Assembly (NCBI GenBank): GCA_027624715.1
Contig: JAQBTV010000001.1
Span: forward strand, 75,752 to 139,751
Length of the DNA stretch: 64,000 bases
Direction of reading: 5' to 3'
Origin: Pseudomonadota bacterium
GTDB lineage: Bacteria > Pseudomonadota > Gammaproteobacteria > Burkholderiales > Eutrophovitaceae
Part shown: positions 1-64,000 of the stretch, piece after piece
Numbering within the stretch: position 1 is the first letter of the stretch
Layout of the letters: every line of letters starts with the position of its first letter
Notes under the pieces: generated by a model
The model's database searches: none
What the model saw: only the letters and a program-made list of their open reading frames with translations
What the model was told of the DNA's origin: nothing
Position numbers and translations under genes: made by a program

Positions 1-202
1 GGGTGTTACGAATTTGAGTTAAATTTGCGGACTGAGAATAGCCTACTTCCATGACTGTCCCTCCCGTAAATTCAACCCCTAGGTTCAACCCCTTAACGGC
101 AAGCGCGACAACTGCAACCACGAACATAGCAATGGAGATCACGTTAAACGCCAACGCATGACGCATAAACGGAATATCTTGACGAATTTTAAAAAACTCC
201 AT
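1..202 (-). CDS. secF: protein translocase subunit SecF (N-terminal part; gene runs off the window start)
   Basis: Minus-strand frame opens with ATG at 202 and translates MEFFKIRQDIPFMRHALAFNVISIAMFVV..GVEFTGGTVMEV, a typical SecF N-terminus. It lies 41 bp downstream of secD. Confidence 0.85.
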   Translation of the reverse strand, partial: MEFFKIRQDIPFMRHALAFNVISIAMFVVAVVALAVKGLNLGVEFTGGTVMEVGYSQSANLTQIRNT

Positions 203-243
203 GACAGCTTTCCCTAATCTGAGTTACTTTTTTGAACGTGACA

Positions 244-2100
244 CTAACTCGTTTTCTTGTACCAATCAGAATCCCCGATCGCAAGACTTTCAATGCGCTT
301 CTTGCGGCCATAAATGAAATTAACGATACCCCTCGATACAAAAACGGCACTAAACATCGACGTCAATATACCAATGCAATGTACAACGGCAAAACCTCGA
401 ATCGGCCCAGTACCGAAAAAGAATAGTGCAATGCCGGCAATAAGCGTCGTAATGTTCGAATCTAAAATAGTGCCCCAAGCCCGCTCATAACCTGCGGTTA
501 TTGCAGCCTGTGGGGTGGTCCCATTCCTAATTTCTTCTCTAATACGCTCATTGATGAGCACATTTGCATCAATGGCCATACCTAAGGTCAGCGCGACCGC
601 GGCGATGCCCGGCAACGTCAATGTCGCTTGCAACATCGATAAAAGTGATACCAAAAGAATAATATTGACGATTAACGCAAAAACCGAGATAACACCAAAG
701 ACAGCATAATAAAAGCCAATAAATATAGCTAACATAGCAAATCCAATCCAGGTTGACTTGAATCCTCGCTCGATATTATCGGCACCAAGGCTAGGACCAA
801 CCGTACGCTCTTCAATAATTTCCATGGGAGCGGCCAAAGCTCCTGCCCTTAATAATAACGCTGTATCGTGTGCCTCAGTTGTCGTCATACTCCCGCTAAT
901 TTGAACACGGCCACCTGGAATCTCTGCGCGCACTACAGGTGCTGTTACAACCTCGGTACTACCTTTCTCTACTAAAACCATCGCAATACGTCGCCCGACA
1001 TTTTCTCGGGTAGTCATCTGAAAAATCGAGGATCCTCTGCCGTCTAAACTCAAATGAACGGCTGGCTCTGATGTCGTATTATCAAACCCAGGTTGTGCAT
1101 CAGAGATTCTATCGCCCGTCAAAATAACTTCTTTCTTCAGTAAATATGGTGTCCCTTCCCGATCAAAGATCAAATCATCACCCGCCGGAACCAGTCCTTC
1201 TTGCGCCGCCTGCAAGCTTGCTGGATCCATTTTATCCTCATCAACCAACCGTACTTCGAGTGTGGCAGTGCGACCTAAGATATCCTTAGCCTTCGCTGTA
1301 TCCTGCACTCCTGGTAATTGGACAACCACACGATCCACTCCCGATTGTTGAACAATCGGCTCCGCAACGCCAAGCTCATTTACACGATTTCTTAAGGTGG
1401 TGATATTTTGCTGTAACGCAAACTCTTGAATTCGCTTTTCAACCTCTGGCTTAATTTGAGCTACGATAACCGCAATATTGGATCGTTCCTCTAACGAATA
1501 AGCTAAGTCAGATGCTTTAATTTCGAGCGTTACAATCGCCTTATCTCTGAGTGATTGGTCCCTAAACTCTATGTCAATTGATGTCTTACCTGCAGAAATC
1601 CTTGAGTATCGAATATTTTCTGACCGCATCACTTGACGCAGGTCCTGCAAGTAGCTCTCTCTCGCTTTTTGTAATGAGGAAGGCATATCAACTTGAAGTA
1701 AAAAATGTACCCCTCCCCTTAGATCGAGCCCGAGATACATAGGGAGAGCATTAAGAGAGTTGAACCATAATGGGGCATTAGGTAGCAGATTTAAAGCAAC
1801 AACATATTCCTTACCCAAATTACTTTGAATCGTATCCTTAGCCTTTAACTGCGCATCGGTATCTTCAAAACGGACTTTCACACCATTTTTATCTAGATAA
1901 GACGCTTGAGCAAAGATACCTGTCTCAGAGAGGAGATCGTCAATCTTTTGCAGCAGCTGCAAGTCAACTTTTACCCCAGACCGTAAAGGGGAGACTTGTA
2001 TAGCGGGCGATTCGCCGAAAAAATTTGGAATTGTATAAACAATACCGACAAGCACAGCCACACCAATGATTAGGTATTTCCAAAGAGGATATCTATTCAT
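244..2100 (-). CDS. secD: protein translocase subunit SecD
   Basis: 618-aa ORF with N-terminal TM (MNRYPLWKYLIIGVAVLV), a large periplasmic domain and a C-terminal six-TM SecD/F bundle. Synteny is yajC-secD-secF. Confidence 0.95.
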   Translation of the reverse strand: MNRYPLWKYLIIGVAVLVGIVYTIPNFFGESPAIQVSPLRSGVKVDLQLLQKIDDLLSETGIFAQASYLDKNGVKVRFEDTDAQLKAKDTIQSNLGKEYVVALNLLPNAPLWFNSLNALPMYLGLDLRGGVHFLLQVDMPSSLQKARESYLQDLRQVMRSENIRYSRISAGKTSIDIEFRDQSLRDKAIVTLEIKASDLAYSLEERSNIAVIVAQIKPEVEKRIQEFALQQNITTLRNRVNELGVAEPIVQQSGVDRVVVQLPGVQDTAKAKDILGRTATLEVRLVDEDKMDPASLQAAQEGLVPAGDDLIFDREGTPYLLKKEVILTGDRISDAQPGFDNTTSEPAVHLSLDGRGSSIFQMTTRENVGRRIAMVLVEKGSTEVVTAPVVRAEIPGGRVQISGSMTTTEAHDTALLLRAGALAAPMEIIEERTVGPSLGADNIERGFKSTWIGFAMLAIFIGFYYAVFGVISVFALIVNIILLVSLLSMLQATLTLPGIAAVALTLGMAIDANVLINERIREEIRNGTTPQAAITAGYERAWGTILDSNITTLIAGIALFFFGTGPIRGFAVVHCIGILTSMFSAVFVSRGIVNFIYGRKKRIESLAIGDSDWYKKTS

Positions 2101-2153
2101 AATTCTGCTATTTCTTTATCAATTGTCTTAACATCAAAAACAATAATAGATGA

Positions 2154-2486
2154 TTAGTTAGTCGCCGATTTCAAAGTACCTTTAGGCAATACCGTTTGAA
2201 CAGCCGGTTTCTGAATGACAATTTCAGTACCTGAGGTAATCTCAAGCTTTACAAACTGGTCTCCGACATAGGTAACCTTACCTAAGACACCACCACCAGC
2301 TACAACTTCATCCCCTTCCGCAAGGGCATCCAACATCCTTTTATGCTCTTTTTGCTTTTTAGCCTGAGGACGGATCATCAAAAAATACAAAAGTACAAAT
2401 AAGAGGACTAGAGGCAACATCCCCATAATATCCATTCCTCCGGCCGAACCACCTGAGGTTTGGGCAAATGCTGTTGATACAAACAT
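2154..2486 (-). CDS. yajC: preprotein translocase subunit YajC
   Basis: 110 aa with a single TM followed by the RPQ.KK.KEH motif (LMIRPQAKKQKEHKRMLDAL). Positioned between tgt and secD. Confidence 0.9.
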   Translation of the reverse strand: MFVSTAFAQTSGGSAGGMDIMGMLPLVLLFVLLYFLMIRPQAKKQKEHKRMLDALAEGDEVVAGGGVLGKVTYVGDQFVKLEITSGTEIVIQKPAVQTVLPKGTLKSATN

Positions 2487-2604
2487 ACTCTTTCTCCTTC
2501 ATTCTAAAGATGACATTGATGCCAAATTTCATGAATGCCACCTGATATCCAAATAACCGCGCTATTCTAACAGCAGCACGCTATTTTCGCGACGCAAAGG
2601 GTCG

Positions 2605-3714
<1,110 letters not shown>

Positions 3715-3739
3715 CTAAGTATCCATCGAAGACGCAGCA

Positions 3740-4756
3740 TCATCTAACTAACAACATCGCATCGCCATAACTGAAAAATCTATATTTTTCGTCAATTGCA
3801 TGTTGGTAAGCCCGTCTCATCTTATCGGTACCCATAAAGGCGGAAACCAACATAAACAATGTCGATTTGGGCAAATGAAAGTTAGTAATTAAACAATCTA
3901 CAACTTTAAATGCATACCCGGGAGTGATAAATAAATTCGTTGAACCTTCCCCCACCCTTAGCTCACCCTCGTTACAAACACTTTCCAAAACACGAAGACT
4001 CGTTGTGCCCACAGCACAAACTCGTCCTCCTTTTGCTTTGGTTTCAGAGACGTGAGCCGCCGCATCTGATGGAAAAAAATAACGCTCGGAATGCATGTTG
4101 TGGTCTAACACATTTTCCACAGCAACAGGCTTAAAAGTACCCACACCAACATGGAGAGTCAGATAAGTCATTTTTATATTTTTTTGAGCTAGTTTTTCCA
4201 ACATATCTTGGTCAAAATGCAGTCCAGCCGTGGGTGCGGCGACCGCGCCTGGATTCTTCGCGTAAACAGTTTGATACCGATCTAAGTCTGATTCATCAGG
4301 TTGACGACGTATATATGGGGGCAGGGGTATATCACCATGCCGAGCCAAACAGTCATATATATCTATTGAGGACTCCAATTCAAATACCCCATCAAAAAAG
4401 CTGATAACGGTAAAGATCGTATCGCTAGCAATATGAATATTCTGTCCAATCTTGGGTCGCCGACTGGCTCGAATTAGACATTTAAATCGGGTTGAAGACA
4501 AAATTTGGTCAATCATGACCTCAACTTCCCCACCAGTGTCTTTGGCTCCTTTTAAACGAGCCCTCATAACCCTCGTATCATTAAAAACTAGTAAATCATC
4601 CTCTGTTAAAAAATCAATAAGGTCAACAAAGTGCGCATCATCAAAAGTTTCTTTGCTCTCTGTGGACACTAACAACCGGCTAAGGCTGCGAGACGCAAGA
4701 GGTTCCTGAGCAATCAGCTCATCGGGTAAATTAAAATTAAATTGCGAAATATGCAT
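3740..4756 (-). CDS. queA: S-adenosylmethionine:tRNA ribosyltransferase-isomerase
   Basis: 338 aa with a QueA-typical N-terminus (FNFNLPDELIAQEP) and PLPPYI and TAGLHF motifs. Adjacent to tgt. Confidence 0.95.
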   Translation of the reverse strand: MHISQFNFNLPDELIAQEPLASRSLSRLLVSTESKETFDDAHFVDLIDFLTEDDLLVFNDTRVMRARLKGAKDTGGEVEVMIDQILSSTRFKCLIRASRRPKIGQNIHIASDTIFTVISFFDGVFELESSIDIYDCLARHGDIPLPPYIRRQPDESDLDRYQTVYAKNPGAVAAPTAGLHFDQDMLEKLAQKNIKMTYLTLHVGVGTFKPVAVENVLDHNMHSERYFFPSDAAAHVSETKAKGGRVCAVGTTSLRVLESVCNEGELRVGEGSTNLFITPGYAFKVVDCLITNFHLPKSTLFMLVSAFMGTDKMRRAYQHAIDEKYRFFSYGDAMLLVR

Positions 4757-4828
4757 TCAGGCATTGTATCGCTGATTAACATGTCGCTCTAATTCTGCAA
4801 TCCAGTAAAATAGAGTCTATAGGCCTCC

Positions 4829-4857
4829 TTGATGGCAGCTCAAACTTCAGGGATAAT
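4829..4857 (+). promoter_or_regulatory. sigma70-like promoter for tRNA-Leu
   Basis: TTGATG (4829-4834), 17-nt spacer, GATAAT (4852-4857), ending 10 nt before the first tRNA base. Confidence 0.45.
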
Positions 4858-4867
4858 CCTCGCTGTT

Positions 4868-4954
4868 GCCGGGATGGCGGAATTGGTAGACGCAGCGGAC
4901 TCAAAATCCGCCGGTGGAAACGCTGTGGGGGTTCGATTCCCCCTCCCGGCACCA
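4868..4954 (+). tRNA. tRNA-Leu (anticodon CAA), CCA encoded
   Basis: Cloverleaf read by hand. Acceptor GCCGGGA/TCCCGGC, anticodon stem GCGGA/TCCGC with loop CTCAAAA, long variable arm, T-arm GGGGG-TTCGATT-CCCCC, discriminator A plus CCA. Confidence 0.9.
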
Positions 4955-5043
4955 AAGGTGTCTCAATACTTAAGTCTTTACGCTTAAAAAACTAACGTAA
5001 CAAATTGAGCAGCATCACTTACGTATGCTCTAATCTGAACCAC

Positions 5044-5436
5044 ATGAAAAATATTCTGTACCGACGTGATGTTGATGGACTTAGGACACTCGCAGTTACT
5101 TTCGTGGTTTTTTTTCACTTGTCTCCAAACGCATTTATTGGGGCAGACATATTCTTCGTGATCTCAGGTTTCCTGATTATAAATATCATAAAAAGCAACC
5201 TAGACAGAAAGTCATTTTCGCTAATCGACTCTTATATAGAACGAATTAGAAGACTCTTCCCAGCGCCACCTTTTAAGATGACTAGCTGTTACATTTTTGG
5301 CTGGTTCAGAATAGGGTCTAGGGATTACGAGCACTTATGCAAACACATCGCCGCCGAATCCAGGTTTATCTTTAACTTTTGTTTAACAGTCGGGGTCGCC
5401 AACTGTCTGCAAACACGAAAAAGTATGTCCCGATGA
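5044..5436 (+). pseudogene. acyltransferase-3 family gene, 5' stump only
   Basis: N-terminus MKNILYRRDVDGLRTLAVTFVVFFHL..DIFFVISGFLI..RRLFPA matches the first TM helices of acyltransferase-3 enzymes, which are normally 350-650 aa. Homology ends near residue 125 and the next gene starts 100 bp later. Confidence 0.6.
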
Positions 5437-5535
5437 CTTACGATACTCTACATATGACCTATCCAGGGTCAAAAATATTTGTTGAAAAATCAATGTCCAT
5501 GAGCAGTTTCCGCTAACTTATTAATTCACAATGAA

Positions 5536-6516
5536 ATGAAAGTACTAATCAGAGAGCAAGATAAAGAAACGCGCTTAAGTCACCTACCTTCAATGTTAAG
5601 TTCAGCCTGGTCAATCGAAGCGATCAATCATATTGAATCTGATCTATGGTTTGCGCAACTCCAAACAGCCGATGCAGTCATTTCGATGCAATGGACTGAC
5701 CCTAACATTCCTTGCAATAATTTAAAACTACTCCAATTACCTGGAGCGGGACTTGATGGCCTAGATTTCCGGACGATTCCCGCACACACATCAGTATGCA
5801 ATGTCTTTGAACATGAAATACCCATCGCGGAATTCGTTATCGCTGCAATATTACAATGGGTGACTCACATCAACACATTAGACCGCAACATGCGAAAAAA
5901 TAATTGGTCTGGATCTTCTCTATTTGGACCGACGCATGAAGAACTCTGCGGTAAAACTATTGGCATTATAGGTTATGGGCATATTGGAAGAGAAGTTGCC
6001 AAGCGTATAAAGCCCTTTGGCGTCCACGTGATTGGGTGCGGACCGAGAAAACCAGTATCAGGAGAAAAGCCAGATACCTTCTACCTAATTGATCATCTTG
6101 ATACCGTTCTAGGGCTATGTGATTTTATTCTGATATCAACGCCACTAACAGAAGAAACTGAAGGGTTGATTTCAAAATCAGAATTCAAAAAAATGAAAAA
6201 AACAGCCGTTATCATTAATGTGGCCAGAGGTTCTATTATTAACGAGGGTGCTCTCTATCAAGCCTGTAAAGAAAAGCAGATTGGTGGCGCAGTGATTGAC
6301 ACGTGGTATCAGTACCCAGACAACATTTCAGAACAGATACCACCCTCTCGCTTTAACTTCAATGAGCTCGATAACGTCATCATGTCGCCTCATGCATCCG
6401 CCTGGACCAATTCACTCATCTATCGCAGAACAAAATTCATTGCAGAAAATTTAAATCGCCTAGCGAGAGGGGAGCCATTACTTAATATCGTCAAACATTC
6501 AGATAAAATAAAATAA
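5536..6516 (+). CDS. D-isomer-specific 2-hydroxyacid dehydrogenase family, NAD-binding
   Basis: 326 aa with Rossmann motif GKTIGIIGYGHIGREVA and a catalytic region with ARG..I and SPHAS (His). Confidence 0.85.
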   Translation: MKVLIREQDKETRLSHLPSMLSSAWSIEAINHIESDLWFAQLQTADAVISMQWTDPNIPCNNLKLLQLPGAGLDGLDFRTIPAHTSVCNVFEHEIPIAEFVIAAILQWVTHINTLDRNMRKNNWSGSSLFGPTHEELCGKTIGIIGYGHIGREVAKRIKPFGVHVIGCGPRKPVSGEKPDTFYLIDHLDTVLGLCDFILISTPLTEETEGLISKSEFKKMKKTAVIINVARGSIINEGALYQACKEKQIGGAVIDTWYQYPDNISEQIPPSRFNFNELDNVIMSPHASAWTNSLIYRRTKFIAENLNRLARGEPLLNIVKHSDKIK

Positions 6517-6542
6517 AATCAACAAAAATTTCTGGGGATCCG

Positions 6543-7328
6543 ATGCATCATGAACTAATGAATAAAGCTGCTAAGATCTTGTGGGATGCCTGGAGCGCTG
6601 GACATGCCATTTCAGGACTACCACAAGAATGCCGTCCAACTAACCGACAATCCGCCTATGAAATTCAGAAACGTATAGCTGACCTCTCACAATCGGCGCA
6701 AATTGGGTGGAAAATTGCCGCAACAAGTGAGAACGGACAGAGGCACATTGGGGTATCAGGCCCGCTTGCGGGCCGTCTGCTAGCCGATCGATCAAAAGTC
6801 TCAGGCGATAACTTGACACTTGGCGCCAACCTAATGGCAGTCGCTGAAGCAGAATACTGCTTTCGATTAGGTAGTGATTTACCACCTAGAGAGGCAGACT
6901 ACTCGGTGGAGGAAGTCTTGACTGCAATGGATACACTGCATCCAGCAATAGAAATTCCAGATTCTAGATACCTCGATTTCATCACTGCAGGTGAAGCACA
7001 ACTCATTGCCGATAATGCTTGTGCAAGCTGGTTTGTTTTAGGGCCACCGACCACTTCAGATTGGAGAAATATCGAACTTCGAGATCATAAAGTGCAGGCA
7101 CTCGTGAACGGTATAGTTGTGGCAGAAGGTTTAGGCAGTAACGTTCTCGGTGATCCTCGTGTTGCGCTTACATGGATTGCCAACGAACTGAGTCATGAAG
7201 GAATCGGATTGAAGTCTGGTGAAGTCATCACAACAGGCACCTGCGTGTTACCTTTTAAAATTACGCCAGGCGATTACATTAGGTTGGACTTCCGACAAAT
7301 CGGACAAGTTTGCATTACACTGAATTAA
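6543..7328 (+). CDS. 2-keto-4-pentenoate / 2-oxohept-4-enedioate hydratase family (FAH fold)
   Basis: 261 aa, MhpD/HpaH-like layout ([21 protein letters not shown]). Confidence 0.75.
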
Positions 7329-7365
7329 ATACGATAAACACACGTTTCAACTAGAGAGTAAACCG

Positions 7366-8541
7366 ATGGCTTCATTCGACTGGCAAGATCCTTTCCGACT
7401 CAATGATCAACTAGAGGATGACGAGCGACTCATAGCCGGTAGTGCTCGGGAATTTTGCATGAAACAACTCTCACCTAGAATTATCGAGGCTAATCGAAAT
7501 GAAAGCTTTGACCGATCTATTTTTGATGAAATGGGTGAGATGGGCTTTTTGGGGTCTACCATAACTGGCTATGGATGCGCTGGTGTTAACCACGTATCCT
7601 ATGGACTGATCGCTAGAGAAATCGAACGCATCGACTCTGGCTATAGATCTATGATGAGCGTTCAATCCAGTCTGGTGATGTATCCAATATTCACCTACGG
7701 TAGCGAGGAGCAGCGCCAAAAATATCTACCGGACCTAGCTTCTGGAAAGAAGATTGGGTGTTTCGGATTGACTGAACCCGATTATGGCTCTGATGCTGGG
7801 GGCATGACCACGCGAGCGACTAAAGCACCCGGAGGCTGGAAGCTTCATGGTGCAAAAATGTGGATCACCAATTCGCCTGTTGCAGATGTTCTGATTGTTT
7901 GGGCTAAAGATGATTCTGGAACTATCCGTGGATTCATCTTAGAGCGCGGCATGACAGGGCTCGACACACCCAAGATCTCCGGGAAATTCAGTCTCCGCGC
8001 ATCAATCACTGGAGAAATCGTGATGGACGATGTCTTTGTGCCTGACGAAAATCTATTACCCAATGTGAAAGGGTTAACAGGTCCATTTGGCTGTTTGAAT
8101 AAAGCAAGATACGGTATTGCTTGGGGAGCCCTAGGCGCCGCTGAATATTGTTGGATGGCAGCAAGGGAATATACTTTAAATCGGAAACAATTTGGCCGGC
8201 CTTTAGCAGCGACTCAGCTTGTTCAGAAAAAACTCGCGGATATGCAGACAGAGATCAGCATCGGGCTACAAGCCACATTACGAGTTGGTCGACTGCTAGA
8301 TCGGGATGAGGCCGCGCCAGAATTGATATCACTCATCAAACGAAATTCGTGCGGCAAAGCCTTAGATATCGCTCGCGCCTCTCGAGACATGCATGGTGGG
8401 AATGGCATCTCAGACGAATACCAAGTGATCCGACATGTAATGAACTTAGAAGCTGTGAATACCTATGAGGGTACCCACGACGTACATGCACTGATTCTTG
8501 GGCGCGCCCAAACAGGGATTCAGGCGTTTACCGGTGCCTAA
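7366..8541 (+). CDS. gcdH: glutaryl-CoA dehydrogenase
   Basis: 391 aa. N-terminus [19 protein letters not shown] is typical of GcdH. Also [14 protein letters not shown] and the C-terminal [14 protein letters not shown] motif. Confidence 0.85.
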
Positions 8542-8584
8542 CGACTAAAGGGAATGCAAAGGCGCCGTAAGCCCACGCTACGCG

Positions 8585-9340
8585 CTAGACGCAACGTCCC
8601 CCATCAACCTCAATACAAGCCCCAGTGATGAAATCAGCCTCATCAGAAGCTAAATATAAGCACGCATTGGCAATATCACGAGGCTGACTGAAACGTCCCA
8701 GTGGAATCACAGCGGCAAATTTTGCTCGAATCTCCGGCGTATCCTCACCCATAAATTTAGCCAGCAGGGGTGTGTCGCCGGCAACGGGGTTTACCACGTT
8801 AACTCGAATCTTATCGGGCGCTAATTCCACAGCCATCGCCTGACTAATTATGATCGCTGCAGCCTTGCTCCCGCTATACCAAACCAAACCGGGTCTAGGT
8901 CTAATCCCGGCAGTCGAAGCTATCGTTACAAAATTACCACCGCCTTGCTTTCTAAAGTAAGGAACTAAATTCTTTGCAGAATAAAAAATTCCTTTAACAT
9001 TGACGTCATACACTAGATCAAATTCCTCATCTGTCACGTCAAGCATCGATTTATTTCGATGCGTCGTTCCCGCGTTATTAATGACGATATCAAGTTTCCT
9101 AAAGTTATCAAGAGAACAGCTCAGCAGTTCAGCCCAATCGGAACTACTCGCAACGTTGCCTCTACAAAAAACTGCTTCTCCACCAGACTCTTTAATAGCC
9201 TGAGCTACTCGCTCACCGCCCTCAACGTTAATATCGTTAACAATTACGCGGCAGCCCTCTTGAGAAAATCGCATTGCTATTCCTTCGCCAAACCCAGATC
9301 CACCACCCGTGACAATAGCGACTTTTTTCTCTAATCTCAT
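8585..9340 (-). CDS. SDR-family oxidoreductase (FabG / glucose 1-dehydrogenase-like)
   Basis: 251 aa with TGGGSGFG cofactor loop, NNAG and catalytic YSGSK. Confidence 0.85.
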   Translation of the reverse strand: MRLEKKVAIVTGGGSGFGEGIAMRFSQEGCRVIVNDINVEGGERVAQAIKESGGEAVFCRGNVASSSDWAELLSCSLDNFRKLDIVINNAGTTHRNKSMLDVTDEEFDLVYDVNVKGIFYSAKNLVPYFRKQGGGNFVTIASTAGIRPRPGLVWYSGSKAAAIIISQAMAVELAPDKIRVNVVNPVAGDTPLLAKFMGEDTPEIRAKFAAVIPLGRFSQPRDIANACLYLASDEADFITGACIEVDGGRCV

Positions 9341-9402
9341 TCAAAACTCCTTAGTACTAAACATATAGAAAACAATTTAACGGGACCGTTTAATTTATAA
9401 GA

Positions 9403-10416
9403 TCAAACAGCACAAACTGTCGAGGTTGCGTCCTCAGTAAGCTCTTTGCCAGCATCAAAACCAATAGAATCCAAAGTAACTCCGTTACGAACAGCCGTTA
9501 TCTCAGCAAGGATTGAGACCGCTATTTCAGGAGGCGTCTTACTGCCTATTCTCAAACCTACTGGCCCATGCAACCGGTCAATTTCAGACGAATCTAAATC
9601 AAAAAGAAGTAAACGCTCTCGGCGATTTTTACTGTTCAAACGAGACCCAAGAGCACCCACATAAAATGAAGAGGACTTTAAAGCCTCCATCAACGCTAAA
9701 TCGTCCAACTTAGGATCATGCGTCACAGCGACCACTGCCGAGTGAGCATCTAATTTTAACGCCACTACTAAGTCGTCAGGCATCTCACGGGAAAGGACCG
9801 TTCCCGGTACTGACCAAGTGTCTGCATATTCAGATCTTGGGTCACAAACAATCACATGGTAATCAAGCGCCTTCGCCATTTGCGCAACATAGGTCGATAG
9901 CTGCCCAGCACCAATAATGATGAGCCTCCAACGCGGACCGTAAACACAACGAAGCACCTCCCCATCAAAGGAGATTTCGTCATTTGATGACGCATCCTCT
10001 AAACTGACTTTACCTGTCGCAATTACCACAGAACGACATACGAGTTGGTGTTGTTCGATCCGCGTAAGCAGCTCTCGAAAACACTTATCGTCGCTAATTT
10101 TTTCAAGAACGACCTGTAATGTTCCCCCACAAGGAAGACCAAATCGATTCGCTTCTTCTTTACTGATTCCATAAGTAACAACAGTAGGATTATCTACCTC
10201 GAGGGACTGATCTCTAACTTTATTGATCATGTCGTCCTCAATACACCCGCCTGAGATCGAGCCAGACACAAGTCCATCGTCACGAATTGCTAACATAGCT
10301 CCTGGAGGTCTGGGTGATGAGCCCCATGTTTGAACTATCGTGCCTAAAATAACATCGTGGCCTGCCGTGCGCCATTCGAGGCTCGTTTTAAGTACTTGTA
10401 GGTCTACACTATCCAT
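9403..10416 (-). CDS. XdhC/CoxI-family molybdoenzyme maturation factor
   Basis: 337 aa with an N-terminal XdhC_CoxI domain and a Rossmann part (LIIIGAGQLS). Lies next to the molybdopterin oxidoreductase genes. Confidence 0.8.
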   Translation of the reverse strand: MDSVDLQVLKTSLEWRTAGHDVILGTIVQTWGSSPRPPGAMLAIRDDGLVSGSISGGCIEDDMINKVRDQSLEVDNPTVVTYGISKEEANRFGLPCGGTLQVVLEKISDDKCFRELLTRIEQHQLVCRSVVIATGKVSLEDASSNDEISFDGEVLRCVYGPRWRLIIIGAGQLSTYVAQMAKALDYHVIVCDPRSEYADTWSVPGTVLSREMPDDLVVALKLDAHSAVVAVTHDPKLDDLALMEALKSSSFYVGALGSRLNSKNRRERLLLFDLDSSEIDRLHGPVGLRIGSKTPPEIAVSILAEITAVRNGVTLDSIGFDAGKELTEDATSTVCAV

Positions 10417-10480
10417 TTATTTATCAATTTCTTATCTCGTTAATATCATCTGTTACAGATCACTATGGACTGCGAACTAT

Positions 10481-10510
10481 AAAAAAACCCCCAGTATTTA
10501 CTGGGGGTTT
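10481..10510 (-). terminator. rho-independent terminator after iorB-like gene
   Basis: Perfect 8-bp stem CCCCCAGT/ACTGGGGG (10488-10495 and 10500-10507) with a 4-nt loop. It is followed on the minus strand by a run of seven T (10487-10481). Confidence 0.75.
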
Positions 10511-10562
10511 CAGATATTCTCGGATCCAGAAAATTAATTCCAGATCCGATTGCAGGATCACA

Positions 10563-12764
10563 TTAGCCAGCTGCTATGTTCTCTGGAAGAGCAGGGAACG
10601 TACGCACACGCTTACCAGATGCAGCATGTATTGCGTTAGCAATTGCTGGAACGATAACCGCGGTTGCTGGTTCACCAAGACCGGCAGGAGCACCATCACT
10701 CTTAACAAAGTGGATGTCCATAACTCTTGGTGTTTCGTTGATACGAACGGTTCGATATCCATCAAAGTTACTTTGCTCAACGATACCATTTTTAACCGTA
10801 ATCTCACTGATCAGACCAGCGCCCTGTCCTAGATTCATAGAACTTTGGATCTGAGCTAATGCTTGATCTGGGTGAATTAACGTACCACCGTCAACAACAG
10901 CCGTAACTTTATCAACAACGACATCAAAGTCAGCGCCAACAGTTACTTCAGCCACGATAGCGATGACAGCGTTGTAACCTTCCATCACTGCAACACCTTG
11001 GCCTTTACCTGCTGGCATCTTCTTGCCGAAGTTGGCTTTTTTACGAACTTCTTCCAACACGTGCTTCATTCTGGCGCCAACTGGCACTCCAGCTGAGAGA
11101 CCAGACCATGCGTGTTTGGTTGCGCCCATATCAAGCATATCGATTCGATACTGAATTGGATCAGCACCAGCACTTTTCGCTAGCTCGTCAATGAAGCACT
11201 CCAACACAACGGCATTCAAGTTGTGTGACACACCACGCCAATAACCCACCTGAACTCCTGCGTCATGCATGACATAACTGAAGTTGAGACCCGCGTCGGC
11301 TAAGTATGGGAAATTATCGATACCCTCAACTGCGAATGGGTCGATGCCATCTTTCACAATACTTGGAAACAAACGTGATGAAATTGAAGGACTGGTTGAC
11401 TTAAACTTAAGAGCTGTAAGCTTTCCCTTCTCATCCACACCAGCTGTGAATTTGTAAATACCTCCTGGACGATATGAATCATGCGTCATGTCATCTTCAC
11501 GGCTCCAAATCATATTGACTGGTACCCCACCAGCTGCTTTTGAAATTTCAGCAGCATCGATAGCGTAGTCAACCTCAACACGACGTCCGAAACCACCGCC
11601 GAGGAAGGTTGTTCGAACTTCAACCTGCTCAGGCTTGAGGCCGACAGCACCACTTACGACGTGAGGTATCAACTGCTGGAACTGAGTTGGCGTAACGATC
11701 AGCGCCTTGTCAGCTGTAACATGCGCAGTCGTATTCTGTGGCTCCATTGGAGAGTGTGATTGGAACGGCATACGAAACTCTGCAGTGATCATTTTTGCAG
11801 CTTTTGCCAGACCTTGATCGGCATCACCACTTTCACGGAAGATTGCGCCAGCCCCATTCGACGCCTTTTCCATTTTTGACCAGAGACCGGTCATATCCAA
11901 ATTTGCATTTGGACCAGCATCCCAACGAGGATCAAGCGTAGCAACTGCTTTCTTAGCAGTCCAGTAGTCGTTAGCCACTACTGCAACACCGCGGCTGTAC
12001 TGAACTACCGAATGAACGCCTGGCATCTTTTTCGCACGCTTGTCGTCAAAAGAAATTAGTTTTCCACCCATCATTGGAGCCATCGAAACTGCTGCGTACT
12101 TCATGCCCGGAAGGCGAGTGTCAATACCAAATGGAGCGATACCACGTACTTTCATAGCCGTATCAAGACGCTTTTGCTTGACGTTACCAACGATCTTAAA
12201 CTGGCTAGCTGGCTTCAATGGCACTTCTTTTGGAACTTCCATCGTTGCTGCTTTCGCTGCGACTGAACCGTAAGTGGCCTTCTTGCCACCAGGGCCTTGG
12301 ATCACGCCGTTAGCAGCGGTACACTTGCTTGCGTCAACACCCCAGTTGTCAGCTGCAGCAGCAACCAACATCATACGAGCTGATGCACCAGCTTTACGTA
12401 GCTTTTCCCAGCCATCACGAACCGCTGTTGAACCACCAGTTAGCTGCCCACCAAGAAGAGAGTTAATGTAAACCTCTGCTGGTTGAGCAAACTCAACTTT
12501 AATAGCGTTTATGTCAACCTCAAGTTCCTCTGCAACAAGCATTGGCATTGAGGTGTAAACGTCCTGACCCATTTCTGAACGAGCACACATAATAGTTACT
12601 GTGTTGTCAGCGGCAATTTTTACCCAAGCATTTGGGCTACCACCTTCAGCAGCTTGCGCCATGCGTGAAGTTGGCAAGTAGAACGCCAACGCCAACCCAC
12701 CGGCAACAGATCCACTGACTTTCAGGAAGTCACGACGACCTTCATTTTTTGCAATCATTTCCAT
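10563..12764 (-). CDS. molybdopterin-binding aldehyde oxidase/xanthine dehydrogenase-family large subunit (IorB-like), Tat-exported
   Basis: 733 aa with twin-arginine signal GRRDFLKVSG and IorB-type length and layout. Immediately downstream of the 2Fe-2S subunit. Confidence 0.85.
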   Translation of the reverse strand: MEMIAKNEGRRDFLKVSGSVAGGLALAFYLPTSRMAQAAEGGSPNAWVKIAADNTVTIMCARSEMGQDVYTSMPMLVAEELEVDINAIKVEFAQPAEVYINSLLGGQLTGGSTAVRDGWEKLRKAGASARMMLVAAAADNWGVDASKCTAANGVIQGPGGKKATYGSVAAKAATMEVPKEVPLKPASQFKIVGNVKQKRLDTAMKVRGIAPFGIDTRLPGMKYAAVSMAPMMGGKLISFDDKRAKKMPGVHSVVQYSRGVAVVANDYWTAKKAVATLDPRWDAGPNANLDMTGLWSKMEKASNGAGAIFRESGDADQGLAKAAKMITAEFRMPFQSHSPMEPQNTTAHVTADKALIVTPTQFQQLIPHVVSGAVGLKPEQVEVRTTFLGGGFGRRVEVDYAIDAAEISKAAGGVPVNMIWSREDDMTHDSYRPGGIYKFTAGVDEKGKLTALKFKSTSPSISSRLFPSIVKDGIDPFAVEGIDNFPYLADAGLNFSYVMHDAGVQVGYWRGVSHNLNAVVLECFIDELAKSAGADPIQYRIDMLDMGATKHAWSGLSAGVPVGARMKHVLEEVRKKANFGKKMPAGKGQGVAVMEGYNAVIAIVAEVTVGADFDVVVDKVTAVVDGGTLIHPDQALAQIQSSMNLGQGAGLISEITVKNGIVEQSNFDGYRTVRINETPRVMDIHFVKSDGAPAGLGEPATAVIVPAIANAIHAASGKRVRTFPALPENIAAG

Positions 12765-12782
12765 GTCTCGATTCCTCCCTCG

Positions 12783-13232
12783 TTAAGACATCTTCGCCGC
12801 GGCTTTAATAGCAGCGCGGATTCGAGGATAAGTACCACATCGGCAAATATTGCCCGACATCGCCGCATCAATATCCTCATCTGAAGGATTTTTATTCGCA
12901 GACAGTAGCGCTGAAGCGGACATAATTTGCCCAGGCTGACAATATCCACACTGAGGAACATCTAAGGCTTCCCATGCACGCTGCACTTTATGATTTCCAC
13001 CCAGACCTTCGATGGTCGTCACGTTTGCACCAGAAATCGAACCTATCTGTACTTGACAGGAACGTACTGCACTTCCATTTAGATGAACCGTACACGCACC
13101 ACATAGAGCTTTTCCACAACCGAATTTCGTGCCCGTGTAACCGAGCGTGTCGCGAAGTACCCACAGTAATGGTGTATCCGCAGAGACTTCAACAGTCTCG
13201 CTTTTACCATTTACTTTGAAGCTGACTTTCAT
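12783..13232 (-). CDS. (2Fe-2S)-binding small subunit (IorA-like)
   Basis: 149 aa with two Fe-S cysteine clusters ([11 protein letters not shown] and CGYCQPG..CRCG). Confidence 0.9.
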
Positions 13233-13264
13233 ATTAAAACTCCCCCTTTCGAAGCTTTAGGTTT

Positions 13265-13316
13265 TATTAGGGTGTAACTACTATAAAGAATATTAGGGTG
13301 TAACTACTATAAAGAA
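13265..13316. repeat. perfect tandem duplication, 2 x 26 bp (TATTAGGGTGTAACTACTATAAAGAA)
   Basis: Copies at 13265-13290 and 13291-13316 are identical. They lie 33-84 bp upstream of the iorA-like start codon. Confidence 0.95.
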
Positions 13317-13807
13317 TGTTACTTAGCGAAAGTACATGATAATCGGCCTACTTTCAAGCGCAGAGAACTATCTTGAAATATTCTGCTAGTAAGGGATGAA
13401 TCAAAAACACAGAGCAATTGCAATAAATTTAGCAAATCATCAAACCTAAGTTCTAGCGAGTACCCTGCAAGCCCTGCTTGGAGGCAATAAAATAAGCGTT
13501 ATAAATGTAGTACTTAAGATGAACCTTAAACCTTTATTGCGTCGCAACATTATTTGCGCGAATAGCAAAAAAACTCACTCGCACCGTAGCACATTAGCTT
13601 ATGGCTTTCGGTAGATGTGGCGCCGTTCGGAACACGGGTGACGGGTGACGCCCAAATTATTCACCCTAAAAATTATGGGGTGGGGTAGAACCGGTCCACC
13701 ACTTCGACCCCTCGTTAAAAGCCTCAAATCTTCCGCGTTACTAGACTAGCCCAAAAAAAATCCCCGGCAAAGCTAGGGACTTTTCAAAACCTCGGTACAT
13801 ACATCAA

Positions 13808-15022
13808 TCACATATATTTTTTTAACTCGAGTCTGGCTACCTGAGCTCGATGCACCTCATCTGGTCCATCAGCCAGTCGCATCGAACGGTTGTGAGCCCA
13901 CATCCAAGCAAGGGGAAACTCCTGACAAACCCCACCCCCACCATGCGCTTGAATCGCCCAATCAATAATTTTTTGAGCCATATTAGGCGCGATCACTTTG
14001 ATCATCGCTATTTCTTTTTTGGCCTCCTTATTTCCAACAGTATCCATCATATGCGCAGCTTTCAGAGTTAATAGCCGAGCTTGATCAATCATCATGCGAG
14101 ACTCAGCAATACGCTCATGCCAAACTGACTGTTCAGCCACAGGTTTCCCAAACGCCACTCGGGACTTAAGGCGACGAATCATGAATTCTAACGCCCGTTC
14201 GGCTTGACCAATAATTCTCATGCAATGATGAATTCGCCCGGGTCCCAAACGACCTTGCGCAATTTCAAATCCCCGCCCCTCTCCCAAAAGAATATTTGAG
14301 GCTGGCACTCGAACATTTTGCAATAACACTTCCATGTGCCCATGCGGCGCATCGTCATAGCCAAATACAGTCAAAGCCCTCTCAACCTTAATACCTGGCG
14401 TCGAAGTTGGAACCACGATCATCGACTGCTGCTTATGCCGGTCAGCCCCATCAGGGTCAGTCTTCCCCATCACGATTAACACCTCACATCTTGGATCACC
14501 TAAGCCCGAAGACCACCACTTACGACCATTAATCACATAATCGTCGCCATCACGCTTTATAAGGCACTCAATATTCGTTGCGTCGGAGGAGGCAACCTCC
14601 GGTTCGGTCATCAAAAATGCTGACCTAATTTTTCCTTCAATTAACGGCTCGGCCCATTTTTGCTGTAATTCGGGCGTTCCATATCGGAGTAATGTCTCCA
14701 TATTTCCAGTATCAGGAGCTGAACAGTTAAACACCTCGGAAGCCCAAGTAATTCGCCCCATAATCTCGCACATCGGGGCATACTCAACATTGGTAAATTC
14801 CCCTCCATGCGCCTTAGGCCTCCACAAGTTCCATAGGCCTTTTTTACGAGCTTTCAGCTTTAATGCCTCAACCAATTTAGTCGGCACCCAAGCATCTCCC
14901 GCCTTGCGATTAGCCTCAACCTCGGCGTGAAAGGCACTTTCATTCGGATAGATGTGCTCATCCATAAATCCATTGAGTTGAACTTGAAGTCCCTTAACTT
15001 TTGATGAAAACTCAAAATCCAC
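13808..15022 (-). CDS. acyl-CoA dehydrogenase (FadE2/ACAD10-like)
   Basis: 404 aa with N-terminus [36 protein letters not shown] and a C-terminal ACAD helical domain. Confidence 0.9.
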
Positions 15023-15119
15023 AATCTATCCCTTCTTAACGGTTACAGAGGATTCAATAATCTTGACGAATGCTCAACTAAAGTCAAATCTTAAGAATTT
15101 AAGGATATCACAACGTGCA

Positions 15120-15554
15120 TCACTGCTTTGGAGGGACGTTCTCGAACGTGATGCACGCGTTTCGGAATTGCTGCGTCAATGGGACTGATTGTTGCTTTTT
15201 CAAATTCGCATGGACATAAGTTATTTCTACCGTTGCGATGGATTCTTTAGAACGCATGACCTCAATATGAAAATCAAAACTACTTCGCCCCAAGCGAGAA
15301 ATACGAACAAAAAGCTCAAGCACCTCATCATATCGAGCTGCTGCGTGATACTCTATTTGAGTTTTTTTTGCGTAAAGATCAGCTACGGCAACATCGAATG
15401 CATCTGGGTATGACATACCAATAGCTCGATAATATTCAGTTATACCAATATCAGCAAACGCTAAATAGTGGGGGTTAAATACAACCCCCTGTGCATCCAC
15501 TTCGGACCAACGCACCCGAATTTGATGCGAAAAACGAAAATTTTCATTAAGCAT
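15120..15554 (-). CDS. acyl-CoA thioesterase, 4HBT/YbgC-like hotdog fold
   Basis: 144 aa with IRVRWSEVDAQGVVFNPHYLAF, the typical 4HBT catalytic-Asp region. Confidence 0.8.
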   Translation of the reverse strand: MLNENFRFSHQIRVRWSEVDAQGVVFNPHYLAFADIGITEYYRAIGMSYPDAFDVAVADLYAKKTQIEYHAAARYDEVLELFVRISRLGRSSFDFHIEVMRSKESIATVEITYVHANLKKQQSVPLTQQFRNACITFENVPPKQ

Positions 15555-15814
15555 TTATCGTTCTTCTTTTTAATAAATCATTTAGAAGTCATCCCGCAGA
15601 CAGCATCCCATTGCATGCTCCTCGAGTACATCTCTAACAGCCTGCGTCCCATTTTTAAAATATTGGATTTGATCCGCTGACCTTGCTCGATTTTTTCAAA
15701 CTTCACGTTCCGTATTAGCCGCACTTTTTGCAAGCACCTCAATAAAGGAGTTGACCGTTTATTACACCTAAATTGCATCAAGTTAGACATTCTTCTACTT
15801 CATTTAAAAATAAT

Positions 15815-16276
15815 CTAGCCGTACCGCCTAGTTAACCATTCAGCAACCAAAACGGGCTTTACCTCATCTTTAGCCTCAACAGTCACCTGCCACTCAAGCT
15901 GTACGCCATCATCTATTGGAACCAAATTTTGAAGCACGAATCGAGCCCTAACCATGGATCCGCTTTTCACTGGGGCGGTAAACCGTACGCGATTTAACCC
16001 ATAATTAATTCCCATTTTTGATGCCCCAAGATCCATCGTCTCATTAAGGAATTTAGAGAGGAGAGATAAGGTCAGAAACCCATGGGCAATTGTCGACCCA
16101 AACGGCGTATCTTTGGCCGCCCGCTCAACATCCACATGAATCCATTGGTGATCCCCAGTCGATTGGGCAAACAAGTTAATCATCTCCTGAGTCACACAAA
16201 CCCATTCGCTCAAGGCGAGATCCTCACCAATATGATTTATTAAATCAGATGGCTTAGCCACGGATAGTTTTTTCAT
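15815..16276 (-). CDS. MaoC-like (R)-specific enoyl-CoA hydratase
   Basis: 153 aa with the hydratase-2 motif region GDHQWIHVD..FGSTIAHG. Overlaps the upstream aldolase gene by 4 nt. Confidence 0.85.
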   Translation of the reverse strand: MKKLSVAKPSDLINHIGEDLALSEWVCVTQEMINLFAQSTGDHQWIHVDVERAAKDTPFGSTIAHGFLTLSLLSKFLNETMDLGASKMGINYGLNRVRFTAPVKSGSMVRARFVLQNLVPIDDGVQLEWQVTVEAKDEVKPVLVAEWLTRRYG

Positions 16277-17043
16277 CTCGCCGCCTTAAAAGATTGCACA
16301 ACAGCATCCATTCCCCGAGACAAAAGAAATCCATCCCCCGTGACGGCGATAAGAGTCGCACCTTTACTCAACCATTTCTTTGCCTCAGCATCATCAAACG
16401 CAAGGATGCCGGCTGCACAACCCGAGTTGACCGTGCGCGCAATCACATCAGCTATAGCAGCCTGCGGAATAGCCTCAGCATTTTTTCCAAGATACCCAAT
16501 ATCTGCTGCCAAGTCAGCAGGCCCGACAAAAAGACAATCAATACCATCAACAGCAGCAATTTGCTCAACGTTATCCCAACCTATTTTAGTTTCGATTTGA
16601 ACAATCAAACAAATGTGCTGATCGGCAAGAGCGAAATAATCTTTAATTCGACCAAACCGATTTGATCGAGAGTTTCCAGATACGCCTCTAACGCCTCGAG
16701 GTGGATACCGAACCGCAGCAACCGCAGCCTCCGCCTCTTGTTTGGTCCTAACGTTTGGCAACATGATGGTTTGCACTCCCATGTCCAGTAGTCGTTTAAT
16801 CATAACGGCATCATTCCATGGCGCTCGTACCGCAATCGAAACCGGATATGCCGAAGCCGCGTGCACCAGTGATAACACTTGTGGCACGTCATTCGGGGTA
16901 TGTTCCATATCAATTAATACCCAATCGAAACCACTGGATGCGCATATTTCAGCAGCTAAAGGGCTACCCGTCATCAACCAACATCCTATTTGAGCCTTAC
17001 CGTCTTGCAGCGCTGCTTTTAGTTTATTCTGTATAAATTGCAT
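16273..17043 (-). CDS. HpcH/HpaI-family class II aldolase (4-hydroxy-2-oxoheptanedioate aldolase-like)
   Basis: 256 aa collinear with E. coli HpaI (FKAAL..G..QIG.WL, FDW.LID.EH.PN, RYPP.G.RG, QIET, GPADL). Confidence 0.9.
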   Translation of the reverse strand: MQFIQNKLKAALQDGKAQIGCWLMTGSPLAAEICASSGFDWVLIDMEHTPNDVPQVLSLVHAASAYPVSIAVRAPWNDAVMIKRLLDMGVQTIMLPNVRTKQEAEAAVAAVRYPPRGVRGVSGNSRSNRFGRIKDYFALADQHICLIVQIETKIGWDNVEQIAAVDGIDCLFVGPADLAADIGYLGKNAEAIPQAAIADVIARTVNSGCAAGILAFDDAEAKKWLSKGATLIAVTGDGFLLSRGMDAVVQSFKAAR

Positions 17044-17076
17044 ACATTGGCCTCTTGCTCTATAAGGGTTTATAAA

Positions 17077-17100
17077 TGAGTTTTTCTGGATATAAACTCA
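17077..17100. promoter_or_regulatory. inverted repeat in divergent promoter region
   Basis: TGAGTTT (17077-17083) and AAACTCA (17094-17100), 7-bp arms with a 10-nt spacer, between the aldolase operon and the DapA-like gene. Confidence 0.3.
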
Positions 17101-17143
17101 CATTGAAATCATTTGAATAAATCATAACCTTTAATAAGAAATC

Positions 17144-18064
17144 ATGAGTATGAAATTTTGTGGCGTTATACCCATTCTAGTTACTCCATTCAACGAAGAC
17201 GAGACGGTGGACACAAGCTCCATCCAAACTATGATTCAATTAATGAAAGACATTGGAGTGAATGGAGTCACAATATTAGGAGTGCTTGGAGAAGCAAACC
17301 GCCTAACTGATAATGAACGAGAGTTAATTATCGACACAGCAATCCAGACAGCTGACCAACTACCCGTTATTGTTGGCACAAGCGCAACTGGAACACGTTC
17401 CGTAATCCACCACAACGCTACTGCAAAAAGATTAGGCGCAAGTGCAGTGATGGTGACCCCACAAACAGAGCCGGGTCCATCAGATGCAAAAGTATTTACG
17501 CATTTTCAAACCATATTGAATGAAACTGATCTGCCCGTTATTTTGCAAGACCACCCCGCCTCAACTGGCGTACATATGCCCAACGAATTAATCTTTAGGA
17601 TGTTGGACGAGCTGACTGGATGGGGTGGCGTAAAGTTAGAAGCCGTACCGACCGCACCGAAACTTCAATCACTCAAAGCGCGTTATCAGGAAAAAATCAG
17701 CGTAATGACCGGACTTGGCGCTCTGTATGCCGCTTTTGACTTAGAGAGTGGATCGGATGGATTCAACACAGGGTTTGCATTTCCAGAGGTGCTAATAGCG
17801 CTGGTGGCGGCCGCAGAACAAAAAGATTGGACGTCCGTTCACAGAATATATCAACGCTTTCTGCCCTTAATCGTTTATGAACAACACCCAGGTGTAGCAA
17901 TTCGAAAGGAGCTTTTTAAAATGCGCGGAGCTATTCGCACCGCTAGAGTAAGATCTCCAGGAGTGCAAGGCACCGAGTCCGTCACAACAACACTCAAAAT
18001 GCTTTTGCAGTACATACTACCGAATCAAAACGTGACCAATCCAGTCAATCTAGATTCTATTTAG
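17144..18064 (+). CDS. dihydrodipicolinate synthase/N-acetylneuraminate lyase-family class I aldolase
   Basis: 306 aa with TPF.ED..VD, GVNGVTILGVLGE and DapA-family length. Specific substrate unknown. Confidence 0.8.
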   Translation: MSMKFCGVIPILVTPFNEDETVDTSSIQTMIQLMKDIGVNGVTILGVLGEANRLTDNERELIIDTAIQTADQLPVIVGTSATGTRSVIHHNATAKRLGASAVMVTPQTEPGPSDAKVFTHFQTILNETDLPVILQDHPASTGVHMPNELIFRMLDELTGWGGVKLEAVPTAPKLQSLKARYQEKISVMTGLGALYAAFDLESGSDGFNTGFAFPEVLIALVAAAEQKDWTSVHRIYQRFLPLIVYEQHPGVAIRKELFKMRGAIRTARVRSPGVQGTESVTTTLKMLLQYILPNQNVTNPVNLDSI

Positions 18065-18257
18065 CAGAAACCTCGTTCAACAAGCCTTGGAATTAAACAG
18101 AAATCTGGGCTATTACTTATCCTCAGGACGCTAATGGGAAAAGAGGGTCAATTCAATAGGAGTGAGATTGATAAGCGAGACAAGATCTGACGACGCACTA
18201 AGCTTGCACAAGTAAGCTAGAAAGCAATCGAACAAGACCTTATAACTACAAGAATAG

Positions 18258-18590
18258 TTATTGGTCAGACTGGCCATCCATATTTTCAATTTCAGCGCCC
18301 CGCTCAGCCATAGCATCAACAATACACGTTACGTTATTACATTGACTTAACACGTTATTGTGCCATTCAGTTTGAGACTGCTGTAATACCTTAATATCAA
18401 CACCTCTGCGCATCGCGAGATTGTAGGAAAACGCCAAATCCTCTTGCGCAACCGAAGCGCGGCTGCTGGTGCAAATTAAGCGCTCTACACCTCCTGCAGG
18501 GTTACTACAATTAATGGCAGCATGCGTGACGCTTCCGAAAGAGACTGCGAAAAAAAACCACAAACAAAGAAACTTCATCATTAACTCCAA
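18258..18590 (-). CDS. secreted DUF1311/LprI-like protein
   Basis: 110 aa with a signal peptide (FFFAVSFGSVTHA) and the Cys-framed helical pattern C..P....E..IC......A.EDL...YN......Q.EW....C typical of lysozyme-inhibitor LprI-like domains. Confidence 0.55.
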   Translation of the reverse strand: MELMMKFLCLWFFFAVSFGSVTHAAINCSNPAGGVERLICTSSRASVAQEDLAFSYNLAMRRGVDIKVLQQSQTEWHNNVLSQCNNVTCIVDAMAERGAEIENMDGQSDQ

Positions 18591-18618
18591 AAAAATGAGT
18601 TACAAGTGACCGTACCGC

Positions 18619-19371
18619 TCACACAGGTTTGACAATCCCACCAAATACTTTAGGGACAGTCTGATGTGTGCTCAGATTTGCCGCGAACCGAACCTCCTCT
18701 TCCATCCCGCGCTCAACCATCATACGTCCAACACGTGATCTGAGCAAAGATTCCACAGAAAGTTCAGATTTGAAAATCATACGTGCCGCCTCTGCAGTAT
18801 CAGAAAAAGCATCAGGGCCCGCATTCCGCATGCGGGCCTTCAATAAATCGATAAAATAACCCGCGCCAAAAGCGTCTTCGAGATTCGGATTACCCATAGA
18901 GCCAGAGCACACGACCAGAATAGTTTTCCCAGCGCATGAGGACAATACATGGTCCACCAATGCCTCGGCATTAATTAGCGCGCCCACGAAGACTTCGTCA
19001 GCCGCTGCTGCCTGCTTAAGCGCAACCGTACCGTTGGTTGTTGAGTAAATTAATGTCTTGTCGCTTAACCGTTCCTCAGCCAGTCTTAGCGGCGTTGGGC
19101 GTAAAAACCCCGGCAATGTCTCTCCATACAATTCGCCAGCCAACAGACGAGCGCTCTCATCATAATTGTTAGCGACCCCTCGGGCAGCTCCCTCATTCAA
19201 AGTGGGAATCACATCTTTCGCGCCAGAATGAATTGCATGAATAATTGTCGTAGTCGCAAATAAAACATCGAGAACAATGGCAACTTTACCCTCGAGTCGC
19301 TCATAATCAAGATCTTCCCTTTTGAATAGAACATGCACCTTATGTTTGAAGTGATTGACTTCCTGAATCAT
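18619..19371 (-). CDS. 2-phosphosulfolactate phosphatase (ComB) family protein
   Basis: 250 aa with ComB-family motifs VAIVLDVLFATTTI, TTNGTVAL and CSGSMGNPNLEDAFGAGYF. Its start codon overlaps the MaoC stop (TAATG). Confidence 0.7.
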   Translation of the reverse strand: MIQEVNHFKHKVHVLFKREDLDYERLEGKVAIVLDVLFATTTIIHAIHSGAKDVIPTLNEGAARGVANNYDESARLLAGELYGETLPGFLRPTPLRLAEERLSDKTLIYSTTNGTVALKQAAAADEVFVGALINAEALVDHVLSSCAGKTILVVCSGSMGNPNLEDAFGAGYFIDLLKARMRNAGPDAFSDTAEAARMIFKSELSVESLLRSRVGRMMVERGMEEEVRFAANLSTHQTVPKVFGGIVKPV

Positions 19372-19832
19372 TAACCTACCCCTCGCCTTAAAAAGAAGTT
19401 AACACCCGTCATAGACATAACTAAATCACCATTTTGGTTTTCGACTTCCCAAAACGTTTTTACAATCCCACGATCAGGTTTAGACCCGGAAGCTCGAGTT
19501 TCAATAACTGTTCGATATGCGGTTAAAACATCTCCAGGATACACTGGGTGTGGCCATTTCACCCCTTCTATGCCTGGCGACCCCAAGCTCATCGAGTTCA
19601 ACAAGAATGAGTCACACATAAGTCGCATGACCATTGCGCAAGTATGCCAACCACTTGCAATAATCCCACCATAGATCGAATGTTGAGCCTGTTCCTCACT
19701 GATGTGGAAGGACTGCGGGTCATAACGGCGGGCAAACTCGAGAACCTCATTCAGATCAACAGTAACCTGTCCCATTGACTCTCGAATATCGGGGGCAAAA
19801 TCCTCCCAATACAATTTCTTTTCAACATCCAT
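19371..19832 (-). CDS. MaoC-like dehydratase
   Basis: 153 aa hotdog fold (YDPQSFHISEE..GGIIASGWH). Confidence 0.85.
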   Translation of the reverse strand: MDVEKKLYWEDFAPDIRESMGQVTVDLNEVLEFARRYDPQSFHISEEQAQHSIYGGIIASGWHTCAMVMRLMCDSFLLNSMSLGSPGIEGVKWPHPVYPGDVLTAYRTVIETRASGSKPDRGIVKTFWEVENQNGDLVMSMTGVNFFLRRGVG

Positions 19833-19868
19833 ATTTAAACTTTAAACTCACCTTAACGGTATTAGAAG

Positions 19869-20720
19869 TTACGACTTATACCAACCCCGACCGGATTTTT
19901 TCCCGTTATAACCAGCACCAACCATTTGTTTCATGATGGGCCTTGGCTTAAAACGATCACCATAAGCCTCACATAAAATTTCCTGGACTTGTAGAGATAG
20001 ACTAATTTGTGTCGCGTCCATCAATTGGAAGGGACCAATGGGATGTCCAAGACCTAGACGGCATGCGACATCTATATCCTCAGGCGAAGCAACTCCTTCC
20101 TCAACTAATCGGGTCGCTTCAATCATCATTGCGTGAAGCAGACGATTAACCGCGAAACCGACAACATCTTTAACTTCGATAGGTGTTTTTCCAATCTCTC
20201 GACATATATTCATCACCTGCGCAACGATTGATGCATCAGTATCTAAACCGGGGATAACCTCTACCAGCTTCATTCGCGACGCTGGCGAAAAAAAATGGGT
20301 ACCGATAAAGTGCGTCCTGCGAGACTCAGAAACTTTAGACGCAAGCGTCGTAATTGAGATACTAGAAGTATTGCTAGCCAACACACAGTCATTAGAAACA
20401 AATCTATCCAAATCGGAAAACACGCTCGCCTTCACCTTTTCGTCTTCAAACACTGCCTCAACAACTAAATCACAATCAGAGTAATTATCTAAACCCTTGC
20501 AGCGTTCAATGCGAGGCAAAACTACATCAATCACACCCGGATCATAGACCCCTCGATCGACGCCCTTTTCTAGTACGCGTTCTAACCGCTTCATAGCTTG
20601 ATCAACAAGCGACGGGTCTGCATCATGCAATTTCACTCGTCGACCTGAAAGCGCGAATACAAGTGCAATCTCTGATCCCATTAAACCAGCACCAACTACG
20701 CCTACCGTTTTAAATATCAT
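19869..20720 (-). CDS. 3-hydroxyacyl-CoA (3-hydroxybutyryl-CoA) dehydrogenase
   Basis: 283 aa with N-terminal VGVVGAGLMGSEIA Rossmann motif, NTSS, and a C-terminal 3HCDH domain (GFAVNRLL). Confidence 0.9.
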   Translation of the reverse strand: MIFKTVGVVGAGLMGSEIALVFALSGRRVKLHDADPSLVDQAMKRLERVLEKGVDRGVYDPGVIDVVLPRIERCKGLDNYSDCDLVVEAVFEDEKVKASVFSDLDRFVSNDCVLASNTSSISITTLASKVSESRRTHFIGTHFFSPASRMKLVEVIPGLDTDASIVAQVMNICREIGKTPIEVKDVVGFAVNRLLHAMMIEATRLVEEGVASPEDIDVACRLGLGHPIGPFQLMDATQISLSLQVQEILCEAYGDRFKPRPIMKQMVGAGYNGKKSGRGWYKS

Positions 20721-20750
20721 TAAAAACTCCTAAAGATTTGGAGCGATAAT

Positions 20751-21941
20751 TCAGATTTGTTTCCATCGCTTTTTGGGAGAAACATATACACTTTTTGCGG
20801 AACCTTGATCTTCAGCATCCGCAAACCGACGTCTTTGAAATCGCTCACCACCAAACATCAGCTCAATTGCCAACAGCCGTCTTACAAAGTCCGCCAGCGG
20901 TAATTCAAGCGTCATCCCCATTCCACCGTGAAGCTGAATTGCTTCTTGCGCAACCAGCCGAGCAGCACGATTTGTCAGAGCCTTTGCAGCTGAAACTGCC
21001 CTAACTCTTTCGTGCTCATTTGCACTCCAAGCCTTCGCTGCTGCATACATCACTAAAGATCGAACCTCTTCAATATTGATAAACATGTCAACCGCTCGAT
21101 GTTGAAGCACTTGAAACTGCGACAAAGCCGATCCAAACTGCTTTCTAGTCCGAAGATACTCCATTGTCATTTCGTGGATGACCTCCATAATTCCAAGCGC
21201 CTCAGCGCAAATGGCTGCTGTGGCTCGATCATTAACACAATCAATAGCCGACTGACCTTGATCAATTGTTCCCAAAACAGATTCGGGACCGACCTCAACA
21301 TCATTTAATTGAATATCCAACACTCGACTACCATCGATCAATGGATATGCTTTACCGCCTATTTTCTCATCTAACGATTCGACAATAAACAGAGTCACGC
21401 CTACGTTTTTATCATCACTCTCTCTAGTTCTCGCTGAGACAATGAACCGATTCGCTGTCGCACCCCCAAGAATTAATTTCTTTTCCCCTTTGAGCACCCA
21501 ATTGTTGCCAGACTGGGTTGCTGTTGTATGAAGTAACTCTCCGCCCTCATCGTTCAATTGCTCAATGTGCGCGAAGGCCAACTTACCCTCTCCTGCCACG
21601 AGATCTGGAATTAATACTTTTTTCTGGAACTCAGAGCCACAGAGATCAACCAACCCGCCTGCCAAGATGACAGAGGATAAATAAGGTTCAAGAACCAAAT
21701 GCTTACCCAGATGCTGCATGATAATCATAGCTTCAATTCCCGCCCCACCGAACCCTCCACTATCTTCTGAAACAGGCACGCCTAGGGCTCCCATAGATGC
21801 CAGGCCCGCCCATACATGCTCAGAGTGGGCTTCTTTTGATTCGACCATTTTTCTTCTAGCATCAAGAGAAAAATTTTTCTCAAGAAATCGATCTAAACCA
21901 TCTTTGAACAGCTTCTGTTCATCCGTAAATACAAACTTCAT
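20751..21941 (-). CDS. acyl-CoA dehydrogenase-family protein, partner subunit (PimD-like)
   Basis: 396 aa ACAD fold. The C-terminal region reads MFGGERFQRRRF where canonical ACADs have the YGGTNEIQ catalytic-base motif. Directly follows the PimC-like gene. Confidence 0.8.
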   Translation of the reverse strand: MKFVFTDEQKLFKDGLDRFLEKNFSLDARRKMVESKEAHSEHVWAGLASMGALGVPVSEDSGGFGGAGIEAMIIMQHLGKHLVLEPYLSSVILAGGLVDLCGSEFQKKVLIPDLVAGEGKLAFAHIEQLNDEGGELLHTTATQSGNNWVLKGEKKLILGGATANRFIVSARTRESDDKNVGVTLFIVESLDEKIGGKAYPLIDGSRVLDIQLNDVEVGPESVLGTIDQGQSAIDCVNDRATAAICAEALGIMEVIHEMTMEYLRTRKQFGSALSQFQVLQHRAVDMFINIEEVRSLVMYAAAKAWSANEHERVRAVSAAKALTNRAARLVAQEAIQLHGGMGMTLELPLADFVRRLLAIELMFGGERFQRRRFADAEDQGSAKSVYVSPKKRWKQI

Positions 21942-22001
21942 AGGCGTATCCTAAGATTGAATTTCATTGAATCACCACTCACTTAAAGACCCACAACAAC
22001 A

Positions 22002-23198
22002 TCAGAGCCCTAAGACTCGTTGAGCAATAATGTTTCGTTGTATCTCGTTGGTCCCCCCATAAATAGAGGTCTTTCGAGTATTTAAGTAACGCGCGGCAAG
22101 CGGTGCCGCATGAAGAGCGCCAGGAGTCTCACCCAACCAATGATCACCCCATGCCATCGGCAAGTGGGGCAAAGCCGACTGACCGGCAACTTCAAGTTGA
22201 AGCTCAGTAAGTCGTTGTTGTATTTCAGTACCGCGAATTTTCAAGATTGATGCCTCTGGTCCAGGCTCTCCGCCAGAAACCTCACCTGCAGCCACTCTCA
22301 AAACGGTCATCTCCAGTGCTAAAAGATCGATCTCTAACTCAGCAATACGATCCAAAAAAACCGGATCATCCTTCACTGGCTTACCATGATAGTGATGTAT
22401 CGATGCAAGGTGCTTGAGATAAACTAACTCTTGCTTAGAAACACCTACCCCAGCAATTGCGGTTCGCTCATGAGAGAGCAAAAACTTTCCGATCGACCAT
22501 CCCTTACCCTCATCCCCAACCAAATTCTCAATCGGCACTTCTACATCTTGAAACCAGACTTCATTGACTTCATGCTCACCGTCCAGCGTCACAATTGGCC
22601 TAATCTCAATACCTGGCGTATTCATATCACAAAGCAACATGGAAATACCCTCTTGCTTACGAGTGCCAGATCCTGTTCGTACCAGACAAAATATTTTATC
22701 TGCCCATTGAGCATGAGTTGTCCACGTTTTCTGCCCATTAACAACGAAAGAACCGCCTTTTCTTTCGGCTCGAGTATTTAATGAAGCCAAATCAGAACCG
22801 GATCCAGGCTCAGAATATCCCTGGCACCACCACTCTTCTCCTGAAAGTATTTTAGGCAGATAAATATTCTGTTGTGCTTCTGTGCCGTGAGCCATAAGTA
22901 CTGGGCCAATCATACCTAGGCCAAAGGGCGACAACCGAGGAGCGCCAAGAGCAGACGACTCAACATCAAATATATGTCGATATACAGAGTTCCAACCACA
23001 ACCGCCAAATCGTTCAGGCCAACTAGGCGCTACCCATCCCTTCTCATACAGAGCCAAATGCCATTTAAGAACATCCTCTTTGCCAATGCGTTTATGTTCT
23101 AAAACTTTTTTCGAGACATCGCCAGGCAATTGCTTAGAAACAAAATCTCTAACTTCTTCTGAGAAGGAAATCTCTTCTTGAGTAAAGTTAATATCCAT
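22002..23198 (-). CDS. acyl-CoA dehydrogenase, large subunit type (PimC-like)
   Basis: 398 aa with WWCQGYSEPGSGSDLASL, VNGQKTWTT.AQWAD and C-terminal IYGGTNEIQRNII carrying the catalytic Glu. Confidence 0.88.
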   Translation of the reverse strand: MDINFTQEEISFSEEVRDFVSKQLPGDVSKKVLEHKRIGKEDVLKWHLALYEKGWVAPSWPERFGGCGWNSVYRHIFDVESSALGAPRLSPFGLGMIGPVLMAHGTEAQQNIYLPKILSGEEWWCQGYSEPGSGSDLASLNTRAERKGGSFVVNGQKTWTTHAQWADKIFCLVRTGSGTRKQEGISMLLCDMNTPGIEIRPIVTLDGEHEVNEVWFQDVEVPIENLVGDEGKGWSIGKFLLSHERTAIAGVGVSKQELVYLKHLASIHHYHGKPVKDDPVFLDRIAELEIDLLALEMTVLRVAAGEVSGGEPGPEASILKIRGTEIQQRLTELQLEVAGQSALPHLPMAWGDHWLGETPGALHAAPLAARYLNTRKTSIYGGTNEIQRNIIAQRVLGL

Positions 23199-23303
23199 AT
23201 GTAAATACCATTTAAGGTTATTAAGAATCGAAGCAAAAACAAGTTATTCCACGGGCTCCCGCATATCTGCCTTATAAATTTGATGCAGGTAGGATTTTAA
23301 ACG

Positions 23304-23342
23304 TCTATGATACTTTTAATCTATGATATTTATTGATCAATA
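23304..23342. promoter_or_regulatory. direct repeats plus palindrome in divergent promoter region
   Basis: TCTATGATA occurs twice (23304-23312 and 23320-23328), followed by the 12-bp palindrome TATTGATCAATA (23331-23342). The site lies between the beta-oxidation operon and the aminotransferase operon. Confidence 0.35.
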
Positions 23343-23410
23343 TTAAATGATTTTAAATTATAAAACTGATGATGAAATTACCATTGCCATTTACCTAAGG
23401 ATTGCTGGCC

Positions 23411-24754
23411 ATGAATTCAAGAGATGATTTAGTGTTAAATGAAGTGAACCAAAGCATTAACATGAGACCGCTCTGGTTGCCGTTCACTCCTAACCGACAA
23501 TTTAAAGCTGCCCCAAGACTCATCCATAAAGCGCGCGGTATGTTTTATGAAACGACTGAGGGCAAAGAAATTCTTGATGGCATCGCAGGCTTATGGTGTG
23601 TCAATGCTGGGCACGGTAGAGAGCCTATCGTCAAAGCCATTCAAAGACAGGCTAAAGACCTCGATTTCGCCCCATCTTTTAATATGGGCCACCCCATTCA
23701 GTTTCAAGCCGCAGAATTGATTTCGAACTTGGCACCCGAAGGACTTGATACCGTTTTTTTCACAAACTCTGGCTCCGAAGCCATCGATACCGCGTTAAAG
23801 GTTGCCCTTGGTTACTATCGTGCAAAAGGAGAACACAGGCATCGGTTTGTAGGAAGGGAGCGGGGTTATCATGGTGTGGGATTTGGAGGTATGTCCGTAG
23901 GAGGAATGACGTCGAACCGCAAGCTCTTCAGCACTGCACTGCTTCCTGGTGTTGATCACCTTCCCCACACACACAACCTTGAAGAAAACGCGTTTTCTAA
24001 GGGTCAACCGACTTGGGGTGCTCATTTAGCTGATGATCTTGAACGTATCGTGACACTTCATGATCAATCAAATATTGCTGCTGTTATCGTAGAACCTGTA
24101 GCTGGCTCCACAGGCGTACTCGTACCTCCAATAGGCTATTTACAGAGACTTCGTGAGATTTGCGACAAATATGGAATACTACTAATTTTCGATGAAGTGA
24201 TCACAGGTTTTGGTCGAACCGGTAAGGCGTTTGCAGCAGACACCTTCGAAGTTACACCCGACATGATCACATTCGCTAAAGGTGTGACGAACGGCGCAGT
24301 CCCACTGGGCGGAGTCATCGTGAGTGAAAAAATCTATCATGCATTTCTCAATGGGCCTGAAGAACAAATTGAATTCTTCCACGGGTATACCTACTCGGGA
24401 CACCCATTAGCTAGCGCTGCAGCCATCGCCACACTAGATGTATACAAAGAAGAGGGCCTTTTCGAAAAAAGTAAGGAGTTAGCACCGTATTTCGAGGAAG
24501 CCCTGCATTCACTAAAAGGTCTACCTCACGTTATTGATATCCGAAACCTTGGACTAATGGGTGGAATTGAACTTGACCCCATTCCTGGATTACCCGGAAA
24601 ACGAGCGAACAAGATATTTGTAACCTGTTATGAAAATGGGGTCTTAGTAAGAACTAGTGGAGATACAATTGCATTAACACCTTCGTTCATTGCATCGAAA
24701 CATCACATTGACAAAATCGTCGAAACGATAAAGATAGCACTTAAGTCGCATTAG
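23411..24754 (+). CDS. class-III aminotransferase, beta-alanine/omega-amino acid:pyruvate transaminase (BauA-like)
   Basis: Collinear by eye with Pseudomonas BauA (WLPF..NR.F, GLWC.NAGHGR, GYLQRLREICD..ILLIFDEVITGFGR, HGYTYSGHP). ATG at 23411 is preferred over the TTG at 23402 because AAGGA lies 10 nt upstream. Confidence 0.88.
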   Translation: MNSRDDLVLNEVNQSINMRPLWLPFTPNRQFKAAPRLIHKARGMFYETTEGKEILDGIAGLWCVNAGHGREPIVKAIQRQAKDLDFAPSFNMGHPIQFQAAELISNLAPEGLDTVFFTNSGSEAIDTALKVALGYYRAKGEHRHRFVGRERGYHGVGFGGMSVGGMTSNRKLFSTALLPGVDHLPHTHNLEENAFSKGQPTWGAHLADDLERIVTLHDQSNIAAVIVEPVAGSTGVLVPPIGYLQRLREICDKYGILLIFDEVITGFGRTGKAFAADTFEVTPDMITFAKGVTNGAVPLGGVIVSEKIYHAFLNGPEEQIEFFHGYTYSGHPLASAAAIATLDVYKEEGLFEKSKELAPYFEEALHSLKGLPHVIDIRNLGLMGGIELDPIPGLPGKRANKIFVTCYENGVLVRTSGDTIALTPSFIASKHHIDKIVETIKIALKSH

Positions 24755-24834
24755 ACCATTACACATTGCCTTTTTGCTGACAATTAATGGGCTCTCGTTC
24801 CATCGATTCTTTATCTAAGCCAGAAGTCATACCA

Positions 24835-26310
24835 ATGAAAATTTTGATAGCCCAAATGGAACATGAAACCAATACGTTCTCTCCCGTAGAAACACCGTGG
24901 GAATCGTTTGGTCCGGACGGTCCCTATATTGGTGTTCATGCCTATCACGCAATGAAAGGCACAAAGACGCCAATCGGTGCATTTATCGATATCGCGGAAC
25001 AAGAAAATGCAGATATTGTTACTCCAGTGGCTGGCTTTGCTTATCCCAGCGGCCCGGTCTCCGCAGTCGCCTACGATCGATTTTGTGAACTCATTATCGA
25101 GGGTGTGCGGCAAGGCTGCGATCTAATCATGTTAGATCTCCATGGCGCCATGGTCGTCAGAGATAGGACACTCGACGGCGAAGGTACTTTGCTCAAGAAA
25201 ATTCGTGAGGTGGCACCAACAACTCCCATTGCTGTTTCTCTAGACTTACATGCCAACGTCACGTCAGACATGGTGCGTAATGCAAATATCATTGTTGGAT
25301 ATAAAACATATCCACATATCGATATGTACGAAACCGGAATGCGCGCAGGAAAATTACTACTGAGGTTGTATCGAGGAGAGATCGAACCGGTGATGCACTG
25401 GAACAATATTCCCTTGCTCGCACAAACGCTCAAAATGAACACATCAGAAGGCGCCATGAAGGACTACGCTGATCGAGCCGCCCATTCAGAGCGTAAACCT
25501 AACGTTTTAGCAAGCTCTGCTTTTGGTGGCTTCCCAATGGCAGACATACCGGATGCCGGTATGAGTGTCGTGATGATTACGGATAATGACCACGATTTAG
25601 CAAAAACAGAATGTGAGGCAATCCTGAGTGTCGCCTGGGAACAAAAGGAAGCATTTATCTGGAGGGACGAACCATTAGAAGATTCCATTCGTCACGCGAA
25701 GTCGCTAAAAGAAGGTCCAATACTTCTACTCGATCACCCAGACAACTGTGCTACTGGAGCCACTCAAGACACGATGACAACCCTACGAGAAGCACTCAAG
25801 CAGGGTCTGAGTGATATCGCAGTAGGTCCAATTCGCGATCCAGAGGCTGTCGGCCAATTGATTGAAGCCGGAATTGGGGCAATGATCACCCTTCCCATTG
25901 GTGGTAAAACAGATATGCCAGCTATCAATAAAAAAGGAGAGCCGCTTGAGTTGACCGGTGTTATAAAAAATATTACCGATGGTAACTATGTCATTACTGG
26001 CCCACAATTTACGGGTGTAAAAGCCTCTATGGGCCGTACCGTAGTATTCGATACGGGAGACGCTGAACTTGTAATCACTGAAAAACTGCAAGAACCTTGG
26101 GATCGAGGTGTCTTTACGAGTGTTGGTATCGACCCCACAACAAAAAAATATTTATTACTGAAGTCCAGAATGTATTTTCGACCGGTATTCTTACCCATCG
26201 CAAAGCACAGCGTTTACTGTGCCGGTGTCGGGGTAGGTTCGTCAGATTGGACAATGTTCAATTATGAAAAGATCCGACGACCAATCTATCCGCTTGATAA
26301 TCTAGACTAG
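24835..26310 (+). CDS. M81-family metallopeptidase (MlrC-like)
   Basis: N-terminus MKILIAQMEHETNTFSP is the typical MlrC N-domain start, and an MlrC C-domain follows. The ORF-track start at 24787 adds 16 atypical residues. Confidence 0.8.
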   Translation: MKILIAQMEHETNTFSPVETPWESFGPDGPYIGVHAYHAMKGTKTPIGAFIDIAEQENADIVTPVAGFAYPSGPVSAVAYDRFCELIIEGVRQGCDLIMLDLHGAMVVRDRTLDGEGTLLKKIREVAPTTPIAVSLDLHANVTSDMVRNANIIVGYKTYPHIDMYETGMRAGKLLLRLYRGEIEPVMHWNNIPLLAQTLKMNTSEGAMKDYADRAAHSERKPNVLASSAFGGFPMADIPDAGMSVVMITDNDHDLAKTECEAILSVAWEQKEAFIWRDEPLEDSIRHAKSLKEGPILLLDHPDNCATGATQDTMTTLREALKQGLSDIAVGPIRDPEAVGQLIEAGIGAMITLPIGGKTDMPAINKKGEPLELTGVIKNITDGNYVITGPQFTGVKASMGRTVVFDTGDAELVITEKLQEPWDRGVFTSVGIDPTTKKYLLLKSRMYFRPVFLPIAKHSVYCAGVGVGSSDWTMFNYEKIRRPIYPLDNLD

Positions 26311-26411
26311 GTTTTGCACTTAGAGTCCAAAAATTGGTCGTCAGAAAAATGTAACGAGAACCGATAAACTGTCCATATAAATATATATGGCGTATGGGAT
26401 TCGACTAAGAC

Positions 26412-27905
26412 ATGAAAGTAATTAACCATTTTATTAACGGCGCACACTATCAAGGCCAAGACAAAAACACGGTAGATGTCTTCAACCCAGGGACGGGGGA
26501 GGTGACTGCGCGCGTTGCGCTTGCTTCAAAACAGGAAACGGAAGAAGCGATTCGGGTGGCAACTGAGGCCCTACCCTCATGGTCCAACACACCCCCATTG
26601 AAACGGGCTCGCGTGATGTTCAAGTATAAACAACTTCTTGAGCATCATATTGACGATCTCGCTGCAATGATCACCAGCGAACACGGAAAAGTTTTTTCAG
26701 ACGCTAAAGGAGAAATTGCAAGAGGCATAGAAGTTGTCGAATACGCCTGCGGGATACCACAGTTACTTAAAGGAGAATACACGGAGCAAGTGGGGGCAGG
26801 GGTCGATAGTTATTCTGTTCGACAGCCGCTAGGCGTATGCGCCGGAATCACTCCTTTTAACTTTCCCGCCATGGTGCCCATGTGGATGTTTCCCATGGCC
26901 ATCGCCTGTGGAAATACTTTCATTTTAAAACCCTCTGAGAAAGACCCTTCCCCGAGTCTTCTGATGGCAGACTTGGCAAAGGAAGCAGGGCTTCCTGATG
27001 GCGTATTCAATGTTGTACAAGGTGACAAAATTGCTGTAGACACGCTACTGAGTGACCCGAGAATTTCAGCTATTAGCTTTGTAGGGTCTACGCCAATTGC
27101 GGAATACGTCTACAGAACTGGCACACAATATGGAAAGCGCGTGCAAGCGCTAGGAGGGGCAAAAAACCATTTAGTTGTTATGCCGGATGCGGATATTGAG
27201 CAAGCCGTAGACGCGTTAATGGGTGCTGCTTATGGATCTGCAGGTGAACGCTGCATGGCAATCTCTGTCGGAGTGGTTGTGGGCGACATTGCCGACCAAT
27301 TAGTGGCGCGACTCATTGAACGAACTACCGAGCTTAAAATTGGAAATGGCATAATCAACGAGCCTGATATGGGCCCATTGGTTACAAGCGCTCATCTTGA
27401 AAAAGTAAAAAGCTACATTGAAAAAGGAATTTCAGAAGGCGCGTCATTAATTGTGGATGGAAGAAATACTTCCGTTGCCGGTTACGAAAATGGGTTTTTT
27501 ATCGGAGGCTGTCTTTTCGATCATGTCACCCCTAGTATGACCATATATAAAGAAGAAATCTTTGGTCCCGTTTTATCGATCGTCAGAGTTGATGACTTTG
27601 AGGCCGCTTTACAACTCATCAATGCGCACGAATTCGGTAATGGAGTATCTCTATTCACAAGAGATGGATATACCGCACGGGAATTCGCATCACGCATTCA
27701 AGTTGGCATGGTGGGTATTAACATTCCCATCCCGGTACCTGTCGCTTTTCATAGTTTTGGCGGATGGAAGCGTTCACTATTCGGAGATCATTATGCCTAC
27801 GGACCAGAAGGGGTGCGTTTTTATACTCATCTTAAAACTGTCACTACCCGGTGGCCGACAGATGCTAAAAGTGGTGCCGAATTTACAATGCCCGTTATGA
27901 AGTAA
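26412..27905 (+). CDS. mmsA: CoA-acylating methylmalonate/malonate-semialdehyde dehydrogenase
   Basis: 497 aa aldehyde dehydrogenase with the MmsA-type N-terminus (HFINGA) and the [23 protein letters not shown] (catalytic Cys) and EEIFGPVL motifs. Confidence 0.9.
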
Positions 27906-28809
27906 ATGGATCAGGATAAGCTAAAGACTGTTGCCGATACAACTTGATCAGTTCACTCGTGTCGCTATCACCCAGGCCTGCAGCATCCATCTTCTTAAAA
28001 GCGTCCTTAGTAGTCTTGACCAAGGGTAAGCTGAGGTTGTTCTTTTGACCCAGCTTATCAATCATATCGAGGTCCTTAAGCATGATATTTGAGCGCGCGG
28101 TTATGGAATGCTCAGAATGAGCCATCTTAGGAAACATTTCCTGCAATTGACATGAATCAGCTCTACCGCCAAATAATGCCTGCGGAATTTGATCCGTATT
28201 GACTCCAATCTTCTCCGCTAATGAACAGGCCTCAGCTAGCATGACTAAACCGCTAGACACCAAAAGTTGATTAATCATTTTAGTCGCTTGGCCAGCACCA
28301 GACGCCCCCATCAGTGTCACCCTTCGACCCAAAACCTGCCATATCGGCTGTGCTCGCTCAAAAACAGATCGAGAACCACCCACCATAATAGTCATCCTTC
28401 CCTCTTTCGCAGCAATTGCCCCACCAGATATAGGTGCATCAAGCCAGTCGATTGAAGATTCCGATTTCAGTCGCTCAGCCATAGATCGAGTTTGTTCAGA
28501 CTCACACGTGGACATATCAATTAAGGTATGTGCAAAACCGCGCACTTGAGCTATGCCTCCTTCACCAAAAACAATCTTTTCAACCGCATCAGTATCAGTC
28601 ACACAAATAATTAAAAATTCAGCCTGTTCCGCGACCTGTTTTGGAGAAACACAAGGTGTCCCACCGATCTCTTGCAGTCTACGCAGCTTGCGTATATCTC
28701 TGTTCCAAATAAGCGTAGGATATCCCGCGCGAATCAGTCGTTCCATAATGGCACTACCAAGTATGCCGGCGCCTAAACACCCAACTTTAGGATTAATTGT
28801 GTGTGACAT
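27895..28809 (-). CDS. 3-hydroxyisobutyrate dehydrogenase-family NAD(P) oxidoreductase
   Basis: 304 aa with [13 protein letters not shown] Rossmann motif, DAPISGG and a 6PGDH-like C-domain. Its 3' end overlaps mmsA convergently by 11 bp. Confidence 0.85.
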
Positions 28810-29155
28810 TATTTTTGCTCCTTACCCTCGGTCTAAAACAAACATTACCGACTTTATGAGAACCGTAATAAACTAAATAAAACAACAAGAAGAACAGCAT
28901 GACACAGAAATCAATTTTAGGACTTAGTATGATCACTGGTGACACAAGTGGTATTGTGAGGCTTGCGCGCGTGAATAAGCACGGAGAAATGCATCCATAA
29001 TTATTGATGACATCAATCAAAGAAGTGAGGAGATTGCCAAAAGAATCGGCGTCAATCTACCCATAGACTGTGGCTACTTTGTTTCTACGTCATGGGATAG
29101 TTATGGTGGACTGAAAAAAATCTTTTCACGTAAACACTATTATTTAAAAAATTTA

Positions 29156-29512
29156 ATGATATCCAATATACCTAGAATTCTATATTTTATAATTTTCTGC
29201 CTTTGCTTAATGCTTCACGCACAGGCGAATGAGTTAGATCTATCAAAACGAGGTAACTTAAAACCAAGCGAAACTAGTCACCTCAATTTCGATCACATTT
29301 TATTACTCGATGTACGTACTCAGCAGGAATGGAATGCGGGTCATATCAAAGGGGCCTTGCATCTACCACTCAAAGACTTTACCGCAAACTTAACTAAAAT
29401 CATCACAGATAAAACGCAGCCGGTTGTAGTTTACTGCTCGCAAGGAGGCCGAGCTATCGCCGCCGCCAAATATATGAATAATCTGGGGTACCATGCTATA
29501 TCCGTTATTTAG
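29156..29512 (+). CDS. periplasmic single-domain rhodanese (PspE-like), ending at an in-frame TAG
   Basis: Signal peptide (ILYFIIFCLCLMLHAQA) and active-site loop VVYCSQGGRA. The frame after TAG 29510-29512 continues GGYRQMISAGLKNSD to 29560, which matches the conserved rhodanese C-terminus. Confidence 0.75.
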   Translation: MISNIPRILYFIIFCLCLMLHAQANELDLSKRGNLKPSETSHLNFDHILLLDVRTQQEWNAGHIKGALHLPLKDFTANLTKIITDKTQPVVVYCSQGGRAIAAAKYMNNLGYHAISVI

Positions 29513-29604
29513 GGTGGTTACCGTCAAATGATATCGGCTGGACTCAAAAACTCTGATTAAATTCATAGAGTTCAGCTTCCCTTATTCATAACTTTTAAAA
29601 TTTA

Positions 29605-30813
29605 ATGTTCTTACTTGGGTTTATATCTATTGGAGCTCTATGCCATTTAGCATTTATCTCCACCCGTTTTTCAGTATCGCTCTACGCCATTGACAAAGAC
29701 GCATCGGCTTTTACTGTCGGCGTGATTCTATCGTTATTCTCGGTGGTTCCAATGCTGATCTCAGTCAGAATTGGAAAATGGATTGATAGTTCTGGTCCAT
29801 TCATTCCTATGTCTTTCGGTATTTTTATCACCCTAACCGGCGCGACACTACCTCTCGTATTTTCTTATGAAACGGCCGATCTCGCGCCGTTACTTGTTGC
29901 AGCGTGCCTAGTGGGAACAGGATCCACATTCTCCATTCTGTCAATGCAACAATACCTCGGAGAATTAAGTGCTCCAGAAAAACGCTCAGCGGTCTTCTCC
30001 TGGTTTGCCATGGGGCAATCAATCTCTGGATTCTTAGGTCCTGTTTTAGGAGGGATCATTATCGATGACTTTTCGCATCGCTTATCGTTTCTATTGCCCA
30101 TTGGGGTGTCAGTATCTGCAGGGTTATTTTTATTTTTCACTCAAAGAAATAAAAGAGCAAAAGCTAACCTGGTTTCTTCGCCCAAAATTACGAATTCATT
30201 TCAGCTCTTTCGCTATAAAGAACTCAGGGATTTAATGATCATCACTGTATTAATTTCGATGTGTTGGGACCTGCAAAACTTTGTAATTCCAATCTATGGT
30301 TCAGAAGTTGGACTTTCAGCATCAAAGATTGGATTCATACTGGGCTCATTTGCACTTGCAACATTTGCGATACGGCTGTTAATGCCACTACTCAAAAAAT
30401 ATGTAACAGAATGGCAAATACTAATTAGTACGCTCGCATGTGCTGCAGTGTGCTTTTTCATATTTCCCTTCTTAGAAACGTATTTGCTTTTCATGCTAAT
30501 CGCATTTGCTCTTGGTTTAGGCCTTGGTGCTGCGCAGCCAAATATCATGACGCTCGTACATTCAACCGCCCCTGAGGGAAGGGTCGCGGAGGCTCTAGGA
30601 CTGAGGCTGACGATTATCCACGCCAATCAAGTAGCTCTACCCTTAATTTTTGGGGCGTTTGGCGCTACACTAGGCACATCCGCAATTTTTTGGATAATAT
30701 CAGCACTTGCTTTCGGTGGCGTCCTACTGGCCATCAAGAAGAAAAAACACCTCAATTCAGCGAATATCAAAAAAACAGATTTAATCTCCGACCGAGGGAC
30801 AATTAACCCATAA
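29605..30813 (+). CDS. MFS transporter
   Basis: 402 aa with about 12 predicted hydrophobic helices and an MFS-like loop (GKWIDSSGP). Confidence 0.8.
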   Translation: MFLLGFISIGALCHLAFISTRFSVSLYAIDKDASAFTVGVILSLFSVVPMLISVRIGKWIDSSGPFIPMSFGIFITLTGATLPLVFSYETADLAPLLVAACLVGTGSTFSILSMQQYLGELSAPEKRSAVFSWFAMGQSISGFLGPVLGGIIIDDFSHRLSFLLPIGVSVSAGLFLFFTQRNKRAKANLVSSPKITNSFQLFRYKELRDLMIITVLISMCWDLQNFVIPIYGSEVGLSASKIGFILGSFALATFAIRLLMPLLKKYVTEWQILISTLACAAVCFFIFPFLETYLLFMLIAFALGLGLGAAQPNIMTLVHSTAPEGRVAEALGLRLTIIHANQVALPLIFGAFGATLGTSAIFWIISALAFGGVLLAIKKKKHLNSANIKKTDLISDRGTINP

Positions 30814-32460
30814 ATTACCGTCTTGAAGTACCCTGCGCTCTTGCAGCAACTTAATCAAATGAGCAAGAAGGGACCGTTTAGCAAGCGGGTGAAGCGCTGG
30901 TGAAACATCGTCATACGCACTCATCGTTAAATCATCGATCGTTCCGCGGCCTAATAGGGACAACGCGTTTATCACCTTCGCCTCCCTCTTTCGACGATGC
31001 ACCAATAACCGATCAATCACCTCATGAGGATTGTCCATTAAAAATCCATGGCCTGGTGCGATCCAATCAAACTGATAATCGTATAACTTATTCAAAGAAC
31101 TGAAGTAATCCGACATGTCACCGTCTGGCGGATTAATTACGACTGTCGAGCCTTGCATGATATGGTCACCAGTAAATAACATACGCGCTTCTACAAACAG
31201 AAAACATAAATGATTGGAAGCATGGCCAGGAGTGTGGATCACATCGATCCTTACATCTCCGAACTGCATAACCTCTCCGTGTGTCGGTTGCTCGTACGGA
31301 CTGAATGTTTGATCTTGACGCTCCGAGTAATCCGGCATACGCCCGAATACACGCGCCCCAGTATAGAGACTCAGTAATCGGGCACCGGGAGAATGGTCAA
31401 CATGCGTATGCGTACATAAAATCCACCTCACTTGATCTGCAGTAAAACCACGAATCAAGTCGATATGCTCCTGATTTTCGGGTCCTGGATCTATGACTAG
31501 AAAACCATTAATCTCGTCACCGAGAATATATGTATTCGTTCCTGGGCCAGTCATAACACTTGGATTAGCGGCCGTTAAACGCGTCACCCGCCTATCCAAT
31601 TGGACCACAACACCTGGCTTGATCTCTCGGGATACAGTCCCTCGTTGCTCAGGGTCGAGTTTCCCTGCCTCGGCATACGCATAATCCCCTGGCAAAAGTA
31701 GTCTTTTTCCATCTGACCCAATAGTAATTCTGGGGTCCATAGGCACGATCGGACGCGCTAAGCGGGCATAATCTAATGCCTCATCTACCGAAAAAAATTC
31801 CTGGAGTTTCTCGAGGGTCTTTTGCGTTGGAAACATTAAACTTAATCTTCCCTTACCGCTCAAACGAAGTGCTTCACTCGGCGTCAGCCAACGACTATCT
31901 ACCAATTCTATACCGTCATGTTCTGCGACTTGATCCTGTGGCATTTGTGCGATGAAAAATCTTGTGTCATATCGGCGTACACTTCTCGCGTGTGTGATCC
32001 AGCGACTGAAATAATGTAATTGATCTACCTCTAAGACTAGATTCCCTTCTTTCATAATTTCTTGAAAGGTAATCTCGCCGCGCATGAGTTCGTCTCTTTT
32101 TTTTGACCGAAATGCCGCGAACTCGTCCTGAGTAAACAGTAGATTTGCTATAGGTTTGGCCAACAAGACACCGATTTCTTCGAAACACTCGCGGATTGCA
32201 GCAATCCAATAACTCAGACCACCATCATGAACTCCTAAAAGTTGATTGGCTCTGTCATCGGTAAGGGCTTCTGAGAGCGCAAAGTTAATCCCAAGATCTG
32301 TCGAATCGAGTGCGCCCCCCGGAAAAACGAAAGCACCAGCAGCAAAATTAACCTTACTGGTTTTTTCCCCGAGTAAAACTTCCAAGCCAGACTGCCCGTC
32401 GCGCACCAGGATAAGGGTCGACGCCGGTCTTGGCGTGACTATTTCATGCATAAGTTGCAT
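30781..32460 (-). CDS. Nudix-like domain fused to an MBL-fold metallo-hydrolase
   Basis: 559 aa. The N-terminal part carries FPGG...AAIRECFEEIGV (Nudix box). The C-terminal part carries CTHTHVDHSPG (HxHxDH) and HTPGH. Confidence 0.8.
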   Translation of the reverse strand: MQLMHEIVTPRPASTLILVRDGQSGLEVLLGEKTSKVNFAAGAFVFPGGALDSTDLGINFALSEALTDDRANQLLGVHDGGLSYWIAAIRECFEEIGVLLAKPIANLLFTQDEFAAFRSKKRDELMRGEITFQEIMKEGNLVLEVDQLHYFSRWITHARSVRRYDTRFFIAQMPQDQVAEHDGIELVDSRWLTPSEALRLSGKGRLSLMFPTQKTLEKLQEFFSVDEALDYARLARPIVPMDPRITIGSDGKRLLLPGDYAYAEAGKLDPEQRGTVSREIKPGVVVQLDRRVTRLTAANPSVMTGPGTNTYILGDEINGFLVIDPGPENQEHIDLIRGFTADQVRWILCTHTHVDHSPGARLLSLYTGARVFGRMPDYSERQDQTFSPYEQPTHGEVMQFGDVRIDVIHTPGHASNHLCFLFVEARMLFTGDHIMQGSTVVINPPDGDMSDYFSSLNKLYDYQFDWIAPGHGFLMDNPHEVIDRLLVHRRKREAKVINALSLLGRGTIDDLTMSAYDDVSPALHPLAKRSLLAHLIKLLQERRVLQDGNLWVNCPSVGD

Positions 32461-32527
32461 ATTGCCCTAATGTCACGATTTGAATCGAACATGGATGCTC
32501 TTACAGTGGATTTCAAAACTTCAGGCT

Positions 32528-33814
32528 CTAAGCAACCCGTTTGTGCCCATATCTACGCACTCGAAGATCTGCTTGCTCTTTATGTCCCGCGAAACCTTCA
32601 ACCTCACAAAGTCTAGAGCAGTATTCGCCAATCATTGCAGAAGCTTCAGGTTTGACCCGCTGATAGGTACATGTTTTTATAAACTTACCGACCCAAAGTC
32701 CACCTGTATAACGCGCTGCTTTTCGGGTAGGAAGCGTATGATTTGTTCCAATTACTTTATCCCCATAAGACACATTGGTCTCTGGGCCTAAAAATAGCGC
32801 TCCATAATTTGTTAAATTATTTAAGAAGTACTCGTTATTTTTAGTCATCACTTGGACGTGCTCAGACGCAATTCGATCTGCCTCCTTAGCCATTTCAGCA
32901 TTGTCTTTACACAAGATCACCTGTCCGTAATTAGCCCATGCCTTGCCCGCAATTTCTGCAGTCGCCAAACCTCTGAGCTGCTTTTCAATTTGTTTAACCG
33001 TGTCTTCCGCCAGACGACGAGAGGTGGTTAGAAGAATAGCTGGAGAATTAATACCATGCTCAGCTTGACCCAAAATATCGGTCGCACACATCTCCCCGTC
33101 TACGGCGTCGTCCGCAATCACAAGCGTCTCAGTTGGGCCCGCAAACAGATCAATACCCACGCGACCTGATAATTGGCGCTTTGCCTCGGCGACGAATGCA
33201 TTTCCCGGCCCAGCAATCATGTCAACGGGCTTGACCGAAGCGGTTCCAAGCGCCATAGCACCAATCGCTTGCACTCCTCCCAACGCATAAATTTCCGTAG
33301 CACCAGCTAAATGCATTGCAGTAACAATCGCAGGATGCGGACTTCCCTTATACGGTGGCGCGCAAGCGATAATTCGTTTAACGCCTGCGACCTTAGCTGT
33401 AACAATGCTCATATGAGCAGACGCCACCATGGGATATTTGCCGCCAGGGACATAACAACCCACGCTATTTACTGGAATATTTTTGTGCCCAAGCACCACT
33501 CCAGGCAGAGTCTCCACCTCCACATCCCTAAGCGAATCTCTCTGAATTTGAGCAAAATTACGAATCTGTGTCTGAGCAAATTTGATATCGTCAATCACTT
33601 GCTTCGGAAGACTTTGCAAACATTCTTCAATTTGAGATTTGCTGAGCCTAAAGTCTTTCGGATCCCAATTATCAAACTTCTTTGACAAAAAACGAACAGC
33701 TTCGTCTCCACGTTTTTCAATATCTGCGAGAATACTTTCGACCACAGACCGAACCTTGGCTATATCTGCCGCATCATCTTCTGCCGAAATACCCTTTTTT
33801 AACCAAATTGCCAT
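32528..33814 (-). CDS. histidinol dehydrogenase-family oxidoreductase (paralogue outside a his operon)
   Basis: 428 aa collinear with HisD ([39 protein letters not shown]). No other his genes are nearby. Confidence 0.8.
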
Positions 33815-34086
33815 CTACGGCACTCCTTAAATCATTTATTATCAGATACTTATGGTGATTCTAAAGTCGCACACCGTGTTAACAACCCGCTATTTTCTTC
33901 CGTATATCACGATCCGTCAATTCCTCTTTGACAATTCACCCTAATAATGACGGTTTATTGGCGGTCGATAAGGGCATAATGCTCTGTAACCAAAGAGAAA
34001 ATGACGCAATATCTGACCTGCCTACCGAACGTACGCAAAAAGAGTAATATTTCGGAAATTAACTGAATTTAAGGTCTCTGACACTT

Positions 34087-34923
34087 ATGTCAAATTTCAG
34101 ACTCTCTGACGACGAAATCACCAAATTTAGCCAATATGGATACTTCATTGTCAAAGGCCTTTTTGACCAAGAAGAAATAGCCATTTTACGAACCGCAATA
34201 GAAGTTGATCAGAATTTAAAAGATAAACTCTACAATCGTTATGATGCGTCGGGACGTAAGACGATAATGGCTACATGGAACCACCCCGGTGATAGTGTTT
34301 ATGGACTTGCAGCCCGTAGCCGCCGAATCGTCGACTCCATGGAGACTCTATTGGGCGGAGAGGTTTATCACTATCACTCGAAACTCACGGCAAAAGAACC
34401 TTACGAAGGCGGCGCCTGGGAATGGCACCAAGATTATGGATACTGGTATCACAACGGAATCGTCTTTCCACATCTGTGTAGTGTGATGGTGGCGCTGGAC
34501 CGAACCAATAAGAAAAACGGTTGCCTACAAATCGTAAAAGGTTCACACCTTTGTGGACGCGTCGAACATGGAGTTCTGGAGGGCGAACAAGTCGGCGCTA
34601 ATGCGCGCAGAGTTGAGGAAATGCTCAAAATACTTCCTATCGAATACATCGAAATGGAACCAGGTGATGGTGTTTTTTTTCATTGCAATGCGCTGCATAG
34701 GTCTGACCAAAACCAATCCGACAATCGAAGATGGACAGTTATACACTGCTATAACCTGGCAACTAATAATCCGTTTCTTGAACACCACCACCCTTTTTAT
34801 ACACCACTCCAGAAAGTAGATGATTCGGCAATCAAATTAGCAGGTGTTCGACTTTCAGATTCATCTTTGGAATTTAACGAACAATCAGTGAACCCGCCTG
34901 AGTTAACGAGGAAAGCACTCTAA
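34087..34923 (+). CDS. phytanoyl-CoA dioxygenase (PhyH)-family Fe(II)/2-oxoglutarate oxygenase
   Basis: 278 aa with the HxD iron motif in WEWHQDYGYW and the distal His in FFHCNALHRSDQN. Confidence 0.85.
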   Translation: MSNFRLSDDEITKFSQYGYFIVKGLFDQEEIAILRTAIEVDQNLKDKLYNRYDASGRKTIMATWNHPGDSVYGLAARSRRIVDSMETLLGGEVYHYHSKLTAKEPYEGGAWEWHQDYGYWYHNGIVFPHLCSVMVALDRTNKKNGCLQIVKGSHLCGRVEHGVLEGEQVGANARRVEEMLKILPIEYIEMEPGDGVFFHCNALHRSDQNQSDNRRWTVIHCYNLATNNPFLEHHHPFYTPLQKVDDSAIKLAGVRLSDSSLEFNEQSVNPPELTRKAL

Positions 34924-34972
34924 TCGAACATCAAGAGCATTACACGCAGGTCAAAATCACGAAGTACCGCAA

Positions 34973-35761
34973 ATGAACAGTCACCCAATAGGGATATTCG
35001 ACTCAGGAATCGGGGGCCTATCGATTCTAAGAGAGATTAGCTATCTCTTACCTAATGAAGATTTAATTTATGTCGGTGATACTGCATTTCTACCATATGG
35101 CATTAAAAGTAAGGATCTCATTGAAGACCGTACGTACAAAATTTGTAGGTACCTCTTATCTAAAAATTGCAAAGCAATCGTTGTGGCTTGCAACACCGCA
35201 ACTAGTGCTGCAATTCACAAATTAAGGGCTACTTTTTCTGTGCCCATTATCGGCATTGAACCGCCCTTAAAACCCGCCACGCAACAAACACAAAGTCGCG
35301 TCATTGGAATCTTAGCCACAGAAGGCACGTTGGAGGGAGAAAAGTTCGCAACTTTAAAACAAAGATTTGGTAACGACATCACCATCCTTCATCAACCCTG
35401 CACAGGGTTAGTCGAAGTAATTGAGGCTGGGGATCCTGATGACCAAAAACTTCACGAACTTCTTAAGCTATACGTACTACCATTGGTCGAACGTGGTGCT
35501 GACACGCTAGTCCTAGGATGCACTCACTTTCCACTCATCAAGTCTCTAATCGCATACTACGCGGGACCAAAGATCGCCATTCTTGATCCGTCCACACCCG
35601 TTGCAAACGAACTCAAACACCAACTGAAAACGAAAAGCCTACTGCGAGACAAAAATTTAGGCACTTATACCTTTCTACAAACGGGCGCCAATGAACACTT
35701 TGGCAAATTCATTTCCAGAGAATTGGGTTTAAAACAAGCTTCATATTCATTAAACGTTTAA
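34973..35761 (+). CDS. murI: glutamate racemase
   Basis: 262 aa with IGIFDSGIGGLS, VVACNTAT and VLGCTHFP, which hold the two catalytic Cys motifs. Confidence 0.92.
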   Translation: MNSHPIGIFDSGIGGLSILREISYLLPNEDLIYVGDTAFLPYGIKSKDLIEDRTYKICRYLLSKNCKAIVVACNTATSAAIHKLRATFSVPIIGIEPPLKPATQQTQSRVIGILATEGTLEGEKFATLKQRFGNDITILHQPCTGLVEVIEAGDPDDQKLHELLKLYVLPLVERGADTLVLGCTHFPLIKSLIAYYAGPKIAILDPSTPVANELKHQLKTKSLLRDKNLGTYTFLQTGANEHFGKFISRELGLKQASYSLNV

Positions 35762-35788
35762 GGTTACCTTCAATTTAAACGGTTTGAG

Positions 35789-36646
35789 TCAACTCGTCTC
35801 TTTATCAAATTTGAGGTTTAACCAACTCCCTAAAATCACAATAGAGCCGCCCAAGAGTACCCAAATTTCAGGGCGCTCATCATAAAATATATATCCTATC
35901 AGTGTAATAAATGGCAGGCGAAGGTAATCAAACGGCATCACTACTGAGACATCGCTTAACGTAAACGCTCGGCTCAATGAATAATTAGCAGTCAAGGCGA
36001 AGACTGCGACTCCGATTGTCCAAGGTAGAAGACTGAGGCTTGGCCAATCAAATTCTTGGAGACAAAATATGAGCGCGATAACTAACTGTATCCCCGCCAT
36101 ATAGAATACGCAAGCAATAGGCGTGTCAAAAACAAGTAGCTTTTTTGTCAACGTATGTGCGAATGCATATAAAAATGCCGCTCCAAGAACGACCATTGAA
36201 ACCGGGCTAATGATTTCTAAACCAGGTCTCAACATGATCAATACGCCGACAAATCCAATCCCAATCGCTAACATTCTTTTTGGACTTATCCGTTCGCCTA
36301 ACATAATCACCGCCAAAATAGCCGTCCAAAAAGGCATCGTAAATTCGAGCGCAAACACTTCTACCAAAGAAATTAATGCGATCCCATAAAACCAGGCATA
36401 TTGCCCCAAGAAATGGACAATATTTCGCAGAACATGCATTCTCAAATGTTTAGTTTTTAGTTGTCCCCATCCCACGCAGGACATCACCAAAACCATGATA
36501 GAGAAACCTACAACGCTTCGAACAAATAAAATTTGTGATGTTGACAGCTCCGACGATAACTCACGACCAGAAATAGCCATCATTGAAAATGAAAGCACCC
36601 CACCAAGCATCCATAAGACTGCTCTAGTCTGAGCAGACATAAGCAC
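35789..36646 (-). CDS. DMT-superfamily (EamA) transporter
   Basis: 285 aa with 10 hydrophobic helices and a duplicated EamA pattern. Confidence 0.85.
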   Translation of the reverse strand: MLMSAQTRAVLWMLGGVLSFSMMAISGRELSSELSTSQILFVRSVVGFSIMVLVMSCVGWGQLKTKHLRMHVLRNIVHFLGQYAWFYGIALISLVEVFALEFTMPFWTAILAVIMLGERISPKRMLAIGIGFVGVLIMLRPGLEIISPVSMVVLGAAFLYAFAHTLTKKLLVFDTPIACVFYMAGIQLVIALIFCLQEFDWPSLSLLPWTIGVAVFALTANYSLSRAFTLSDVSVVMPFDYLRLPFITLIGYIFYDERPEIWVLLGGSIVILGSWLNLKFDKETS

Positions 36647-36670
36647 CCCCTCGATTCAGCAAAGGTCCAA

Positions 36671-37195
36671 TCATATAATCCCGACAACCCCTAACAGAGC
36701 ACCAATCGCCATTAAACTCATTAAGTGTACCCGCGACTTCCATACGACTAAAGCCACAAGTAACACACAGATCACACTCCAAGTATTCGAGATGCTTTGT
36801 ATCAAAACAAATCCAGTAGATAACAACAATCCGATCACAACCGGAGCAGAACCGACCGCAAATGATCGCACAGATAATCGATGACTATTCGCACGACACC
36901 ATCGCGTCACATAGTAAGCAAATATCGCTGACGGGATGATCATTGCCGCCGTCATGGCTATCGCCCCAACGAATCCTGCAATTTGATAGCCCAGTACGGC
37001 AACAAATAAAGCATTAGGTCCCGGAGACACTTTACCCAGCGTGATCGCTGCCAAAAACTGTTCATTTGAAAGTATCGATAGCTCATCGACAACAACGCGA
37101 TGCATGTCTGGAGCAACCGACATCACGCCACCAACAGCTAAAAATGAAAGGAATGCAAACTGACCTAAAATCGAAATCCAATCGGCTACACTCAC
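36671..37195 (-). CDS. short-chain chromate-ion-transporter (CHR) family protein, second half
   Basis: 174 aa, CHR motif GKVSPGPNALFVA. Overlaps the partner gene by 4 nt. Confidence 0.8.
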   Translation of the reverse strand: MSVADWISILGQFAFLSFLAVGGVMSVAPDMHRVVVDELSILSNEQFLAAITLGKVSPGPNALFVAVLGYQIAGFVGAIAMTAAMIIPSAIFAYYVTRWCRANSHRLSVRSFAVGSAPVVIGLLLSTGFVLIQSISNTWSVICVLLVALVVWKSRVHLMSLMAIGALLGVVGII

Positions 37196-37788
37196 AATTC
37201 AATCTCTTTCACAGCTCGTCGGTGCTTTAGTGAAAGATGCGCCCAAACACAAGAGCCTCCGCCACAAAAGAGTATTGCCCAAAATATCGGCACACGCAGA
37301 TATCCGACTAAATAGAAAACGAGTAGTACGACCAACGTGGGTATGAGCCGCCCTACTACATTGGTCTGTATGCCTGACAACAATCGCAGCGCCGTCCCCA
37401 ACGTCATGCCAACGACGACCACTGACATCCCCTTTATGGCTCCTGCGACATGCGAACCGGCCGATATTTGGTCGTAACTGCCTGCTAACGTCAAAATCAC
37501 AAACATCGGCAAAACAATCATTCCAGATAGCGCTACTAATGCCCCCTTTCTGCCAAAAAATCGATCACCTATCATCAATGCTAAATTGCATACATTTGGG
37601 CCCGGCAGAACCTGAGATAACGAAAACATCTCAAGAAACTCAGCTTGAGAAAACCATCTACGTTGCTCGACTAAATGTCTCTGCATGATGGAAACAACAC
37701 CACCAAATCCTTGTAAAGTAATTAATGAGAAAATATAGAACAACTCAAAAAGGGTACGCGGCTCTTGATTCAGATGTTTCAAAGACAT
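37192..37788 (-). CDS. short-chain chromate-ion-transporter (CHR) family protein, first half
   Basis: 198 aa, CHR motifs FGGVVSIMQ and SQVLPGPNV. Confidence 0.8.
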   Translation of the reverse strand: MSLKHLNQEPRTLFELFYIFSLITLQGFGGVVSIMQRHLVEQRRWFSQAEFLEMFSLSQVLPGPNVCNLALMIGDRFFGRKGALVALSGMIVLPMFVILTLAGSYDQISAGSHVAGAIKGMSVVVVGMTLGTALRLLSGIQTNVVGRLIPTLVVLLVFYLVGYLRVPIFWAILFCGGGSCVWAHLSLKHRRAVKEIEL

Positions 37789-37932
37789 ACTTTAAAAATT
37801 AATTTAATTTAAGTTAAAAAAACTTAGGGAGTAGAAGCATAGCTAATAAAAAACTAGGTTACCATTAGAGATATCATACGGTAAAGACTATCAATATCAC
37901 GCACTCACACTCGTAACCTAATAATAAAATCC

Positions 37933-39513
37933 ATGTACATCCTGAATCTCGATCAACTCGTTAGCGACGACCTCACGAACCTAAATAGAGGTATCGAAAA
38001 AGAAAGCTTACGTGTCAACCCAGCAGGCCAACTGAGCCAACAACCGCACCCCGGCGCATTAGGGTCTGCGCTAACGCACACGAATATCACCACAGATTTC
38101 AGCGAAGCTCAACTGGAACTAATCACACATACCCACAGAGACGTTGATACTTGTCTCAACCAGCTAAGAGAAATTCACCAGTTTGTTAGTCGAAATATTT
38201 CACCGGAACTTCTTTGGTGCTCGAGTATGCCGTGCATGCTTCCGGAAGACAGTCGTATTCCAATAGCTCTATTTGGTGACTCGAACATTGCAACAGCCAA
38301 AACGGTCTACCGACGTGGGTTGGCCCTTCGGTATGGTGCCAAGATGCAAACAATTTCTGGGATCCATTACAATTTTTCGCTATCAAATGAAACTTGGTCC
38401 CGCATATACGGGCGACATCATGATCGCAACGAATTGATAACCATTAAAAATCAACATTACTTTTCGCTCATTCGAAACTTCAGAAAATATGCCTGGTTAT
38501 TGCTTTATCTATTTGGCGCTTCTCCTGCAGTGTGCGAGTGTTTTGTGAAAGGACGTGTACATCACTTAAACAAGATGAACAACGGGACTAATTTTCTTCC
38601 TTATGCCACGTCATTAAGAATGGGGCCTCTTGGGTACCAAAGCGATGTTCAATCCTCGATTAGTGTGAACTATAATAATCTCAAAAGTTATGCTCAGTCG
38701 CTGTATGACGCACTGACGCAACCCTATCCTCCTTATGCAGCAATTGGCTTATATAACGAAAAACAACCCATACAACTATCGAACGCTTTACTGCAAATTG
38801 AGAATGAGTTTTATGGAACGATAAGACCGAAACAGCCGGTTCAGTACGGGGAGCGTCCGCTACTGGCTCTTAATAAAAGAGGGGTTGAATACGTCGAGGC
38901 TCGCTGCATTGACCTCGACCCGTATCAAGACATCGGAATCAACGAAAAAACGATAGCACTTCTCGATACATTCCTACTTTTTTGCCTCATATCAAAAAGT
39001 TCAGACGACTCAACAGAAGAAAATAGATCTAACAGTGCGAATCAATATCTTATTGCTGACCGAGGTAGAGAACCATCTCTAAAATTAATCCGAGATAAAG
39101 ACTATGTAACGGTGAAGTCTTGGGGCTCGGATATTGTTGAGGCCTGCCAACCATTTGCCTTAAAACTCGACAAAGCCAATCAAACAAATGTCCATACGCA
39201 ATCACTTACCAATGCGCTCAACTGCCTCAACAATCCTGACCAGACGCCTTCTGCGCGTGTACTACGAGATATCGAAGAAAAGCATAATGGTTCTTATTTT
39301 GACTTCATTATGTCTCTGTCATCCAGATATACGAAAGGCCTTAGGCAGGACACGCTAAGCAAAGAAGTACTGACCAAGTACGAAAATAATGCAAAATCAT
39401 CCAGCATCAGGCAGCAAAACCTGGAGCGAGATAAACAGCTGGATTTCGAAGAATTCAGAAAGGAATATGTATCCCAAGAAGCCTCCAGGATCATCCTGGA
39501 GGAACGTGGCTGA
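37933..39513 (+). CDS. gshA: glutamate--cysteine ligase
   Basis: 526 aa collinear with E. coli GshA (RGIEKESLRVN, LGSALTH..ITTDFSEA, MQTISGIHYNFSL, LQIENEFYG.IRPK). Confidence 0.92.
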   Translation: MYILNLDQLVSDDLTNLNRGIEKESLRVNPAGQLSQQPHPGALGSALTHTNITTDFSEAQLELITHTHRDVDTCLNQLREIHQFVSRNISPELLWCSSMPCMLPEDSRIPIALFGDSNIATAKTVYRRGLALRYGAKMQTISGIHYNFSLSNETWSRIYGRHHDRNELITIKNQHYFSLIRNFRKYAWLLLYLFGASPAVCECFVKGRVHHLNKMNNGTNFLPYATSLRMGPLGYQSDVQSSISVNYNNLKSYAQSLYDALTQPYPPYAAIGLYNEKQPIQLSNALLQIENEFYGTIRPKQPVQYGERPLLALNKRGVEYVEARCIDLDPYQDIGINEKTIALLDTFLLFCLISKSSDDSTEENRSNSANQYLIADRGREPSLKLIRDKDYVTVKSWGSDIVEACQPFALKLDKANQTNVHTQSLTNALNCLNNPDQTPSARVLRDIEEKHNGSYFDFIMSLSSRYTKGLRQDTLSKEVLTKYENNAKSSSIRQQNLERDKQLDFEEFRKEYVSQEASRIILEERG

Positions 39514-39535
39514 AGAAGACTAATAAACTAAGCAA

Positions 39536-40315
39536 CTAGAATGCGCTGTTGTAAACACCACCATCAATTAATAGGCTTTGACCGGTAATGTATCCCGCGT
39601 GAGCACTGCATAAAAAAGCACAAGTGCTGCCAAACTCATTAGGCATACCAAAACGCTTAGCTGGTATCTTTGACGCACGATCCTTAGCTACCTCTTCAAC
39701 ACTTACACCCGCAGTCTTTGCCCAATTTTGCAGACCACCCCTCAGGCGATCTGTATCGAAAAATCCAGGAAGAATATTATTAATCGTGACATTGTTATCG
39801 GCGATTGTCCTTGCCACGCCAGCTAAAAAAGCCGTCAGGCCGGCACGAGCCCCGCTCGATAGGTCTAGCCCGGGAACTGGCATTTTGACACTCATCGAGG
39901 TGATATTAATGATACGACCAAACTTTTGGTCAATCATGTGATCAACCACCTTTTGAATCAACTCAATCGGTGTAACCATATTCATCGTTACGCCGTCTAA
40001 CATGGCCTCACGATCAAGCTCTCGAAAATCCTTGAAGGGTGGGCCACCATTATTGTTTATCAGAATATCTGGTTTTGGACATGCCTCTAGGAGCTTAGCC
40101 TGCCCCTCTCGAGTAGTGATGTCCGCAATAATGGGTTTTACGGAGACCCCGGTATCTTTAACAATTTGATTTGCGGTGGCCGTGAGTATTTTTTCATCTC
40201 TACCGTTTAGTACAAGTGAAACACCAGCTTCTGCCAATGCAATAGCACAAGCTCTACCTAGACCTCGGCTCGATGCACATACAATCGCGGTTCTACCGTT
40301 AATTCCAAGGTCCAT
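39536..40315 (-). CDS. SDR-family oxidoreductase
   Basis: 259 aa with cofactor loop ASSRGLGRA and NNNGGPP. Lies 14 bp downstream of the Sel1 gene. Confidence 0.85.
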   Translation of the reverse strand: MDLGINGRTAIVCASSRGLGRACAIALAEAGVSLVLNGRDEKILTATANQIVKDTGVSVKPIIADITTREGQAKLLEACPKPDILINNNGGPPFKDFRELDREAMLDGVTMNMVTPIELIQKVVDHMIDQKFGRIINITSMSVKMPVPGLDLSSGARAGLTAFLAGVARTIADNNVTINNILPGFFDTDRLRGGLQNWAKTAGVSVEEVAKDRASKIPAKRFGMPNEFGSTCAFLCSAHAGYITGQSLLIDGGVYNSAF

Positions 40316-40329
40316 CTTTCATCCTCCTA

Positions 40330-40887
40330 TTAAAATTTTTGTCTACTAGTACGTTGATTCTGAAAAAAAAATTCATTGAGCCAGATTTGTGCCTGTTCAC
40401 GTGCTTTTATAAGAGCATTCTGGTCCATCCTTTGACTCAACAAGTTAGCTTGGAACTTTGCATTCTCATCAAAGTTAACCGTACTCGCTAATAATAGCCA
40501 CCGATAGGCCTCTATATCGTTAGCCTCGCCAAGACGACCGCTCTTATAGAGCATGCCAAGATTGAACATCGCATATGCATAACCATTGTTAGCCGACTGC
40601 AGAAACCATGCCGCAGCCTCATCTGAGCGAGCCTCACCTAGATCACCGTCCCGATACATGATACCCAATCCATTTTGAGCTCTCGGGTGGCCAAGAGCCC
40701 CAACACGCGTCCAATGTTTTTCAGCGCCAGCGTAATCTTTTTTTACAAAAGCCTCATATCCAAGATCAAATATATCTTCAGCGTTATCCGCGTGTCCGGC
40801 ACCAGACAAAACGAGCGTAAAGCTAATACACACAAGAATTTTAAGGACACGCCTCACCTTGAATAAACATTGGTCAATTAATTTCAC
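40330..40887 (-). CDS. secreted Sel1-repeat (SLR/TPR-like) protein
   Basis: 185 aa with a signal peptide (ILVCISFTLVLSGAGHA) and three or more Sel1 repeats (A...W...A...GH..AQ..LG.MY..G). Its start overlaps the queE stop by 4 nt. Confidence 0.8.
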   Translation of the reverse strand: MKLIDQCLFKVRRVLKILVCISFTLVLSGAGHADNAEDIFDLGYEAFVKKDYAGAEKHWTRVGALGHPRAQNGLGIMYRDGDLGEARSDEAAAWFLQSANNGYAYAMFNLGMLYKSGRLGEANDIEAYRWLLLASTVNFDENAKFQANLLSQRMDQNALIKAREQAQIWLNEFFFQNQRTSRQKF

Positions 40888-41519
40888 GGCACACCAATCA
40901 TTTTATGAATTTGTAGACCTAGTCGCCACCTAGGATTTTCTTTGCAAAATTGAATTGAGCGTTCGATATTCAATTCAATGTCCGGTCCATCCTTAGGTTG
41001 TATAAAAAAATGCTCAAAATTCCACGATAAGAATTGCGCGGGATCATTACCAACCTGAGGATAAACTAGTTTTAGCTCATTCCCTTGTTTCACATGAACT
41101 GGCACCATTCCCTTGGGGCTCACACATACCCAATCAACACCTTCGGGAACGGGTATCGTACCATTTGTCTCAATAGCAACTTCAAAACCTCTGTTATGAA
41201 ATGCTCTAATCAAGTTGTGATCCAGCTGCAACAATGGTTCGCCCCCCGTGCACACTACGTATCGACGGGTATGATTACGAGACGGCCACTGACTCTCAAC
41301 TAAATCAACTAATACCTCAGGAGAGTCATATTTGCCACCGTTTACGCCATCCGTGCCCACAAAATCGGTGTCACAAAATTGGCAGTCCGCCGATAATCGA
41401 TCTTCTTCACGACCCGACCACAAATTACAACCGGCGAATCGACAAAATACAGCTGCCCGACCACTTTGAGCGCCCTCTCCCTGTATCGTGTAAAAAATTT
41501 CCTTAACTGAATATATCAT
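40884..41519 (-). CDS. queE: 7-carboxy-7-deazaguanine synthase (radical SAM, Burkholderia-type)
   Basis: 211 aa, nearly collinear with B. multivorans QueE (YSVKEIFYTIQGEG, CRFAGCNLWSGREEDR...CQFCDTDF, CTGGEPLLQ, WRLGLQIHK). Confidence 0.93.
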   Translation of the reverse strand: MIYSVKEIFYTIQGEGAQSGRAAVFCRFAGCNLWSGREEDRLSADCQFCDTDFVGTDGVNGGKYDSPEVLVDLVESQWPSRNHTRRYVVCTGGEPLLQLDHNLIRAFHNRGFEVAIETNGTIPVPEGVDWVCVSPKGMVPVHVKQGNELKLVYPQVGNDPAQFLSWNFEHFFIQPKDGPDIELNIERSIQFCKENPRWRLGLQIHKMIGVP

Positions 41520-41520
41520 G

Positions 41521-42612
41521 TCAAATAGGCATTGCTGGCCCTAAAGATCCCCAATCTATAATGACGCCACAACCTCTAGTCTCGTAAAAATCAATTCGTT
41601 CAAGTTCTGGAAGACAAGTACTGCAGCTTTTTTTGATCCATCTCGCAATACTCAACGGATCATTATCCGGCAAATCGACAATCTCATAAAGCGGTTGATG
41701 GTCGAGCGAGGCAAATATAGGGCTGAATTTCTCCTTAATATCCCCGTAATCTATAGTCCAACCCAAAACTTGATCCAAAGGTGCCGTTAAATGCAACCGA
41801 CACAAATACGTATGACCGTGAATGCGCGCACGCTCATCGCTAGAGCCGACCCGTTCACGTCGAATTGCACTGTCTATTGAGAAATCTTTCCAAATCCTAA
41901 AGATCGAACCGTTATAGTGAGCCCCACTTGTTGCAGTCTCATAGACTGTCACCCAACTCAACTGTGGTAATTTTTCTTTTAAATGACTCCATAACCAAAA
42001 AGAAATCATCTCACTCGTGGGATTTTCAAGGCCAGAAATATCATTGAGACAATTCAGATGTAGCATACCATGCACTTCACCCCAACAAGCCTTTAGTTCA
42101 TCGTAATCAATACCTAAATTGGATTCCTCAAGATAGCTTTTAGCGTGCAGTATTACCTCAAATCCATGTCCATGCATTCGCCCACATTTATGGCCCTCAG
42201 AAACATTAGGAAGCTGATGCGCTGACTCAAAACGAAATTTTCTCCAAACGTGCGCACACCCTTGTGCGTCTAGATGTACGCCCTCATCATGTTGACTGCG
42301 CAACCCAATAACATCAACCTTCGGAAGGTTTAGTTGCGCCAGGACATATCTTGCAATATTCTCATCTGTCGGAACCTCTACAGTCTCATTTAGATAGCTA
42401 TAGTTAAGCGAAGCACATGCGCGTATCAAGGTCGCGCGCGCGACCTCAATCTCATCACCGTTAAGCGATTCAGGATCATCAATAGCCGCTCTGACAGAAA
42501 CCTCGTAACTGTGTCCATGTAAACCCCTGGCTCTGTGTCCTACCGGAAATGTATCGATCTGACATGCCGCTTCGAACGAAGCACTTACCGTTACAAAAAT
42601 TCTTTCAATCAT
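41521..42612 (-). CDS. queD: 6-carboxytetrahydropterin synthase, three tandem QueD/PTPS modules in one chain
   Basis: 363 aa, three modules of about 120 aa each. All three carry an HGH motif (GLHGHSY, GRMHGHGF, RIHGHTY). Only module 2 has the full FESAH..HKCGRMHGH..ENPTSE..YET signature. Confidence 0.85.
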   Translation of the reverse strand: MIERIFVTVSASFEAACQIDTFPVGHRARGLHGHSYEVSVRAAIDDPESLNGDEIEVARATLIRACASLNYSYLNETVEVPTDENIARYVLAQLNLPKVDVIGLRSQHDEGVHLDAQGCAHVWRKFRFESAHQLPNVSEGHKCGRMHGHGFEVILHAKSYLEESNLGIDYDELKACWGEVHGMLHLNCLNDISGLENPTSEMISFWLWSHLKEKLPQLSWVTVYETATSGAHYNGSIFRIWKDFSIDSAIRRERVGSSDERARIHGHTYLCRLHLTAPLDQVLGWTIDYGDIKEKFSPIFASLDHQPLYEIVDLPDNDPLSIARWIKKSCSTCLPELERIDFYETRGCGVIIDWGSLGPAMPI

Positions 42613-42652
42613 TTATTTACCTTACAACCCAAACCGCCAAATTTTCGATAGG

Positions 42653-42667
42653 ATTAATGTCATTAAT
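42653..42667. promoter_or_regulatory. 15-bp perfect palindrome ATTAATGTCATTAAT in divergent promoter region
   Basis: 7-bp arms around a central T, located between the queD start (42612) and the SDR start (42758). Confidence 0.4.
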
Positions 42668-42757
42668 TAAAACCCTTGTGCCCTTTAGGGCTGGCTCTAT
42701 TTCCCCTGTCGTTAGTGTACGATAAAGACATATTTATTTTCGAGAAGGCCGTGTGAC

Positions 42758-43552
42758 ATGGATATGCAACTTCAAGGCAAGAAAGCACTCATCACTGGAT
42801 CAACTTATGGAATCGGGTACGCGATTGCTGAATCTTTAGCAATGGAAGGGGTTGACGTCGTCATCACAGGTAGGCATCAAGAAACAGTAACCAGTGCGAT
42901 AAAAAAAATAAAAGGCATTAATTGCAAAACTAACCCTATAGGAATAAGCGCCGACTGTTCAACACTAGAGGGATGCCAAAGTGTGTTCGACACAGTACCT
43001 AAAGTTGATATCCTAATCAACAACCTAGGCATATATGAACGAAAATCATTTTTTGAAATTAACGACACGGATTGGGCTCGGCTGTTTGAAATCAATGTTC
43101 TGAGTGGAATACGTTTCACAAGATTCTACACGCCGAAAATGGTCAGCCAGGAATGGGGGCGCATCATTTTCATCTCCAGCGAGTCCGGACTCATGATTCC
43201 ACCGGACATGATTCACTATGGTTTCAGCAAAAGCGCGCAACTTAGTATTTCTCGCGGCCTCGCGATGTCGCTCAGCGGCACTGGGGTAACGGTGAACGCG
43301 TTACTACCCGGGCCCACTAGGACTGAAACTACAGAACAACAAAGACGAGACCGCGCTAACGAATGGGGCATCAGTCTCGAACAATTAGAACAAGAATTTT
43401 TTAATAAAGTTCGTCCTACATCAATTATTAAAAGATTTGCAGAAGCCAAGGAAGTTGCCCCACTGGCAGTCTACCTATGTAGCCCACTTTCCGCCCTAAC
43501 TACTGGGGCAGCCCTAAGAGTAGACGGCGGCATCGTAAATCAAATCACTTAA
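42758..43552 (+). CDS. SDR-family oxidoreductase
   Basis: 264 aa with TGSTYGIGYA, NNLG and YGFSK catalytic motifs. Confidence 0.85.
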   Translation: MDMQLQGKKALITGSTYGIGYAIAESLAMEGVDVVITGRHQETVTSAIKKIKGINCKTNPIGISADCSTLEGCQSVFDTVPKVDILINNLGIYERKSFFEINDTDWARLFEINVLSGIRFTRFYTPKMVSQEWGRIIFISSESGLMIPPDMIHYGFSKSAQLSISRGLAMSLSGTGVTVNALLPGPTRTETTEQQRRDRANEWGISLEQLEQEFFNKVRPTSIIKRFAEAKEVAPLAVYLCSPLSALTTGAALRVDGGIVNQIT

Positions 43553-43562
43553 TTCCTGCGTA

Positions 43563-44453
43563 TCAATCAACGCGGTCTTTTTTACACTCTCTCCAGGATC
43601 CTCCCTCGATCGCGTGAGTCGTGATACCCAAGTCTCCAGCGACATAACACCAAGCCAAGGTTGGATCTTCTCCCGTGGGCATTACCGTCACTAGTGCTCG
43701 GTCATACTCATTGCCAATCGAGCCAAAACTCGAGAATCCCTCTACCTTATCGAGCTGGCGAATCGCGGCGGACAGATCGGGGAAAAAAATCAATTCACCT
43801 GGTATGTCTTGATCGCTGTCTTTCCCATAGAGATGAAGCATCGGATAGTCAAACTCAGTCGCAAGCAGCGAGCCGCGCGATGAGGCATCCTTGGGTTTTA
43901 AAGCATTTAAAGATTCTATGATCCAGTGTCGGGACTCACCACTCAACAGTGTACCGTAAGCAAAAACACCAACCATTGAATCAGGAACCCGTTCGCCAAC
44001 CGCTGCTTGACTCAGCTGAAGGTCCGAAAAATTAAATCTCCTTAAGCCACGCTGAACTACCTCAAAGTAAGCTGAGGTTGGCTCAACGAAATGACACTGA
44101 CTCTCAGGCGTAACCTCATACGTCAACGCTAAAACAGGAGAGCCGTTAGGCTGTAATATGTACTTGCTAGCCCTTTGATAAACACGGTCAGATACGCCCT
44201 CCTTTAAATCAAGTGCCCGCCAACCAAAATCTCCGACTTCGAATAAAGCACCACACACGTATCCACCCAATCGCGCCTTTATATTTAAGGCACCACCACC
44301 ACGAGCTTGTGAAAACACATCGAATACTAAATCATGATCAGGCAAGAACGCCGGACCAACAGGCCTAATACAATCAGCTGGCAGTGAATGCTTGATACAA
44401 AAATGTCTCCAATCCTCATCGTCAAGATTAGAGCCGTAGGCAAAATATAACAT
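43563..44453 (-). CDS. two-domain gamma-glutamylcyclotransferase-fold protein (GGCT-like + GGACT/AIG2-like)
   Basis: 296 aa. Domain 1 has YFAYGSNL ... LDLKEGV. Domain 2 has VFAYGTLLSGE ... LDKVEGF ... EYDR. Confidence 0.75.
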   Translation of the reverse strand: MLYFAYGSNLDDEDWRHFCIKHSLPADCIRPVGPAFLPDHDLVFDVFSQARGGGALNIKARLGGYVCGALFEVGDFGWRALDLKEGVSDRVYQRASKYILQPNGSPVLALTYEVTPESQCHFVEPTSAYFEVVQRGLRRFNFSDLQLSQAAVGERVPDSMVGVFAYGTLLSGESRHWIIESLNALKPKDASSRGSLLATEFDYPMLHLYGKDSDQDIPGELIFFPDLSAAIRQLDKVEGFSSFGSIGNEYDRALVTVMPTGEDPTLAWCYVAGDLGITTHAIEGGSWRECKKDRVD

Positions 44454-44466
44454 TGAGTTTCTAATA

Positions 44467-44775
44467 TCAAGCTACAGGATCCAAAATATGAATCACTCTA
44501 GATTCAATCCAATCTTTAACATTTTTAGCATAACTCACCATATGAGGTGCAGCCGCATGGGCCTTTAATGCATCTTCATCGCGCCACTTTTCAATAACCA
44601 AAAAAGTATCCTCTCCGAATTTCGTTTGAAACGCACCAAACTCCGCATCTACAACTAGAATATACTCAATGCACCCATCCTCTTGCCGAACAGTTGTTAC
44701 GTTCTCTTTGGCAACAGAAAGAATAGCGTCTCTTTTTCCAGATTTAGCCTTAATAACAGCCACAACATGAATCAT
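44467..44775 (-). CDS. antibiotic-biosynthesis-monooxygenase (ABM) domain protein
   Basis: About 102 aa starting at MIHVVAVIKAK, with a ferredoxin-like ABM pattern (EKWRDEDALKAH). The ORF-track extension to 44847 is hydrophobic junk lying in the promoter region. Confidence 0.75.
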   Translation of the reverse strand: MIHVVAVIKAKSGKRDAILSVAKENVTTVRQEDGCIEYILVVDAEFGAFQTKFGEDTFLVIEKWRDEDALKAHAAAPHMVSYAKNVKDWIESRVIHILDPVA

Positions 44776-44856
44776 AATGTGCCCCTCTAATATCAGACGG
44801 TTCTTTAATTTTAGAATAATATACCTCATCAAAAAATTCATACACAATTTACATTA

Positions 44857-45726
44857 ATGTTCATCAACAAATCACCTGCATATCTGCTATTCGGCTTATG
44901 GGTCCTATTCATAAGTCCGATTTTGGCTGACGACACTTACCGACCTGGAGATGAGTTTAAAGACTGCGATCAATGTCCAGTTATGGTTGTCATTCCCTCT
45001 GGATCGTTTGATATGGGGTCGCCACCCATTGACCAAGGACGTCCCTATAGTGAAGGTGAATTGCGACCTGTATTAATCTCAGAACCATTCGCTGTAGGAA
45101 AATTTGAAATTACCTACAAAGAGTGGCAAGCCTGCGTGATCGACGAGCAATGTCCCATTGTGAAGCGAGATGACTGGAGCAAAGACAGTCACCCGGCAGC
45201 GAACATTTCCTGGAAAGAAGCATTTGAATACACCAAATGGCTCTCTGAAAAAACTAATAAACCCTATAGGCTTCTCACTGAGGCTGAGTGGGAATACGTC
45301 GCGACAGGAGGTAGTAATCGGGCTCGATTTTTTGGCTTAACACCAACACAAGTCTGTGAATTTGGAAATCTTTATGACCAAACCGCACAACGAATGCTCG
45401 AGTACGGTTTGGAGGCAGTACCCTGTGACGATGGTTTTGACTTCTCTGCACCCATAGGATCATTCAAACCAAACCATTTTGGACTTCATGATACGTTAGG
45501 CAATGTTTGGGAATGGACTGAAGATTGCCAGCCAATCTTGTGGCGCAACGCCCCAGTAGATGCTTCAGCTCGCGTTGATGGCCATTGCACGCAGCGCGCC
45601 TATCGAGGCGGTTCTTGGCTTAATCACCCACCGCGATATTTAAAAATACCTGATAGGTACAAATATCTAGGTGCTCGAGAAATCGATCTAGGTTTTCGAA
45701 TTGGACTAAGCTTGATTCACCCATAA
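44857..45726 (+). CDS. secreted FGE-sulfatase (SUMF1/EgtB/PvdO) domain protein, paralogue 1
   Basis: 289 aa with a signal peptide and CDQCPVMVVIPSGSFDMGS, AEWEY, GNVWEWTEDC, YRGGSW and LGFRI motifs. Confidence 0.85.
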   Translation: MFINKSPAYLLFGLWVLFISPILADDTYRPGDEFKDCDQCPVMVVIPSGSFDMGSPPIDQGRPYSEGELRPVLISEPFAVGKFEITYKEWQACVIDEQCPIVKRDDWSKDSHPAANISWKEAFEYTKWLSEKTNKPYRLLTEAEWEYVATGGSNRARFFGLTPTQVCEFGNLYDQTAQRMLEYGLEAVPCDDGFDFSAPIGSFKPNHFGLHDTLGNVWEWTEDCQPILWRNAPVDASARVDGHCTQRAYRGGSWLNHPPRYLKIPDRYKYLGAREIDLGFRIGLSLIHP

Positions 45727-46601
45727 TGTTCAGACTCAAAAATGTATCAGGCTTAATGCTCGGGGCAAGTATCATAATATTTAGCTCCCACGTGACTGCC
45801 CAATCTACAGCTGGAGAAAGCTTCCAGGACTGCGACTCCTGCCCTAAGATGATCGTTATTCCTGCTGGACCTTATGGGTTTGGTTCGCCTCCGAACGAAT
45901 TTGGAAGCCCCTACAACGAGGGCTATGTTCTAGACATCTTCTTCAAACAACCCTTCAGCATCAGTCAATTAGAAATCACATTCTTGCAGTGGGAACTTTG
46001 TGTACAGGATGCTACCTGCCCTTCGATCGACGATGAAGGCTATGGAAGAGGCAACCAACCCGTGATGAACGTGTCTTGGGACGATACTCAATCGTATATT
46101 CAGTGGTTACGAGATAAAACTGGGAAAGCATACCGTTTACCGTCCGAAGCAGAGTGGGAATATGTAGCTCAATCTGGAACTAAACGGGCTCGATTCTTTG
46201 GCATTCCACCCGAACAAACATGTGAGTATGGCAATGGCTACGATAAAACAGCCGAACAGGAATATGAGTTCGGATGGCACATATTACCTTGCTCAGACGG
46301 TGCACCCAGCCTGTCCATAGTGGGTTCTTACAAGCCCAATCAATTTGGTGTCTTTGATATGCTTGGAAACGTATGGGAGTGGGTAGAAGACTGTCTTAAT
46401 CCGAATTGGCGACACAGTCACGCTTCGCTTGAAGGGCGCGCCTTTACGGATGGGGACTGCGATCAACGGGCATACCGAGGTGGCTCTTGGCTAACCAATC
46501 AACCCTATTACCTTAGGACAGCCGAACGCTACAAATTTTACGGTGCCAAACATATAGATCTTGGGTTTCGAGTAGCACTAAGCCTTAACGATCTAGATTA
46601 A
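45726..46601 (+). CDS. secreted FGE-sulfatase domain protein, paralogue 2
   Basis: 291 aa, collinear with paralogue 1 including all conserved Cys. The start overlaps the upstream stop (TAATG). Confidence 0.85.
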   Translation: MFRLKNVSGLMLGASIIIFSSHVTAQSTAGESFQDCDSCPKMIVIPAGPYGFGSPPNEFGSPYNEGYVLDIFFKQPFSISQLEITFLQWELCVQDATCPSIDDEGYGRGNQPVMNVSWDDTQSYIQWLRDKTGKAYRLPSEAEWEYVAQSGTKRARFFGIPPEQTCEYGNGYDKTAEQEYEFGWHILPCSDGAPSLSIVGSYKPNQFGVFDMLGNVWEWVEDCLNPNWRHSHASLEGRAFTDGDCDQRAYRGGSWLTNQPYYLRTAERYKFYGAKHIDLGFRVALSLNDLD

Positions 46602-46624
46602 AAAAATTAATATAGAGAAAACAA

Positions 46625-48124
46625 TCAAAATGAGGGTAATACTCCGGGTTCAATAGCAAAGATCCATAACATCCATGTATACGCGGCAAGCATTATAAGA
46701 ATCACCGCAATAATATTCAGAGCAAATCCAGCTCGTGTCATATCCTTCTGCGCCAAATAACCTGCTGAGAATACAATTGCGTTTGGCGGCGTCGCAACTG
46801 GCAACATAAATGCACAACTCACAACGAGCGTTACCGGGATAGTAAGAATTAAAGGATGTTCCTCCAAGGTGATCGCCAAAGCGCCAACAACCGGTAAAAA
46901 AGCCGCTATAGTCGCTAAATTTGAAGTCAACTCTGTGATTGCGACCAACAGCAAGACCAGCACTAAAACAATCACAAAGGTCGGAAACATTTCTAAACTT
47001 CCGAGTTGTTGTCCAATCCAGGTAGCCAGACCTGTTTTCTCAATTGAAGATGCCAGTGCAAATCCACCACCAAATAACAATAAAATACCGAAGGGCATTT
47101 TTTTTCCCCACTCCCAGTCCATGAGGAAGAGACCTTTTTTCCAATCGACGGGAATTAGAAACGTTAATACTCCAACGATCATAGCAACCAACGTATCTGT
47201 TAGCGCTAGACTGGGGAAAGCCGCGTTTATCCATGGACGTAATGTCCATAGTGTGGCCATGCTAATAAAGACGATGGCGACTAAATATTCCCCGCGAGAT
47301 AGTTTACCTTGCGCCTTAATTTGTTGATCAATAGCTGCACTGATACCTGCAGTTCGCTCACGACCCAACTTGAAAATGATTTTTGTCAGTAATAACCATG
47401 CCATGACGAGCATCACCAATGAAAGGGGTAACGCAACTGCCATCCAATCTAAAAAGCCTATCTCTATTCCGTACGTTTGCTTGACAAAACCAGCCAAGAA
47501 TGCGTTAGTTGGTGTGCCAACCAAAGTTGCCATTCCTCCAATGGAAGCTCCGTAGGCCAAAGACAACATTAAAGCCTTGGGTAGTCCGTCATCTTGTTGA
47601 AACCTAGTTCCTCTATTCGCCTCGAGGGTACCAATTACTGATACTGCGATTGGCAGCATCATTAAAGTCGTAGCCGTATTGGAAACCCACATACTTAAAA
47701 AGCCGCTGACAGCTAACAAACCGCCAACCAAAAATGCTGGCCGATCTCCACTAAACTGCAATACAAAAAGTGCAATTCTTTGGTGTAACTTCCAACGCTC
47801 CATTGCTAGAGCTACGATAAATCCTCCCATACACAGAAAAATAACTGGGTGCGAGTAAGAAACAACAGTCTCTTCTACTGAAGAAATACCCAACAAGGGA
47901 ACTAACGGTATGGGTAACAAGGCAGTGGCAGGAAGCGGTATCGCCTCCGTAATCCACATGATAGCCATTAGAGAACCGAGGGCTGCGACGCACCAAGCCT
48001 CAGCATTTAAACCCTCTGGAGCTGGAAGTTGGAGCATCACGAGAAAGAGCACTATGCCAACAACCCCACCAATTTTGGAAAAATTATTTACCGAGGAATT
48101 TTCTGTTCCGCTATCTAGACTCAA
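46625..48124 (-). CDS. SLC13/DASS-family anion:sodium symporter
   Basis: 499 aa polytopic protein with DASS motifs (SNTATTLMMLPI and ELTSNLATIAAFLPV hairpin signatures). Confidence 0.85.
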   Translation of the reverse strand: MSLDSGTENSSVNNFSKIGGVVGIVLFLVMLQLPAPEGLNAEAWCVAALGSLMAIMWITEAIPLPATALLPIPLVPLLGISSVEETVVSYSHPVIFLCMGGFIVALAMERWKLHQRIALFVLQFSGDRPAFLVGGLLAVSGFLSMWVSNTATTLMMLPIAVSVIGTLEANRGTRFQQDDGLPKALMLSLAYGASIGGMATLVGTPTNAFLAGFVKQTYGIEIGFLDWMAVALPLSLVMLVMAWLLLTKIIFKLGRERTAGISAAIDQQIKAQGKLSRGEYLVAIVFISMATLWTLRPWINAAFPSLALTDTLVAMIVGVLTFLIPVDWKKGLFLMDWEWGKKMPFGILLLFGGGFALASSIEKTGLATWIGQQLGSLEMFPTFVIVLVLVLLLVAITELTSNLATIAAFLPVVGALAITLEEHPLILTIPVTLVVSCAFMLPVATPPNAIVFSAGYLAQKDMTRAGFALNIIAVILIMLAAYTWMLWIFAIEPGVLPSF

Positions 48125-48237
48125 GATATACCTCCAAATAAAACATCAAGTGTTCTGAAGTGTACCGAAATCTCAGATCACAGCGTTAAGTGCTATGTAT
48201 TCGGAAACTAAATCGAGGTCATCAATCAAACCAAACG

Positions 48238-48654
48238 TCAATTGTCCTGCTCCAAAAACCAGTCCGCGACCGTCTCGGTGATGATTTGATCCTCTACAGG
48301 CTTTAATCCACTCACTCCAACTGCACCTAGAATTTCACCACCCTTTGACTTTAACAAATTACCCCCAGGCAACGCGGTCATTAAAGGATCGCAAAAATAC
48401 TGGATATCAATCTTGTCATTATTTAAACGCTCTAAAAATGCATCAGTAGACATGCCCATTCGCGTCGCCGTATGCGCTTTTTGCTGTGATATCGCAATAC
48501 TACGGATGGGTGCCTTGTCCATACGATAAAAAGCGACCTGATACCCATATGAGTCACAGATAGATACACAAATAGGCCGCTTAAAATCTTGCTGAACCTT
48601 TTTAATAGCAACATCAAGACATTTTTGCGCGTGATCCAAAGATATACTAGTCAT
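48238..48654 (-). CDS. GlcG/HbpS-like (DUF336) haem-binding protein
   Basis: 138 aa with the typical ending GGEILGAVGVSG. Confidence 0.8.
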   Translation of the reverse strand: MTSISLDHAQKCLDVAIKKVQQDFKRPICVSICDSYGYQVAFYRMDKAPIRSIAISQQKAHTATRMGMSTDAFLERLNNDKIDIQYFCDPLMTALPGGNLLKSKGGEILGAVGVSGLKPVEDQIITETVADWFLEQDN

Positions 48655-48747
48655 ACTTGCCTCTCCTAGATTTACATCATAATTTTCAAATAACCTATAT
48701 TAAAAACTATTCATTTATTTGTTAGCCCCTCTTCGCCATATCAATAC

Positions 48748-49180
48748 CTAACCGACTGCTTTCAGAAACAGGCCCCTTCCGGGAACAAAATTGACCTCAT
48801 TAAGTATGCCATCTAAATTCTCAAAAAGATTCGAGTGATATCCTAAAGCAAACCAAACTCCCTCTTCTGGGTCGTGCGCAATTCTCCCCTAGCCCAATGA
48901 ACTAACAAATTCGTGCACAAGGTCAAGATCATGCCTAAAACGCTCTGAAGCACACATGATGCAAACTGCTGACATGTTGCCCAAATCCAACTGATCTTTT
49001 TTCTAGAGATGCCAAATGCACCAAAACACCAGTCCACCCACCAATACTGTATTGAACATCGTCATTATCAATTAACGTGCTCAAAGGCATGAAGCCACAC
49101 AGCGCAAGCCAAAATTCGATACCAGCTGTACTATTAACGTTCAACTGTATGTGCGCAATTCCATTGATTTTGATACTCAT
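48748..49180 (-). pseudogene. VOC (glyoxalase/bleomycin-resistance/dioxygenase) family gene, disrupted
   Basis: The N-terminal 81-aa ORF (INGIAHIQLNV...LHHVCFRA) stops at 48935. Homology continues in another frame (SERFRHDLDLVHEFVSSLG), crosses an in-frame TAG at 48889-48891, then reads GRIAHDPEEGVWFALGYHSNLFENLDGILNEVNFVPG to 48748. Confidence 0.65.
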
Positions 49181-49301
49181 AAAGTAATTCTTATTAAAAA
49201 AAATAGCTGTACGGCTATTTTTCAGCCAAGCCGTTAAGCTATATTAACGATATAAACTGAAAAAAATATTTTTTAAGAATTAACCTAAGAGGATAGTTAG
49301 C

Positions 49302-50879
49302 ATGATATTTCGCAGCCCACATGCAGACGTGTCTGCCCCAAGAATAAATGTCGCGGACTTTGTTCTTGGTGACATATCAGCGCACGAGAATAAAACTGCG
49401 ATCATACAAGCGGAGACCAGTCGAAAAATCAGCTATCGGGAATTGTCCGAATCCATCTACCGACTCGCAGCTGGATTGCAGGCGGGCGGATTTAAGAAGG
49501 GTGATGTCCTTGCTATATATAGTCCAAACGTACCTGAATACGTCGTCATCTTTCTTGCTGTCCTAAAATTAGGTGGAATATGCACGACCGTTAACCCACT
49601 ATACACGGCGGATGAATTAGCCAAACAACTCATTGATGCAAAAGCAAAACTAATTGTTACAGTACCTGATTTTTTGGATAAGGCAGAGACGGCCATACAG
49701 AAACATCAAGTAGATGAACTCATTGTGATCGGTGAAGCACGAGGTTACCGGAGACTTGAGGAATTAATGCAGTCTGGCATTGCGGTAATTGCACCCGAGA
49801 TCTCCGCAGAAAATGACGTCTGTGCACTCCCGTACTCGAGTGGCACCACGGGCCTACCAAAGGGCGTTATGCTTACTCACTACAACCTTATAATGAACAT
49901 GCGGCAAGCTGAAGGCATGACAAGCCATAATGCGATCGGCGAACAGGATACGGTGCTCGGGGTACTACCATTTTTCCATATTTACGGAATGGTTGTTATC
50001 ATGCTCTACTCGCTCTACAGGCGAGGAACAATTGTTTGTATGTCGCGCTTCGATATGGAGGTTTTTCTAGCTGCCATTGAAACTTACAAAGTGACCATAA
50101 CACCCATAGTCCCACCGATAGTATTAGGCTTAGCAAAACATCCCGCAGTAGAACGATACGATTTATCCAGCCTTAAGCTTATTCTCTCCGGAGCAGCCCC
50201 TTTAGGTGCAGGAGTCGCCATGGAAGCCGCGGCAAGAGTTAGATGTAATATTCTTCAAGGCTATGGCATGACTGAAGCAAGTCCCGTTACGCATTTACTC
50301 CCCAATCAAGGTACCGCAAAAAAAATAGGGTCGATTGGGCTACCCGTACCCAACACGGAGGTCATGATTGTTGATCCACAAACAAGAGAGTCCCTTTCCA
50401 ATAATCAAAATGGTGAGATATGGATTCGTGGTCCGCAGATTATGAAAGGTTATCTAAATAGACCAGAGGCCACCGCAGAAAGCATTACAAAAGAGGGTTG
50501 GTACCGAACTGGGGATATTGGGTATGTCGACGATGAAGGTTTTTTCTATGCAGTTGATCGCATCAAGGAACTGATTAAATATAAGGGCATGCAGGTAGCG
50601 CCTGCTGAGCTTGAAGCACTCCTACTCACACACCCTGCAGTATCTGACGCAGCAGTGATCCCTGTTGCAGACGAGGAAGCCGGGGAACTACCCAAAGCAG
50701 TAGTCGTTATAAAAAAAGGGCTGTCTGTGAGCGCGGAAGAAATTATGGGATTTGTATCTCAGCGCGTCGCTCCGCATAAGAAAATCAGAATTGTCGAGTT
50801 CGTGGAACAAATTCCAAAGTCGGCATCTGGGAAAATACTAAGACGCGTACTAATACAAAAAGAACGAGAGAAGAATTAA
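49302..50879 (+). CDS. AMP-dependent acyl-CoA ligase (4-coumarate/long-chain fatty acid CoA ligase-like)
   Basis: 525 aa with the AMP-binding signature LPYSSGTTGLPKGV, plus YGMTE, GWYRTGD and the C-terminal PKSASGKILRR. Confidence 0.9.
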   Translation: MIFRSPHADVSAPRINVADFVLGDISAHENKTAIIQAETSRKISYRELSESIYRLAAGLQAGGFKKGDVLAIYSPNVPEYVVIFLAVLKLGGICTTVNPLYTADELAKQLIDAKAKLIVTVPDFLDKAETAIQKHQVDELIVIGEARGYRRLEELMQSGIAVIAPEISAENDVCALPYSSGTTGLPKGVMLTHYNLIMNMRQAEGMTSHNAIGEQDTVLGVLPFFHIYGMVVIMLYSLYRRGTIVCMSRFDMEVFLAAIETYKVTITPIVPPIVLGLAKHPAVERYDLSSLKLILSGAAPLGAGVAMEAAARVRCNILQGYGMTEASPVTHLLPNQGTAKKIGSIGLPVPNTEVMIVDPQTRESLSNNQNGEIWIRGPQIMKGYLNRPEATAESITKEGWYRTGDIGYVDDEGFFYAVDRIKELIKYKGMQVAPAELEALLLTHPAVSDAAVIPVADEEAGELPKAVVVIKKGLSVSAEEIMGFVSQRVAPHKKIRIVEFVEQIPKSASGKILRRVLIQKEREKN

Positions 50880-50885
50880 CAAAAA

Positions 50886-50920
50886 AGAACGATGCGCCAT
50901 TCGAAATGATCCATCGCTCT
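50886..50920. terminator. bidirectional hairpin between convergent genes
   Basis: AGAACGATG (50886-50894) pairs with CATCGCTCT (50912-50920), with one G-U pair on the minus-strand RNA. The hairpin is flanked by A and T runs on both sides. The loop is long (17 nt), so the call is weak. Confidence 0.4.
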
Positions 50921-50937
50921 AATTTTTAACAAAATGA

Positions 50938-51270
50938 CTATCCAAGCCTTTTCGGTAATGGATAGAAGTCTACTGGCTTCATCAGCTTATTTGTTTGATG
51001 CTCTAGCGCACCAAGCTTAGCGCTTTCTTCTATGTACTTCAGCCAATCCGGATCGGCAAACAATAGAGCTCTTTTCTTCTCTCTATCGCCAGCATTCTCA
51101 TAAATCCACAAATGAACATACTCGTTAGGATTACCACTCTCGCATTGCAAGTAAGCAAGCGGTTGTCCGAGATACTTCGTTTGAGCAGGCTTCCCTAATT
51201 TTTCATACAAAGCCAGATGCTTCTTTATGGAACCAGGCCTACATCGATAAGTTCTCATATCAATCAACAT
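50938..51270 (-). CDS. NIPSNAP-family protein
   Basis: 110 aa starting at MLIDMRTYRCRPGS. AAGGAG lies 7 nt upstream of this ATG, so the TTG extension in the ORF track is rejected. Confidence 0.75.
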   Translation of the reverse strand: MLIDMRTYRCRPGSIKKHLALYEKLGKPAQTKYLGQPLAYLQCESGNPNEYVHLWIYENAGDREKKRALLFADPDWLKYIEESAKLGALEHQTNKLMKPVDFYPLPKRLG

Positions 51271-51302
51271 TTTATTCTCCTTTATCAATGTTATGCGCCG
51301 AA

Positions 51303-51980
51303 TTATTTCTTAATCTCAAGAAGGTTAACTTCGAAGATTAACGTAGCACCAGCACCGATTTTCGGGGGCGCTCCTCGATCACCATAAGCGGTATTAGCGG
51401 GGCAAATCAACTTCGCCTTTCCTCCAACCTTTATCTTTTGAAGCCCTTCAGTCCAACACTTTATGACACCACTCAGAGGAAATGTTACCGGTTCGCCGCG
51501 AACGAGAGAACTATCAAACACAGTTCCATCAATCAAGCTTCCTTCGTAATGAACCACTACCGTATCACTTGCGGTCGGAAAATTACCCGCACCTTCCTCT
51601 ACCATTTTCACAAGCGCACCAGATTCAGTTTTTACGAACGAATCATCTGATTCAAATTGCTTTAGGTATGACGCAGATGCGGATGCTTCTTTCGCGGCAA
51701 CTTTTGCAGAACGCTCTGATACCATTTCATTGATCCTCGCTTCATAGGTCTTCATATCCACCTTTGCATCCAACCCCGATATGCCGTCCCTCATCCCTTG
51801 AACAATAGGAGCCAACTCTTCCTCACTCAAAGCAAAAGGTTGCAATTGATTACTGATAATCATACCTATTGCATATAGGGTTTTTTGATCTTCAGTCTCA
51901 AGCGAAATATCCGCCGTTACAGCGTCCTGCGAACACGCCGAAGTCATCAGTAATAGCGCCACAAAAAAAGTATTTTTCAT
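51303..51980 (-). CDS. FKBP-type peptidyl-prolyl isomerase lipoprotein (FklB/FkpA-like)
   Basis: 225 aa with a lipobox (LLMTSAC), an N-terminal dimerisation helix region and a C-terminal FKBP domain (VHYEGSLIDGTVFDSS, LIFEVNLLE). Confidence 0.9.
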   Translation of the reverse strand: MKNTFFVALLLMTSACSQDAVTADISLETEDQKTLYAIGMIISNQLQPFALSEEELAPIVQGMRDGISGLDAKVDMKTYEARINEMVSERSAKVAAKEASASASYLKQFESDDSFVKTESGALVKMVEEGAGNFPTASDTVVVHYEGSLIDGTVFDSSLVRGEPVTFPLSGVIKCWTEGLQKIKVGGKAKLICPANTAYGDRGAPPKIGAGATLIFEVNLLEIKK

Positions 51981-52108
51981 TTAGCCTCTTTCATAAATAT
52001 TGAGTGAGCAATAGTAATCGAATCCGCAAGAAAAATCGATTTCATTTCCATATCATCAGGTGATATATGTCATGCTCGCTACTTTTATGGACATCTTGAA
52101 CCATAAGA

Positions 52109-52138
52109 TTCAAAGCTACGCTGCAATCTAGCTATAGT
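52109..52138 (+). promoter_or_regulatory. promoter-like hexamers in front of the tRNA stump
   Basis: TTCAAA (52109-52114), 18-nt spacer, TATAGT (52133-52138), ending 9 nt before G52148. Confidence 0.35.
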
Positions 52139-52147
52139 ATCTGTATT

Positions 52148-52174
52148 GGCACTTTAGCTCAGTTGGTTAGAGCA
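52148..52174 (+). pseudogene. tRNA gene stump (acceptor 5' strand plus complete D-arm only)
   Basis: GGCACTT-TA-GCTC-AGTTGGTTA-GAGC-A is a canonical tRNA 5' third. The following bases cannot form an anticodon stem, and no T-arm or AAGTGCC acceptor complement follows. The stop codon of the next gene lies at 52181. Confidence 0.6.
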
Positions 52175-52180
52175 ATGGTA

Positions 52181-53254
52181 TCAGTCCGAACCGCCCAGAA
52201 CAGCATGCCCTCCGACATTCCATCGCAGCATACCACCCGATAGATTAGCGAGTTTTGTAAAACCCAGCTCCTGAAGATGGAGGATAGCTTGAGCTGATCG
52301 TGCTCCGGACCGGCAAACAGTAACGATTGGCATACCTCGGTTCAATTCTCCAAGCCGGCCCACCAGTTGATTTAGCGGTATTAATTTTGCTCCCGGAATC
52401 CGGCCTAATGGCCCTTCAAACTCAGCCAATTCTCGGACATCTATAATCTGCACTGTCGCCAGTATCTCCTCGAGAGTTGGAGGTGCTATCTGCCAAATCC
52501 CTGAAAAACTATACGTGAGATTTGCCCAGTCTTGAGTATTCAATTTAGGAGTGTTGCCATCCGGTTGGCCACAATTTAAATTCGCCGGCACAGCACGATT
52601 AATCTGGCCGGGATGCAGTAACTTCAAGTTCTCCATATACCCCAAGAAATCTTGAAGATTAATTTCTCCTCCTAATCTTGGATTGAAACGCTTTTCCTCC
52701 AAGACACGTGACACGGTCATTCCTCGATAATCGTGCCCAGGATAAATCAAACATTCATCTGGAAGGGTAAAAATTTGCTCGTGAATCGACTGGAACATCA
52801 TTTTCGGGTTTCCCTCCTGGAAATCCGTCCTTCCTGTCCCCCGGATTAATAGACAATCTCCAGTGAAAGCCATGGATTGATCATCGAGAACTAAAGTGAT
52901 GCATCCGTTCGTATGCCCAGGTGTCTCACGCACATCCAACTTCCTACCACCGAAAGTAATTACATCGTTCTGCTTCACGTATCTCCCGGCACCACGAACA
53001 CCCCCATTCGCTGAAACCACGATTTCACTGCTAAGGCTATTGTGGAGCAGCCATGCCCCGGTAACGTGGTCAGCATGCACATGGGTCTCAACGGTAGCGA
53101 TGAGATCAAGATCCATCTCCTTTATCATCGCCTGGTCTCGCATGACCTGCTCGAATACAGGGTCAATCAAGAGACACTCTCTAGATTCAGCATCACCCAA
53201 AAGATACGTGTACGTAGACGACTGTTGGTCGATCAATTGACGGAAGATCAGCAC
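52181..53254 (-). CDS. persulfide dioxygenase (ETHE1-like MBL fold) fused to a C-terminal rhodanese domain
   Basis: 357 aa with N-terminus MLIFRQLIDQQSSTYTYLLGD, HVHADHVTG and GHTNGC. The C-terminal rhodanese domain has the active-site loop VCRSGARS. Confidence 0.85.
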   Translation of the reverse strand: MLIFRQLIDQQSSTYTYLLGDAESRECLLIDPVFEQVMRDQAMIKEMDLDLIATVETHVHADHVTGAWLLHNSLSSEIVVSANGGVRGAGRYVKQNDVITFGGRKLDVRETPGHTNGCITLVLDDQSMAFTGDCLLIRGTGRTDFQEGNPKMMFQSIHEQIFTLPDECLIYPGHDYRGMTVSRVLEEKRFNPRLGGEINLQDFLGYMENLKLLHPGQINRAVPANLNCGQPDGNTPKLNTQDWANLTYSFSGIWQIAPPTLEEILATVQIIDVRELAEFEGPLGRIPGAKLIPLNQLVGRLGELNRGMPIVTVCRSGARSAQAILHLQELGFTKLANLSGGMLRWNVGGHAVLGGSD

Positions 53255-53390
53255 TGCTGTTGTCCAGTTTATTAAATTAGGATAACGACTATATTCTGAT
53301 CATAGCTTTTTTGTATTCACCTCGTAAACAATCCTGAAAATACTCGTATCACTCCCACTAATTGGGGTTCTCAATCGGACACAAACTCAT

Positions 53391-54368
53391 CTATGCGGTT
53401 AAGCATTTTTTTAATAGAGATCGCATTAGGACTGCCCCCTCTACCACCTGATCGCATTGACGAAGGATATCTTTTGAATCTGCAGAATAGCTGGCAAGCA
53501 CCATTAAAATATCAAGCACATTCCAGGATGAATTACGCTCCCTACTGCCTATGCCTTCATCACATTCAAATTCACTTTCAAGAACTTGTTGAGTCTTTCT
53601 ACCCCACATACGCCGCACAGATCCTGCCAGCCAGGCTTGTAGTGCCTCTCTAGCAATCCTTTGACGTGTCCAATCGACCAAATGAAGACAATCTTCACGA
53701 GCTAAGTCAATAGCTTTTCTAAACGTAGGCAGGATATTTTCCTCTCTTGCCGGGATCCGATGGGCAAGACTTGCATTGAGTTGTGACACCCCGACTGAAT
53801 AAGATGCCCCCGTTCCCTCTTGGAACCATCGAGCAAGAAGGCGGAGCCCTCCTCGACTCAAACAATTATGAAAAACAACCTGGAGCCTAAAGGGATCCAT
53901 ACTCCCTGGATCAAAGTCATAAAGGCTTGGCAACGAAACCACCAATGACATTTGTGCTCCGTAAGACCCATATTTCACCGACACTTCCACTTCATCCGGA
54001 TTAATTCTTAAAGTCACTAAAGCATGCTCGATCGCATTAACAACATGCTCATGTGAAATAAACTGACGTCCACGCGCCATGTCAACAATTGGGGCCCCTC
54101 TTCTCGACTGAGGGTAATGATTTGACCGATATAAAATATCGCGAGTTACTAATTTATCCCTGCTTACAGATAGACCGTCAGAAGAGCGGCTATTTATGTC
54201 CATAATTCTCGTAAAGCGTGGCAGCGTACCATTTAATTCCCGTAACTTACCGGTTATGCCCACATTACGTTTCGATACCGATTGATCAATACGATCTCTA
54301 ATTACTGAAATACTACGTTGTAATTTAGGACTCGATGTGCTGTTAAGAAAAAAACTGAGCTGTTCCAT
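53391..54368 (-). CDS. hypothetical cytoplasmic protein, no family recognised
   Basis: 325-aa ORF (326 aa from the GTG at 54371) with a GGGGG Shine-Dalgarno-like run just upstream. No signal peptide or TM segment. Co-oriented with, and 121 bp downstream of, the WYL regulator gene. Confidence 0.7.
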   Translation of the reverse strand: MEQLSFFLNSTSSPKLQRSISVIRDRIDQSVSKRNVGITGKLRELNGTLPRFTRIMDINSRSSDGLSVSRDKLVTRDILYRSNHYPQSRRGAPIVDMARGRQFISHEHVVNAIEHALVTLRINPDEVEVSVKYGSYGAQMSLVVSLPSLYDFDPGSMDPFRLQVVFHNCLSRGGLRLLARWFQEGTGASYSVGVSQLNASLAHRIPAREENILPTFRKAIDLAREDCLHLVDWTRQRIAREALQAWLAGSVRRMWGRKTQQVLESEFECDEGIGSRERNSSWNVLDILMVLASYSADSKDILRQCDQVVEGAVLMRSLLKKCLTA

Positions 54369-54443
54369 CACTAACCCCCGTTGTAACTAATAATCTTGGA
54401 AGTAGTTTGCAGCCAGCACTGGCTCACCAGATGAGCCTAGACC

Positions 54444-54488
54444 AATAAATATTGAAAATATTTATTTTTAATAATTTATATAAATCAA
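54444..54488 (-). promoter_or_regulatory. perfect 10-bp-arm palindrome overlapping promoter-like hexamers upstream of the orphan gene
   Basis: AATAAATATT (54444-54453), GAA spacer, AATATTTATT (54457-54466). On the minus strand, TTGATT (54488-54483), an 18-nt spacer and TAAATA (54464-54459) place a -10-like box inside one arm. Confidence 0.4.
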
Positions 54489-54492
54489 TGAC

Positions 54493-55464
54493 TTATTCGT
54501 AAATAGCCAACATTTCAGACACTTTTTCTCTAATCATTTGGCGCAATGAAGCAGGCTCAATCACCTCAACATCAGGACCAAATCTAAGGATATCCATTAT
54601 GAGTTCAGGTTGTTCAGCATATGGTATTTCTAAAATAAAATAACCCTCGTCATCAAAATAAGTCCGTTGAGATGGATGCCATTCCTCAAGAGAAACCCAC
54701 TTAGCACGCTCAGGACCAAATCGAAGTTTAGCCCACAGAAGATCAGTGCCAGAAAAAATGCCATATCCTGATCCAAGCACAGCATCTAATATTTTTTCAT
54801 CGCATTGAATAGCCGCTTCATCCTTCAGTTTCGCGGAACGTACCGCATCTAACGAAAAGCTACGTACTGCATTCACAGAATGACACCACGCATCTAAATA
54901 CCAATTATCTCTGTAGTACACGATGCGCTGAGGTGAAACAGATCGCAGTGTAACCTCCTCTCTTGAGCGCACGTAGTATGCAAGTACAAGTTGTGACCGT
55001 TGCATCAAAGACAATGCAATCACTTCAAAATGCTTAATACTTCGACTGCGAGAGCCCATATTGAGGATTTTGATACGGTTCTTTATGGCGTCCACTGAGT
55101 ACTCACCAACCTCAATGAGGTCGCACAATTTTTGCTTCAACGGATCAAGTCGCGGACCGAGCAAACCTGGTTGAATTTGACTCAACAAAGCCTCCATTGA
55201 GAGTAAGGCAAGAATCTCTGATTGATTAAACCAAATCCCAGGTAACTCATAGGACACCACGTCGGCAATCTCTTGATCAAAAATATAACCGCGATGAGTA
55301 CGATCCCAACTAATGGGGGCGTTGAGCCGATCCCTCATATACTCGATATCACGCTTAAACGTTGCCTTTGACACCGAAAGCTCTTCAAGGAATCGCCCTA
55401 GCGGAACCGATCTATTATCACGAAGCAATCGATCAATTTTATAAAATCGCTCTGTTCGTTCCAA
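54493..55464 (-). CDS. HTH-WYL-WCX transcriptional regulator (YafY/BrxR/CapW-like architecture)
   Basis: 323 aa with an N-terminal winged HTH (LEELSVSKATFKRDIEYMRDRL), the WYL signature YYRDNWYLDAWC and a C-terminal extension of about 90 aa. Confidence 0.9.
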   Translation of the reverse strand: MERTERFYKIDRLLRDNRSVPLGRFLEELSVSKATFKRDIEYMRDRLNAPISWDRTHRGYIFDQEIADVVSYELPGIWFNQSEILALLSMEALLSQIQPGLLGPRLDPLKQKLCDLIEVGEYSVDAIKNRIKILNMGSRSRSIKHFEVIALSLMQRSQLVLAYYVRSREEVTLRSVSPQRIVYYRDNWYLDAWCHSVNAVRSFSLDAVRSAKLKDEAAIQCDEKILDAVLGSGYGIFSGTDLLWAKLRFGPERAKWVSLEEWHPSQRTYFDDEGYFILEIPYAEQPELIMDILRFGPDVEVIEPASLRQMIREKVSEMLAIYE

Positions 55465-55524
55465 TGCCTATCACCCTAGAAATATAACTCAACAGTCGTT
55501 GGAGGCTTATTATTCAACATTGTC

Positions 55525-57651
55525 TCAACGGTCGAACAGATTGAATATTTCTTTTTTCCTCAACATCTCCGACAAAATAACTGGTGTACCTTGATTTTCC
55601 GGATAAAACACATAAACAGGTACGCCTGATCTACCAAAAGAAGTTAATGACGCAGTAATCGCCGCGTCTCTAGATGTCCAATCAGCTCTAAAAGTTATCA
55701 CTTTATTTTTCTTAAACGCGGACACGACTTCCTGGTCATCAAGCACCAATGCCTTATTCACTTGACAGGTGATACACCACGCTGCCGTGTAATCAACGAA
55801 CACCGCGCGGCCCTCCTCACGAGCACTCGCCACCCCTGCCGATGACCAAGATTTCCAATCTGTTTGAAGAACTTCTCGATTAATCTTTTGATCCAATGCA
55901 GTCACAACGTTAATTAAGCCTGCGAGTGAGACCAAGAGACTGGTCGCAATTAGGGCCTTCCAAGGACCTATACGAGAGATCCTTCGATACTGCAGCTTAC
56001 CAATGGCCCAAACTGATAACCCAATAAAAACCAAAACGACGAGAACTTTAGAGACATTGTGAATGGTTGTTTGCTGACCTAACACCCAAATCAACCAAAT
56101 GACAGTCAAATACAAAGGCACACTCAACAGGTTCTTTAAGGTATTCATCCATACACCTGGCTTTGGTAGCCAAGCAGCAAGACCAGGTCTCAACGAAATG
56201 ATTACATACGGCGTTGCCATCCCGATTCCAAGCGCTAAAAAAGTAAGCATACTCGGTGCGGCCCCTTGTGCAATTGAAAAACCCATTGCAGCACCCATAA
56301 AAGGGGCTGTACATGGCGTTGCAATAATAGTTACGAGAGCCCCCGATAGAAGGGAAGACCAACGGCCAAATGACCCCTTGATTCCACCAACGCGCTGCAA
56401 GCTGGTACCGATCTCAAATAAACCGGACATATTCAACGCGAGCACAAAGAACAAAACTATTAACCCTAAAACCATTTCGGGAGCTTGTAATTGAAAACCC
56501 CAACCAACCTGCTCCCCGGCCGACCTCATAACCAATAGAGCTCCACCTATCAAACAAAACGTTAAAACAACGCCACAGGAAAATAAAACCGTATCACGAT
56601 AACGCGCTGATACGGAGCGCTCTTCTTGCTCGATCAATTCTATTAACTTAACTGCCACGACAGGAAGCACGCACGGCATTAAATTTAAGATCATCCCACC
56701 CATCAAGGCAAAACAAATCGCTAACCAAAGGCTGGAGATAGATTGAGTCCCCAAAGAATAAATTGGAGATTGAAGCGCTAAAAATTCCTTTGGAGTGCGA
56801 CGTAGGTCGTAACTTAAAATCTTGCCACTCGCTTTATCCGTTACCGCCAAAACACCCTCGAACGAAGTTTTCGAGCTCGTATAGTCAGGCGACAAACGTC
56901 CACGCAAATGCATACCTGATGCGGCCGAAACTAGGGTCTGCGGGGCCTGATATACGATGACATTACTTTTTGCAGGAAAAAACTCCGCCGAAATAACAGT
57001 AGACTCCAGGCGGCTTAAATCAAGACTCCATTGTCCCTCTTGACTCACCGTTACATCAAACCAGTCCTCGGGCGCTTCTCTCGGCATTTCTTTCAGGGCT
57101 CTTTCAATATCACTCGCATCCGCTGTGGATATCGCTAAATCCCCTACCTGAAGGTCCATGAATAGCTCAGCCTCTCCAGGAATACACAAGTCTTTACAAA
57201 CAAGCCAAGACACCTTTGCCGAGAAGGGATGCTGGCCAGGTAGTGCGTGTTCAGCGACTTTGAGTTGGAAGGGAAAGATAACCGTACGGCCGTACCCAAA
57301 ATTGACAAAATTCTCAAGTTTGAAGCGACTGGGAGTTGGCCATAACATGGGCCCTACGACAAATGTACTGGGAAGCACCCAATCAACGTGGGTGGGTAGG
57401 CCTGTATCACCTGGATTTTTCCAATAAATGTGCCAGTCTTCCTCAAGCGCTACACGGATACCGAGGTATAACTCCTGACCTGGAGAAACCCGAACGAATT
57501 GCGTAATGAGATCGAGCTCAGCCTGCTGAGTGGATGCGCCACTTCGATCAGCCGCATACGCCGGATAAAACACCGACAAGATAACCACAACGAGCCAAAC
57601 AATGGCAAAAATGTTAATTTTTGATCGCATTGCCAGCAGTATAGTCGACAA
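55525..57651 (-). CDS. dsbD: DsbD/ScsB-family transmembrane protein-disulfide reductase
   Basis: 708 aa. The long periplasmic N-domain has HIYWKNPGDTGLPT and WLVCKDLCIP. The membrane core has the Cys motifs MPCVLPV and TPCTAPF. The C-terminal thioredoxin domain has WCITC. Confidence 0.88.
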   Translation of the reverse strand: MSTILLAMRSKINIFAIVWLVVVILSVFYPAYAADRSGASTQQAELDLITQFVRVSPGQELYLGIRVALEEDWHIYWKNPGDTGLPTHVDWVLPSTFVVGPMLWPTPSRFKLENFVNFGYGRTVIFPFQLKVAEHALPGQHPFSAKVSWLVCKDLCIPGEAELFMDLQVGDLAISTADASDIERALKEMPREAPEDWFDVTVSQEGQWSLDLSRLESTVISAEFFPAKSNVIVYQAPQTLVSAASGMHLRGRLSPDYTSSKTSFEGVLAVTDKASGKILSYDLRRTPKEFLALQSPIYSLGTQSISSLWLAICFALMGGMILNLMPCVLPVVAVKLIELIEQEERSVSARYRDTVLFSCGVVLTFCLIGGALLVMRSAGEQVGWGFQLQAPEMVLGLIVLFFVLALNMSGLFEIGTSLQRVGGIKGSFGRWSSLLSGALVTIIATPCTAPFMGAAMGFSIAQGAAPSMLTFLALGIGMATPYVIISLRPGLAAWLPKPGVWMNTLKNLLSVPLYLTVIWLIWVLGQQTTIHNVSKVLVVLVFIGLSVWAIGKLQYRRISRIGPWKALIATSLLVSLAGLINVVTALDQKINREVLQTDWKSWSSAGVASAREEGRAVFVDYTAAWCITCQVNKALVLDDQEVVSAFKKNKVITFRADWTSRDAAITASLTSFGRSGVPVYVFYPENQGTPVILSEMLRKKEIFNLFDR

Positions 57652-57779
57652 CCTGTGTCCCGTATTTTAAAGGTCTGAGACTCATGATCAGCGTATCAAT
57701 TAAATCTCAGGCGTTTACAAACCAATCAGCTAAAAAATCAATCAATGCTGGTTTGAGTTGGATCTTACGTTGCCGTAAT

Positions 57780-58913
57780 TTAGTCCTTTGTATCAGGCAA
57801 ACTTTCAGGGAAAGCCGAGCGCTCTTCCATGCTTATAATTTTACCCTCTAAAAGTTTCAGTCGATCTCTCAAAGAAGACAGATCGCCTAGTTTTAATTGG
57901 ACGATTTCTAATTCATCGACCCTTCTCACCGCCGCACTTAAATCCTCTGCAGTCAGCCTCGAACTATCGTCGACTTTTTTTGTCTCACTTTCGAGTTTCA
58001 GTAGTTCAATCTGCAATAAGTAAGTATCTTTCGTAAGCTCTTCAAGTCGAGACCCGATATCATTTACTACGAACACCTTTCTATCTAACTCAAGGTCTTT
58101 TGCAGCAAGTATATCCAACCGATCCGAAAAGCTCTCAAGACTCAAAATTTGCGCTTCCAACTGCTCAACTCGGCTCAAATGAGTCAAGGCGTCTCTATTT
58201 GCCAATATCAACCTTTCGGAGTTGGCACTGATTTGTTCACTCAACTGTTGGATAAGAGTCTCAGCAACCTGAAAGCGCTGAAGTAATGATTGATTTGCCT
58301 CCTCAAGATGACGAATACGCGTGAGTAACTCTTCTTCCCTCAACGCAAACTCTGTCTTTTGAACATGCTGCGCACTAATGCTCTGTATCCTTGCCTCCAG
58401 CACATTGAGACGACTCGTTAGGCCTTCGATCTGCTGGGCAGTCGATACACCATCCTCTCGGATCTGAGCCTCCGCTTGATTCACTCGAGCCGCGGCATCA
58501 TCGAGATCTCGCCTAAACTGAAGCAATTGGCCGCCACGATTATCAAACTCGTTGCGCAATTGACTCAATGGATTGTTCAAAGAACTGTAGTGAGCCGCCA
58601 GATCACTTTTTATCTGTCCAATTTTTTCCGTAAGCTCTAAGGTTTTTTTAAAATTTTCATTTTGCACTTCACTAGTTTTTTGAAAATCTTCGTTGCGCTC
58701 AACTAAGCGAGCTGTGTTGGCTTTAGTAACTGCTATTTCGAGCTCTAGGAGACTTTGTTTTAGCTCGTCAACCTCATTTGTCAATTGGGACAAACTGGGT
58801 CTGACTTCTCGGACTTTTGTAGTGCTTTCGATTGGCGCAGTTCTATTTTGAGCATACGCAATCGTGACAGCCGTCATAATAAGGACCAGGGTAAATGTAA
58901 TTCTCATGGTCAT
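57780..58913 (-). CDS. secreted all-coiled-coil protein, unknown function
   Basis: 377 aa with a signal peptide (LIMTAVTIAYAQ), then heptad-rich Leu/Glu/Gln sequence almost end to end and no recognisable globular domain. Confidence 0.7.
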   Translation of the reverse strand: MTMRITFTLVLIMTAVTIAYAQNRTAPIESTTKVREVRPSLSQLTNEVDELKQSLLELEIAVTKANTARLVERNEDFQKTSEVQNENFKKTLELTEKIGQIKSDLAAHYSSLNNPLSQLRNEFDNRGGQLLQFRRDLDDAAARVNQAEAQIREDGVSTAQQIEGLTSRLNVLEARIQSISAQHVQKTEFALREEELLTRIRHLEEANQSLLQRFQVAETLIQQLSEQISANSERLILANRDALTHLSRVEQLEAQILSLESFSDRLDILAAKDLELDRKVFVVNDIGSRLEELTKDTYLLQIELLKLESETKKVDDSSRLTAEDLSAAVRRVDELEIVQLKLGDLSSLRDRLKLLEGKIISMEERSAFPESLPDTKD

Positions 58914-58952
58914 AGCTACTAACTTTACTTTAAAGAAATATGTTTCTCACAT

Positions 58953-58977
58953 AAAAAAGGGGCTTATAAACGCCCCC
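58953..58977 (-). terminator. rho-independent terminator after the Pal-like gene
   Basis: On the minus strand: GGGGC-gtttataa-GCCCC followed by TTTTTT (stems 58972-58976 and 58959-58963, T-run 58958-58953). Confidence 0.55.
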
Positions 58978-59004
58978 ATTTAGACCTATATAAAGTGCTC
59001 AAAA

Positions 59005-59784
59005 TCAATACACAAAGTCAGCCCTTCTATTTTGCTGCCAATTAGACTCATCGTGACCCAATTCCACAGGCTTTTCTGAACCAAAACTGGTGATCGTAAT
59101 TCGACGTCCCTGGACACCAAGCAGTTCTAGCGCAGCCTTAACTGCAAGCGCTCGTCTATTACCTAGGCCAATGTTATATTCTCGACTGCCCCGCTCGTCA
59201 CAATTTCCTTGGATTTCCACCTTAAGATCAGGGTTTGAACGAAGATACCCAGCATGGGATTGAATCACATCGTCAAACTTAGGAGCGATGAAACTGTTAT
59301 CAAAATCAAAGTATACGGAGCTGGTAGGCATTCCCATCGGTACGCTGTCGTTAACAACACCTTGCTCAGCCTGCGCAGCTTCTGCTCCCGCTTGTGCAGC
59401 TTCTGCTCCCGCTTGTGCAGCTTCTGCTCCCGCTTGTGCAGCTTCTGCTCCCGCTTTCGCCTTGAGTCTTTCCTGTTCTTGCGCAGCTGCAGATTGCGAT
59501 TTTGCAAGCTCTTCCGCCTCAAGCCTCATCTTTTCCTCAGCTAAGGATTGCGCCTCGCGAGCTTTATCCGCTTCCGCCTGGAGTCTTTCCCGTTCTTGCT
59601 TAGCTTTCAATAACTCCTGCTGAAGACGCTCTTGCTCAGCTTGAGATTGAGGTTGAATGTAATCGAAACTATCTGCGGACTCCTCAACAGTATCTCCAAT
59701 CTTTTTTGTTGTCTGACAAGAAACCAACGCTAAAATAAATAAACCCGCGAATAAAAGCCTAAAGAAATTGAGAAAAAAATTCAT
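59005..59784 (-). CDS. OmpA-C/Pal-like peptidoglycan-binding lipoprotein with a coiled-coil and repeat linker
   Basis: 259 aa with lipobox LALVSC, a Glu/Gln/Ala-rich helical region with AGAEAAQ x4, and a C-terminal Pal signature (GNCDERGSREYNIGLGNRRA...NRRADFVY). Confidence 0.85.
   Translation of the reverse strand: MNFFLNFFRLLFAGLFILALVSCQTTKKIGDTVEESADSFDYIQPQSQAEQERLQQELLKAKQERERLQAEADKAREAQSLAEEKMRLEAEELAKSQSAAAQEQERLKAKAGAEAAQAGAEAAQAGAEAAQAGAEAAQAEQGVVNDSVPMGMPTSSVYFDFDNSFIAPKFDDVIQSHAGYLRSNPDLKVEIQGNCDERGSREYNIGLGNRRALAVKAALELLGVQGRRITITSFGSEKPVELGHDESNWQQNRRADFVY
59375..59458. repeat. in-frame tandem repeat, 4 x 21 bp (GCAGCTTCTGCTCCCGCTTGT; last copy imperfect)
   Basis: Copies at 59375-59395, 59396-59416, 59417-59437 and 59438-59458. 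They encode AGAEAAQ heptads on the minus strand. Confidence 0.95.
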
Positions 59785-59989
59785 TTATCTATCCTAAAAA
59801 TTAAGAGCAAATGTTTATATTGGACGTTATGTTCTCATTCATCGAGCTAATAATAACATATTAAGCGAATGGCTATGATTGGAAATAGTAGGTTTTCTTT
59901 GTGTTTATAATGAGTGCTGCTCACTTGATCCGAGTACCTAAGATTAGGATGCCAAAAATTTTAAGATACATTGTCAGTAAGTTTGAACC

Positions 59990-60430
59990 ATGTCTAAAAC
60001 AAGTCCATTAAACCGTGACTACTTCTTCCATTTTCAAACCATACCAACGCGGTGGATGGATAACGATGTGTATCGACACATCAATAACGTAGTCTATTAC
60101 TCATTTTTCGATACCGCAGTTAATCAGTTCTTAATTGAGCAAAGTGTGCTTGATATTGAAAAAAGCACGATCATTGGCTTAGTTGTTGAAACGCAGTGTC
60201 AATATTTCTCTCCCATCACATTTCCGGATATCGTAACCAGTGGCATCCGGGTAGATAAGATTGGCAAAAGCTCCGTTCACTATTCTATTGGATTATTTCG
60301 CGAGAACAGCGACTTAGCGTCAGCCCAAGGCTCCTTCGTACATGTTTACGTTGATGCCATATCACGTCGACCCACCCCAATATCCAAAGAAATGCTAACG
60401 GCACTCAAACAAATATCGGCATCCGTTTAA
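59990..60430 (+). CDS. acyl-CoA thioesterase, 4HBT/YbgC-like
   Basis: 146 aa with TIPTRWMDNDVYRHINNVVYYSFFD, the 4HBT catalytic region. Confidence 0.8.
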   Translation: MSKTSPLNRDYFFHFQTIPTRWMDNDVYRHINNVVYYSFFDTAVNQFLIEQSVLDIEKSTIIGLVVETQCQYFSPITFPDIVTSGIRVDKIGKSSVHYSIGLFRENSDLASAQGSFVHVYVDAISRRPTPISKEMLTALKQISASV

Positions 60431-60534
60431 TAAAGTTATTGATACGTTTTGAAGATCTGCAATAATAAGTGCTTAATTGTTAAGATGTGCTAGGTCACCA
60501 AACAACCAAACGGGCAAACTTATAATTACGCACA

Positions 60535-62346
60535 ATGAACAATAATATTGGAAAATTTACTAGACTGACGTTAATCTCCCTCACGCTTTTGCTCTCAACA
60601 TCAAACGCTTGGGCTAATGATAATTGGGCCAACAGCCTTGAGCCAATATCTGAACTTGATTGGAACTATGCTAAGGCTCGCCACCTCATCGAACGCGCGG
60701 GCTTCGGCGATAGCCCCAAGAATATAGAAAGACTCGTCTTAATGGGTCCGAGAGCAGCGGTTCAAGAACTGCTTCACTTCGAAAACATTCCAAATGCGCT
60801 GCCTGAATTCGACCACTCGGGCATCCACGACCGCGGCATTGAACCCTTTCCGGCATCGAGGCCCGCAGCCACCGAACTCGCCAAAGAAACAGGTGAGGCC
60901 ATAGGAGTCAAGATCAAACCTAGCGGAAATAGGCGGCTCCAACCCGTAGTCGATCGTTTCTTTTATTGGCTACGGGCCAGCATGTTAGAAACTCGTCGTG
61001 TCGCCCATTGGTGGGCAAATCGCATGCTTCTTACCAAACGACCTCTAGAAGAAAAAATGGCACTCTTTTGGCATGGGCACTTTGCCACTAATGAAGAAAA
61101 AGTTCGTGATTATCGAAAACTACTGAATCAAAATCAGGTTTTCAGAGAATATGGAACGGCTAACTTTAAACAATTATTGATCGAAGTCTCTCAAGATCCG
61201 GCAATGCTTTCGTTCTTGGACGCCGGCGTTAATATTAAAGGCTCGCCAAACGAAAACTTTGCCCGCGAGATCATGGAGCTCTTCACCATGGGTGTGGGTC
61301 AGTACACCGAAGATGATATTCGAGAGGCCGCTCGCGCGTTCACCGGCTGGAATTATATTGATCTAGAATTTGTCGTAAACGCTGATAAACACGACTCATC
61401 CGATAAAACTTTCTTTGGGAATACAGGCGATTGGAATGGGTTAGACATAATCGATATGATTCTGGAGAAACCAGTTACTGCTGAATACATTTCTGGGAAA
61501 ATATATAAATTTTTTGTACGTGACAACCTTGATGCTAAGACTCAAAAAGAACTTGGGGCAGTTTTGCAAAACTCTGGGTATGAGATCAAACCATTACTAG
61601 AGAAAATATTCCTCTCTAAAGATTTTTATAGCCCAGCATCAATGGGTTCACATGTAAAATCCCCTGTTGAACTAGTCATTTCGACGTATAAAAAACTAGA
61701 GCTTGATGTTGTTCCTGGAGTTCCAGATTTTTACGACACGACCGAATCGCTTGGGCAAATTTTGCTGTTCCCACCCACTGTTGCCGGTTGGGCTGGCGGA
61801 CAAAGTTGGGTAACACCAGGCCTGCTGCTAGCAAGAGGAAATTTTGTGTACGATACTGTCTTTCCAAATATCGAATTCCTGCCAAGCGATCGATATCCAG
61901 ATAACTACCAAATTGGAGTTGTTGCAGAAAGGCTTGCAGCAGGTGCTGATATCGCAACCGCGACACAACCTGAGAAGGGCTACGCAACCTCAGCCTCAAA
62001 TAATATGGTAGACCGCGATGAAGAATTTAATACGCGCTTAGGTAGTTATCGCGGATGGAGAAATGCAATAGAAAAAGTAAAGCCCATTAGCAGAACGCCA
62101 GCCAGATTAAATTTAACGAAACTCGTTCTCGACGCCAATTGCCAAACATCAGAGGAAGCAATTAATTATTTGATCGGAAGATTTTTCTCGGTTTCTATAG
62201 ATCAGGGCACAAGACAGCAAATCGCTGACTTTCTCACGCAGCAACTCGGTACCAATAACATTCAGGAGGCGCAAACATTCTCAGAAGAAGCGCTACGAGA
62301 AACGTTTCATTTACTTCTATCTCTACCGGAATACCAACTCGGCTAA
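60535..62346 (+). CDS. DUF1800-family secreted protein
   Basis: 603 aa with a signal peptide and DUF1800-like motifs (HLIERAGFG, FWHGHFAT, MLSFLD, NENFAREIMELFTMG). Paired with DUF1501 as is usual. Confidence 0.75.
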   Translation: MNNNIGKFTRLTLISLTLLLSTSNAWANDNWANSLEPISELDWNYAKARHLIERAGFGDSPKNIERLVLMGPRAAVQELLHFENIPNALPEFDHSGIHDRGIEPFPASRPAATELAKETGEAIGVKIKPSGNRRLQPVVDRFFYWLRASMLETRRVAHWWANRMLLTKRPLEEKMALFWHGHFATNEEKVRDYRKLLNQNQVFREYGTANFKQLLIEVSQDPAMLSFLDAGVNIKGSPNENFAREIMELFTMGVGQYTEDDIREAARAFTGWNYIDLEFVVNADKHDSSDKTFFGNTGDWNGLDIIDMILEKPVTAEYISGKIYKFFVRDNLDAKTQKELGAVLQNSGYEIKPLLEKIFLSKDFYSPASMGSHVKSPVELVISTYKKLELDVVPGVPDFYDTTESLGQILLFPPTVAGWAGGQSWVTPGLLLARGNFVYDTVFPNIEFLPSDRYPDNYQIGVVAERLAAGADIATATQPEKGYATSASNNMVDRDEEFNTRLGSYRGWRNAIEKVKPISRTPARLNLTKLVLDANCQTSEEAINYLIGRFFSVSIDQGTRQQIADFLTQQLGTNNIQEAQTFSEEALRETFHLLLSLPEYQLG

Positions 62347-62359
62347 ATAAGGACCGTTA

Positions 62360-63583
62360 ATGAGTAAAAAATACCAATTTAAACGGAGAGACTTCCTCAA
62401 GCTTATGGGTGCAGGCGCAGCCACTAGCGGCCTGACCAGCCCATTTCTATCGCAACTCTCTCCGTTGGCTTTTGCGAGCGATAATCTGCTCAGCAAAAAA
62501 ATTCTTGTTGTACTAGAACTGTCAGGTGGGAATGATGGCTTAAATACGGTAGTCCCATATGGCGATGATGCGTACTACAGGCATCGGCCAACACTCGGGA
62601 TTAAACCAAATAAGGTCATAAAAATCGACGATCACTTTGGTTTTAACCCTGACATGTCAGGTATGGAAAGGCTATTCAAGAACGGGAAAATGGCCATATT
62701 CCATGGTTGCGGCTATGACCAGCCGTCTTATTCACACTTCACTTCAATGGCCTATTGGCAAACCGCAGCCCCCAATAGCGGAGAGTCCTTAGGCTGGGTT
62801 GGACGACTCGCTGACGCTCTAGACCCAACCATAACACCAAACTATCTGGTGAACGTAGATGCGACGCAATCATTAGCTGTTGTGGCTAAAAACCACGTGC
62901 CTGTTGTTTTTGATGACCCAAAGGAATTCGGTCGCAAAGGTTTATTCCAATCAAGACCACTATTGGATACCGATCGTACCGCTACCGAAGGAAGCACCTC
63001 AGCACAACGACGTCTATTGGACCTCGCCAAGAGCGCTAGACAAGCTTCGGAGAAAGTGAAATCCGCTTGGGAGAGCTACAAAACACCTGTCGATTATGGC
63101 ATCTCCCCGCTGGATCTCAATAAAATAGCCGCATTGATCAATGCAGATATGAATACGCGGCTCTACTACACTTCATTTAGAAACAATGCATTTGATACGC
63201 ATGTTCAACAACCAGACCTTCACCAACGTCTGTTAACTTACTTCTCAGATGCGGTTTCAGGATTTTTCACGGATATGGAGCGCATTGGACGCGCAGATGA
63301 CGTCGTTATGCTTGTGTTTTCTGAATTCGGCAGACGAGTTACGGAAAACACCAATTTGGGTACAGATCATGGCACCGCGAACAACATGTACCTCATCGGT
63401 AATGCAGTTAAAGGAGGGCATTATGGCGAACTACCCAGCCTGACTAACCTCAACGAGGGCAACATGCTTCACACCACCGACTTTAGACAAGTGTACGCAA
63501 CAGCCATCAGCGGATGGATGGGGCTAGACGCACATGAACAAGTGCTCAGATATCGCTTCGATGACTTTCCAGTATTCAGTTAA
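62360..63583 (+). CDS. DUF1501-family (sulfatase-fold-like) Tat-exported protein
   Basis: 407 aa with twin-arginine signal KRRDFLKLMGAGA and the motifs LSGGNDGLNTVVP and SEFGRR..EN...GTDHG. Confidence 0.82.
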   Translation: MSKKYQFKRRDFLKLMGAGAATSGLTSPFLSQLSPLAFASDNLLSKKILVVLELSGGNDGLNTVVPYGDDAYYRHRPTLGIKPNKVIKIDDHFGFNPDMSGMERLFKNGKMAIFHGCGYDQPSYSHFTSMAYWQTAAPNSGESLGWVGRLADALDPTITPNYLVNVDATQSLAVVAKNHVPVVFDDPKEFGRKGLFQSRPLLDTDRTATEGSTSAQRRLLDLAKSARQASEKVKSAWESYKTPVDYGISPLDLNKIAALINADMNTRLYYTSFRNNAFDTHVQQPDLHQRLLTYFSDAVSGFFTDMERIGRADDVVMLVFSEFGRRVTENTNLGTDHGTANNMYLIGNAVKGGHYGELPSLTNLNEGNMLHTTDFRQVYATAISGWMGLDAHEQVLRYRFDDFPVFS

Positions 63584-63630
63584 GCGCTAAAAAGAGAAAC
63601 AAATCGGTCAACATAGATCAATCACTACTT

Positions 63631-63912
63631 TCACACTGCTCTAGATGTAACCGAAAAAACCGGATCCGGATGTCTCAGTGCAACCAGCTGATCTAAAAAC
63701 CACTCATCATCCGCGTCAATTTGAGTAGCTAAGTCCCCATAATAATCTTTCCATTGCTCAAATGTTCTAAGACCACCAACCACCCTAGTCAAAATCGGAT
63801 TCGTTAAAACCCATGCCGCCGAAAATTGTCATGGAGTAACACTTTCCTCTTGAGCATAGCGAAGAAAGTCCTTAGCAAGCCTAATGGGCTCAGCACGAAA
63901 CTCAGTGTCCAT
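63631..63912 (-). pseudogene. aldo/keto reductase gene relic (C-terminal ~90 codons with internal TGA)
   Basis: Minus-strand frame reads ...LAKDFLRYAQEESVTP-TGA-QFSAAWVLTNPILTRVVGGLRTFEQWKDYYGDL..., the conserved AKR C-terminal region. No AKR N-terminal coding sequence lies upstream. Confidence 0.6.
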
Positions 63913-64000
63913 CAATCGTTACCTCTTAGATATTTAGCCTTTCATTAAAATCACCTTGATCTTATCTAATCTGTAGAATTAATGCCAAAATACACACATA

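Follow-up and report, generated by a model that had tools for sequence, protein, structure and literature searches.

A tri-modular QueD with catalytic residues partitioned among its modules and active sites probably completed across a chain dimer

The window, by which we mean the whole 64-kb stretch of DNA that was analysed, contains on its minus strand a tri-modular queD gene (positions 41521..42612) encoding 363 amino acids followed by a stop codon. The ATG start lies at 42612, and a Shine-Dalgarno-like AAGG (42620..42623, minus strand) is found 7 nt 5' of it. The original prediction had named this open reading frame without giving its strand; its existence was confirmed by the translation, by the PF01242 and TIGR03367 matches described below and by full-length homologues of similar size (at least 120, about 364 amino acids long), and the strand is now assigned as minus. 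The gene is followed, 1 nt downstream, by queE, which encodes a 7-carboxy-7-deazaguanine synthase of the Cx14CxxC type (40884..41519, minus strand; TIGR04508, 335.5 bits). The junction of the two genes reads TGA-c-ATG and, judging from this arrangement, queE is translationally coupled to the tri-modular queD.

The same neighbourhood was found in related genomes, where queE lies directly downstream of the tri-modular queD in approximately 75 of 80 loci and queC lies upstream in approximately 40 of the 80, giving the order queC-queD-queE in about half of them. The gene therefore shows the association with preQ0 genes (queE and queC) that is characteristic of queD. We found no second PTPS gene within the 64-kb window, and a search for a preQ1 or other riboswitch upstream gave no Rfam match at the gathering threshold in the vicinity of the gene. 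QueD, the 6-carboxy-5,6,7,8-tetrahydropterin (CPH4) synthase that converts H2NTP to CPH4, performs the committed step in the formation of queuosine and 7-deazaguanines, and because queE and queC adjoin the tri-modular gene across the related loci, its product is presumably the CPH4 synthase of the queuosine pathway.

The assignment of the protein to QueD (PTPS-I) was obtained at both the domain and the equivalog level. PF01242 (PTPS) matched three stretches of the open reading frame (169.3 bits, E = 3.8e-50, against a cut-off of 22.4 bits), and TIGR03367, the QueD equivalog, scored 135.9 bits (cut-off 89.25 bits). When E. coli QueD was compared with the protein by phmmer, three separate domains were recovered far beyond chance, at residues 11-95 (24.8 bits, 1e-9), 122-235 (102.3 bits, 1e-33) and 240-351 (59.3 bits, 2e-20), and all pairs of modules were homologous to one another (hhalign, at least 99.2%). 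The predicted presence of three tandem T-fold QueD/PTPS modules within 363 amino acids was thus borne out, and by these profile and pairwise matches each of the three modules is QueD-derived. The tri-modular architecture was present in at least 593 species genomes, mostly from Burkholderiales with some from Gammaproteobacteria. Our literature search, which was incomplete in its coverage, found no described tri-modular QueD or T-fold protein.

In canonical QueD, six identical subunits of 120 aa form two trimers stacked on each other, and a protein of 363 residues with three modules departs from that unimodular plan of about 120 aa per subunit. The single-chain AlphaFold2 model was compact (pLDDT 92.6, pTM 0.90) and consisted of three ββααββ units connected by inter-module turns of only 3-4 residues. 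Foldseek placed each module on E. coli QueD and other solved QueD structures with a TM of 0.94 and an rmsd of 1.2 Å, so that the predicted secondary structure and the structural matches both identified the modules as ββααββ T-fold units. The top covarying pairs included G111-W123 and D115-H121, which correspond to the junction between β4 of module 1 and β1 of module 2. From this topology, one chain would be expected to build a closed, 12-stranded, trimer-like ring. The model and the junction covariation agree with the earlier proposal that one chain mimics a QueD trimer.

The conservation of the catalytic residues was examined in 69 divergent tri-modular homologues, in 198 close homologues and in the first 120 homologues together with the window sequence. 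Module 2 (residues 119-236; 41905..42258, minus strand) is the catalytic module and shares 46% identity with E. coli QueD, its best matches in the PDB being 2oba and 4ntm (46-48%). It carries C143-G-R-M-H147-G-H149 (42166..42186, minus strand), a stretch that contains the catalytic Cys together with two of the Zn ligands and conforms to the Cx3HGH motif by which QueD is defined (PMC9894224). The third Zn ligand is H132 (42217..42219, minus strand). The pterin-recognition loop N197-P-T-S-E201 (42010..42024, minus strand), part of ENPTSE at 196-201, is equivalent to the loop containing T105/T106/E107 in rat PTPS, the role of which has been described (PMC7546909), and the anchoring Glu is E225 (41938..41940, minus strand), followed by T226. 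The Cx3HGH motif was invariant (69/69) in the divergent homologues, as was the Glu of the pterin loop (69/69), with H132 and the Thr of the loop each kept in 68/69; taken together, the His triad, the Cys, the Thr/Glu loop and the anchoring Glu were kept in 68-69/69. Cx3HGH, H132 and the pterin loop were also retained throughout the first 120 homologues and the window. Modules 1 and 3 have neither the Cys nor the first His, and only module 2 combines Cx3HGH with the N-terminal Zn His. The complete zinc His triad and the catalytic Cys predicted for this module are therefore present, and the catalytic centre is kept by module 2 alone.

At the positions of the catalytic Asp-His pair, on the other hand, module 2 of the window has L-H185-L186-N-C (H185-L186, 42055..42060, minus strand), where E. 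coli QueD has L-D70-H71-H-Y. The original reading of LHLNC in place of LDHH was correct for this protein but did not hold generally, since 136 of the 198 close homologues keep the His equivalent to His71; LHLNC is confined to the clade of the window and was rejected as a family-wide pattern. Among the divergent homologues the module 2 Asp was kept in 18/69 and the His in 24/69, and 26/69 had no His at any of the positions 185-187. In 25 of those 26 homologues both the module 2 core and the Asp-His of module 3 were intact. At the level of the family, the possibility that position 185 provides module 2 with a His of its own was rejected on account of these 26 homologues.

Module 3 (residues 237-363; 41524..41904, minus strand), whose relationship to canonical QueD was also recovered by hhalign (E = 3e-42), shows the complementary pattern. 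It has I250 at the position of the first His and R261 at that of the Cys, and the ENPTSE loop has been lost, while H265-G-H267, D304-H305 and E344-T345 are retained; the loss of the first His and the Cys together with retention of the Asp-His is as originally described. D304-H305 (41698..41703, minus strand) is the only universally conserved Asp-His pair of the chain, being present in 198/198 close homologues and, in the divergent set, in 68/69 (Asp) and 67/69 (His). The catalytic Asp-His of this QueD is accordingly found in module 3 and is absent from module 2. The first His and the Cys of module 3 were absent throughout the family. In the divergent homologues H267 was kept in 60/69, H265 in 34/69, E344 in 26/69 and R261 in 24/69; in the close family E/Q344, R261 and H265/H267 are all kept. 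The homologue survey that had been suggested as a check thus showed that the complementary losses in modules 2 and 3 are conserved family-wide (Asp and His in 18 and 24 of the 69 in module 2, against 68 and 67 in module 3).

Module 1 (residues 1-118; 42259..42612, minus strand) is a degenerate T-fold module, related to canonical QueD with E = 5e-25 (hhalign). The position of the first His is occupied by C17 in the window, most family members having Arg there; A28 stands at the Cys position, N70-Y71 at the Asp-His positions and S106 at the position of the anchoring Glu. H32-G-H34 is kept, as had been noted, but it is not the only remnant, because a variant of the pterin loop (P-T-D-E-N, 81-85) is also present and the first His has been replaced by Cys. 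R/C17, H32-G-H34 and D83 were kept in 63-65/69 of the divergent homologues.

The solved relatives suggest how the separated residues could be brought together. Descriptions of E. coli QueD place the origin of His71'' in the opposite ring, with active sites that span both rings, and name His71 as a catalytic base (PMC9894224, PMC11672702); in A. baumannii QueD2, too, the catalytic His is donated by a protomer of the other ring (PMC9894224). For PTPS, the title of a reference speaks of an 'intersubunit catalytic triad'. The original statement that the Cys and the Asp-His pair are contributed by different subunits is in line with this literature. The same sources speak against the composite site that was built on it, in which modules 2 and 3 of one chain are combined, since the donor subunit of E. 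coli QueD sits in the opposite ring. In such a cis arrangement the module 3 Asp-His would reach the Zn and Cys of module 2 within the same chain, and the protein would be a monomeric pseudo-trimer with one site. The complementary conservation fits this arrangement equally well, and modules 2 and 3 are consecutive along the chain. However, the inter-module turns of 3-4 residues extend the sheet and should thereby hold module 3 in the same ring as module 2, with its Asp-His loop directed toward the ring-ring face. Modules 2 and 3 of one chain, being ring neighbours, are therefore unlikely triad partners, and we consider the cis arrangement distinctly unlikely. Since the donor of His71 in E. coli QueD belongs to the opposite ring, module 3 would be expected to complete module 2 of the partner chain, and by this analogy the composite site is most likely formed by module 2 of one chain and module 3 of the other in a head-to-head dimer. 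We assign a probability of about 0.6 to this explanation, that is, to a fused three-module QueD in which the module 3 Asp-His completes module 2 of a partner chain.

We also examined whether covariation and loop conservation bear on this pairing. Under D3 symmetry, the invariant Asp-His of module 3 meets the invariant centre of module 2 solely when the two-fold axis passes through module 1 and its counterpart (M1-M1'). Pooled covariation between the Asp-His loop and the pocket was enriched in the direction from module 2 to module 3 (p = 0.024) and, at p = 0.058, from module 3 to module 2; no enrichment was seen for any pair with module 1. P307 and Y309, which flank D304-H305, co-vary with K142 beside C143 (z = 4.2 and 3.6), at an effective number of sequences (Neff) of about 85 and with weak single-pair signals. 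The covariation weakly favours a module 2-module 3 pairing and is equally compatible with cis and trans contacts, because the two modules are ring neighbours as well. The equatorial loops of module 2 were more conserved than its opposite-face loops (p = 9e-6), and those of modules 1 and 3 were no more conserved than the opposite-face loops, so that loop conservation adds no separate indication of a conserved contact between rings. Across the divergent homologues, conservation of the Thr/Glu loop that binds pterin was limited to module 2. Canonical PTPS takes this loop from a ring neighbour; if the same holds here, its non-conservation in modules 1 and 3 has no explanation under this model.

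A different role for D304-H305 would follow if module 2 were self-sufficient with another base and the module 3 pair were structural, for example in clasping the two chains together through a metal or hydrogen bonds. Zn1 of A. baumannii QueD2, which is bound by the two His of HGH and by His68'' of the opposite ring (PMC9894224), offers a model for such a clasp, H267 is kept in most divergent homologues and H265/H267 in the close family, and His185 of the window might substitute as the base. The putative clasp partners are nevertheless less constrained than the Asp-His pair, since H265 is kept in just 34 of the 69; the 26 homologues with no His at 185-187 and the role of His71 as a catalytic base in the cited QueD literature also speak against a self-sufficient module 2, and we regard this alternative as unlikely. 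It has further to be considered that the pseudo-sites of module 1, module 3 or both were repurposed, for example as allosteric sites for a pterin or purine, or to dock QueE or channel to it, which would be compatible with the main explanation. The conserved R/C17, H32-G-H34 and D83 of module 1, the residues kept by module 3 in the close family, the nearly universal queD-queE coupling and an invariant NPTSE loop of module 2 that may face the neighbouring pocket are in keeping with this idea; the anchoring Glu is missing from module 1, however, and E344, R261 and H265 of module 3 are poorly kept in the divergent set, which makes repurposing quite doubtful. A changed chemistry, with a PTPS-family product other than CPH4, seems highly improbable: enzymes of the COG0720/PTPS family show catalytic promiscuity and are difficult to annotate from similarity alone (PMC5699537), but module 2 has the QueD-type Cx3HGH, TIGR03367 is matched above its cut-off and the queC-queD-queE context is conserved.

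Under the preferred explanation, trans completion within a dimer, three QueD modules joined by short β-hairpin turns, with one chain forming the whole ring, would have specialised after their fusion. Module 2 would have kept the Zn ligands H132/H147/H149, the nucleophile C143, NPTSE and E225 while its own Asp-His loop decayed, and module 3 would have been left without Zn site, Cys or pterin loop but with the invariant Asp304-His305. Module 1, with all of its catalytic residues gone, would provide the third set of staves of the barrel and a conserved pseudo-site (R/C17, HGH, D83). In view of the opposite-ring His71 of canonical QueD, a head-to-head homodimer is most likely the working unit. Its two-fold axis would pass through the M1/M1' pair, and the Asp-His of each module 3 would project into module 2 of the partner chain, bringing D304-H305 to C143, to give two complete active sites per dimer, compared with six per hexamer. 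The CPH4 product would then be handed to QueE, encoded by the next, coupled gene. An extended version is speculative and unlikely to hold in full. In it, the protein would represent a third, tri-modular class of T-fold enzyme whose single chain closes the barrel ring, with a split triad and sites formed solely in trans, and the pseudo-sites in modules 1 and 3 would either bind a pterin or purine effector or dock QueE so that the labile CPH4 can be passed on.

T-fold enzymes are a textbook example of active sites formed between identical subunits, and the tri-modular family may be viewed as a natural experiment in which selection after fusion left each catalytic element in one module. The conservation pattern indicates that the Zn site, the Cys, the pterin loop and the Glu have to remain within a single protomer and that the Asp-His may come from a different one. 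The family is also a clear case of subfunctionalisation, or of constructive neutral evolution, in a homo-oligomer whose subunits have been fused. For annotation, these proteins of about 364 amino acids are probably the working QueD of many Burkholderiales-type genomes and not three active enzymes fused.

Canonical QueD, a unimodular, homohexameric CPH4 synthase (E. coli YgcM/QueD, 4NTK/4NTM/3QN0; P. aeruginosa, 2OBA), shares with the present protein the fold, the Cx3HGH of module 2, the Zn His triad, the pterin loop, the Glu and the queE/queC context. It differs in that the residues of the tri-modular protein are partitioned, with the core in module 2, the Asp-His in module 3 and neither in module 1, so that each chain has at most one complete site against three per trimer, and in that the tri-modular protein is predicted to function as a dimer of chains and not as a hexamer. 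QueD2 of A. baumannii (7V0F), a low-zinc paralogue forming two stacked tetramers, also belongs to PTPS-I and catalyses the same reaction, and its opposite-ring His68'' provides a precedent for completion in trans (PMC9894224). The protein of the window is nevertheless of the Cx3HGH type, and the combination of Cx4HGH with either an extended C-terminus or an N-terminal domain (about 180 aa) that marks QueD2 is absent; 7v0f was matched weakly (E = 0.0047) and by module 3 alone. Closer in plan are two-module QueD relatives of 232-236 aa (for example P0254, P0250 and P0241), in which one module has no Cys, pterin loop or Glu but has kept its Asp-His. In these relatives, unlike in the tri-modular protein, the degenerate module is N-terminal and retains the full His triad, and in most cases the catalytic module still has an Asp-His pair itself, which makes the complementarity weaker.

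Among other T-folds, the bimodular enzymes GTP cyclohydrolase IB/FolE2, type II QueF and urate oxidase likewise have tandem modules, module-specific catalytic losses and sites at the interfaces of modules or subunits (PMC5699537). They consist of exactly two modules and have other barrel sizes, and the structural matches to urate oxidase and GCYH-IB were weak (Foldseek rmsd 9-17 Å), whereas the three modules described here should close a 12-stranded ring unaided. The T-fold reviews consulted name uni- and bimodular classes only; the tri-modular QueD is a variant beyond these classes and would widen the classification.

The tri-modular queD gene (41521..42612, minus strand; 363 aa) starts with an ATG at 42612, with AAGG 7 nt 5' of it, and its TGA stop is followed, after a single base, by the ATG of a gene encoding a Cx14CxxC-type QueE (TIGR04508, 335.5 bits). 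The Pfam model PF01242 (PTPS) matched the ORF in three stretches (E=3.8e-50), and the NCBIfam QueD equivalog TIGR03367 scored 135.9 bits (cut-off 89.25). A search of the ORF with E. coli QueD as the query returned three separate significant domains: residues 11-95 in module 1 (M1; 24.8 bits, 1e-9), 122-235 in module 2 (M2; 102.3 bits, 1e-33) and 240-351 in module 3 (M3; 59.3 bits, 2e-20). In profile-profile comparisons using hhalign, the modules were mutually homologous (probability of at least 99.2%) and matched canonical QueD with E-values of 4e-61 (M2), 3e-42 (M3) and 5e-25 (M1). Judged from these comparisons, each of the three modules is clearly QueD-derived. The three PF01242 stretches and the three E. 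coli QueD domains bear out the original prediction of three tandem QueD modules, and the motifs quoted for all modules are present as described.

An AlphaFold2 model of the ORF, built with a 37-sequence alignment, was a confident single body (mean pLDDT 92.6, pTM 0.90) with three predicted ββααββ units, in which turns of just 3-4 residues lead from the final strand of M1 and of M2 into the initial strand of the following module. In PTPS-type T-folds, the barrel of the trimer arises where the C-terminal strand of each subunit pairs with the N-terminal strand of its neighbour; a covalent pseudo-trimer requires hairpin links like those of the model. The M1-M2 junction was recovered independently by covariation, with G111-W123 and D115-H121 among the top inter-module pairs. 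Single modules superposed on P. aeruginosa and E. coli QueD in Foldseek (TM 0.94, rmsd 1.2 Å), and no PDB chain in that search gave good coverage of more than a single module; urate oxidase and GCYH-IB, which are bimodular T-folds, aligned to the model only at rmsd 9-17 Å. From the topology we infer the closure of the ring and the distances within it.

The tri-modular architecture is not a one-off. The first search gave at least 120 full-length homologues, about 364 aa long and 53-88% identical, and a relative is encoded in at least 593 species-representative genomes. Among the matches listed, the carriers were mostly Burkholderiales/Betaproteobacteria, together with Chromatiales, Competibacteraceae, Wenzhouxiangella and others, and the closest relatives of the window protein were from uncultured Burkholderiales and Betaproteobacteria MAGs (87-88% identity). 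When 1.84 billion cluster representatives were searched exhaustively, 95 matches reached E<=1e-30, and three modules were present in 70 of the best 150 matches, down to about 32% identity.

We counted the catalytic residues in 69 divergent tri-modular sequences and, separately, in 198 non-identical close homologues. Among the divergent sequences, M2 retained the first zinc His (E. coli H16) in 68, the catalytic Cys (C27) in 69, the HGH histidines (H31 and H33) in 69 each, the pterin-loop Thr and Glu (T84 and E86) in 68 and 69, respectively, and the anchoring Glu (E110) in 69. In M3 the first His and the Cys were each found in 0/69, the HGH histidines in 34/69 and 60/69 and the anchoring Glu in 26/69, and the pterin-loop residues were lost. 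The Asp-His pair (D70 and H71) showed the reverse distribution, with 68/69 and 67/69 in M3 against 18/69 and 24/69 in M2. The M3 pair was present in all 198 close homologues, and 'LHLNC', the M2 sequence in the window protein, proved to be only a clade-specific variant of a relaxed loop, M2 having the His in 136 of the 198. Positions 185-187 of M2 were without any His in 26 of the divergent sequences, and 25 of these kept both the M3 Asp-His and an intact M2 core. The complementary loss is thus conserved, and the retention by M2 of all but the Asp-His, and by M3 of the Asp-His and little else, is a family-wide rule that cannot be chance.

M1 has a conserved set of its own among the divergent sequences: Arg17 (65/69), H32 (63/69), H34 (64/69), Asp83 (63/69) and Ser106 (53/69). 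Residue 17 (42562..42564, minus strand) is Cys, in place of the first His, in the window's clade, where it adjoins the invariant H32-G-H34, and Arg in 108 of the 198 close homologues. In the window's clade a second metal site, structural in role, might be provided by the M1 Cys-His-His, and outside that clade Arg17 may fill the empty M1 site. M1 also keeps the pterin loop in a P-T-D-E-N version (Pro81 in 56/69). The equatorial loops of M1 and M3 showed no special conservation, and the Thr/Glu pterin loop was conserved only in M2 among the divergent sequences. In canonical PTPS this loop is supplied by a ring neighbour; the M1 loop (Pro81, Asp83) may form part of the lining of the M2 pocket.

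The Cys and the Asp-His pair had been expected to come from different subunits, which agrees with the PTPS triad, called 'intersubunit' by Bürgisser et al. (1995) in their title. The expectation is likewise borne out in E. coli QueD, where the catalytic His is designated His71'', the double prime denoting a protomer of the opposite ring, and in A. baumannii QueD2 His68'' from the opposite ring bridges two tetramers (PMC9894224). The composite M2+M3 site of the original prediction stands as regards the complementarity of residues, which is real and deeply conserved, but probably not as a same-chain site, since the donor sits across the ring-ring interface. Because M2 and M3 of a chain lie side by side in the same ring and the donor belongs to the opposite one, the M3 Asp-His should serve M2 of another chain. 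A second chain would be stacked head-to-head, with the M3 Asp-His of one serving the M2 centre of the other. In a D3-like particle of two identical pseudo-trimers, a real two-fold axis would pair one module with itself and swap the other two, and the axis through M1/M1' alone would place the M3 Asp-His at the M2 centre, both of them invariant; acting reciprocally, it would give each dimer two complete sites. The decayed M2 loop would then lie in the dead M3 pocket, which would account for the freedom of that loop to vary.

Pooled covariation between DH-loop and pocket (Neff about 85) was enriched from M2 to M3 (p=0.024) and from M3 to M2 (p=0.058), with no enrichment in any pair involving M1. 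The strongest pairs joined K142, beside the catalytic Cys143, to P307 (z 4.2) and Y309 (z 3.6), residues flanking Asp304-His305. The pooled signal is in modest agreement with an M1/M1'-axis dimer but would fit cis or trans contacts equally. A composite site formed in trans by two chains is the most likely arrangement, ahead of one formed within a single chain, and we give the full mechanism, with trans M2/M3 sites in a head-to-head dimer, a probability of about 0.6.

No second PTPS gene was found within the 64-kb window. In related loci of reference genomes, queE lies immediately 3' of the tri-modular queD in about 75 of 80 and queC immediately 5' in about 40 of 80. Since M2 contains the Cx3HGH motif used to define QueD (PMC9894224) and the gene stands in a queE/queC context, the protein is assigned as the CPH4 synthase of the preQ0/queuosine pathway; homologues are already named '6-carboxytetrahydropterin synthase' in databases. 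The other neighbours are unrelated housekeeping genes (gshA, hisD, murI, and genes for two SDRs, a Sel1-repeat protein, a two-domain GGACT protein and transporters). The Sel1-repeat gene (40330..40887, minus strand; 185 aa) shares 4 nt with the end of queE and is not known to be connected with queuosine synthesis; its position directly 3' of queD-queE is conserved in the 13 closest loci (L001-L013). Two SDR-family oxidoreductase genes (39536..40315, minus strand, and 42758..43552, plus strand; mutual identity 30%) flank the queD-queE-sel1 unit and are both syntenic in close relatives. Also syntenic there with the queD locus is a gene (43563..44453, minus strand) for a 296-aa protein of two tandem GGACT/AIG2-like (gamma-glutamyl cyclotransferase) domains with no NCBIfam match; gshA is about 4 kb away. 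Farther out are adjacent PvdO/formylglycine-generating-enzyme-like paralogues (44857..45726 and 45726..46601, plus strand), both well under the PvdO cut-off, and overlapping short half-size chromate-transporter (CHR) genes (36671..37195 and 37192..37788, minus strand), each corresponding to one half of full-length ChrA.

The tri-modular protein agrees with QueD in sequence, motif and context. QueD2 was ruled out by its Cx4HGH motif, and a bimodular T-fold by the presence of three modules. A pathway review recognises just two classes of T-fold enzyme, unimodular and bimodular, with QueD a unimodular homohexamer (PMC5699537), and the present protein departs from that architecture. Neither a tri-modular T-fold nor a tri-modular QueD was found described in the literature covered, which was incomplete, and a large PF01242 SSN study (PMC9894224) may include such proteins uncommented; a covalent pseudo-trimer with its catalytic triad split between modules appears to be undescribed. 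The cluster-representative search also revealed a separate two-module QueD class of 232-236 aa (P0254, P0250, P0241, P0244, P0263 and P0232), in which a complete QueD forms the C-terminal module and the N-terminal one has retained the His triad and Asp-His but not the Cys, the pterin loop or the Glu. Because this class also exists, module fusion with partial decay seems to have occurred more than once in the QueD family. The enzyme and its pathway are ordinary, and a pseudo-trimer with a split triad is mechanistically instructive.

Follow-up and report, generated by a model that had tools for sequence, protein, structure and literature searches.

The locus examined here raises the question of whether a predicted transcriptional regulator controls the gene that follows it, whose product had defied classification, and, if so, in response to what signal. 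The two genes lie within a 64-kb stretch of DNA (the window) and, as originally read, are co-oriented on the minus strand, with open reading frames at 54493-55464 and 53391-54371. The first encodes a protein of 323 aa and begins with a TTG codon that is conserved. The start initially called for the second must be moved to the ATG at 54368, which is kept in all homologues and gives a 325-aa protein beginning with MEQLSFF; a Shine-Dalgarno sequence (GGGGG, 54375..54379, minus strand; GGAGG in relatives) precedes this codon by 7-11 nt. The gene (53391..54368) is thus separated from the regulator gene (54493..55464) by 124 bp, where the sequence-only reading had 121 bp.

The pair is syntenic in the core genome of at least seven species of uncultured marine Burkholderiales. 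It sits between dsbD and housekeeping-type genes, and its neighbours (DsbD, MBL-rhodanese, FKBP, NIPSNAP and acyl-CoA ligase) occur in identical order in all relatives. GC content is flat and normal across the locus, no recognised defence system is found among the neighbours of the pair and the locus is not a variable island. The pair occupies a stable core-genome location, not a defence island. A truncated tRNA gene does lie nearby, in the form of a 26-nt 5' fragment (52149-52174) for which neither ARAGORN nor Rfam makes a call. However, the fragment is absent from the loci of all relatives and, since these have the pair in synteny, it is irrelevant to the pair and says nothing of past rearrangement there; a tRNA-linked mobile island was rejected on the same grounds, the fragment being unique to this genome. 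In a spot check of the claim that the regulator is the sole transcription factor of the 64 kb, six other open reading frames all proved to be enzymes.

The 323-aa protein is an HTH-WYL-WCX regulator of the YafY family, as had been proposed. Pfam identifies the WYL domain (PF13280, residues 145-212) with 61.8 bits against a cutoff of 21.8 (E 6.1e-17) and the C-terminal WCX dimerisation domain (PF25583, residues 243-319) with 61.5 bits against a cutoff of 23.9 (E 1e-16). A probable N-terminal winged HTH scores weakly, below the cutoffs (HTH_11, 20.3 bits, cutoff 25, 5e-4; HTH_DeoR, 15.5 bits, cutoff 21); HTH_11 is listed among the precomputed Pfam hits for some orthologues, and SVSKATFKRDIEYMRDRL is presumably a typical recognition helix. 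Orthologues are colinear over residues 1-322 with 47-92% identity, and form a group of more than 7200 cluster representatives at E<=1e-60, annotated only as "YafY family"; Sulfuricella, Sulfurimicrobium and Burkholderiales are candidate lineages for orthologues with at least 50% identity. When the residues listed as ssDNA contacts in DriD (PMC9186387) were aligned with the regulator, four of the five within the aligned stretch were found to be kept (R178 as R174, Y192 as the Y of WYL, R204 as R and W206 as F), K202 being replaced by A; Y168 and S172 fall beyond the aligned stretch.

The 325-aa protein had been presented as unclassifiable, with a faint impression of DUF932 in its central segment. 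The impression proved correct, and the verdict of unclassifiable does not stand. Direct searches against Pfam, PADLOC, NCBIfam and PHROGs at E<=1 gave no match, nor did searches of PDB sequences with the single sequence or a profile. However, hmmsearch with a profile of the clade reached Pfam-verified DUF932 proteins at E 4e-21 to 1e-13, and hhalign of the clade-only profile (A1) against classical DUF932 proteins including Escherichia coli YfjQ (A5) yielded 99.5% (E 3.8e-23) over 272 columns. Structure prediction with AF2 from 13 close homologues was unusable (pLDDT 43.9), an alignment of 114 sequences being needed to reach a pLDDT of 80.4. With this model, Foldseek returned 24 matches at E<=1e-3 in BFVD, the best being DUF932/TIGR03299 phage models (E 4e-8, TM 0.61), and nothing in the PDB; the fold is thus one without a solved relative. 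Judged by profile and fold comparison, the protein is a divergent DUF932 member lying below every library threshold. DUF932 is found mainly on phages, plasmids and ICEs. In literature searches, we found no published functional study of DUF932, YfjQ, YafZ, TIGR03299 or ARPP-1, nor of YafY in connection with DNA damage.

The protein is cytoplasmic, and the earlier statement that it has no TM segment agrees with a maximum KD19 of 1.05. It consists of a flexible N-terminal extension (residues 1-33) and a DUF932 core (residues 39-316). Residues H106, G137, N168, W181, H203, W246 and W255-G256 are near-invariant in this protein and in DUF932. All peptides quoted in the sequence-only reading are present in the translated sequences, but the His/Cys stretches among them had to be dropped as signatures: EFECDEG, part of a variable insertion, lacks conservation, FHNC has an H and a C that do not extend beyond the clade, and only H106, N168 and H203 are family-wide. 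An HNH-like reading of the H-N...H residues was likewise abandoned, since the first His is not a conserved residue of the DUF932 family.

In contrast to residues 30-98, which are variable, the N-terminal peptide MEQLSFF (codons 54348..54368, minus strand) is invariant in 13 of 13 clade sequences. The first 12 residues of the protein read MEQLSFFLNSTS. The heptapeptide recurs in P0021, a protein of 37% identity, and P0022 has MEQLSFS; thus QLSFF, at residues 3-7 in the clade, appears as QLSFL in P0020 and as QLSFS in P0022. Synonymous codon changes within the segment (GAA/GAG, CTC/CTT/CTG) show that the peptide is under selection. The DUF932-like targets of GC-rich genomes lack QLSFF and start with MGEIVNPALAG. 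The beta-clamp-binding consensus is QL[SD]LF, from which QLSFF departs by having F instead of L at position 4, and pLDDT at the peptide is below 40 in the AF2 model. To read MEQLSFF as a beta-clamp-binding motif, which it resembles, is speculative; the peptide is a candidate for a motif of this kind or for a degron.

The intergenic region, for which the sequence-only reading had noted a perfect palindrome, holds two of them. One, the AT-rich AATAAATATT-ttc-AATATTTATT (54444..54466), is absent or degenerate in relatives (L003, L001 and L006), and for this lack of conservation it was rejected as operator; going by the alignments, it is probably outside the mechanism. Only the second, GC-rich palindrome, GGCTCA-N5-TGAGCC (54421..54437), is kept in relatives. 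This site, perfect and single-copy in the window, is retained in all members of the clade and in three remote pairs (L009, L010 and L011). It is the predicted binding site of a WYL dimer, centred about -32. Exactly 11 nt 3' of it lies a -10-like hexamer, CAAACT (54404..54409, minus strand), and there is no -35-like hexamer here; in no locus does one occur at 16-18 nt from the -10. The 11-nt spacing between operator and hexamer is fixed in every locus, whereas the distance to the ATG ranges from 26 to 36 nt. Variant hexamers occupy the same position in L039 (ATAACT), L077 (CATAAT) and L078 (CATACT). The full operator-promoter pattern can be written GGCTCAYNNNRTGAGCYASTRC-N6-CANNCT. A generic promoter scan returned nothing at the hexamer, whose assignment as a -10 is an argument from consensus only.

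The arrangement is conserved across proteins that are 25-37% identical and genomes of 43-73% GC. A total of 51 metagenome loci have the operator, and in about half of them an orthologous regulator lies nearby. Since these loci were picked with the motif itself, the conservation of the motif among them is partly circular; the independent evidence lies in the consensus at unforced positions (G before CA in 38 of 41, A at hexamer position 4 in 35 of 41), in the co-occurrence of the regulator and in a test on three further loci. These three, chosen by similarity of the regulator protein alone, all have, within 5 kb, a perfect site at the identical spacing, against a chance expectation of about 7e-4 sites per locus. 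One of the three sites precedes a DUF932-like gene, 4.8 kb from the regulator, in an unrelated complete genome of 4.24 Mb. No match to the motif was found in 2.9 million viral contigs, and a phage origin of the promoter was rejected for this reason. With one exception, each locus has one site and none is 5' of the regulator gene; the 60-bp dsbD-WYL gap contains no palindrome. The exception is L077, where a divergent operator abuts the start codon of the regulator. Autoregulation through the same operator was thus rejected, the regulator gene having no upstream site. Altogether, the predicted site and its conserved geometry support the suggestion that the regulator is coupled to the downstream gene via a palindromic operator.

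DUF932-like genes follow this operator-promoter in five lineages, and linkage of a WYL gene to DUF932-like homologues extends beyond the syntenic clade (L011, L009, L010, L032, L028, L076 and yfjQ-yfjR of E. coli). Targets in other genomes include an MrfA/YprA-like helicase of the repair branch, RmuC, ARPP-1, ORF6N, DUF4258, the TIGR03623 "probable DNA repair protein", HIRAN and DUF2130. These other genomes are mostly GC-rich, and the site often lies near an orthologous regulator; the helicase has the wHTH typical of the repair branch (PMC12458937). Neither recA nor lexA was seen as a target of the operator. Relatives of several targets belong to anti-phage or conflict systems (RmuC, YprA-family helicases, ARPP-1, ORF6N, DUF4258 and MntA-like TA modules), so that the regulon is not purely one of "repair".

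With moderate confidence, we propose that the pair belongs, as its local unit, to an undescribed, SOS-independent and WYL-dependent regulon responding to DNA damage or ssDNA, of the kind controlled by PafBC, DriD and DdaA. The YafY-family wHTH-WYL-WCX regulator, probably a homodimer, would be made at a low constitutive level from its TTG start, with no operator of its own, and would bind GGCTCA-N5-TGAGCC about 32 bp 5' of the transcription start of the DUF932-like gene, predicted at about 54397 (7 nt after CAAACT). The promoter there would offer RNA polymerase only the -10-like CAnaCT and no -35. Binding of ssDNA arising from replication stress or damage to the WYL/WCX part could then activate sigma-70 RNA polymerase, in a manner resembling either the "sigma adaptation" of PafBC or activation of the DriD/DdaA type, and the divergent DUF932 protein would be made. 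For the latter, the most likely role is one on DNA or at stalled replication forks; in the marine clade, its N-terminal QLSFF peptide may tether it to the beta sliding clamp. A promoter without a -35 argues for activation, although a centre near -32 is also a typical position for a repressor. As to the signal, the stress or defence module of the sequence-only reading can be narrowed: an operator that precedes repair-type genes and is absent from viral contigs favours the stress/DNA-damage half, making dedicated phage defence less likely.

The alternative that survives best keeps the same parts and inverts their logic. A WYL repressor of the BrxR/CapW type would hold down a phage-defence or abortive-infection module until phage ssDNA or damage released the DUF932-like effector, which would block phage replication, for example via the clamp or replisome. 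The wHTH-WYL-WCX architecture fits this scheme, PADLOC WYL models match the regulator at 2e-34, and CapW and BrxR are WYL repressors that sense ssDNA too (PMC11662680). An operator overlapping the core promoter region, the abundance of DUF932 on phages, plasmids and cryptic prophages, and the defence or TA relatives of RmuC, the YprA-like helicase, ARPP-1, DUF4258, ORF6N and MntA-like proteins (PMC10270631, PMC12458937) point the same way. Nevertheless, we regard the scheme as unlikely. The effector has no PADLOC match even at E<=1, and it belongs to a strictly syntenic core locus in at least seven species, of normal GC and with no adjoining defence genes. In addition, the operator is not 5' of the regulator gene, as it is in BrxR/CapW operons, the promoter lacks a -35, the helicase target has a repair-branch wHTH (PMC12458937), TIGR03623, HIRAN and RmuC are repair-type targets, and the motif does not occur in the viral contigs.

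Could the conserved palindrome act as RNA rather than as a protein operator, being an attenuator, a processing site or a stabiliser hairpin? Its arms are able to pair, the sole variation seen in them (C to T) would keep a G-U pair, and the lack of a terminator between the two genes makes read-through from the WYL gene possible. However, Rfam finds nothing and no U-tract is present. The flanking Y/R positions do not covary, as the counts (C-G 20, T-G 13, T-A 4, C-A 3) equal the expectation for independence. Moreover, the element keeps a fixed spacing to the -10-like hexamer and not to the ATG, fronts unrelated genes far from any WYL gene, is once divergent from the WYL gene, and co-occurs with orthologues of one DNA-binding protein. 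An RNA element was thus rejected as very improbable. We give equally little credence to the view that the DUF932-like gene was domesticated from a mobile element, survives as a remnant and adjoins the regulator for historical reasons, with no current functional tie. In favour of this view, mobile elements are the typical carriers of DUF932, sequence divergence runs 2-3 times faster in the partner (25-80% identity) than in the regulator (59-92%), and only about 25 clusters represent the DUF932-like partner against more than 7200 for the regulator family. Against it, every species retains an uninterrupted, full-length gene in which many residues are invariant, five lineages have kept its promoter and operator, the N-terminal peptide is under purifying selection, and the complete 4.24-Mb genome mentioned above, which is unrelated, again has a DUF932-like gene linked to the operator, at 4.8 kb from the regulator.

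The damage-responsive regulon that we favour lends itself to a broader picture, which we put forward as a tentative, rather doubtful extension. In it, a widespread WYL circuit that senses ssDNA might have DUF932 proteins as its effector arm. The effector of the marine clade, induced by damage and recruited to the clamp via QLSFF, would remodel or arrest stalled replisomes, and the operator regulon would represent an unrecognised SOS-independent response, common to thousands of bacteria among the Betaproteobacteria and other Proteobacteria, which IS1595 elements and TA modules would have co-opted. Independently of this picture, ssDNA-sensing WYL regulators such as PafBC, DriD and DdaA are emerging as the main alternative to LexA in the control of DNA damage responses, and the locus exposes a further WYL orthologous group with its own predicted operator, a promoter that lacks a -35 and is seemingly of the activator type, and target genes that sequence alone suffices to list. 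For DUF932, a large family that includes members of the E. coli K-12 y-ome and is carried by many mobile elements, it provides a first regulatory context and a testable hypothesis. Streamlined marine Burkholderiales may have in this locus a minimal damage response with a single target.

Among known proteins, the closest to the putative effector are the "phage/plasmid-like" members of DUF932/TIGR03299, such as YfjQ and YafZ of E. coli K-12, with which it shares homology over about 270 residues and a predicted fold. In the E. coli CP4-57 element, yfjQ also adjoins an HTH-WYL gene, yfjR, but the gene order is reversed and YfjR has no WCX domain; CGGACA-N5-TGTCCG beside yfjQ is a candidate site for YfjR. 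The protein differs from classical DUF932 members in having lost the cysteines of the CxNSxD and VCxNG motifs, in place of which it has HNCLS and LARW, and in its clade-specific N-terminal extension, made up of MEQLSFF and a basic helix; furthermore, its gene is chromosomal and vertically inherited rather than borne by a mobile element.

On the side of the regulator, BrxR and CapW offer the same three-domain architecture and palindromic operators, and CapW senses ssDNA (PMC11662680, PMC9122601). These proteins, however, head recognised defence operons in variable islands and bind 5' of their own gene, whereas the present pair has no defence system beside it, belongs to a syntenic core locus, has its operator 3' of the regulator gene and seems to rely on an activator-dependent promoter. 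The closest solved relatives of the WYL-WCX part are PafC (7p5x, 1.9e-15) and PafBC (6sj9, 4e-14). PafBC is triggered by ssDNA (PMC11804915) and acts at promoters that have a -10 and no functional -35, its binding element sitting at the -35 place (PMC9186387); the promoters of the two systems are thus alike in lacking a -35. Differences are that PafBC is a heterodimer or a fused tandem recognising an asymmetric motif, whereas a single 323-aa protein and a symmetric palindrome imply a homodimer here; that the N-terminal HTH regions do not align; and that PafBC is actinobacterial (Mycobacterium/Arthrobacter) and proteasome-linked, with a regulon that comprises recA along with numerous repair genes but lacks DUF932.

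DriD (Caulobacter) and DdaA (Acinetobacter/Moraxellaceae) are homodimeric wHTH-WYL-WCX proteins that are activated by ssDNA and control SOS-independent damage regulons. Sequence similarity to the regulator is weak (E about 1e-3 for DriD) and confined to WYL-WCX, and none of the known effectors DidA, AciT and RecA is seen at this locus, where the DUF932 protein is the main adjacent target. Their operators, CGAC-N7-GTCG for DriD and CGWCA-N5-TGWCG for DdaA (PMC12392091), differ from ours in the bases of the half-sites, so that identity with either was rejected, and lie upstream of a real -35, whereas the site described here overlaps the -35 position. Nonetheless, the architecture is the same, the ssDNA-contact residues of DriD are kept at four of five aligned positions, the site of L077 abuts the start codon of the regulator as at the driD promoter (PMC9186387), and the CA-N5-TG geometry of GCTCA-N5-TGAGC is that of the DdaA site.

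The two co-oriented minus-strand ORFs described in the sequence-only reading are present as reported. The regulator gene (54493-55464, minus strand) encodes 323 aa; the domains proposed for it were recovered in Pfam as WYL (6.1e-17) and WCX (1e-16), with HTH_11 below threshold. The partner ORF spans 53391-54371 (minus strand) and has its real start at the ATG at 54368, giving a 325-aa product with the MEQLSFF beginning common to every homologue in the alignment. No match to it was obtained at E≤1 in Pfam, PADLOC, NCBIfam or PHROGs, nor among PDB sequences. It has no hydrophobic segment, in agreement with the earlier statement that it lacks a TM segment.

The gap between the genes, thought to hold a perfect palindrome, contains two: an AT-rich one (54444-54466) and GGCTCA-N5-TGAGCC (54421-54437). 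The former is unconserved in the intergenic alignment of relatives and was discarded as a functional element. Conserved are the latter, as GGCTCAyNNrrTGAGCy, the downstream segment GCGCAAACTAC and the Shine-Dalgarno sequence. The same arrangement lies upstream of remote DUF932-like homologues of the partner, P0022 (31% identity), P0021 (37%) and P0024 (25%), the last in a different genomic context and a GC-rich genome. A WYL/WCX gene precedes each of the three. In every case exactly 11 nt separate the palindrome from a CAnnCT hexamer; the distance to the ATG varies (26-36 nt), and no -35-like hexamer is found in any of the compared operator loci. Fixed spacing, variable ATG distance and missing -35 together give the palindrome the hallmark of an operator held in register with a -10 element, its centre at about -32. 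An RNA stem is unlikely since the flanking Y/R positions do not covary and Rfam gives no match. The operator occurs once in the 64-kb window and once per locus. Its position would also suit the main rival explanation, a repressed defence module of the BrxR/CapW type; however, no operator precedes the regulator gene in the window or in the compared loci, and the promoter without a -35 likewise speaks against repression of this kind.

Metagenome contigs were scanned with the pattern GGCTCAYNNNRTGAGCYASTRC-N6-CANNCT, yielding 51 loci with GC contents of 0.43-0.73. Viral contigs scanned with the motif gave zero loci, a further point against a defence module. Positions outside the search pattern are conserved in the 41 distinct sequence contexts: G directly before CA (38/41), A at hexamer position 4 (35/41), and A or T ahead of GGCTCA (37/41). 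A full-length regulator orthologue (39-92% identity) lies nearby in 23 of the 51 loci, colinear with the window's regulator on contigs long enough to include all of it. The promoter is followed by a DUF932-like gene in 15 loci, by ARPP-1 (PF20208) in five, and in four each by an MrfA/YprA-type helicase with MZB and WHD_HRQ1 domains, RmuC, the TIGR03623 "probable DNA repair protein" or an IS1595 transposase; ORF6N accounts for three loci, DUF2130, HIRAN, an HtrA-like protease and DUF4258 for one each, and unknown genes for eight. Within the YprA family, this set of helicase domains belongs to the repair branch (PMC12458937). As the scan selects for the motif itself, an independent test was run on three regulator orthologues picked by protein similarity only (62%, 54% and 55% identity). 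Within 5 kb, each of the three has an exact GGCTCA-N5-TGAGCC followed by the 11-nt spacer and a -10-like hexamer, where chance would give about 7e-4 sites per locus. The target is a DUF932-like gene (N-terminus MGEIVNPAIAG) in one case, a complete genome of 4.24 Mb, and a DUF4258 gene in the two others; one of the latter two sites is divergent from the regulator gene and abuts its start codon. Operator and regulator co-occur, and the regulon content is of a repair type.

Several target loci have features of their own. IS1595-family transposase genes begin ~36 nt behind a complete operator-promoter (metagenome loci L053, L056, L041 and L042) with two or more distinct sequence contexts among them; a promoter that responds to damage may thus belong to the insertion sequence or have been picked up by it. 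At L076 (9487-10975) and L073 (3598-4427), an insertion made up of an HTH-nucleotidyltransferase (MntA-like) gene and a 144-aa gene follows a duplicated operator-promoter with a truncated DUF932-like 5' end (MGEIVNLAMGEA); the intact DUF932-like gene comes next, behind the second promoter copy. Four loci (L030, L057, L058, L063) have a conserved 48-aa arginine-rich ORF (MHGITVQELWPARPPRR...) between operator-promoter and TIGR03623 gene; it may encode a leader peptide or a small protein induced by damage, or else be an artefact of reading GC-rich DNA in the wrong frame. The operator-promoter repeatedly precedes small DUF4258 genes (L035; L077 4428-4703, minus strand; L078 5236-5481; L020 228-512), and a further DUF4258-like ORF sits immediately upstream of P0025, a classical DUF932 gene, which suggests a DUF4258-DUF932 association. 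At L065 (12315-14147) the operator-promoter is followed by an ARPP-1 gene and, ~430 nt past its end, by a DUF932-like ORF (E 1e-9); the two can thus share a strand downstream of one operator-promoter.

Gene order is identical in loci with partner homologues of 49%, 60% and 80% identity: DsbD, WYL/WCX regulator, DUF932-like, MBL-rhodanese, GST, FKBP, NIPSNAP, acyl-CoA ligase. The partner gene is carried by seven GTDB species, all uncultured Burkholderiales or Betaproteobacteria MAGs, and GC content over the pair is unremarkable. The pair is a vertically inherited core locus and not a defence island, and this synteny weighs against the rival. The window departs from its relatives only in lacking the GST gene, which all of them have between the MBL-rhodanese and FKBP genes, and in a 26-nt tRNA 5' fragment (52149-52174, plus strand, within 51981-52180; acceptor stem and D arm, GCACTTTAGCTCAGTTGGTTAGAGCA). 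The fragment, called by neither ARAGORN nor Rfam, adjoins the stop codon of the persulfide-dioxygenase-like MBL-fold-rhodanese fusion gene flanking the pair (52181-53254, minus strand). The truncated tRNA, taken earlier as a sign of past rearrangement, does exist in this form, but since it is absent from all relatives' loci such rearrangement does not concern the pair. On the other side lies dsbD (55525-57651, minus strand); the WYL gene starts, with its conserved TTG, only 60 bp past the dsbD stop. No separate promoter could be recognised for it, and it may share a transcript with dsbD.

A word-indexed search of 5.8 billion proteins returned only 20 relatives of the partner (47-100% identity), all from uncultured marine Betaproteobacteria or Burkholderiales. 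Their alignment comprises the invariant N-terminal MEQLSFF, a variable linker (residues 30-98) and a strongly conserved core (100-325). Exhaustive searching with a profile brought 119 matches; those of intermediate distance (P0021-P0024) lack Pfam domains, and the more remote are genuine DUF932 proteins (PF06067) covering query residues 90-262. By hhalign, a clade-only profile matched 16 classical DUF932 proteins, including E. coli YfjQ, with 99.5% probability (E 3.8e-23, 272 aligned columns). AlphaFold2 modelling failed with 13 sequences (pLDDT 43.9); with 114 it reached pLDDT 80.4 and pTM 0.81. With Foldseek, no solved relative emerged from the PDB (best E 0.4, TM below 0.25), but BFVD yielded 24 phage proteins, the top ones carrying a DUF932 or TIGR03299 annotation (E 4e-8, TM 0.61). 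These three lines establish the homology: by profile and predicted fold, the level at which membership holds without reaching curated thresholds, the partner is a very divergent DUF932 protein, and the faint impression of the sequence-only reading was right. Near-invariant across the family are H106, G137, N168, W181, H203, W246 and W255-G256. Literature searches on DUF932, YfjQ and YafZ turned up no study of their function.

The invariant QLSFF lies on a flexible, low-confidence N-terminal extension of the model. Codon differences within the peptide are synonymous, which shows selection at the peptide level; QLSFF is absent from GC-rich homologues. The beta-clamp-binding consensus is QL[SD]LF, placed N-terminally in Hda, and by resemblance QLSFF is a speculative and rather unlikely candidate for such a peptide.

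In the CP4-57 cryptic prophage of E. coli K-12 (NC_000913.3 2768665-2770404), the gene directly after yfjQ (DUF932, 3e-52) is yfjR (HTH_DeoR, and WYL at 25 bits with a cutoff of 21.8). Between them, 28 nt past the yfjQ stop (13516-13532 of locus L024), lies CGGACA-N5-TGTCCG (chance expectation ~0.05), sharing the CA-N5-TG geometry of the present operator. This adjacency hints that DUF932-WYL pairing is older and wider than the marine clade.

The mobile-element habitat of DUF932 lends the defence module some credit, as do the relatives that several regulon members have in defence and toxin-antitoxin systems; with the partner also lacking any PADLOC match, we consider it improbable. The best-supported interpretation is a WYL-dependent, SOS-independent regulon of the damage/ssDNA type, of which the window holds the regulator and one adjacent target. 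The regulator would bind the operator, with ssDNA as its putative ligand, and any activity of the DUF932 protein is likewise putative.

The regulator is much better conserved than its partner: identities of 92%, 79-84% and 59-61% correspond to 76-80%, 50-60% and 25-31%, respectively. At E≤1e-60 its orthologous group comprises >7200 clusters, whose only annotations are "YafY family" or "WYL domain-containing"; the literature that could be searched mentions neither the regulator's operator nor its regulon. The closest solved relatives are PafC (1.9e-15) and PafBC (4e-14), followed by DriD (~1e-3) and CapW (7e-3); four of five aligned ssDNA-contact residues of DriD (PMC9186387) are kept. DriD recognizes CGAC-N7-GTCG and DdaA CGWCA-N5-TGWCG (PMC9186387, PMC12392091, PMC13010146); the CA-N5-TG geometry of the latter is that of the present operator, although the bases differ. 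PafBC-dependent promoters also lack a -35 (PMC9186387), and this shared absence, with the PafBC, DriD and DdaA precedents, suggests that the regulator would activate its promoter. In conclusion, the kind of regulator is established, and what is new is the operator, a regulon readable from sequence and a first functional context for DUF932, all directly testable; the regulator is proposed to work as PafBC, DriD and DdaA do, while being an orthologue of none of them.
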